Shown here: piece by piece, positions 1-35,339 of the stretch | How the letters are laid out: every line of letters begins with the position of its first letter | How positions within the stretch are numbered: the first letter of the stretch is position 1 | Sequence record: SRR2962707_898 | DNA: 35,339 bases | Reading direction: 5' to 3' (one strand) | The notes under the pieces: generated by a model | What the model saw: only the letters and a program-made list of their open reading frames with translations | Databases searched by the model: none | Told to the model about the DNA's origin: nothing | Translations under genes and position numbers: made by a program

Positions 1-1
1 A

Positions 2-1039
2 GCTGACCGTATGCTTGATATGGGCTTTATCCCAGACATCGAGCGCATTGTGTCACTCATTCCGTTTACACGCCAAACATTGTTCTTTTCTGCGACCATG
101 CCGCCAGAAATTCAAAAGCTTGCCGACAAGTTTTTGCAAGGCCCTGTGCGCATTGAAACAGCTAAGCCATCTACCACCGCGATCACCGTTGAACAGCGCT
201 TGATCCGTACCGGCGGAAAAGATTTTGAAAAACGCGCTACACTGCGCGATGCGCTTAAAAGCCAAGATAATATCAAAAATGCGATCGTCTTTTGTAACCG
301 CAAACGCGATGTAGCAACCGTATGGAAATCGTTAGAAAAACATGGTTTTTCTGTTGGCGCACTTCACGGCGATATGGACCAGCGTTCGCGCACGCTCATG
401 CTCCAAGGCTTCAAAGACAACGAAATCCAAATCCTTGTCGCTTCTGATGTGGCCGCTCGTGGCCTAGACATTCCAGACGTAAGCCACGTTTATAATTATG
501 ATGTGCCGATCCATGCGGAAGACTATGTGCACCGTATTGGCCGCACCGGTCGCGCGGGGCGCGAAGGCCAAGCGTTCACATTGGTTGAAAAGTCAGCAAC
601 AAAATATCTTGATGCGATTGAAAAACTCATTGAGAAAAACATCGAGTGGATTGAATTGGCTGAAGGCGTAGGCGCATCAATTGATGCCTCAGAAGCTGAG
701 CAGCCTGCACGTCCACAGCGCGGCAAAAGCCGCGGCCGCGGCAAAGGGCGCAATTCAGAAGAAACGCCGGCCCAAGAGGCTCCAATAGCCGCTGAGGCCG
801 TTAAAGAAGCGCCTAAAGCGCCTGCTGAAAAAGATCAGCGTAAAGAAAAGATCAAAGAGACCAATGCATCGCGCAAAACACAGCAAGATGCGCCAAAAGC
901 TGAAAACGAAAATAAACCTGCGCAGAAGGCAAAGCCATCACGCGGTGAAAAAGACAATCACAATAACAACCACGGCAAAAACAACGAGCCTGCTGGTTTC
1001 GGTGATGATATTCCAGCCTTTATGATGATTGGCCGCTAA
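2..1039 (+). CDS. DEAD-box ATP-dependent RNA helicase (RhlE-like), 5'-truncated by the window edge
   Basis: The frame from base 2 reads ADRMLDMGF, the end of motif II. It then has FSAT (III), LHGDMDQ, ASDVAARGLDI (V) and YVHRIGRTGRAG (VI), followed by a long K/E/A/P-rich tail. Confidence 0.95.
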   Translation, partial: ADRMLDMGFIPDIERIVSLIPFTRQTLFFSATMPPEIQKLADKFLQGPVRIETAKPSTTAITVEQRLIRTGGKDFEKRATLRDALKSQDNIKNAIVFCNRKRDVATVWKSLEKHGFSVGALHGDMDQRSRTLMLQGFKDNEIQILVASDVAARGLDIPDVSHVYNYDVPIHAEDYVHRIGRTGRAGREGQAFTLVEKSATKYLDAIEKLIEKNIEWIELAEGVGASIDASEAEQPARPQRGKSRGRGKGRNSEETPAQEAPIAAEAVKEAPKAPAEKDQRKEKIKETNASRKTQQDAPKAENENKPAQKAKPSRGEKDNHNNNHGKNNEPAGFGDDIPAFMMIGR

Positions 1040-1049
1040 GGGTCTCTTA

Positions 1050-1376
1050 TTATTTCTTTTTAGAGCGCAACGCTGCAGCAAAGGCGATATCGGCCCACGG
1101 GGCCATATCGTCATCACTCTCCATGGCCTCTTCAGGCACAGACCAATAAGGCATTTCAACAATTTTGCCTGTTTTATTGTGGGTGTAGGTCCAACGCGTG
1201 CATCCCGCGGCTTCATATTCGGCCGCACACTGATCATCGCCCTTGAGCATCAACTCATCGCGCAGCACGAGCGCAAAAATAATACCGCTAGAATAGATCG
1301 CTTTTCCGCCGAACATGCGTTTGAATGACAGCGGTTCTTTTGATGCAAATAAATCACGAAGCGCATCATCATCCAT
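1050..1376 (-). CDS. TfoX/Sxy N-terminal-domain family protein
   Basis: 108 aa with the KRMFGG.AIY and LMLKGD...MPYWSVP pattern typical of TfoX_N proteins. Confidence 0.85.
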   Translation of the reverse strand: MDDDALRDLFASKEPLSFKRMFGGKAIYSSGIIFALVLRDELMLKGDDQCAAEYEAAGCTRWTYTHNKTGKIVEMPYWSVPEEAMESDDDMAPWADIAFAAALRSKKK

Positions 1377-1411
1377 GCTTATTGTCTCGCTGGATATGCT
1401 CTAGGCAGCAA

Positions 1412-1795
1412 TTAAGCCTGCCCGCGCGCTTCGGCCAATTGTTTCAAGTCTGCAGGTTTTAGCTCGACAGACTCACCACAGCCACAGGCTGATTCTTGGT
1501 TCGGATTGTTAAACACAAAACCAGTGCGCAATTTGGTCACTTCGAAATCCATTTGCGTACCAAGAAGATAAAGCATTGCCGCTGGATCAATCCAAACGTC
1601 CGCGCCTGCATGAGCAATATGATCATCGCCCGCCTTTGGCTCGGTCACGAGATCAACCGTATATTCCATACCTGCGCAGCCGCCCTTTTTAATGCCAACG
1701 CGCACGCCCTTAGCGCCCTCGTCTGCGCGATTAGCAGTAATCTCTCGCACACGGGTCGCAGCTGCATCTGTCATCGTCATAATAGCAAAGGCCAT
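1412..1795 (-). CDS. sufA: A-type Fe-S carrier SufA (HesB/IscA family)
   Basis: GGCAGMEY and ACGCGES motifs. Start moved from 1822 to the ATG at 1795, which has a GGAG ribosome-binding site upstream. Confidence 0.93.
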   Translation of the reverse strand: MAFAIMTMTDAAATRVREITANRADEGAKGVRVGIKKGGCAGMEYTVDLVTEPKAGDDHIAHAGADVWIDPAAMLYLLGTQMDFEVTKLRTGFVFNNPNQESACGCGESVELKPADLKQLAEARGQA

Positions 1796-1832
1796 TTTGG
1801 GCTCCAAATTCAGGTAATCCAATTACCCTAAA

Positions 1833-1858
1833 TGTAAGTTCGATAGGTCGAACCTACA
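1833..1858 (-). other. 11-bp RNA stem-loop between sufT and sufA (weak terminator or stabilising hairpin)
   Basis: The mRNA reads UGUAGGUUCGA-CCUA-UCGAACUUACA, fully paired with one G-U, then UUU. Confidence 0.45.
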
Positions 1859-1872
1859 AGTGGGCAATAAAA

Positions 1873-2232
1873 TCAGTAAAGGCCGACGGCAATTTGAGCT
1901 TCTTCGCTCATACGGTCAGGTGTCCACGGAGGATCGAAGGTCATTTCGACTTCCACATCCATAACGCCCTCAACGCCGCGCACAGCGCCTTCTACCCAAC
2001 CGGGCATCTCTCCAGCAACCGGACAGCCAGGCGCCGTCAGCGTCATCTCAATCTTAACAAGACGGTCATCTTCAACATCGATGCGGTAAATGAGGCCAAG
2101 CTCGTAAATATCTGAAGGAATTTCCGGATCATATACCGTTTTGAGCGCGGCAATAATATCATCGGTCATACGGGCCAGTTCGTCGCGCGGTATCGCGCTT
2201 TCACTGACCTCAGTTGTTGTCTCTTCGCTCAT
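1873..2232 (-). CDS. sufT: SUF system Fe-S assembly protein SufT (DUF59/PaaD-like)
   Basis: DPEIP..IYELGLIY, MTLTAPGCPVA and FDPPW motifs; lies between sufS and sufA. Confidence 0.93.
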   Translation of the reverse strand: MSEETTTEVSESAIPRDELARMTDDIIAALKTVYDPEIPSDIYELGLIYRIDVEDDRLVKIEMTLTAPGCPVAGEMPGWVEGAVRGVEGVMDVEVEMTFDPPWTPDRMSEEAQIAVGLY

Positions 2233-2240
2233 GGTCTTTC

Positions 2241-3461
2241 CTATTCAAAAAAACTGCGGGCTTTTTCAAGCGCGACCACCAAAGCATCCACTTCGGCGCG
2301 TGTATTATACATACCAAATGATGCACGGCATGTAGAGGTAACATTAAAGCGTTGCAAGAGTGGCTGGGCGCAATGGGTTCCTGCGCGCACGGCAACGCCA
2401 GAACGGTCGATCACCATCGACACATCATGGGAATGAATGCCTGCCATCTCAAATGAAATAATCGCGCCTTTGTCCGGCGCATTGCCAATAATGCGCAGCG
2501 AATTAATATGCGCTAACTGTTCATTGGCATAGGTCAGCAAATCATGCTCATGCGCAGCTATCTGAGCCAGACCAATGCTCTCAATATAATCAAGCGCTGC
2601 GCCAAGACCGATCGCCTGCGCAATCGGCGGTGTGCCTGCCTCAAAACGATGGAAACCATGATTATAGGTCACCAATTCTTCGGTCACTTCAACAATCATA
2701 TCGCCGCCGCCCATAAAGGGCTGCATTTCGTCTAAAATATCTTTTTTGCCGTAAAGAACGCCAATACCCGACGGGCCGTAGGCTTTGTGGCCAGTAAAAA
2801 CATACCAGTCACAGCCCAAATCCTGCACATCAACAGGCATATGCACAGCACCCTGACTGCCATCAACCAGCACTTTAATGCCGCGTGCGTGGGCAAGTTC
2901 GCAGATCTGTTTAATCGGAACAACTGTACCAAGCACGTTTGACATATGCGTAATGGCAACCAGCTTGGTTTTATCGCTCAAGCGCTTTTCAAATTCGGCA
3001 ATGTCAAAAGCGCCGGCATCATCAACCGGTATCCATACCAGTTTAGCACCGTGGCGTTCCCGCAGAAAATGCCACGGAACAATGTTTGAGTGATGCTCCA
3101 TAATCGACAGGACAATTTCATCGCCCTCACCGATATTTTTAGCGCCATAGCCATAAGAAACCGTGTTGATCGCTTCTGTCGCGGACTTGGTAAAAACGAT
3201 CTCATCAATTGATGATGCATTTAAAAACTTGCGCACTTTTTCACGCGCCGCTTCATAGGCATCCGTTGTCGCATTCGACATATAATGCAGGCCGCGATGA
3301 ACATTGGCATATTCATGGCTATAGACATAATCGACCGCATCGATCACTTGGCGTGGCTTTTGCGCGGATGCACCATTGTCTAGATAAACAAGTGGCTTGC
3401 CATAAACTTCCTGCGAAAGAATGGGAAAGTCAGCGCGGATTTTGTCTACATCATAAGTCAT
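2241..3461 (-). CDS. sufS: Cysteine desulfurase SufS (group II)
   Basis: YLDNGASAQKP, PLP lysine in FTGHK, and the group-II catalytic motif RAGTHCAQP. Confidence 0.96.
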   Translation of the reverse strand: MTYDVDKIRADFPILSQEVYGKPLVYLDNGASAQKPRQVIDAVDYVYSHEYANVHRGLHYMSNATTDAYEAAREKVRKFLNASSIDEIVFTKSATEAINTVSYGYGAKNIGEGDEIVLSIMEHHSNIVPWHFLRERHGAKLVWIPVDDAGAFDIAEFEKRLSDKTKLVAITHMSNVLGTVVPIKQICELAHARGIKVLVDGSQGAVHMPVDVQDLGCDWYVFTGHKAYGPSGIGVLYGKKDILDEMQPFMGGGDMIVEVTEELVTYNHGFHRFEAGTPPIAQAIGLGAALDYIESIGLAQIAAHEHDLLTYANEQLAHINSLRIIGNAPDKGAIISFEMAGIHSHDVSMVIDRSGVAVRAGTHCAQPLLQRFNVTSTCRASFGMYNTRAEVDALVVALEKARSFFE

Positions 3462-3462
3462 A

Positions 3463-4644
3463 TCAGCCGTTCGCTTCTAACCATTTTGCAATACGCGCTT
3501 CCAGCGCTTCAACGAGTGCCTCATCGCCCAATTCTTCAACAACTTCGTCAACGAATGCCTCAACAAGCAGCGCCTGCGCCGGACGCGTTGGAATACCGCG
3601 TGCCATCAAATAGAACAGATGATCGGCATCAAGCTCGGTCACGGTTGCACCATGCGCACAAATCACATCATCGGCGAAAATCTCAAGTTCTGGTTTTGCA
3701 GAAAAGCTCGCATCATCAGAAAGCAGCAGCGTGTTACAAGCCATCCGCGCATCCGTTTTCTGCGCGATTTGATGCACACTGATTTGACCTTGGAAAACGC
3801 CCTTGCCTTTTGCTGTGGCAATATTGCGGAACAATTGATTGGAATTGGTGTTCGGCACGCCGTGCTGCAAAACAGTTGTCACATCGATATGGCTGTCGCC
3901 GCCAATCAAATTCACGCCCTTAATATCAAGGTTTGAATTTTCGCCTTTAACATCAACCACAACTTCGCGGCGGATCAATTTTCCGCCTGCATTGAAGACA
4001 ACAATATTCAGCTCAGCTGCTTTGCCCAAAGAAACGCGAAGCTGCCCGAGCTGCGTCGCTTCTGCGCCCTTTTCGCAAATCATCACGAATGTTGCTTTTG
4101 CTGAAGCGCCAAGCGTTAGCAATGTTACATCCGAGCAAAAGCCCGCTTCGCCAGCAAGTTCTTGAATAATTGTCGCAGAAGCATTGTCACCCAATGTGAT
4201 TGAATGACGCTCATGGGCTGCGCGCTGCGCAAGCATCAGCGGCGTATCAATGACAACACCTGCCGCTATATCGACAACCGCGCCATTGGCAGCAAAGGCT
4301 GCATTGATTTGGCCAATCGCATCATCGCTAGCAAGTCCGTCAAGCGCTGTCGCCTGATAAGCCCAGCCTGACAAGACGGCGCCTTCAACACTGCTATAGA
4401 TATCCACTGCGCTGTCGATAAATGGCGCGATAGCAGGCGCGTTAAAATCGCCCGTGTCCGCGCGCTGAACGAGACCGCGCAAATCCGTATAATGCCAGCT
4501 TTCAACGCGGCGTGTCGGCAGACCGTTTTTGCGCAACTGGTCCATCGCGGCCTTTGCGCCAGCGCTGCCATTGCCCGCCGCTTCAAAGGCTGCAAAAAGC
4601 GATTCTTCGCCAACCGTATGGGTGATTGGAGCCTGAATGTTCAT
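3463..4644 (-). CDS. sufD: Fe-S cluster assembly protein SufD
   Basis: LPTRRVESWHYTD, AQKTDA, KPELEIFADDVICAHGAT and LFYLMARGI motifs. Confidence 0.95.
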   Translation of the reverse strand: MNIQAPITHTVGEESLFAAFEAAGNGSAGAKAAMDQLRKNGLPTRRVESWHYTDLRGLVQRADTGDFNAPAIAPFIDSAVDIYSSVEGAVLSGWAYQATALDGLASDDAIGQINAAFAANGAVVDIAAGVVIDTPLMLAQRAAHERHSITLGDNASATIIQELAGEAGFCSDVTLLTLGASAKATFVMICEKGAEATQLGQLRVSLGKAAELNIVVFNAGGKLIRREVVVDVKGENSNLDIKGVNLIGGDSHIDVTTVLQHGVPNTNSNQLFRNIATAKGKGVFQGQISVHQIAQKTDARMACNTLLLSDDASFSAKPELEIFADDVICAHGATVTELDADHLFYLMARGIPTRPAQALLVEAFVDEVVEELGDEALVEALEARIAKWLEANG

Positions 4645-4666
4645 GGTTTTAGTCCTATGATTTCAG

Positions 4667-5431
4667 TTAAGCCGCCGCTGCAGCAAGAATGTCGACATAG
4701 CCATTGGCTTCCAGCTCTTTGGCAAGGTCTTTATCACCTGTCTTGACGATTTGACCTTTTGACAAAACATGCACGCTGTCCGGCACGATATAATCAAGCA
4801 AACGCTGATAGTGCGTAATGACGATGGTTGCGCGATCTGGCGAACGAAGTGAATTAACACCGTCTGACACGATTTTAAGCGCATCGATATCAAGGCCTGA
4901 ATCGGTCTCATCAAGCACGCAAAGATGCGGCGCAAGCAGTTTCATCTGCAAAATTTCAGCGCGTTTTTTCTCGCCGCCGGAAAAACCAACATTGAGCGGG
5001 CGTTTCAGCATATCCATAGAAATCTGCAGGTCAGCCGCCGCCGCTTTAACAAGTTTGATAAAGTCTGGCGTTTTTAGCTCTTCTTCGCCGCGTGCTTTGC
5101 GCTGCTCATTCATCGCCACTTTCAAAAATTGCATTGTAGCAACGCCTGGAATTTCCATCGGATACTGGAATGCAAGGAAAATACCAGCCGCTGAGCGTTC
5201 CGCTGGGTCCATCTCCAAAATGCTTTCGCCATTGAGCAAAATCTCGCCCGATGTGACCTCATAGTCAGAACGGCCCGCCAAAATGTAAGACAGCGTCGAT
5301 TTACCTGAACCGTTCGGGCCCATAATCGCGGCTACTTCGCCAGCTTTTACAGTTAGATTAAGGCCACGGATAATTTCAGTATCTGTGCCTGCGATTTTCG
5401 CATGAAGGTCTTTAATTTCTAACATAGTCAT
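4667..5431 (-). CDS. sufC: Fe-S cluster assembly ATPase SufC
   Basis: Walker A GPNGSGKST, signature FSGGEKKR, Walker B LDETDSGLDID, and ITHYQRLL. The true start may be the second ATG at 5425. Confidence 0.97.
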   Translation of the reverse strand: MTMLEIKDLHAKIAGTDTEIIRGLNLTVKAGEVAAIMGPNGSGKSTLSYILAGRSDYEVTSGEILLNGESILEMDPAERSAAGIFLAFQYPMEIPGVATMQFLKVAMNEQRKARGEEELKTPDFIKLVKAAAADLQISMDMLKRPLNVGFSGGEKKRAEILQMKLLAPHLCVLDETDSGLDIDALKIVSDGVNSLRSPDRATIVITHYQRLLDYIVPDSVHVLSKGQIVKTGDKDLAKELEANGYVDILAAAAA

Positions 5432-5480
5432 TTCCTAGTTTGGTGCGCGAGCATGCCCAGCGCAAATTATCTATTCAAAT

Positions 5481-5636
5481 TCAAAATAAGGCTCTGATGA
5501 ATGGCAATATCAAAACCGATATTGCACCAGTCGCTAATCCAATAATCACGCGAATCTTTTTGTTCGAAACACCGTCTAACGCGTAGACCAGTCCCCCGCA
5601 CACGATCGCATAATAAACCAGACCAACTGGATCCAT
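5481..5636 (-). CDS. Small (51 aa) two-helix membrane protein, absent from the ORF track
   Basis: Hand translation gives [51 protein letters not shown]. Its ATG overlaps the sufB stop (TGATG). Two hydrophobic segments are separated by a basic loop. Confidence 0.78.
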   Translation of the reverse strand: MDPVGLVYYAIVCGGLVYALDGVSNKKIRVIIGLATGAISVLILPFIRALF

Positions 5637-7105
5637 CAGCCCACACTCCCCTCAAGGGAAATGCCGATCAGCTTTTGCGCTTCAACAGCAAATTCCATTG
5701 GCAATTCCTGAATAACTTCTTTCACAAAGCCGTTCACAATCAGCGCAATCGCTTCCTCTTCAGGAATGCCGCGCTGCATACAGTAGAACAGCTGATCGTC
5801 AGAAATCTTCGACGTTGTAGCCTCGTGCTCAAACTGCGCCGTGGCATTGTTCGCCTCGATATAAGGCACTGTATGCGCCCCGCACTGATCACCGATAAGC
5901 AATGAGTCACACTGCGTAAAGTTACGCGCATTCGACGCTTTGCGATGGGCAGAAACGCGGCCACGATAGGTATTTTGCGAACGACCCGCCGAAATACCTT
6001 TTGAAATAATCCGGCTCTTCGTATTTTTGCCAAGATGGATCATTTTCGTGCCGCTATCGACCTGCTGAGCACCATTAGATACCGCAATCGAATAGAACTC
6101 GCCCTGCGAACCATCACCGCGCAAAATGCAGCTTGGATATTTCCACGTGATCGCAGAACCGGTTTCCACCTGTGTCCACGACACTTTAGAGCGATCACCA
6201 CGGCAGTCAGCGCGCTTGGTCACAAAGTTATAAATGCCGCCCTTGCCATTGGCATCGCCTGGATACCAGTTTTGCACCGTCGAATATTTAATCTCGGCAT
6301 CTTCCATCGCGACCAGCTCAACCACCGCCGCATGCAATTGGTTTTCATCGCGCTGCGGCGCTGTGCAGCCTTCGAGATAGGACACATAAGCGCCCTTCTC
6401 TGCCACGATCAATGTGCGTTCAAACTGACCTGTATTTTCCGCATTAATGCGGAAATAAGTCGAAAGCTCCATCGGGCAACGCACGCCTTCAGGCACATAA
6501 ACGAACGAACCATCTGTGAAGACCGCGCAATTCAGCGCTGAATAATAATTGTCTGACACCGGCACGACACTGGCCAAATATTTCTTCACCAGATCGGGAT
6601 ATTCGCGAATAGCTTCCGAAATCGACATGAAAATCACGCCCGCTTGCGACAGCTCTTTTTTGAACGTCGTCACAACAGACACCGAATCAAAAACCGCATC
6701 GACAGCCACACGGCGCTCTTGCACACCCGCAAGCAATTCCTGCTCAGCCAGTGGAATGCCTAGCTTCTCGTAGGTTTTCAAAATTTCAGGATCTACATCA
6801 TCCAGCGTTTTAGGGCCATTTTGGCCTTTTGGCGCTGCATAATAATAAATGCTATTGAAATCGATCTTCGGATAATTCACCCGAGCCCAATCTGGCTCTT
6901 CCATCGTCAACCAGCGCTTATAGGCGTCCAAGCGCCACTCAAGCATCCACTCTGGTTCTTCTTTTTTAGCCGAAATGAACCGAATAACCTCTTCGGACAG
7001 ACCTTTTGGGGCCATGTCCATTTCAAGCAATGTTTCAAAGCCATACTTATACTGGTCGACGTCAATTTTCGCGACCTGATCAATGGTTTCTTGAACCGCT
7101 GCCAT
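5636..7105 (-). CDS. sufB: Fe-S cluster assembly scaffold SufB
   Basis: [41 protein letters not shown] and EHEATTSKI motifs; GGGAG ribosome-binding site upstream. Confidence 0.97.
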
Positions 7106-7191
7106 AAAAATACTCCCTTGGGAATTTCAATTAATTGGCGCCAAGCGCCATCACAAAACAATCTATGTGCCTTAGATAGAGCATAATCTAC

Positions 7192-7208
7192 TTTTGAAAA
7201 GTTCTAAA
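7192..7208. promoter_or_regulatory. Putative Irr-binding iron control element (ICE) upstream of sufB
   Basis: The minus strand reads TTTAGAA-CTT-TTCAAAA against the ICE consensus TTTAGAA-N3-TTCTAAA, a single mismatch. Confidence 0.65.
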
Positions 7209-7256
7209 GTGGAAAACTTGACCTTTTTTGTGATATTTTAAGGTCGTGAACAATTT

Positions 7257-8405
7257 TTAGCGCTTCAAACGCGCTAAAATGACCTGAAAAGCATCCAAAA
7301 ACGCATCAATCTCTGCTTTTGTCGTCGCTAAACCAAACGAAACGCGGATAGCGCCGTCTTCACTATCCACCCCCATCGCAGTCAAAACATGACTGCGACC
7401 AACTTTGCCGGACGAGCAGGCCGAGCCTGCAGAAACGGCAAAACCGGCTAAATCAAAGTTGATCTGCAATGTTTCGGCTTTTGCACCGAGCAAGCCAAAG
7501 AACACCGTATTGGGCAATCGCGGCGCATGGGCGCTGTAGATAACGATAGAGGGATCAAGCGCAGTCAGCGCTGCTTCCAAATAGCTGCGCATTTCAGTTA
7601 AGCGCTCATAGACTGGAAGATTCGCCAGCGCCTCGGCAGCAGCAGCGCCAAATCCGGCCAAATTTACCGGCGCTTCAGTGCCACCGCGATGGCCGCGTTC
7701 TTGTCCGCCGCCCTTAATCAATGGCATAGGCATCATCAGATCAGAGGCAGCCACAATGGCGCCTGCGCCTTTTGGTCCGCCAATTTTATGAGATGATAAG
7801 ATCAAATAATCGGCAAAACCCGTTGATATATCGATCGAAAGTCGTCCTGCGGCCTGCACGGCGTCCACCACTAACACGCCGCCAGCAGCCTTCACTCGTT
7901 TGCCAATCTCTGCAACCGGTTGAACGACGCCCGTCTCATTATTGGCATAATGAACCGCGACCAACGGCAAGCCGGTGGCTTTATCATGGGCGCTGAGCGC
8001 TGCATCCAATGCTTCCAAATCGAGCATACCATCACCGTCGACCGGCAGTTGCGTGACATTTTCAGATGCAAATTGACCGCCCGCCAATAAACAAGGGTGA
8101 TCTGCCGCGCAGACATAAAGATGGCCCATCTTTAGCGGCGAGCGCCCCATGGAATAATGCGGCGTGAGCAGCATTTGCGCCGCTTCCGTTGCACCAGAGG
8201 TAAAAATCACATGATCTGGCTTTGCGCCGACAAGCGCCGCCACATCGCGCCGCGCTTTAGCAACGATGGCTTTAGCCGCCCGTCCAGCACCATGCACTGA
8301 TGATGGATTGGCATCCACATCCATCGCCGCGATCATCGCCGCGCGCGCCTCGCCCAAAAGTGGCGCAGATGCGTTATAATCGAGATAAATTGATCTATGT
8401 GCCAA
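7257..8405 (-). CDS. Cysteine desulfurase, IscS/NifS-like (group I)
   Basis: YLDYNASAP, FTSGATEA, NNETG, SSHKIGGPKG and the group-I motif SAGSACSSG. TTG start. First gene of the suf cluster. Confidence 0.92.
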   Translation of the reverse strand: MAHRSIYLDYNASAPLLGEARAAMIAAMDVDANPSSVHGAGRAAKAIVAKARRDVAALVGAKPDHVIFTSGATEAAQMLLTPHYSMGRSPLKMGHLYVCAADHPCLLAGGQFASENVTQLPVDGDGMLDLEALDAALSAHDKATGLPLVAVHYANNETGVVQPVAEIGKRVKAAGGVLVVDAVQAAGRLSIDISTGFADYLILSSHKIGGPKGAGAIVAASDLMMPMPLIKGGGQERGHRGGTEAPVNLAGFGAAAAEALANLPVYERLTEMRSYLEAALTALDPSIVIYSAHAPRLPNTVFFGLLGAKAETLQINFDLAGFAVSAGSACSSGKVGRSHVLTAMGVDSEDGAIRVSFGLATTKAEIDAFLDAFQVILARLKR

Positions 8406-8536
8406 AGAAGATTGCGCTCCGTGTCGGATTTTCTTGTATTTTACAGTGCAAACACCCTATGAGTGCGTTTGAACATGCTGATACCTATTTGGATCAATCG
8501 GCGTCTACCATCAAGAACCGATTAAGTGGAGACTAC

Positions 8537-9211
8537 ATGCCTGAGGTTATTTTCAACGGACCTGCCGGACGTTTAGAGGGTCGTTACCAACCCGCTGCTG
8601 ACAAAAACGCACCAATAGCGATGATTTTGCACCCGCATCCGCAATTTGGTGGCACCATGAACAATAAGATCATTTATGATCTGTTTTATATGTTCCAAAA
8701 GCGCGGCTTTACAACACTTCGATTTAATTTTCGCTCGATTGGCCGCAGCCAAGGCGAATTTGACCATGGCATTGGCGAATTGTCTGATGCAGCAAGCGCC
8801 CTTGATTGGGTTCAGTCACTGCATCCAGAATCAAAAGCCTGCTGGGTCGCTGGCTATTCTTTCGGTGCGTGGATCGGCATGCAATTGCTAATGCGCCGCC
8901 CAGAGATTGAAGGCTTTTTGTCAATCGCGCCGCAGCCAAACACCTATGACTTTGCGTTCCTCGCGCCGTGCCCCTCTTCTGGCCTGATTATTCATGGCTC
9001 TGAAGACCGCGTCGCACCGCCAACAGCCGTTCAAGGTTTGGTCGACAAGCTGCATCTTCAAAAAGGTATTCTCATCACACAGAAAACCATGCAGGGCGCA
9101 AACCACTTCTTCCAAGGGCAGGAAGAAGAATTGCTAGACAATTGTGCCGATTATCTCGACGCACGTCTGCGCGGCGAATTGGTGCCAGAGGTCATCAAGA
9201 AACTACGCTAA
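8537..9211 (+). CDS. Alpha/beta-fold hydrolase divergent from the suf cluster
   Basis: HPHPQFGGTM, nucleophile elbow GYSFG, Asp in HGSED, His in GANHFF. Start reassigned to the ATG at 8537 (GGAGA upstream). The extension to 8300 overlaps the desulfurase and is spurious. Confidence 0.9.
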   Translation: MPEVIFNGPAGRLEGRYQPAADKNAPIAMILHPHPQFGGTMNNKIIYDLFYMFQKRGFTTLRFNFRSIGRSQGEFDHGIGELSDAASALDWVQSLHPESKACWVAGYSFGAWIGMQLLMRRPEIEGFLSIAPQPNTYDFAFLAPCPSSGLIIHGSEDRVAPPTAVQGLVDKLHLQKGILITQKTMQGANHFFQGQEEELLDNCADYLDARLRGELVPEVIKKLR

Positions 9212-9227
9212 TAATATTGGCTGCGCG

Positions 9228-10355
9228 TTACCTGTTAGCGTGCGCCAAAACACCACCGCTGACGGGCTGATCACAGCCCGTTGTGCTTGGATAGGTAAGC
9301 GCCAGACCTTTAAGCGAGCGCACGGCCAGATAGGCCCATGCTTCCGCCTCCATCATATCGGCGTTAAACCCCAGCTGGTCAGCCGTCGTTACATCGACAT
9401 TTGAGCCAAGGGATTCCTGCAAGAATTTAAAAATAGCTGCATTTTTTGCGCCGCCGCCCGATAAAATTAGCGTTTTAGGCATTTGCGGCAAATCGGTCGC
9501 AGATTTCGCAATACAAAGCGCAGACAACTTTGCCAGCGTTGCGGCACCATCATTGAGTGCTAATCCCTCAATTGGACCGAGCGTAAAATCATTGCGATCA
9601 AGCGACTTTGGACCTGCTTTCGAGAAAAATGGTGCCTGCATATATTTGGCGATAATCGCATCATCAGCGATACCGTCTAAAGCCAAAGCGCCGCCATCAT
9701 CAAAGCGCAGATCAGCTTTGCTGTTGACCCATTGATCAATGAGCGCATTGCCCGGCCCGCAATCAAGCGCCACCGGATCAACGCCATAAAAAACAAAAGT
9801 GGCGTTTGAAATACCGCCAATATTGATAAATCCGATGCCGCCACTGCGCATTTCATCGCTTAAAGTCGCGGCCAGCGCTTGATGATAGACTGGCACCAAA
9901 GGCGCACCCTGCCCGCCATGCACCATATCATTGGCGCGCATGTCGTAAACCACATCAATGCCAAGATCGTCAGCCAGCGCCTGACCGTCGCCCAATTGCA
10001 CCGTAAAGCCGAGATCGGGGCGATGCAGCACGGTCTGACCATGAAAACCAATGATATCTATATCGGTCGCATTTAAGCCTTCAGCCTTTAAAAATGCCTG
10101 TACGGCTTCACAATGTTTGTCAGTAAGCGCGATTTCTAGCGCGGCGAGTGCCGCAGGCCTTTCATCGCGTGATGCCAAATTTTTGGCAACTGTCAGCGCC
10201 GATGCAATTTCATTGGCAAACTCATCATCATAGGAAATGCTCATGGATGCGAGCGGCTTCACGATGCTTTTTCCATCAGTTTCAATCAGCGCCAGATCAA
10301 TGCCATCCATTGACGTGCCACTCATCAAACCAATTGCGCGTAAAGTCTGTTTCAT
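9228..10355 (-). CDS. anmK: Anhydro-N-acetylmuramic acid kinase
   Basis: IGLMSGTSMDGID, GFHGQTV, GGQGAPLVP, NIGGISN, DCGPGNALID and EAEAWAYLA motifs. Confidence 0.96.
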   Translation of the reverse strand: MKQTLRAIGLMSGTSMDGIDLALIETDGKSIVKPLASMSISYDDEFANEIASALTVAKNLASRDERPAALAALEIALTDKHCEAVQAFLKAEGLNATDIDIIGFHGQTVLHRPDLGFTVQLGDGQALADDLGIDVVYDMRANDMVHGGQGAPLVPVYHQALAATLSDEMRSGGIGFINIGGISNATFVFYGVDPVALDCGPGNALIDQWVNSKADLRFDDGGALALDGIADDAIIAKYMQAPFFSKAGPKSLDRNDFTLGPIEGLALNDGAATLAKLSALCIAKSATDLPQMPKTLILSGGGAKNAAIFKFLQESLGSNVDVTTADQLGFNADMMEAEAWAYLAVRSLKGLALTYPSTTGCDQPVSGGVLAHANR

Positions 10356-10359
10356 AACA

Positions 10360-10388
10360 ATTGCCTTTTTGCCAAGCGAAGTCTATTT
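10360..10388 (+). promoter_or_regulatory. Putative sigma70 promoter of tyrS
   Basis: ATTGCC-N17-CTATTT resembles the rhizobial RpoD consensus CTTGAC-N17-CTATAT. Confidence 0.35.
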
Positions 10389-10460
10389 CAGGCGCAGCAA
10401 CGCGCCAACCGGCGAAAAATTCAATTTTTAAACCAAAAGCCTTACGGAAAATAAAACATC

Positions 10461-11711
10461 ATGTCTGCTTTCAAGTCCGACTTTATGAATATTATGCAAG
10501 AACGTGGTTTCATCCACCAATGCTCAGATGAAAAAGGTCTGGACGCTCTGGCGGCCAAGAATGAAGTTGTTGCTTATGTCGGCTATGATTGTACGGCAAA
10601 ATCACTCCATATCGGCAATTATCTCACCATGATGATGCTGCATTGGCTGCAAGAAAGCGGCAACAAGCCAATTACCCTCCTTGGCGGCGGCACAACCATG
10701 GTTGGCGATCCTTCAGGCAAGGATGAAACCCGAGCCATGCGCACAATTGAAGAAATTGAAGGCAACAAAGCCTCCATCAAGGGCGTTTTCTCGCGCGTTA
10801 TAAAATACGGCGAAGGCAAATCTGATGGCATTCTGGCTGATAATGCCGACTGGCTTCTGGGCCTTGGCTATATTGATATGCTGCGCGATGTTGGTCGCCA
10901 CTTCTCAGTCAACCGCATGTTGTCGATGGATTCTGTGCGCCTGCGTCTCGAGCGTGAGCAAGAAATGAGCTTTATCGAGTTCAACTACATGGTTTGCCAA
11001 TCCTACGACTATGTTGAGCTGTCACGCCGCTACGGTGTCAATTTGCAGATGGGCGGTTCAGACCAGTGGGGCAATATCGTCAATGGTCTTGATCTTGGCC
11101 GCCGCATGGGCACGCCGCAACTCTACGCTTTGACAACACCGCTGCTGACAACATCATCAGGCGCGAAAATGGGTAAAACAGCGCAAGGCGCAGTTTGGCT
11201 CAATGGCGACATGTTCTCACCTTGGGATTTCTGGCAATATTGGCGCAACACCGAAGATGGTGATGTCGTCAAATTCCTTAAGCTTTTCACTGTTCTGCCG
11301 ATGGATGAAATCAATCGGTTGGCAGCGCTTGAAGGCGCGGAAATCAATGAGGCCAAGAAAGTCCTAGCGACCGAAGCGACAGCTTTATTGCATGGACGCG
11401 CTGCAGCCGCAGAAGCAGAAGAAACAGCCCGCCAAACATTCGAGGAAGGTGGAACTGCCGCAACACTGCCAACCATTGAAGTATCTGCCGCAGAACTTCA
11501 CGACGGTATCGGCGTTCTGGCTGCTTTCGTCATGGCTGATCTTGCTGCGTCCAATGGCGAAGCACGTCGTCATATGAAAGGCGGTGCGCTAAAGGTGAAC
11601 GATAAGCCCGAAACCGATGACAAAGCGTCAATCAATGACAGTGATTTGGTAGACGGGGCGATTAAGCTATCCGTTGGTAAGAAGCGCCACGTCCTCATCA
11701 AACCGGTCTAA
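10461..11711 (+). CDS. tyrS: Tyrosine--tRNA ligase
   Basis: [15 protein letters not shown] (HIGH), [16 protein letters not shown] (KMSKS), and a C-terminal S4-like domain. Confidence 0.97.
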
Positions 11712-11724
11712 GGACAACGAAGCC

Positions 11725-14700
11725 CTATCTAAATTCAAAAATTGAGCGGAAGATACCAGGTGCGATGATCGATAGCGGATTAACCGTGACGGTCGGACTA
11801 TCAAAACTTCCGCTCAATTTAAAAGTCACACCGATAAGACCACGGTCGCGGCCGTTGCCGAGCAAAAGACCGACAATGGGTATCTTTGCAAATAGACTGT
11901 TCAAACCATAGGCAGGCAAAAATGTGCCTGTGAGCCGCGTTTCATTTTTTGAATTAAAAACCATACCTTGAATAGTGAAGCCCGCAAGCGGTCCGCGCGC
12001 AACCGCTTCTGTGATATCCAAACGCCCCGGCCTGAACGCCAGCTTGCTTGATGCCTTCTCAAACTTTACTTCCCGCGTATCGATTTTCTTTTTGACCGCC
12101 TGCTCCAAACTCTGTGAACCAGACTCTTTAGATTGTACTAATTGCGCCAATTTGGGCTCATTGAAAACTCTAAAATCGTCGAGAACAGCTGTCCCCGATA
12201 AAACATTACCCGCAGAACCTTTAAGTGAAACCGTCAATTTACCACCGCGCACATTCGTATAGATATCGCCAAAGCGCAGGAACTCTCCTGCAGCCAAGGC
12301 TTCCATGGCAATTTTCCGGTCAGAGCCCGCGCCATCGAGATTAAGCTGAACGGGAAAGCCCGATTTGGTGTTGCCCTTCAACGAAAAGCGCGTCACTGTT
12401 CCGTTGCGCACTTGCAATTCAACCACAGCTTTACTGATGGTTTCGCCGTGAAATCCCGTTAGCTTATCGACCTTCGCCGTAAGGTCCACCGGCGTTGAAC
12501 CTGATGTGCCTTGCTCATTACGTGCTTCGGTGCGTGCGTGGCGAATGATCGCCCGCACATCCATTGATTTACCGTCGATGTTGACTTGGTAGCCCTTACC
12601 AGCGCGTTTTAAAGTCAGCGCAAAACTATCCCCATCGTTAAGCTTCACATTTGGCAAACGAGCCGATTTCAAGCCTTGTGAATCAATATTAAAGTCACCG
12701 CTGGCCGCAAAGGACTGACCTGTTAATTTGAAATCTGACAATGTAATCGCCGAACCAGATTGCTGCATATTGAAGGTTGCTTTTGAAGCTATGCCCTTAC
12801 CTTTTGCCCAGCCAATCCAAGGCAGGCTCAGTTCTGCCGGCGTTAAATCCACTGCGATTATATTGCTAGAACCGACGGTATCCACATTTGCAATCGTAAG
12901 GCCGGATAGAATTGTCTCCAAACCCGGCGCTACTTGCTCACGGTCTTTATCGTTGAGCTTAAGCACAATTTCGCGTTCAGCCTTCACGCCGGAATCGCCA
13001 AATGGCAGAACCATTTTTATCTGCGCTGGAAGCCCATCAACATTGCCGTCTAAATTGATGATTGCGCGCTCGGTGTTTGCTTGAATGTTTCCATCCAACC
13101 CGTCCAAATTGCGCCCTTCAAACTCTGCTTTGCTGCCGCCGTTCTTAACATTCAGATCAACGGACCAGTCAGGTTCTTGCTCACTAAAATTGCCATTAAG
13201 TGAAAATTTCACCGAGACGCGCCCATCAATATCACCTTCTAAATCGCTCGCGTTAAAAGGATAAAACCGATCAGCATTGATCGGGGCAAAGCTTATGAGT
13301 TCACCGATCGCATCTGCATAGCCGGACACACCAATATCAAGATCAGCCTGAATAAGGCCGGTTTCTGGATCAGATTGAGGAATAATGAGCGTCGCATCTT
13401 TCGCTTCGGCCGTCTTGCCACTTGGAAGATAGAGCGTGCCTTTGGACAGTGTAATGGTCGTTACGCCATCGGCGTAGCTAATCCGTCCATCGGCATCACG
13501 AACAGGCGGTATCTCACCCGTTACATCAAAGCGAACCCCTTCGACATTAAGATCAACTTTGGTTGCGCCGGTAAATTCAAAATCCGTACCATCAATGCGC
13601 CGCCTGAGCGGTTCTGCAATATTAAAAGTGCCGTTAACAACGCGCCCGCCAGCCAAATTATCCAGCACCCAACGCCGCGCGCTGCGTGCAACCGGCGCTG
13701 GCCAAAACTGTTTAACGCCCCTGATGGTCATGTCTGAAATGAACACGTCAAAAATAGCGGTCTGGTATTCGCCTTTTAGCGAAAATTCACCTTGGCCAGA
13801 GGCGGCGCCATTATCTGAATCAATTTGGATCGTGGAAAATTGAATAATTTGATCGTCTATCTTGCCAATACCTCTCATCCGGGCAGCAAAACGGACAGGC
13901 ACTGTCGGCGCGTCTGAGGCAATTGCTGTCCCGCGATTTGCTAGAATATCAAATTCATAGGTATTTTTGCCTGCAACATTATAAGCATCGCGTACGCGGC
14001 CATTAAGAACAAAACTCGATTTGCCGATTTGCCAGAAGGACCGCTGAAGGGTCAGCGCCTTTGTCGCAAAATCACTCGTAATGGCCAATTGGCCCGTAGC
14101 AGGGACAAAATCTCCTGCGTCCAATTTGAAGGCCATATTCTGCGGAACGATATTTATCCTGATGTAATCATTGGATGAACCGCCGCTATATTCAAACTCC
14201 AGCGCTGTATCGCCAAGCAGCGGCGTGTGGCGCATATCGGGAATATGATCCAGCGGATCATCTGAAACAAGCGTTTGCAGCCGCCGCCAAGGAAGCGGAA
14301 GGCCCTCACTTTGAATTGAAAAATTGAGTTTTTCGACCCCTTCATCTTCCTCAGTGAGCAATACCTCGCCGTAGAGCGGCACTTCATAACCATCAGCGAA
14401 AATAGTGCCGGTAAAAACCGCTTTGCCATTTTGCGAGGTAACCTCAAAGGATTGAACAGCAATGACATTTGAATAATCATTTTCTGGCAGTTTAAACTCA
14501 ACGTCTTCCAGACGAATAGCAAGCGGGTCTTTTCGAGACAGGAACTCCCCGCCGTTCTTGATTATTTGTGATGAAAAATCGTTCAAATATTGCTGCAGTT
14601 GATCGATCTGGAGTTCGGGCAATTCGCCACCCTCACCGCCAGCGACGTCAAAGTGCATACCGCTTAGCTTTAGACTAGAAAACTCAACTTTATCACCCGT

Positions 14701-15129
14701 CAAAGACGATGGCTTTATCGCGAGGGTAACTTTATCTGCCCGCACAAACTGGGTGCCATCGCTGCGAAAAACAGATACATCTTTATAAGTGACACCCAAA
14801 CTCAGCGGCCAAAATAGACGCACCTGAGTATCACCCAATTGTGCGGTCATATCTTTTGGCAAAGCGCCCAAAAATGCTTTCTGTGCTGGTTCTTGCAAAA
14901 ATGGTGTCAGATTACCGCTCGCAATTAACGCACCAATTGCCAGTACACAGACGACGAGAAAAATGAGACCTGCCGCTATACATCGCTTTACGACCAAATG
15001 GGCTGGTGCCCAAATTGGCGCGTGAACAGGTCCGCTATGGCTATGTGACGGCAAAGAACGCAGCCGCTCTTCAGCCTCGCTACGTAACCATTTTGCTCGC
15101 TGTTTATCTTTTCTCAATCCGAACACCAA
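11725..15129 (-). CDS. Large AsmA-like/YhdP-family (DUF3971) envelope protein
   Basis: 1134 aa with one N-terminal TM segment, a long beta-rich body, FWPAPVARSARRWV, and an AsmA_2-like C-terminus (GTFLPAYGLNSLFAKIP...GLIGVTF...VNPLSIIAPGIFR). Confidence 0.82.
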   Translation of the reverse strand: MVFGLRKDKQRAKWLRSEAEERLRSLPSHSHSGPVHAPIWAPAHLVVKRCIAAGLIFLVVCVLAIGALIASGNLTPFLQEPAQKAFLGALPKDMTAQLGDTQVRLFWPLSLGVTYKDVSVFRSDGTQFVRADKVTLAIKPSSLTGDKVEFSSLKLSGMHFDVAGGEGGELPELQIDQLQQYLNDFSSQIIKNGGEFLSRKDPLAIRLEDVEFKLPENDYSNVIAVQSFEVTSQNGKAVFTGTIFADGYEVPLYGEVLLTEEDEGVEKLNFSIQSEGLPLPWRRLQTLVSDDPLDHIPDMRHTPLLGDTALEFEYSGGSSNDYIRINIVPQNMAFKLDAGDFVPATGQLAITSDFATKALTLQRSFWQIGKSSFVLNGRVRDAYNVAGKNTYEFDILANRGTAIASDAPTVPVRFAARMRGIGKIDDQIIQFSTIQIDSDNGAASGQGEFSLKGEYQTAIFDVFISDMTIRGVKQFWPAPVARSARRWVLDNLAGGRVVNGTFNIAEPLRRRIDGTDFEFTGATKVDLNVEGVRFDVTGEIPPVRDADGRISYADGVTTITLSKGTLYLPSGKTAEAKDATLIIPQSDPETGLIQADLDIGVSGYADAIGELISFAPINADRFYPFNASDLEGDIDGRVSVKFSLNGNFSEQEPDWSVDLNVKNGGSKAEFEGRNLDGLDGNIQANTERAIINLDGNVDGLPAQIKMVLPFGDSGVKAEREIVLKLNDKDREQVAPGLETILSGLTIANVDTVGSSNIIAVDLTPAELSLPWIGWAKGKGIASKATFNMQQSGSAITLSDFKLTGQSFAASGDFNIDSQGLKSARLPNVKLNDGDSFALTLKRAGKGYQVNIDGKSMDVRAIIRHARTEARNEQGTSGSTPVDLTAKVDKLTGFHGETISKAVVELQVRNGTVTRFSLKGNTKSGFPVQLNLDGAGSDRKIAMEALAAGEFLRFGDIYTNVRGGKLTVSLKGSAGNVLSGTAVLDDFRVFNEPKLAQLVQSKESGSQSLEQAVKKKIDTREVKFEKASSKLAFRPGRLDITEAVARGPLAGFTIQGMVFNSKNETRLTGTFLPAYGLNSLFAKIPIVGLLLGNGRDRGLIGVTFKLSGSFDSPTVTVNPLSIIAPGIFRSIFEFR

Positions 15130-15250
15130 ATGAAGGGAAAACTACCCAGCAACCAAAAGAATCGCTAAAGACCGTTCATCACAAAACCATATATCCATAA
15201 GATATATATTGCTGACAAAAATGAAGAAGTCCAAACCCGAGGAGAGCATC

Positions 15251-15727
15251 ATGAGCCTACCTGAAATTGGGTCTACAGCGCCTGAAATCGAACTACAAGC
15301 CGATGGCGGCGATACTGTGGCGATCAGCGCTTTGCGCGGCAAACAAATCGTCCTTTATTTTTACCCCAAAGACGACACGAGCGGCTGCACCACAGAAGCG
15401 CTAGATTTTTCAAGCCTACTGACTGAATTTGAAAAGCAAAACACGGTGATCTTAGGCGTTTCGCCAGACGGTGTCGCGAAGCATGAAAAATTCAAGAAAA
15501 AGCATGATCTGACCGTGCGTTTACTCGCCGACGAAGACAATTCAGCAGCTACGGCCTATGGCGTTTGGGCTGAAAAAAGCATGTATGGCAAAACCTATAT
15601 GGGCATCGTTCGTTCGACTTTCCTTATTGATAAGGAAGGAAAAATTGCTGAAACATGGACGAAGGTGAAAGTGAAGGAACACGCACATGCCGTCCTAGAG
15701 GCCGCACGTCAGCTAAACGCCAAATAA
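15251..15727 (+). CDS. bcp: Peroxiredoxin Q / bacterioferritin comigratory protein
   Basis: YFYPKDDTSGCTTEA peroxidatic motif and RSTFLID. ATG at 15251 follows GGAGAG. Confidence 0.93.
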   Translation: MSLPEIGSTAPEIELQADGGDTVAISALRGKQIVLYFYPKDDTSGCTTEALDFSSLLTEFEKQNTVILGVSPDGVAKHEKFKKKHDLTVRLLADEDNSAATAYGVWAEKSMYGKTYMGIVRSTFLIDKEGKIAETWTKVKVKEHAHAVLEAARQLNAK

Positions 15728-15826
15728 TGGGTCAAAAGTCCATTTCTTCGCACAAAAAAACGGAATATTAACCTTAACAAAGTCTAATCACCTCAAGTTA
15801 GAAGCGTGCTATTGAGGTGGGCAACC

Positions 15827-17068
15827 GTGCAAAGAACAACAAAATTCGGCAAAAAAAATGAGCCGCACATGATCATTTTTGCTCAAGGTCAAAATATTCG
15901 ACATTTTACGATCAGACCTTGGGTTGCCACACTTGCTGGAACGGTTTTGATGGCGATGGCCGTCGGTTATTTATTGAGCACATCATACCTCATTTTGCGC
16001 GATGACATTTTAAACTCCACAATTTCGCGCCAAGCAATGCTTCAACATGCGTATGAAGATCGCATTGCATCGCTGCGCGGCCAAGTGGACCGCATTACGT
16101 CCCATCGTCTGCTTGATCAGCAGTTCATGGAAAACAAAATTACTGAACTTGCGAGCAGGCAGGAACTTATTGCTAAGCGCTCTGACATGCTCGAACCGCT
16201 TCTGAACCGCGCAAAAACATTAGGTGTAAAACCGTCTGGCTCTGCAGAGCTACCAATACCGCAACTGCGCCCAACAAATGGCACCACAAAATCTGCATCA
16301 CTCATTGGCAGCGGTGTAGACCCAATCACGACGAGTTCAATCCGAGCGACAGAACCTGATGAGCTGCCAGCTATTTCAGTTCTTGCAGCTGTAAAAAATG
16401 AACTGACCGGCATCGAAAAAGTGCAATTGCAGCAGATAGCCGCCCTCGCAGATGCGACAATTGAAAAGAACAATCGCATTGTTGATGCAGCGCGCCGTGC
16501 CGGCCTGCCGATTAAAACTCAAGAAGTGGAAGGCGTGGGCGGTCCGTACATTCCAGCAGGTAGCGAGAACTCTAGCGAAATTTTCAACCGAGAGGTTAAA
16601 GAGTTCAATCTTGCCGTCACAATGTTAGAAAAAACGCGGTCTGAAGTGCAGTCTTTTCCTATTGCAAACCCAGCGCCAGGAAAATCAATCACCAGCAGCT
16701 TCGGCAATCGGCGTGATCCAATTTTAGGCGGCAGCGCATTTCACAGCGGGATTGATTTTAGAGCGCAAACAGGCTCAACCGTTCGCGCAACCGCAGCCGG
16801 AAAGGTCGTAAAAGCAGGACGCTTTGGTGGATATGGCAATATGGTCGAGATTCGCCATGCCAATGGTCTTACAACACGCTATGGCCATTTGAGCAAAATC
16901 TACGTAAAGTCTGGTCAAAGCGTGAGTGCGGGTGCGAAAATTGCAGCATCTGGCAACACTGGCCGTTCTACAGGCCCTCACCTTCACTATGAAGTACGCA
17001 CAAACAACAAAGCAATCAATCCGCTAAACTACATCAAAGCCGGTGCGCGCCTCAATAACCTGCTCTAA
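15827..17068 (+). CDS. Membrane-anchored M23 family peptidoglycan endopeptidase
   Basis: N-terminal TM, coiled coil, and a C-terminal LytM domain with HSGID (HxxxD) and STGPHLHYEV (HxH). GTG at 15827 follows GAGGTGG. Confidence 0.9.
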   Translation: MQRTTKFGKKNEPHMIIFAQGQNIRHFTIRPWVATLAGTVLMAMAVGYLLSTSYLILRDDILNSTISRQAMLQHAYEDRIASLRGQVDRITSHRLLDQQFMENKITELASRQELIAKRSDMLEPLLNRAKTLGVKPSGSAELPIPQLRPTNGTTKSASLIGSGVDPITTSSIRATEPDELPAISVLAAVKNELTGIEKVQLQQIAALADATIEKNNRIVDAARRAGLPIKTQEVEGVGGPYIPAGSENSSEIFNREVKEFNLAVTMLEKTRSEVQSFPIANPAPGKSITSSFGNRRDPILGGSAFHSGIDFRAQTGSTVRATAAGKVVKAGRFGGYGNMVEIRHANGLTTRYGHLSKIYVKSGQSVSAGAKIAASGNTGRSTGPHLHYEVRTNNKAINPLNYIKAGARLNNLL

Positions 17069-17072
17069 TCGC

Positions 17073-18854
17073 TCATAGTTGAGGCATCGCGGCATCCATG
17101 ATGCGCAACTGCACTGTCACTTGACCATTCCAATGGTTTTTACTCAGCGTACCGGCCACATGAATGGGCTGATCACGCCCTAAATTGAGCAATTTTCCAA
17201 TCTCATTGTCTGCCGCTCTAAAAGCGATGCCGTCAACTTGGCTGCCATCTTGCGCTTTTAAGCGCACTTTCAAATGTCCCTGCCCGACCGGTTTGATGAA
17301 TGAGACCAGATGATTGGGCAGAACAAAAACCGGTTCAGGGTTGCCTGCGCCAAAGGGGCCAGCTTTTTCAAGCAGTTCAATCAGGTGTAAATTAGCCCCT
17401 GCCGCCGACAAGGCACCATCAATTTTTTGAGTAGCCGAAGCCACAAGATCTTCAACCGCCGCCCCCGCCATCTCATCAAAATAAGCGCGCAGCGCGCCAA
17501 GCTTAGATTTTTCAACGGTAATGCCAGCGGCCATTGCATGCCCGCCGCCTTTAACAAGAAAACCCGCATCCACCGCACCGCGCACAATCTTACCAAGATC
17601 AAAGCCTGGAATAGAACGGCCAGAGCCTGTGCCTTTCCCATCGCGGCCAAGCGCAATTGCAAAGCTCGGTCTGCGTGTTGCATCTTTAAGGCGCGAGGCT
17701 ATGAGGCCGGCAATACCCGGATGCCAGTCTTCACTAGCCGTCACAATAATTGCGGGCGGCGATGCAGACTGCATTTCGCGCTCCGCTTCCGCCTTGGCTT
17801 CTTCCACCATCACCACTTCAATGGCTTGCCGCTCTGCATTGAGCAGATCAAGCTCTTTGGCGATATTGGTTGCCTGTGTCGCGTCCATCTCTGTTAGAAG
17901 CTTTGCGCCAAGCGACGCATCGCCAATGCGCCCGCCCGCATTAATGCGCGGCCCAATCAAAAAGCCAAAATGGAACGGGTTAATCGGCTCGCCAATACGC
18001 GAAACTGCCGCCAAAGCCGCAATGCCTGCATTTTCTTGAGCGCGGGCAACCACGAGCCCCCGCGCGACAAAGGCCCGATTAAGCCCAATCAGCGGCACGA
18101 CATCACACACGGTTGCAAGCGCAACCAAATCAAGCATTTTCATCAAACCTGGCAGATTTTTGCGCCCTGCTTCGCGCAGTTGACGCGAAGATTCCACGAG
18201 TGCCATAAAAACCACACCGCCCGCGCACAAATGCCCAAGGCCGGACAGATCATCTTCGCGGTTTGGATTGACCACAGCCGCGACAGCCGGAATATCGCCG
18301 CCTACCTGATGGTGGTCCAGAACAACGATATCGACACCTTGCCCATCAATGGCAGCAAAAGCTGCTGCGCTATTGGTTCCGCAATCCACAGTAATAATGA
18401 GATCACTGCGGCCAGCCAACGCTTTCATCGCATCAGGGTTCGGCCCATAACCTTCAAAGATACGATCTGGGATATAGATTTCGACGCTCAAACCAAAATG
18501 GTGCAAATAACGCGCCATCAACGCCGATGAACTCGCGCCATCGACATCATAATCGCCAAATATCGCTACAGTCTCTTGGCGCTCGATTGCTTTGTTAATG
18601 CGAGTAGCGAGCTTTTCCATATCCGTAATTGTGCGCGGATCAGGCATTAGTTCTTTAATGGTGGGATTAAGGAAACCGGCGACTTCATCGCGGTGCACAC
18701 CGCGCGCCGCCAAGACACGCGCCAAAAGATCGGGCACATCACTCGTCTGTGCAATATCCAGCGCAATATTCTTTTGAGGGCCTGATAGCCGCTCAACCCA
18801 GCGCCGACCACTGGCCGACGCTTCAATTCCTAGAAATGCACGTAAATTGCTCAT
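17073..18854 (-). CDS. recJ: Single-stranded-DNA-specific exonuclease RecJ
   Basis: GDYDVDG, ITVDCG, DHH, GPRINAGGR, GGGHAMAAG and PFGAGNPEP motifs. Confidence 0.97.
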   Translation of the reverse strand: MSNLRAFLGIEASASGRRWVERLSGPQKNIALDIAQTSDVPDLLARVLAARGVHRDEVAGFLNPTIKELMPDPRTITDMEKLATRINKAIERQETVAIFGDYDVDGASSSALMARYLHHFGLSVEIYIPDRIFEGYGPNPDAMKALAGRSDLIITVDCGTNSAAAFAAIDGQGVDIVVLDHHQVGGDIPAVAAVVNPNREDDLSGLGHLCAGGVVFMALVESSRQLREAGRKNLPGLMKMLDLVALATVCDVVPLIGLNRAFVARGLVVARAQENAGIAALAAVSRIGEPINPFHFGFLIGPRINAGGRIGDASLGAKLLTEMDATQATNIAKELDLLNAERQAIEVVMVEEAKAEAEREMQSASPPAIIVTASEDWHPGIAGLIASRLKDATRRPSFAIALGRDGKGTGSGRSIPGFDLGKIVRGAVDAGFLVKGGGHAMAAGITVEKSKLGALRAYFDEMAGAAVEDLVASATQKIDGALSAAGANLHLIELLEKAGPFGAGNPEPVFVLPNHLVSFIKPVGQGHLKVRLKAQDGSQVDGIAFRAADNEIGKLLNLGRDQPIHVAGTLSKNHWNGQVTVQLRIMDAAMPQL

Positions 18855-18908
18855 AGCGCGTTTTCCGCGCTACAAGGCCTTACGTCAAGAACAGACTTTG
18901 CTGATCTG

Positions 18909-19895
18909 CTATTTGAATTTATCCATATCCTGATGGCGAGCCGTGATTTCGCGAACCGTGCGCGATGATGAGCGCATAAGGATCGTCTCGGTCTGAATAT
19001 AGTTTTTGGCAAATTTTACACCCTTAAGCATATTGCCATCGGTAACACCGGTTGCAGCAAACAGCACATCACCTGATGCAAGCTCATGCAATTTATAAGC
19101 TTTATTCGGGTCAGACACACCCATTTTAGCAGCGCGGGCGATCTTCTCTGGTGTATCCAAAATCAAACGGCCTTGCATCTGGCCGCCCACACAGCGAAGC
19201 GCTGAAGCCGCAAGAACGCCTTCAGGCGCGCCGCCGATACCCATATAGATATCAACGCCCGTCACGTCCGTATCTGTTGTATCGATAACGCCAGCCACAT
19301 CACCATCGCCGATGAGACGTACCGCAGCACCTGTCGCACGCACAGCAGCTAGAATGTCGTCATGGCGCGGACGCTCCAAAATACAGACCGTAATTTCGCT
19401 AACAGGCACACCTTTGGCTTTAGCCAGCGCCTTGAGATTGTCTTCTGGGCTGGCGTCAATATCCACCAAGCCAACTGGATAGCCAGGGCCAATAGCGATT
19501 TTTGACATGTAAACATCAGGAGCGAAAAGCAATGTGCCTTTTGTCGCCATTGAAATAACGGCCAATGAGTTAGGCATGTTTTTCGCGCAGATAGTCGTGC
19601 CTTCTAGCGGATCAAGCGCAATATCAACTTCAGGGCCATGACCAAGGCCAACTTCTTCGCCGATATAGAGCATTGGCGCTTCGTCGCGTTCGCCCTCGCC
19701 GATCACCACAGTACCGCGAATTGGCAAACGGTTAAGTTCAGCGCGCATCGCGTCCACGGCGACTTGGTCAGCCGCTTTTTCATCACCGCGACCGCGCAAA
19801 CGCGCAGCAGCCACAGCCGCTGATTCCGTCACACGGGCCAATTCCATCGCCAATTCACGCGTTAGGCCTGCATCCGATACTCTGCGATCATTCAT
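18909..19895 (-). CDS. glpX: Class II fructose-1,6-bisphosphatase
   Basis: VVIGEGERDEAPMLYIGE, DPLEGT, DGDV, GGAPEGV and FAATGVTDG motifs. The start is uncertain (19895 or 19907 rather than 19946). Confidence 0.95.
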   Translation of the reverse strand: MNDRRVSDAGLTRELAMELARVTESAAVAAARLRGRGDEKAADQVAVDAMRAELNRLPIRGTVVIGEGERDEAPMLYIGEEVGLGHGPEVDIALDPLEGTTICAKNMPNSLAVISMATKGTLLFAPDVYMSKIAIGPGYPVGLVDIDASPEDNLKALAKAKGVPVSEITVCILERPRHDDILAAVRATGAAVRLIGDGDVAGVIDTTDTDVTGVDIYMGIGGAPEGVLAASALRCVGGQMQGRLILDTPEKIARAAKMGVSDPNKAYKLHELASGDVLFAATGVTDGNMLKGVKFAKNYIQTETILMRSSSRTVREITARHQDMDKFK

Positions 19896-20018
19896 TGAAT
19901 TTTCCATTTTCACCACATTACATTTACTTGGGATGTGCCAAAGCACAGCTCAAGCGCCCATGGAACCCATGAAATCACTTGGTGGTAAACTCAATCGATT
20001 TAGAAAATCACTTTTCCA

Positions 20019-21335
20019 CTATTCGGCTTTTTCAATCCGAATAACTTGCGGTTTTGAAGCAAGATGACCGTCTTTCATCATTGAATCAATTGCTGTGCGA
20101 ATCGCCGATTCGCTCGTTTTATGCGTGATCAAAATGACTGTTTTCGTATCGACAGTTTCATCTTTAACCGGATCACGCTGAACGATTGATTCAAGTGAAA
20201 TATCATTTTCAGCCATATCCGCCGCAATCGCAGCAAAAACACCCGGACGATCTTTAATCGTCATACGCACGAAATAGCCGCCCGCATGCGCGCCCATTTG
20301 CGCAGGCACATAATCAGCCAAATCTTCAACTTTTCGGCCAAACACCGGCGCTTGCTGATGACCAGGGCGAGATTTCGCAATATCAGCCAAATCACCCATC
20401 ACAGCAGAAGCTGTCGCGTTGCCGCCTGCCCCTGGACCAGACATCAGCAATGAACCCACGATGTCGGCTTCAACAGCAACCGCATTGGTCACACCATCAA
20501 TCTGCGCAATCACAGATGTGAGCGGCACCATTGTCGGATGAACGCGCTGCTCAATGCCATTTTCGGACTTTTGCGCAACGCCGAGTAATTTGATGCGATA
20601 ACCAAGATCATGCGCTGCATGAATGTCATCAAGCGAGATATTAGAAATGCCTTCAAGATAGATATCGTCGACGGCAACTTTTGTGCCGAACGCAATTGAA
20701 GTCAGGATCGCCAGCTTATGGGCTGTATCATTGCCTTCAATGTCGAAAGTCGGATCCGCTTCAGCATAGCCAAGGCGCTGCGCATCGGCCAAACACTCTT
20801 CAAAACTAATCTCATCACGCTCCATGCGCGTTAGAATATAGTTCGCTGTACCGTTCATGATGCCATAGATGCGCGTCGGATTATTGCCCGAAATAGATTC
20901 GCGCATCGTCTTGATGATCGGAATGCCGCCCGCAACAGCTGCTTCATAGTTAAGCACAACGCCGCTGGCTTCTGCCGCACGCGCCAATTCAACGCCGTGC
21001 TTAGCAAGCAGCGCCTTATTGGCTGTGACCACATGTTTGCCAGCTTTAAGAGCGGCTAAAACGCTTTCGCGCGCTGTGCCCTCATCGCCGCCGATCAATT
21101 CAACAAAAACGTCAATCTCGTCCGAAACCGCCATATCAGCGGCATTGTCAAACCATGTAAAACCAGAAATATCGATTCCGCGATCGCGCGTTTTATCGCG
21201 GGCCGAAACGCTCGTGACAGTCAACGGTCTGCCGCATTGAGAAATCAACAGGTCTGATTTCTCATCCAGAACTCGTACCAAGGATGCACCAACGGTTCCA
21301 AGACCGGCAATGCCTATACGTAGACTATTATTCAT
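20019..21335 (-). CDS. hom: Homoserine dehydrogenase with C-terminal ACT domain
   Basis: GLGTVG, VVTANKA, EAAVAGGIP, NGTANYIL, GYAEADP and GPGAGG motifs; ACT domain starting DRPGVFA. Confidence 0.96.
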   Translation of the reverse strand: MNNSLRIGIAGLGTVGASLVRVLDEKSDLLISQCGRPLTVTSVSARDKTRDRGIDISGFTWFDNAADMAVSDEIDVFVELIGGDEGTARESVLAALKAGKHVVTANKALLAKHGVELARAAEASGVVLNYEAAVAGGIPIIKTMRESISGNNPTRIYGIMNGTANYILTRMERDEISFEECLADAQRLGYAEADPTFDIEGNDTAHKLAILTSIAFGTKVAVDDIYLEGISNISLDDIHAAHDLGYRIKLLGVAQKSENGIEQRVHPTMVPLTSVIAQIDGVTNAVAVEADIVGSLLMSGPGAGGNATASAVMGDLADIAKSRPGHQQAPVFGRKVEDLADYVPAQMGAHAGGYFVRMTIKDRPGVFAAIAADMAENDISLESIVQRDPVKDETVDTKTVILITHKTSESAIRTAIDSMMKDGHLASKPQVIRIEKAE

Positions 21336-21386
21336 GATTTTAACCCTGCGTCATTGACGCTAAAATTGACTGATGTGGTCGCTTTA

Positions 21387-22604
21387 TCAGCGTCGAGCGT
21401 CCAATGAAACCACATTAGCCAAATTCTCATCGCTACTGCCCAAAAAACGCTTAATATTGCGCGCTGCTTGGCGAATTCGGTGCTCATTTTCAACAAGCGC
21501 AATGCGCACGTGGTCATCGCCGTGCTCACCAAAACCAAGCCCCGGCGCAACCGCAACGTCGGCTTTTTCAATCAACAGCTTCGCAAACTCCAGCGAACCC
21601 AAATGTTTGAACTTTTCAGGAATCGGCGCCCAAGCAAACATCGTTGCTGGCGGCGGCGGCACCATGAAGCCCGCTTTAGCAAAGCTATCAACCATCACAT
21701 CGCGGCGGCTTTTATAGATCTGGCGCACTTCTTCAATATCATTACCATTGCCATTAAGCGCTGCCGTTGCAGCCACTTGAATGGGCGTAAACGCACCATA
21801 ATCAAGGTACGACTTTACGCGCGCCAAAGCCGCAATCAAACGCTCATTGCCAACCGCAAATCCCATGCGCCAGCCGGGCATCGAATAGGTTTTAGACATG
21901 GACGTAAACTCAACGCACACATCCATCGCACCGGGCACTTCAAGCACGGACGGCGGCGGCGTTTCGCCAAAATAAAGCTCTGAATAAGCAAGGTCTGACA
22001 ACACGATGAGATCGTGCTTCTTTGCAAAAGCAACAACTTCTTTATAAAAATCAAGGCTTGCCAGTTTTGCTGTCGGGTTCGACGGATAGCTTAAAATCAC
22101 CGCCAACGGTTTTGGAATAGAATGGCGCACAGCACTTTCAAGCGCGCGCATAAAGCCATCATCAGGCTCAACTTGCATGGAGCGAATAACGCCGCCAGAC
22201 ATAATGAAACCGAACGCATGAATTGGATAGCTTGGGTCTGGACACAAGATCACATCGCCCGGCGCGGTAATCGCCTGCGCCATGTTCGCAAAGCCCTCTT
22301 TAGAGCCAAGCGTTGCAATAACCTGCGTATCCGGATTGAGCTTCACACCAAAACGGCGCTGATAGTAGTTCGCTTGCGCTTTACGAAGCCCTGGAATGCC
22401 TTTTGAAGAAGAATAGCGATGCGTACGCGGATCGCGCACCGTTTCAACCAATTTATCGACAATTGCTTTCGGCGTCGGCAAATCAGGATTGCCCATGCCC
22501 AGATCAATAATATCGCGACCTTCACTACGCGCGGTGGCTTTAAGCCTATTTACCTGCTCGAAGACATAAGGCGGCAACCGTCTGGTTTTGTGAAAATCGT
22601 CCAT
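21387..22604 (-). CDS. Class I PLP aminotransferase (AlaC/YfdZ-like; often annotated as LL-diaminopimelate aminotransferase)
   Basis: DLGMGNPD, GSKEG, YPSNPT, SDLAY, PLP lysine in SMSKTYSMPGWRMG, and KSYLDYG; directly upstream of hom. Confidence 0.88.
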   Translation of the reverse strand: MDDFHKTRRLPPYVFEQVNRLKATARSEGRDIIDLGMGNPDLPTPKAIVDKLVETVRDPRTHRYSSSKGIPGLRKAQANYYQRRFGVKLNPDTQVIATLGSKEGFANMAQAITAPGDVILCPDPSYPIHAFGFIMSGGVIRSMQVEPDDGFMRALESAVRHSIPKPLAVILSYPSNPTAKLASLDFYKEVVAFAKKHDLIVLSDLAYSELYFGETPPPSVLEVPGAMDVCVEFTSMSKTYSMPGWRMGFAVGNERLIAALARVKSYLDYGAFTPIQVAATAALNGNGNDIEEVRQIYKSRRDVMVDSFAKAGFMVPPPPATMFAWAPIPEKFKHLGSLEFAKLLIEKADVAVAPGLGFGEHGDDHVRIALVENEHRIRQAARNIKRFLGSSDENLANVVSLDARR

Positions 22605-22663
22605 TTTTTTCTCTTAATTGGGCTGTTTTGGTAATTATACACGAATAATACGCATCGCTAGCG

Positions 22664-23146
22664 CTATTCGCGGTTGGCTTCAATACGTTTTAACATTTCA
22701 GGTGAGTGATTTGCCGCCAGCTTCCTCAGCTCCGCCAGCCTTTTTGCATAGGCATCTGTCGAAATGCTGCCCGCTGCCTTGGCTGTGTTGAGCGCACGCA
22801 TTTGGGAAATCATGGAATCTATCTTACCCTGTTCGATGGAACCGAGACGCGATTGCGGCGCGACGGTCATTTCTGGATATTGACCCGTATCCTTTGGGCC
22901 TGTGGGCAAATCAGCGTTTAAACCGGTACTAACAGCTGTCACGGGCTTTTCAGGAATTTCAGTCACCTCTGAACCCGGCTGAGCCGGTGCAGGTAATTTT
23001 TCGCTGGTCGCAGGTTCTGGCGGCAAGCCCAAGCCTAAACTCTGCGGGCTATCAATTGATCCAACCCCCGTGCAACCGACCAGCAGAGTGACTGCTGCGA
23101 TCAACACAGTGTAAGTTTTTAAATTATGAACCAATTTTTTGAACAT
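22664..23146 (-). CDS. Putative lipoprotein of unknown function
   Basis: Basic N-terminus, hydrophobic stretch, lipobox LLVG-C, Pro-rich linker and helical C-terminus. The ATG at 23146 is preferred over the GTG at 23161. Confidence 0.7.
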   Translation of the reverse strand: MFKKLVHNLKTYTVLIAAVTLLVGCTGVGSIDSPQSLGLGLPPEPATSEKLPAPAQPGSEVTEIPEKPVTAVSTGLNADLPTGPKDTGQYPEMTVAPQSRLGSIEQGKIDSMISQMRALNTAKAAGSISTDAYAKRLAELRKLAANHSPEMLKRIEANRE

Positions 23147-23276
23147 GCTGCGTGGGTACACCCAAATTATTTATGCCGAACCATCGACGATTTCCTGTAA
23201 ATATTTATCTAAGCTATGACAACCAAACCGAACAATATGTTCGAAGCAAGGTGATCAAGCAAAGGCGCTCTATGAC

Positions 23277-24005
23277 ATGATTTTTGAACCGCCGCTCATC
23301 TCAGCCACACTTATTCGGCGATATAAGCGTTTTCTTGCCGATGTTAGGCTGGATAATGGCGATGAAATCACTGTCTCGGTGCCAAACACAGGCTCGATGG
23401 CTGGCCTTACAGACCCTGACAGCCGCATTTGGCTTTCTTATAATGGTGATGGAAAACGCAAATATGCCCATGCGCTGCAACTCGTGGAAGCTGATGATAC
23501 AATTGTTGGCATCAATACGGGCCTTCCTAATAAATTGGCCGAAGAAGCAGTAAAGGCAGGCATGATTTCTAATTTTGCCGACTATGCGATCCTCAAGCGC
23601 GAACAGAAATACGGCAAAAATTCACGCATAGACATGCTGTTAGAAGACGATGTGAAAGGCAAAGCCTATCTTGAAGTAAAGAATGTTCACTTCATGCGCC
23701 AGCGCGGCCTAACCGAATTTCCGGATAGTAAAACCGAACGCGGCGCCAAGCACCTATACGAATTAGCCGATATGGTTGCGCAAGGTCACCGCGCTGCCAT
23801 GATCTATCTCATTCAACGCAGCGACTGCGAAACCTTCAAAATTTGCAGGCAATTAGATCCCAATTACGCGACAGCATTTGACTTCGCGATGGCAAATGGG
23901 GTTGAAGCTTATGCAATTAGGTGTCAAATCAGCGCTAAAGCTATAATGCCTGAAAAACAGATAGTGATTAGCGAAACAAATCAAGCCAATCGCTCCGTAG
24001 AATAG
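23277..24005 (+). CDS. sfsA: DNA/RNA nuclease SfsA
   Basis: [22 protein letters not shown]...[18 protein letters not shown] and GVEAYA motifs. Confidence 0.95.
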
Positions 24006-24018
24006 ATGCGAGCCACAC

Positions 24019-24858
24019 ATGGTCAATTATATTGATGCAGCAACTGCCCCACTCAAAAGCACAGGGCAAATCAGAATTCACGGTAAAGAAGGTTTTGATG
24101 GCATGCGCAAAGCATGTCAGCTCACGGCAAAAGCGCTCGACCTCGTTTTCCCAATGGTTCAGGCGGGCACAACGACCAACGAAATTGATAAAATGTTGTT
24201 TGAATTTGGCATGGACAATAATGCCTTCCCTGCAACTTTAAATTATCGCGGCTACACCAAAACATGCTGCACCTCGCTCAATCACGTTGTCTGTCACGGT
24301 ATCCCGAATGATAAACCGCTGCGCGAAGGCGATATTGTCAACGTCGATGTGACCTATGTCCTTAATGGCTGGCACGGCGATTCATCGCGCATGTATCCGG
24401 TGGGCGAAGTCAAACGCGCTGCAGAACGTCTGATGGAAGTAACCCACCATTGCATGATGCTTGGGATTGAGGCTGTTAAACCGGGCGCACGATTAGGCGC
24501 AGTGGGTGCAGCGATACAACAATTTGCTGAAGGCGAGCGCTGCTCTGTCGTGCGTGATTTTTGCGGCCATGGCGTTGGTCAGCTTTTCCACGATGCGCCC
24601 AATGTGCTGCATTATGGCCATGCAAATGAAGGCATTGAGCTGCGCGAAGGCATGATTTTTACCATCGAGCCGATGATCAATCTTGGCCGTCCAGCGGTTA
24701 AAGTGCTTGGCGATGGCTGGACAGCCGTTACCCGTGACCGCAGCCTTTCAGCGCAATATGAGCACACCGTTGGCGTGACAAAAGACGGATGTGAAATATT
24801 CACGCTATCGCCAACAGGGCTAGACCGGCCGGGCCTTCCAGCCTTGGAAAACGAATAA
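24019..24858 (+). CDS. map: Type I methionine aminopeptidase
   Basis: [36 protein letters not shown] and SAQYEHT motifs. Confidence 0.97.
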
Positions 24859-24877
24859 TCAAGCGACAGGGCTGCAT

Positions 24878-25651
24878 ATGAGCGGATCGGGCGAAAATAG
24901 AGACGAAAAAGCTGCGTTTGCCGCGCCAGACTTCGGCCTTTTGCCTGAAAAACCACAAAAAGCAGATAAGAAAAAACCTGAAAACCCGAATGCAGGCCAC
25001 CGTGATCGGTTGCGCGCGCGCTTCGCCGCTGCAGGCAGTGATGCACTGGCTGACTATGAACTCCTAGAACTATTGCTGTTCCGTTCTCTGCCGCGCATCG
25101 ACACAAAGCCCATCGCCAAAGAATTAATCAAAAGATTTGGTTCCTTTGGCGCAGTCATCGCGGCTGACCCTGCCCGTTTGAGTGAAGTCAAAGGCATAAA
25201 AGAAGCAACAGCGCTCGATTTAAACATCGTCGCTGCCGCAGCGCGCAAAATGATAAAATCAGGCGTTCAGCAGCGCGAACTCCTGTCCTCTTGGGCAGCC
25301 GTAGTGGATTATTGCACGATTTCCATGGCCTATGAGACACGCGAGCAATTTAGAATATTGTTCTTAGACAAGAAAAATGGCCTTATCGCTGACGAAGTCC
25401 AACAGACAGGCACCATCGATCATACACCGGTCTATCCGCGCGAAGTGCTTAAACGTGCCTTAGAGCTATCGGCGACAGCGATCATATTGGTGCATAATCA
25501 TCCTTCGGGCGACCCGACACCTTCACGCGCAGATATTGAGATGACGCATCAAATCATCGAAGCGCTAAAACCCCTTAATATAACGCTGCACGACCATCTC
25601 ATTATTGGCAAAAATGGTCACGCAAGCCTTAAAGGGTTGGAATTCATTTAG
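24878..25651 (+). CDS. radC: RadC family JAB/MPN-domain protein
   Basis: [16 protein letters not shown], an HhH region, YPREV, the JAMM motif [14 protein letters not shown], and HDHLII. Confidence 0.95.
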
Positions 25652-25698
25652 AATCCAATATCAAACACCTATCGCCGTTTGATAAAGTCTTTGATGAA

Positions 25699-26487
25699 CT
25701 AGCCGTGCGCCTTAATCATGTTGTGCGCGGCTTCCATCTCGATAAAGCGATAATTGCGCCGCTCGTGCGCCTCGTGATCAACGCCCCATTGCTCATCGGT
25801 GTGATCTTCATCAACATGAGCTGCTTTCCACGCATCGTCCGCGCTCAAATGTCCTTTGAACACCGCAAGTGCTAGAATGGCAGAACCAGTCAATGTCATC
25901 ATCGAATGAAAGCTTGCCAATACCATTGGGTCATCAATCGGTTTAATTTGCGCACCAATGCCGGCAATTGTTTCACGCGGCTGTGGTTGGTGCATAACGC
26001 CTTCTATAACAACAAATTGGCTACCAATTAGGTTTTCCGCCCAGTCCAAAGGCCCGTCCCACAGAGCGCGTTGGCGCTCGACAAGAATTTCGGGAAACTC
26101 CGCACGGTAGCAAAGCAAGTCTGTACCGCTAAAACGCAAAATATCTTCAATAACGGCCTGCATATCTTGGGCAACGCCGTCTTGCGCCGTATTTGCCAAA
26201 CGGTAACAGGGCATCAAACGCGGATCGATGCGCTCACCTTGAGCCGCAAATTCATCAGCAACCAATTTAGCTGCCGCTTCTGTCTTAAAAGAAAGCGTCA
26301 GTTTTCCAGGTGTCTTTACTGCGCGGCCATCCAGCGCAATCGTGTAAACACCATCATTTTCAACAACGCTCGCCTCTTTATAAAAGCGTTTTGGCAACCG
26401 TGGACGCATCGATTGCTGCGCTGATTTCATTGGCTCCATAGGTGGCAGGAGCAACGCTGCTTCAAGATCGTCTAAAATATCTCGCAC
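25699..26487 (-). CDS. ATP12 family F1-ATPase assembly chaperone
   Basis: KRFYK, LDGRAVKTP, TDLLCYRA, LTGSAILALA and AHVDE...QWG.D motifs; GTG start with GAGG upstream. Confidence 0.92.
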   Translation of the reverse strand: MRDILDDLEAALLLPPMEPMKSAQQSMRPRLPKRFYKEASVVENDGVYTIALDGRAVKTPGKLTLSFKTEAAAKLVADEFAAQGERIDPRLMPCYRLANTAQDGVAQDMQAVIEDILRFSGTDLLCYRAEFPEILVERQRALWDGPLDWAENLIGSQFVVIEGVMHQPQPRETIAGIGAQIKPIDDPMVLASFHSMMTLTGSAILALAVFKGHLSADDAWKAAHVDEDHTDEQWGVDHEAHERRNYRFIEMEAAHNMIKAHG

Positions 26488-26652
26488 TTTTCACCTCAAA
26501 ATCTTCAATTTGGGCCGATAGAACACCTACATAAGCTATACGCAAGCATTTTACGTGAATTTATACATAAATTGCGCGGCTGCATTTTCAAAAAAACAAT
26601 CAGCCGTGCCATAGTGCAATTTGATTCGTGACTAAATATAGGACCCCATCCA

Positions 26653-28686
26653 ATGGATGATCTTTTCGGTTCAACCCCACCTGCTCCGCAGCCAAAACCT
26701 GAACCTACGCAAAAGCCAGCCGCTAAGAAACCTGTCTCATCAGACGGCAGCGATGACTATGGCGCGGATTCCATTGAGGTCTTAGAAGGTCTTGAGCCTG
26801 TCCGCCGTCGCCCAGGCATGTATATTGGCGGCACGGACGAAAAAGCGCTTCATCACCTTTTCGCTGAGATCATCGACAACTCTATGGACGAAGCCGTCGC
26901 CGGTCACGCGACTTTTATCGACGTGCATCTTGGTGCTGACGGCTATTTGACTGTTTCAGATAATGGTCGCGGCATTCCAATCGATAATCACCCAAAGTTT
27001 AAAGACAAATCGACGCTTGAAGTGGTCATGACCATTCTTCACGCAGGCGGTAAATTTGACGGTAAAGCCTATGAAACATCTGGCGGTTTGCACGGTGTGG
27101 GCGTTTCTGTGGTCAACGCGCTTTCTGATGATCTTGAAGTAGAAGTCGCACGTAATCGCCTGCTTTATCGCCAGCGCTTCTCGCGCGGCATTCCGCAAGG
27201 TGGCTTAGAAAAACTCGGCGAAGTGCATAATCGGCGCGGTACGCGCGTGCGCTTTCACCCCGATGCACAAATTTTTGGCCCGACAGCTAAATTCTCCCCA
27301 GCCCTCATTTGCAAAATGGCACGTTCAAAGGCCTATTTGTTCGGCGGCGTGGAAATTCGCTGGGAATGTGATGAGAGCCTCGTTGCGGAAAAAGACCGCG
27401 AGAAAACACCGATTAAAGCGGTGTTCCATTTCCCTGATGGTCTCAAAGACTATCTTGAAGCATCAATGGGCAGCGAACACCGGATCACGTCAACTATATT
27501 CGCTGGCAAGACTGAAAAAACCACCGGTCACGGCGCTGTTGAATGGGCGATTGCATGGCATGGCGGCGATGGTTCTGTCAGTTCTTACTGTAACACAATC
27601 CCAACGGCTGAAGGCGGCACCCATGAAGCAGGCCTGCGCATTGCGCTAACCCGTGGCTTAAAAGCCTATGGCGAATTGTCAGGCGTTAAACGCGCATCCA
27701 TCATCACCACCGACGATGTGATGACATCCTGCGTGGCTATGCTTTCAACCTTTGTGCGGGAGCCTGAATTTGTCGGCCAAACTAAAGACAAGTTGGCAAC
27801 CGTTGAAGCGCAGCGCATCGTAGAAAACGCGCTTCGCGATCCGTTCGACCATTGGCTCACAGCCTCCCCGCAGGAAGCAACCAGATTGCTTGAATGGGTG
27901 CTTGATCGCGCCGATGAGCGCCTAAAGCGCCGCCAAGAAAAAGAAGTCAACCGCAAGAGCGCCGTGCGTAAATTGCGCCTACCTGGCAAATTGTCTGACT
28001 GCTCGCAAAACTCTGCAGGCGGCGCAGAACTGTTCATCGTCGAGGGCGATTCTGCGGGCGGCTCTGCCAAGCAGGCGCGCAACCGCAAAAACCAAGCGAT
28101 TTTGCCGCTGCGCGGCAAAATCTTGAACGTAGCAAGTGCGGGCCGCGAAAAGCTTGGCGCTAACCAACAGATCGCGGATATTATCCAAGCACTTGGCTGC
28201 GGCACAGGCTCCAAATATCGCGAAGATGATTTGCGCTATGAACGCATCATCATCATGACCGATGCGGACGTTGACGGCGCCCATATCGCCTCATTGCTTA
28301 TCACATTCTTCTACACAGAAATGCCTGAGCTTATCCGCAACGGCCATTTATTCATGGCTGTACCACCCCTGTTCAAGCTCACACAGGGCGGCAAAACGCT
28401 CTATGCCCGCGATGAAGCGCACCGCGCCGAACTGATGGAAAGCGACTTTAAAGGCAAAGCAAAGGTTGATGTAAGCCGCTTTAAAGGGCTTGGCGAAATG
28501 ATGGCCAGCCAGCTGAAAGAAACCACGATGGATCCAGCTGTGCGCACATTGCTTCAGGTGGAAATATCAGAAGGCCAAGCAGAGGCAACGCGCCAATCAA
28601 TCGATGATCTGATGGGCACAAAGCCTGAAGCGCGGTTCCGCTTTATTCAAGAACATGCGGCATACGCAAAAGATTTGGATATTTAA
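26653..28686 (+). CDS. parE: DNA topoisomerase IV subunit B
   Basis: EGLEPVRRRPGMYIG, DNGRGIP, SGGLHGVGVS, EGDSAGGS, PLRGKILN and MTDADVDG motifs. At 677 aa it lacks the proteobacterial GyrB insertion, and it ends in LDI. Confidence 0.94.
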   Translation: MDDLFGSTPPAPQPKPEPTQKPAAKKPVSSDGSDDYGADSIEVLEGLEPVRRRPGMYIGGTDEKALHHLFAEIIDNSMDEAVAGHATFIDVHLGADGYLTVSDNGRGIPIDNHPKFKDKSTLEVVMTILHAGGKFDGKAYETSGGLHGVGVSVVNALSDDLEVEVARNRLLYRQRFSRGIPQGGLEKLGEVHNRRGTRVRFHPDAQIFGPTAKFSPALICKMARSKAYLFGGVEIRWECDESLVAEKDREKTPIKAVFHFPDGLKDYLEASMGSEHRITSTIFAGKTEKTTGHGAVEWAIAWHGGDGSVSSYCNTIPTAEGGTHEAGLRIALTRGLKAYGELSGVKRASIITTDDVMTSCVAMLSTFVREPEFVGQTKDKLATVEAQRIVENALRDPFDHWLTASPQEATRLLEWVLDRADERLKRRQEKEVNRKSAVRKLRLPGKLSDCSQNSAGGAELFIVEGDSAGGSAKQARNRKNQAILPLRGKILNVASAGREKLGANQQIADIIQALGCGTGSKYREDDLRYERIIIMTDADVDGAHIASLLITFFYTEMPELIRNGHLFMAVPPLFKLTQGGKTLYARDEAHRAELMESDFKGKAKVDVSRFKGLGEMMASQLKETTMDPAVRTLLQVEISEGQAEATRQSIDDLMGTKPEARFRFIQEHAAYAKDLDI

Positions 28687-29825
28687 GCGGCGCTCGCAAT
28701 ATCAATCGCATGACGGCGGGCATTATGGCGCATCGTATCAAAATAGATCGAGCGCAGCAGACCCAAGATGTCGTCATTTGCAGCTTGGTGCGGCTCAGTT
28801 TTAGCGCCTTCAAGCCGTTCCATAACCATGCGTGTAACTTCTTGAGCGCCCGCATTGAACCGGCCCTGCGCAACATTACGCCATAGATCAATTGCATGCG
28901 TAAACACAGGAATAACACTCTCTGAAAGTCCGGCGCTTGAAAGCAAAGCACGCAATTGCGTTGCCCGTTCATTGACGAGAATAGATGTGACGCGCGAAAC
29001 GCTCTGCGCAGATAGATCCGCTATAACATGGGCCAGAAAATCCATTTTGCCATAACAGGCGGTACGAATAAGAAACTGCGTTGTCAGATCACCATTATCG
29101 CGCATTGCGTCGATAAATTTGTTCACATTGCTAGCATCCGTGTTGCCAACCATATGCACCAAGGCGCGCTGTTCCGCATCACGCACGATAATATCAGATG
29201 TGCCGCTATCACGCTGTTTGCCAAATAGAGCTAATTTTGAAAGCGCAGTGCTTGCAGCTTTAAGCACTTTAAGGCGCAGATCAGGCTCTAGCTCTTTGCG
29301 TTTCAGCAATGCGCCGCGCACATTGGCGTCGCTCACATGGCGCGACACAATTTTATTGCGGCACTTGGCGCAAATATCGGCATTGAAATTCTGCAAAAGC
29401 GTAACGCAGGCCTCAGCGCAGGCAAATTCAGAAATCGCCTGTGCAAGGCGATTAGAAACGCGCGGACGATTAGCAATCGCCGCCTGCAAGCGGTTCTCAG
29501 CGGTACGCACACGCATAATGAGATCACGATCATCGACGATAGGTGAGCGCGCCACCACAAGGCTGGCAATCGCATATTGATCATGGATTAAAGCACTCAC
29601 AACCTGAACAGGCGCGTTCGCACTGGCGCTTAGAGCTTCAGCAAGCGCATAGCGCACTTTTTCCGACGGATCATCAAGTAGCAATGTCAGCGCCGCTTCA
29701 GCAGCGCAATAATCATCAAATGGAAGATTGGAGTAGAGATACGCACGGCCAAGGGCAGAAGCAGCGGCGCTACGCCGAGAAACATCGGCTGAATCTTTCC
29801 ATTGCAAAAAATGCTGAATAATCAA
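28683..29825 (-). CDS. DUF2336 domain-containing protein
   Basis: All-helical 380-aa protein with MIIQHFLQW, LTLLLDDPS.KVR.ALAEAL and AIANRP motifs. TTG start 9 nt after AGGAG. Confidence 0.82.
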   Translation of the reverse strand: MIIQHFLQWKDSADVSRRSAAASALGRAYLYSNLPFDDYCAAEAALTLLLDDPSEKVRYALAEALSASANAPVQVVSALIHDQYAIASLVVARSPIVDDRDLIMRVRTAENRLQAAIANRPRVSNRLAQAISEFACAEACVTLLQNFNADICAKCRNKIVSRHVSDANVRGALLKRKELEPDLRLKVLKAASTALSKLALFGKQRDSGTSDIIVRDAEQRALVHMVGNTDASNVNKFIDAMRDNGDLTTQFLIRTACYGKMDFLAHVIADLSAQSVSRVTSILVNERATQLRALLSSAGLSESVIPVFTHAIDLWRNVAQGRFNAGAQEVTRMVMERLEGAKTEPHQAANDDILGLLRSIYFDTMRHNARRHAIDIASAA

Positions 29826-29866
29826 AACATGCTACTCCTAACTAAGATTTCCAAAGTTAGGCGAAA

Positions 29867-29889
29867 ATGGTTTACGATCAGTTTACCAT
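29867..29889. promoter_or_regulatory. Putative CtrA-binding site upstream of the DUF2336 gene
   Basis: ATGG-TTTA-CGATCAG-TTTAC-CAT matches TTAA-N7-TTAAC with one mismatch per half-site, inside an ATGGT...ACCAT dyad. Confidence 0.5.
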
Positions 29890-29911
29890 CTTTGTTTGCA
29901 AAGCATTTAGC

Positions 29912-30508
29912 TTATTTTGGGCGCTCTAATTCAAAAATTTCGCGAATTATCGCATAATCCTTATAGCCAAGACGCGATACAGGACGTGCTTTTGTCAGAT
30001 CAAAACGCCCATTGGTGAGCACTTCTTCAGAAATCGTGATGCCGACAACTTGGCCAAAGACAACCCAAGAATCCAGCGCAGCGCCATTTAAGTCTTTCTG
30101 GCGAAGAATATCGACAACCTTACATTCAAGGTTTGCATAGGCTTCTGCCACGCAAGGAGGACTAATCATCTTGCATGGCGCCATTTTAATTCCAGCAAAG
30201 TCAAATTCACTTTCGCCGTGCGGTAAAGCCGCCGAAGTCGCACTCATCTCATATAGCAAATTTTCGCCAACGAAATTATAGGCAAATTCGCCAGTCTCTT
30301 CGATGTTGCGCAGAGAATCTTTACGCGCTGAAGAGGCAAACATGACGATTGGCGGCGTATCATTTACAGCATTGAAAAACGAATAAGGCGCGAGGTTCGG
30401 CGCGCCCTCTTTCGAGATCGATGAAATCCACCCAATAGGCCGCGGCGATATAATTGCCTTGAACGGATTATACGCAAGGCCATGACCAGCGGCGACTTCA
30501 TAAAACAT
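29912..30508 (-). CDS. Flavin reductase family protein
   Basis: PFKAIISPRPIGWISS, NLAPYSFFN, KDSLRNIEETGEF and VSRLGY motifs. Start moved to the ATG at 30508 (GGAG upstream). Confidence 0.9.
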   Translation of the reverse strand: MFYEVAAGHGLAYNPFKAIISPRPIGWISSISKEGAPNLAPYSFFNAVNDTPPIVMFASSARKDSLRNIEETGEFAYNFVGENLLYEMSATSAALPHGESEFDFAGIKMAPCKMISPPCVAEAYANLECKVVDILRQKDLNGAALDSWVVFGQVVGITISEEVLTNGRFDLTKARPVSRLGYKDYAIIREIFELERPK

Positions 30509-30521
30509 AAATGGCTCCGAT

Positions 30522-31112
30522 TTAGCTTTTTGCTGGGCCTTGATAGACAGATGTAAGCGCGGCCACATCAGGACGTGGACGATCAGGTATAGTCACATCA
30601 CAATTGCCCAAGTGAATGATACCGGCCACGCGCTCATGCGGCTCTAAACCCAAGATTGCGCGTCCTTCTGGAAGGTCGCAGAACCAGCCGGAAATCCAGT
30701 TGGCAGCAAAACCAGCAGCGGTTGCAGCACTTACGAGGTTCATCGCGACAGCGCCCGCGCTTAAAAACTGTTCCCATTCAGGAATGTGATCCCCATCGAC
30801 AATATTTGAAATAACGCCAATGGCCAAAGGCGCTCGATTGAGCCTATTTTTTTCCCGTTCAATCGCATCTTCTGGCAGAGGCCCGTTACGCTTTACTGCC
30901 AATGCAGCAATCGCCTCACCGGCATCTTTCGCCGCTTGACCGCGATAAATAATAAAGCGCCAAGGTTCCTTGCGGCCATGGTCTGGAACACGCGCAGCAA
31001 TTTCCAAGAGCTCTGCTATTTGCTCATCATTGGGACCGGGTCCAACATATTGCGTTAGGGGAACAGATTTTCGGCTCTTTAGAAAATCAAGTGCAGCTTG
31101 ATTGGCAATCAT
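30522..31112 (-). CDS. Nitroreductase family protein (YdjA-like)
   Basis: SRKSV, ARVPDHGRKEPWRFI, RAPL, PEWEQFLSAGAV, GFAANWISGW and DRPRP motifs. Confidence 0.9.
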   Translation of the reverse strand: MIANQAALDFLKSRKSVPLTQYVGPGPNDEQIAELLEIAARVPDHGRKEPWRFIIYRGQAAKDAGEAIAALAVKRNGPLPEDAIEREKNRLNRAPLAIGVISNIVDGDHIPEWEQFLSAGAVAMNLVSAATAAGFAANWISGWFCDLPEGRAILGLEPHERVAGIIHLGNCDVTIPDRPRPDVAALTSVYQGPAKS

Positions 31113-31235
31113 AACAAATCCTACTTCTTCTCATTTTACATCATTCATATCGGTGATTTGCCTTGAAATTGCCACCACAATACGGTCCAAAGGTATAAAC
31201 GGTCAGTCAACCATTAGTGAAACACCAAAGATTCA

Positions 31236-32189
31236 ATGCCATCATTCGATAAACATTGGAAAATTTCGATCATCAGTGCGCTAATGATGACGCTATTGAG
31301 CGCGCCAATGGCAATCGCGCAGCAGGTTAATCTGCCGAAATTAGATCTGCCCGGCCTTTCAAGTTACACGCCTGCAGAACGCAAAATCCCGCTAAAAGGC
31401 GTTGAAACACGCACATTGTTTCTAGAAGCGCGATTAACTGCGGACTCTGAACCGCTCGACGACGGCATTGTATGGCGCATATTCGGCACATCGAAAGATG
31501 CTGTTGGCAAAATGCCGCTCATCGCTTCTGTGAGCAGCGGCGGTGCCCGTGTTGAACTCCCGCAAGGCAGCTATATCGTTCACGCGGCATTTGGACGAGC
31601 CGGTGCAACGTCACGCATTAATATTGGCGAAGAAGCCCGCGTCGAATCATTGGTGCTAAACGCCGGCGGCCTGCGCCTTGACGCAACCCTGCCCGATGGC
31701 GGGTCAATGCGATCAGATCGTCTTAAATTTGATATTTATGAACCAGAGGGCGACAATCCCGAAGCGCGTCTTATTTTGCCCGATGTGCCCCCTGGGAAAA
31801 CCATCAGGCTCAATGCAGGCACCTATCACATTGTCTCAAAATATGGCCATATCAACGCCGTTACACGCGCTGATTTGCGCGTTGAAGCAGGCAAGATAAC
31901 CGAAGCAACGATTGAGCAGCGCGCCGCACAGGTAAACCTCAACCTCGTGCGCTCTGCCAACGGCTTTCCCCTCGCCGATACAGCTTGGTCCATCATCAAC
32001 CAATCGGGCGATTTGGTGCGCCAAGATGTCGGAGCGGTTCCAAGCATGATCCTATCTGCCGGTGAATATACGGTGATCGCCAAGAATAAAGATAAGGTCT
32101 ATCAGCAAGACATTGAAGTGGTTGCTGGCCGCGATAAAACGATCCGCATTGAGACTAAAGCTGAAAACGAAGTCAGAACGGACGAGTAA
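31236..32189 (+). CDS. Exported protein of unknown function with three beta-sandwich-like repeats
   Basis: Sec signal peptide (..APMAIA-Q). Three L-x-x-G-x-Y-x-[IV] motifs spaced 84 and 81 aa apart. Confidence 0.75.
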   Translation: MPSFDKHWKISIISALMMTLLSAPMAIAQQVNLPKLDLPGLSSYTPAERKIPLKGVETRTLFLEARLTADSEPLDDGIVWRIFGTSKDAVGKMPLIASVSSGGARVELPQGSYIVHAAFGRAGATSRINIGEEARVESLVLNAGGLRLDATLPDGGSMRSDRLKFDIYEPEGDNPEARLILPDVPPGKTIRLNAGTYHIVSKYGHINAVTRADLRVEAGKITEATIEQRAAQVNLNLVRSANGFPLADTAWSIINQSGDLVRQDVGAVPSMILSAGEYTVIAKNKDKVYQQDIEVVAGRDKTIRIETKAENEVRTDE

Positions 32190-32192
32190 GGC

Positions 32193-33029
32193 CTAAAGCT
32201 TTCGCTTTGGATTCAGGCTGAAAACCGCATCATATAAATGCTGCAATAATTGCTTGCGGTCTTCCAAATGAGCCAGCGATGACCAATCCATAATCGCCCC
32301 AATATGAGCATGTATTGGTTTGCCGCACCGTTTGTGGAATTCACGAATGAGCAAAGATGTACGCAACGTCAGCGAAAACTTGCTGACCAAATGAAACAGC
32401 CAGCCATTTTGCCCCTCAAAGAAAACCGGAATAACCGATGCTTTTGCTGATTGCACAAGCCGTGCAGTAAACATTTTCCACGGCAAATCATGGGCACGGC
32501 CAACACCTTTTGGCGCTGTTGCAACACCGCCCGATGGAAAGATGATGATCGTCACACCCTCTTTGAGCAATTTGACAGCTTCTTGGCGGGTCTTAAGATT
32601 AAGCGCCAATGCCTCTTTGGTTTCTTCAAAAGAGATCGGCAACGAATAGGGATGAATTTCCGGCACTTTCATCAGATCATTATTGATGACCACGCGAAAA
32701 GGTCTATCGAGCTGCTCAGCAAGGGCGAGAAAGGCGATGCCGTCGCCAATGCCATAGGGGTGATTAGCAATCAAAACCAGCGGCGTATCTGGCAATTCGC
32801 GTGGCGGCCATGCTTCGCCCGGTGTAAATTGCACATCAATGAGCGATAGCATTTCGGTAAAAACACGGTCGTTCTTGCCGAAAATCTCATTGCGCCAATA
32901 TTCGTAGAGTTCAACGAGACTATCGCGGCCCGATGCATTTTCCACAGCGCGAATAAGCCAGCGTTTAAAGGCCGGATCGTTGGGGCGAGCATAGGAAAGC
33001 TCTGAAAACCGTTGATTATTCTGCATCAT
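32193..33029 (-). CDS. Lysophospholipid/glycerolipid acyltransferase family protein (PlsC-like fold)
   Basis: ANHPYGIGD (HX4D), IIFPSGGV and VIPVFFEGQN motifs. The start is uncertain (33029 or 33026 rather than 33083). Confidence 0.85.
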   Translation of the reverse strand: MMQNNQRFSELSYARPNDPAFKRWLIRAVENASGRDSLVELYEYWRNEIFGKNDRVFTEMLSLIDVQFTPGEAWPPRELPDTPLVLIANHPYGIGDGIAFLALAEQLDRPFRVVINNDLMKVPEIHPYSLPISFEETKEALALNLKTRQEAVKLLKEGVTIIIFPSGGVATAPKGVGRAHDLPWKMFTARLVQSAKASVIPVFFEGQNGWLFHLVSKFSLTLRTSLLIREFHKRCGKPIHAHIGAIMDWSSLAHLEDRKQLLQHLYDAVFSLNPKRKL

Positions 33030-33109
33030 TGTCGACCCGTATAACATGCCATTGCCGCCCATTTTATGACAAATGCGCGGCAATGAGAATGATATTTTTC
33101 AGCAGGGCA

Positions 33110-35092
33110 TTAACCCGCTGAAAGTGCTTTGCGTTTGCGCACCAAGTCTGGCGGTGTCGCTTCTTCCACCAATGATGCGATTGCCTCATTCAGCGCCATA
33201 GGCGTTTGATCACGTGAACCAAGACGGCGAATATTGACCGTGTTTTGCTCTGCTTCACGCTGACCAATAACAATAATCACCGGCACTTTTGCCACAGAAT
33301 GCTCACGCACCTTGTAATTGATCTTTTCATTGCGGAAATCGGTCGCAACTTGCATACCAGCATCGCGTAATTGATCGGCAACACCCTGCGCGTAATCATC
33401 GGCATCAGAAGTAATCGTGGCGACAACAACCTGCATTGGCGCAAGCCAAAGCGGGAAATGACCGGCATAGTTTTCCAAGATAATGCCAAGGAAACGCTCC
33501 ATCGAGCCACAAATGGCGCGGTGGATCATAACAGGTTGCTTTTTCTCAGAATCGCTATCGATGTAGAATGCGCCAAAGCGTTCCGGCAGGTTAAAGTCCA
33601 CCTGCGTTGTGCCGCACTGCCATGTCCGGCCGATCGCATCTTTGAGCGTATATTCAAACTTAGGGCCGTAGAACGCGCCCTCGCCTGGATTAATGCCTGT
33701 TTTGATGCGTCCGCCTGATTGCGCCTCAATGTCTTTGAGAACATTCATCATCACTTCTTCAGCGTGATCCCAGTTTTCATCTGAACCAACGCGCTTTTCA
33801 GGGCGAGTAGACAGCAGAACTGTGACTTCCGAAAAGCCAAAATCCTCATACACTGACAAAATCAGCTCATTGATCCGCATACATTCTGCGGCCATCTGCT
33901 CTTCTGTGCAGAACACATGCGCATCATCCTGCGTAAAGCCGCGCACACGCATGAGGCCGTGCAACGCACCTGATGGCTCATAGCGATGTACAACACCAAA
34001 TTCTGCCAAACGAATGGGCAGATCACGGTAGGATTTCAAACCATGTTTGAAAATTTGCACATGGCCCGGACAGTTCATCGGTTTAAGCGCAAATGTGCGC
34101 TGGTCTTCAGCTTCAGGATCGGCAGATTTCACGCCGAACATATTTTCCTTATACCAAGCCCAGTGACCAGATGTTTCCCAGAGGTCAGACACCAACACTT
34201 GCGGCGCATTAACTTCATCATAGGTGCCAGCCAAGCAGCGACGCATATAAGAAACAATCGTTTGGAAAATGCGCCAACCTTTGGCGTGCCAGAACACAAC
34301 ACCCGGCCCTTCTTCCTGAAAATGGAACAAGTCCATCTCACGGCCAAGGCGGCGATGATCCCGCTTTTCCGCTTCTTCAAGCATATGAAGATAAGCGTCC
34401 AGCTCTTTTTGCTCAGCCCATGCTGTGCCGTAAATGCGCGTCAGCATTTCATTGTCTGAATCGCCGCGCCAATAGGCACCAGCCACTTTCATCAATTTAA
34501 ATGCTGTACCGATTTGGCCCGTTGAAGCCATATGCGGACCACGGCAAAGGTCAAACCAATCGCCCTGATAATAGATCTTTAGATCTTCATCGCCTGGGAT
34601 CGCGTCAATCAGCTCAATCTTATAGTTCTCGCCCTTATCGGCAAAAACCTGCTTGGCTTTTTCGCGTGACCAAATTTCTTTGGTAAAAGGCGCATTGCGC
34701 TGAATGATCTCGCGCATTTTCTTTTCAATAAGCGGCAGCTCTTCCTCAGTGAAAGGCTTGTCGCGCTTAAAGTCATAGAAAAAGCCGTTATCGATCACCG
34801 GACCGATTGTTACTTGCGTGCCAGGAAACAGTTCCTGCACCGCTTCGGCCATCACATGCGCAGCATCATGGCGGATAAGCTCAACTGCGCGCGGATCGTC
34901 GCGTGTGACGATTTCTATCGCGCCTGTGCGAATAGGATCGCTTAAATCCTGCATCACCCCATCAAGGGCAATGGCGACAGATTTTTTAGCCAGTGATTTT
35001 GAAATGCCCTCGGCGACATCGCGGCCAGTCGTGCCAGCATCATATTCGCGGATAGAGCCATCGGGAAATGTTAGTGAAATGGCGTTTGCCAT
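33110..35092 (-). CDS. thrS: Threonine--tRNA ligase
   Basis: TGS domain, editing motifs RHDAAH and [31 protein letters not shown], and an anticodon-binding domain; AAGGAG ribosome-binding site. Confidence 0.98.
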
Positions 35093-35107
35093 GGTCTATT
35101 CTCCTTT

Positions 35108-35133
35108 CCAGTCCCGCTTACGAACGCGGGTGG
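35108..35133 (-). promoter_or_regulatory. Candidate thrS translational operator (tRNA-Thr anticodon-arm mimic)
   Basis: The mRNA reads CCA-CCCGC-[GUUCGUAA]-GCGGG-AC-UGG immediately 5' of the SD AAAGGAG. The loop carries CGU, a Thr anticodon. Confidence 0.62.
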
Positions 35134-35150
35134 TTTCATCAATAGCCCTC

Positions 35151-35179
35151 ATCTATTCAATCAAGGCGCGTGAGTAAAG
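35151..35179 (-). promoter_or_regulatory. Putative sigma70 promoter of thrS
   Basis: The minus strand reads CTTTAC-N17-ATAGAT, close to the consensus CTTGAC-N17-CTATAT. Confidence 0.5.
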
Positions 35180-35212
35180 ATGCGAATATGCGTAAAAAAG
35201 CGCATCGCCCAC

Positions 35213-35241
35213 CTTGTGAAGCGCGCGCGGCTTTGCTATCT
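35213..35241 (+). promoter_or_regulatory. Putative sigma70 promoter of the tRNA-Leu gene
   Basis: CTTGTG-N17-CTATCT followed by GC-rich GCGC. Confidence 0.45.
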
Positions 35242-35312
35242 GCGCTCAGCCGGTATTCATATTGGCTTCTACCAAGTTCAAAAGCTGGCTTGCCAGCAAC
35301 AGAACAACAAGT

Positions 35313-35339
35313 GCGGTCGTGGCGGAATTGGTAGACGCG
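35313..35339 (+). tRNA. tRNA-Leu, 5' part only (truncated by the window end; anticodon not visible)
   Basis: GCGGTCG-TG-GCGGAATTGGTAGACGC-G is an acceptor-stem 5' strand plus the D-arm characteristic of bacterial tRNA-Leu. Confidence 0.85.

Follow-up and report, generated by a model that had tools for sequence, protein, structure and literature searches.

A candidate single-hairpin operator in the thrS leader of Rhizobiales that resembles the anticodon arm of tRNA-Thr

Introduction

Can one anticodon-like hairpin be enough for a threonyl-tRNA synthetase (ThrRS) to control its own synthesis? ThrRS autoregulation by tRNA mimicry has a place in textbooks, but what is known of it comes essentially from E. 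coli and its close relatives. The E. coli thrS operator contains two such hairpins, domains 2 and 4, of which domain 2 is proximal to the Shine-Dalgarno (SD) sequence, and the two hairpins bind the two subunits of the ThrRS dimer. According to the accessible parts of three publications, this operator acts by mimicry of the anticodon loop (PMC9976931, PMC11088916, PMC7373986). The available text of one of them adds that the N-terminal region of ThrRS is required for repression in E. coli (PMC7373986).

The question arose from a stretch of DNA of 35,339 nucleotides (record SRR2962707_898; hereafter the window), the last gene of which is thrS. The initial annotation of this locus, made from the sequence alone, described a hairpin at the thrS ribosome-binding site, proposed that it is a one-hairpin version of the E. 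coli feedback loop, and regarded such an element as undescribed in this group of Alphaproteobacteria. A literature search and a comparison with Rfam 15 were consistent with this last point. No thrS operator from Alphaproteobacteria was found in the literature searched, which barely covered subscription journals and in which an older comparative remark could be missed. For the Rhizobiales, the search returned nothing on the regulation of thrS; the mention of the gene in the accessible text of PMC6614838 is a reference to B. subtilis. In the structured-RNA survey papers that the search listed, thrS occurred zero times, and reviews, as far as their available text goes, describe the E. coli case only (PMC11088916, PMC9976931, PMC7373986, PMC3858243, PMC6542539); the first three of these date from 2020-2024. 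The Rfam 15 covariance models yielded no match within positions 34800-35339 at E values up to 10.

Anatomy of the thrS leader

In the window, thrS is an open reading frame of 660 codons on the minus strand (35092..33110). Its product contains TGS (residues 8-61), SAD (172-221), class II core (328-542) and anticodon-binding (554-643) domains and aligned along its whole length with structures of E. coli ThrRS, including the 1qf6 chain and a chain sequence shared with 1kog. The leader contains the hairpin CCA-CCCGC-[GUUCGUAA]-GCGGG-AC-UGG (35133..35108, minus strand), the 3' end of which is separated by 3 nt from the GGAG (35104-35101) of the thrS ribosome-binding site. The features of the gene and leader were assigned as follows.

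33110..35092, minus strand: thrS, threonyl-tRNA synthetase, 660 aa, with the ATG at 35092-35090; the presumed repressor would be encoded by the regulated gene itself
35101..35107, minus strand: Shine-Dalgarno sequence AAAGGAG, unpaired in the predicted fold
35108..35110, minus strand: 3' strand of the outer (lower) helix, UGG, with an invariant U and a nearly invariant G across 114 aligned sequences
35111..35112, minus strand: 3' bulge AC, 2 nt; AC, AG or AU in the same alignment, with the A nearly invariant
35113..35117, minus strand: 3' strand of the inner helix, GCGGG, assigned from the predicted fold and covariation
35118..35125, minus strand: 8-nt loop GUUCGUAA, with CGU at 35122-35120 and the equivalents of tRNA G35 and U36 at 35121 and 35120
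35126..35130, minus strand: 5' strand of the inner (upper) helix, CCCGC, which pairs with 35117-35113 in the predicted fold
35131..35133, minus strand: 5' strand of the outer (lower) helix, CCA, which pairs with 35108-35110; relatives covary from C-G to U-A and from C-G to U.G
35151..35156, minus strand: candidate -10 box ATAGAT, 17 nt after the -35 box, with a putative transcription start near 35144
35174..35179, minus strand: candidate -35 box CTTTAC, part of the motif CTT[TG]A[CT]-N17-[ACG]TAnnn

Relative to the start codon, the hairpin spans -41 to -16 and places its U36-equivalent at -28 from the A of the ATG. The predicted 52-nt leader folded into exactly this hairpin with the SD free (-12.4 kcal/mol, z = -1.99), an energy equalled in 6 of 200 shuffles. 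Sequence and predicted fold agree with the earlier description of a GC-rich stem-loop adjoining the thrS SD. By itself, the fold of the window is only mildly unusual, and the weight of the argument rests on comparative data. A long-range pairing seen in a 66-nt fold (GGCUAUU/AAUAGACC) was rejected: it uses bases 5' of the putative transcription start, relatives are without it, and it is gone from the 52-nt fold.

On visual inspection, the last 22 bases of the window (35318-35339, plus strand) resemble a tRNA gene at its 5' end, with an acceptor stem and a D-arm containing GGTAGA. This fragment is cut by the end of the window and is divergent from thrS. ARAGORN and Rfam reported nothing for 35318-35339, as expected of a fragment, and in five relatives no tRNA gene was present within 1.5 kb of thrS.

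Distribution of the hairpin

We scanned species-representative genomes with the window ThrRS and retained the best 80 loci (69-81% identity). By name, all were Rhizobiales/Hyphomicrobiales, including Rhizobium, Sinorhizobium, Shinella, Mesorhizobium, Phyllobacterium, Bartonella apis, Aureimonas, Roseibium, Pseudovibrio, Bosea, Bradyrhizobium, Afipia, Methylobacterium, Microvirga, Methylocella and Devosiaceae. The representative collection contained no species with a ThrRS closer than 81% to that of the window. The window has a G+C content of 49.9%, which is low given that its ThrRS is most similar (81%) to those of Rhizobiaceae genera.

Two of the 80 loci (L047 and L072) had no upstream DNA and were left out. 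The hairpin preceded thrS in all 78 loci having upstream sequence, always a few bases 5' of the SD. A pattern defined by flank and stem, with the loop unspecified, recovered 77 of the 78; the last (L028) was added by eye, and one extra match far upstream (L059) was discarded. Two forms predominated. Rhizobiaceae-like genomes and the window share CCA-CCCGC...GCGGG-AC-UGG, while Bradyrhizobium-like, Methylobacterium-like and other genomes carry GCUUA-CCUGC...GCAGG-AG-UGAGC. Rarer inner stems were CGGGG/CCCCG, CGCCG/CGGCG and CCCGG/CCGGG.

The survey was extended to a sample of 41 genomes from the order, 40 of which were evaluable (one, G152, gave no ThrRS match), using a covariance model built from 79 sequences (the close relatives plus the window). 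The hairpin was found in 36 of these 40 genomes. The model itself gave 23 matches in 22 genomes: 21 lay directly 5' of the ThrRS match, and another (G182) lay before thrS at a contig end, as confirmed by translation. Among the 18 genomes with thrS and no match to the model, 14 contain a diverged hairpin of the form CUUA-CCUGC-loop-GCAG-N-GA(G/U)-UGAG. It was absent from the thrS upstream regions of four loci whose ThrRS is 61-63% identical to the query (L147, L157, L159 and L161).

Two observations from this sample concern single genomes. The sole model match away from thrS was on contig 18 of G174 (58929-58964, minus strand; 26 bits, E 0.0055). Genome G179 has two thrS copies, 68% (L175) and 64% (L162) identical to the query, and only the former is preceded by the hairpin.

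Within genomes, the model was specific to thrS. The 7-Mb Sinorhizobium genome of locus L007 gave one match, at thrS (150 of about 2,200 first-look candidates scored), and in the window only the thrS site scored (39.5 bits), the next best candidate reaching 11 bits (E 0.8). A further sample of the class was dominated by other alphaproteobacterial orders, and only two of its genomes had a ThrRS exceeding 63% identity. With filters off, the model found no match in 60 thrS leaders of this sample (best E 1.1). Hairpins with GU in the anticodon register occurred in 9 of the 60 loci, a mid-rank value relative to other dinucleotides. The corresponding whole-genome search of 151 genomes was insensitive because its first-look filter scores only 45 candidates per genome; it produced weak matches in G071 and G072, on contigs other than that of thrS, which were discarded. 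Across the genomes searched, we found the element in a single order only, where it is present in all but the most divergent ThrRS lineages.

Two class-sample loci (L098 and L119) each have a lone hairpin with GGU or AGU in the anticodon register, located some 20 nt upstream of a sequence resembling an SD. With overall numbers at chance level, these may be nothing or may be lineage-specific operators.

Covariation of the stem and spacing to the start codon

An alignment of 114 sequences (101 distinct) was used to evaluate base pairing. Standard pairs filled 92.0% of cells, compared with 81.1% when partners were shuffled (0 of 500 shuffles reached the observed value), and pairing fell to 27-45% when partners were slid by 1-3 columns. 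Both sides had changed in 7 of the 10 pairs (reached in 1 of 500 shuffles), for a total of 115 doubly changed cells against 39 expected. The five inner pairs, for example, are kept through CCCGC/GCGGG, CCUGC/GCAGG, CGGGG/CCCCG, CGCCG/CGGCG and CCCGG/CCGGG. Most double changes reflect two clade-level C-G/U-A switches, so independent events are fewer than the cell counts suggest. The same picture of covariation was obtained with 79 sequences, from which RNAalifold recovered the core helix. Now and then the 3' strand contains one extra bulged base. Among non-Watson-Crick cells, G.U (65) far exceeded A.C (10), indicating that pairing is kept on the thrS sense RNA strand and that the element is not a DNA palindrome.

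The position of the hairpin relative to the gene is also constrained. Spacing was counted in 109 loci, three others (L148, L154 and L156) being without a recognizable SD and start. The U36-equivalent lay between -21 and -36 from the start codon, with a mode of -27 and 97 of the 109 loci at 24-30 nt. In 108 of 109 relatives the SD core begins 11-20 nt after this base.

In one sub-group (L152, L154, L155 and L156), GAGAGG comes immediately after the hairpin, and another GC-rich stem-loop comes after that. Here the likely start codon lies about 40-60 nt downstream, so the rule of operator-to-start spacing is broken; L152 and L155 were read by eye. In Bradyrhizobium-like genomes (L049, L050, L058 and L067), ThrRS begins 20-50 codons before the start used in the window, and the operator hairpin precedes this upstream start, not the conserved N-terminus. 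The extension in L049 (1336-1500) contains tandem SDQSK-like repeats.

An anticodon register in the loop

To parse the loops, hairpins were located by flank and stem only, which gave 112 sequences; inspection by eye added L146 and L177. The bases at loop positions -4 and -3 were G and U in 112 of 112 parsed hairpins, and the two read by eye agree (114/114). The U is always exactly 2 nt from the 3' strand, as U36 of a tRNA is followed by positions 37 and 38. In a MAFFT alignment of the first 79 sequences, this G and U were the only invariant columns. In the full 114-sequence alignment they were two of four invariant columns and the sole invariant positions of the loop. GU played no part in finding the 78 close relatives or 15 of the 35 order-sample sequences; the remaining 20 of the 35 came from the covariance model, which rewards it.

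The rest of the loop was permissive. The position equivalent to 34 was C in 85, G in 14, U in 11 and A in 2 of the 112 hairpins, and all four bases occurred at each of the positions equivalent to 32, 33, 37 and 38. Within this variation, U33 was present in 96 of 112 and U37 in 70 of 112. Loops were 8 nt long in 83 cases and 7 nt in 29, with the extra base always on the 5' side.

The three threonine anticodons are CGU, GGU and UGU. At position 34 ThrRS has to tolerate every base, and it reads the remainder of the anticodon, where G35 and U36 are the specific determinants of threonine identity. In the accessible text of one review, threonine identity resides in acceptor-stem pairs and anticodon nucleotides (PMC9976931).

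The last seven bases of the window loop, UUCGUAA, match the anticodon loop in the tRNA-Thr(UGU) of a relative, UUUGUAA, except at position 34, bearing out the resemblance that was originally read from the window. Loss of the loop GU in relatives had been named beforehand as an outcome that would speak against mimicry; instead, GU is kept throughout and the wobble-equivalent position takes four bases. The alignment likewise delivered the stem covariation with an invariant loop GU that had been proposed as a check across Rhizobiales. Mimicry of the tRNA-Thr stem sequence was considered and rejected: the anticodon stem of tRNA-Thr(UGU), GCUGA/UCAGU, the single one compared, is unlike the hairpin stem. 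BLAST searches for the CGU and GGU isoacceptors of relatives recovered none. What is mimicked is a stem of 5 bp and the register of the loop, and no more.

One hairpin or two

We searched for a second hairpin in the 100 nt 5' of the first, admitting stems of at least 4 bp and loops of 7-8 nt. Within the Rhizobiales set, a second hairpin with GU in register occurred upstream in 8 of 110 loci, which ranks 14th of 16 dinucleotides and is chance level. An apparent second hairpin in L007 (CCGG-UCGUUG-CCGG) was set aside as chance on the basis of this count.

As a positive control, we analyzed 60 thrS leaders from non-alpha members of the phylum, with ThrRS 49-54% identical. An E. coli-type hairpin followed by a conserved YACCACU was present in 15 of these 60 leaders (the L218-L255 sample). 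GU was in register in 14 of the 15, with C (7), G (5) or A (2) at position 34. The E. coli example alone thus understates the breadth and variability of the known operator family. When the same finder was applied to these 14 gamma-type operators, it detected a second hairpin with GU in register in 8, about 55-90 nt upstream, and GU was the top dinucleotide (8 loci, compared with at most 2 for any other). Because the finder detects second hairpins in gamma-type operators, their absence in Rhizobiales is real and cannot be blamed on the method. The window also has no room for a second one, its hairpin lying only about 10 nt downstream of the putative transcription start. The single-hairpin layout originally suggested for the window therefore holds across the set, with second hairpins at chance in Rhizobiales (8/110) compared with 8 of 14 in the control.

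Candidate promoter and leader length

The motif CTT[TG]A[CT]-N17-[ACG]TAnnn was found before thrS in 28 of 109 loci; shuffling gave 0.37 expected per round and a maximum of 5. Among these 28 loci, 26 have the CCA form of the hairpin, as does the window. The motif was always 5' of the hairpin, with 17-103 nt between the end of the -10 box and the hairpin, the window having the shortest distance. A scan of the window leader for an E. coli-type consensus promoter called no site. The original reading of a good promoter match at 35151-35179 and a leader of about 50 nt is thus upheld in part: the motif is conserved and implies a leader of about 52 nt, but the match is not one that the E. coli-type scan recognizes. 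The promoter is a candidate supported by its conservation, and the transcription start is placed from it.

Proposed mechanism and alternatives

We consider it likely that the hairpin is a translational operator of thrS which imitates the anticodon arm of tRNA-Thr and through which ThrRS represses itself by way of a single hairpin. As the hairpin is retained across the order, ThrRS probably represses translation of its own mRNA through this one element, where E. coli has two. Computation establishes the structure, its covariation and restriction to thrS, the invariant GU register, the free wobble base, the constant spacing and the lack of a second hairpin; the transcription start, binding by ThrRS and its competition with ribosome and tRNA are inferred. 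When ThrRS is in excess of uncharged tRNA-Thr, its C-terminal anticodon-binding domain would read the loop G and U as equivalents of G35 and U36. Bound ThrRS would keep the 30S subunit off the ribosome-binding site, a proposal based on the location of the hairpin at -41 to -16 and 3 nt from GGAG. By competing for the same site, tRNA-Thr would relieve repression. In such a scheme, the single hairpin would do the work of E. coli domains 2 and 4. Conservation of GU, covariation and specificity for thrS thus speak for the one-hairpin mimicry feedback that the initial annotation had suggested may operate in this alphaproteobacterium. Several findings count against this model: the absence of the hairpin from 4 of 40 order genomes and from the second thrS copy of one genome, the predominance of 8-nt loops (83 of 112) over 7-nt ones, the dissimilarity of the stem to the tRNA-Thr anticodon stem compared, the clade-level origin of much of the covariation, and the recovery of 20 of the 35 order-sample sequences by a model that rewards GU.

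The alternatives differ in which features of the hairpin they would explain. A structural leader element with no link to ThrRS, either a 5' stem-loop that stabilizes the mRNA or a site for another RNA-binding protein or a small RNA, would fit a stable hairpin near the predicted 5' end. However, a stabilizer needs no invariant loop bases, while here only a G and a U are fixed, 2 nt from the 3' strand, with any base as neighbors; a small-RNA partner would require more than two fixed bases; and the hairpin occurs once per genome, at thrS. We regard this explanation as unlikely. Still less probable, in our estimate, is that the loop is read by something other than ThrRS, such as a tRNA-modifying enzyme, or that ThrRS binding has an outcome besides a block of initiation, such as mRNA decay. 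Several enzymes recognize anticodon loops, and the register of this loop is that of an anticodon loop. Against another reader stand the confinement of the element to thrS and the frequencies of U37 (70/112) and C34 (85/112), a preference which, to our knowledge, does not fit readers that need U36-A37 or U33-G34-U35. Against another outcome, the 3-nt distance to the SD fits occlusion of the ribosome.

Two further explanations are less probable again, and equally so. The stem is an inverted repeat just downstream of a candidate promoter and could be a DNA operator bound by a transcription factor, but the excess of G.U over A.C cells (65 vs 10) places the pairing on the sense RNA strand only, the repeat is interrupted by an asymmetric 3' bulge, and the conserved bases are in the loop and not in the arms. 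A transcription attenuator or T-box-like tRNA sensor has precedent in the many bacteria that control thrS with T-box leaders. Yet no Rfam match, including to the T-box family RF00230, was obtained for 34800-35339 even at E values up to 10; the leader is only about 52 nt long; and neither a terminator-like site on its minus strand nor a U tract after the stem was found. Moreover, the loop contains an anticodon, NGU, and not a threonine codon, ACN, so tRNA-Thr cannot pair with it.

Should the preferred reading of a ThrRS-repressed translational operator be correct, the mechanism would extend to rhizobia, methylotrophs and their relatives. It would also set out what such an operator needs at minimum: some 27 nt upstream of the start codon, a helix of 5 bp with U33-N-G35-U36 in register, together with a 3' bulge and a lower helix that is short. 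The 114 sequences would then be a natural mutational series of the positions that ThrRS tolerates, and the element would offer a compact part of 26-36 nt for synthetic feedback control. For annotators, the covariance model describes an element without an Rfam family.

Comparison with known systems

The E. coli thrS operator and the window hairpin are both situated in the thrS leader next to the SD, and the ThrRS of the window has the same set of domains as that of E. coli. Thus, location at the ribosome-binding site, a loop with GU in register and a repressor with N-terminal and anticodon-binding domains are features of the E. coli type that were found here, while a second hairpin and similarity of sequence or profile were not. 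The loops of the E. coli operator are UUCGUGU in the SD-proximal and AUUUGUUG in the distal hairpin; in both groups the loop contains NGU, and two bases separate its U from the 3' strand. Counted from the start codon, this U is at -31 in the SD-proximal hairpin of E. coli (NC_000913.3), where it belongs to CGU, and at -28 in the window. The predicted folds have a matching layout of upper helix, 3' bulge and lower helix. These measure 7 bp, 3 nt and 6 bp in the E. coli SD-proximal hairpin, whose upper helix is capped by UUCGUGU, and 5 bp, 2 nt and 3-5 bp in Rhizobiales. An A-N-U-G following the upper helix is common to both types, a likeness that is suggestive only.

There are also differences. 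The candidate Rhizobiales operator has one hairpin instead of two, its loops are mostly 8 nt, the SD follows within a few bases, and there is no linker domain. The gamma-type YACCACU signature is absent from the alpha hairpins. When applied to the E. coli leader, the Rhizobiales covariance model left the SD-proximal hairpin unscored and aligned to the distal one over its loop only (6.7 bits, E 8.1). Outside bacteria, yeast AspRS, HisRS and other aminoacyl-tRNA synthetases likewise bind their own mRNA at an anticodon-like element, according to the available text of two publications (PMC9976931, PMC6542539); these mimics differ in being eukaryotic and in using other mRNA regions and other mechanisms.

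In light of this comparison, the hairpin may represent a minimal ThrRS operator of the whole Rhizobiales that arose separately from that of E. coli, in which a single anticodon-arm mimic adjoining the SD would suffice for feedback. We advance this wider claim tentatively and rate it at slightly under an even chance. If the separate origin is true, thrS autoregulation by anticodon mimicry would have been invented repeatedly and would be a general bacterial solution rather than an enterobacterial curiosity.
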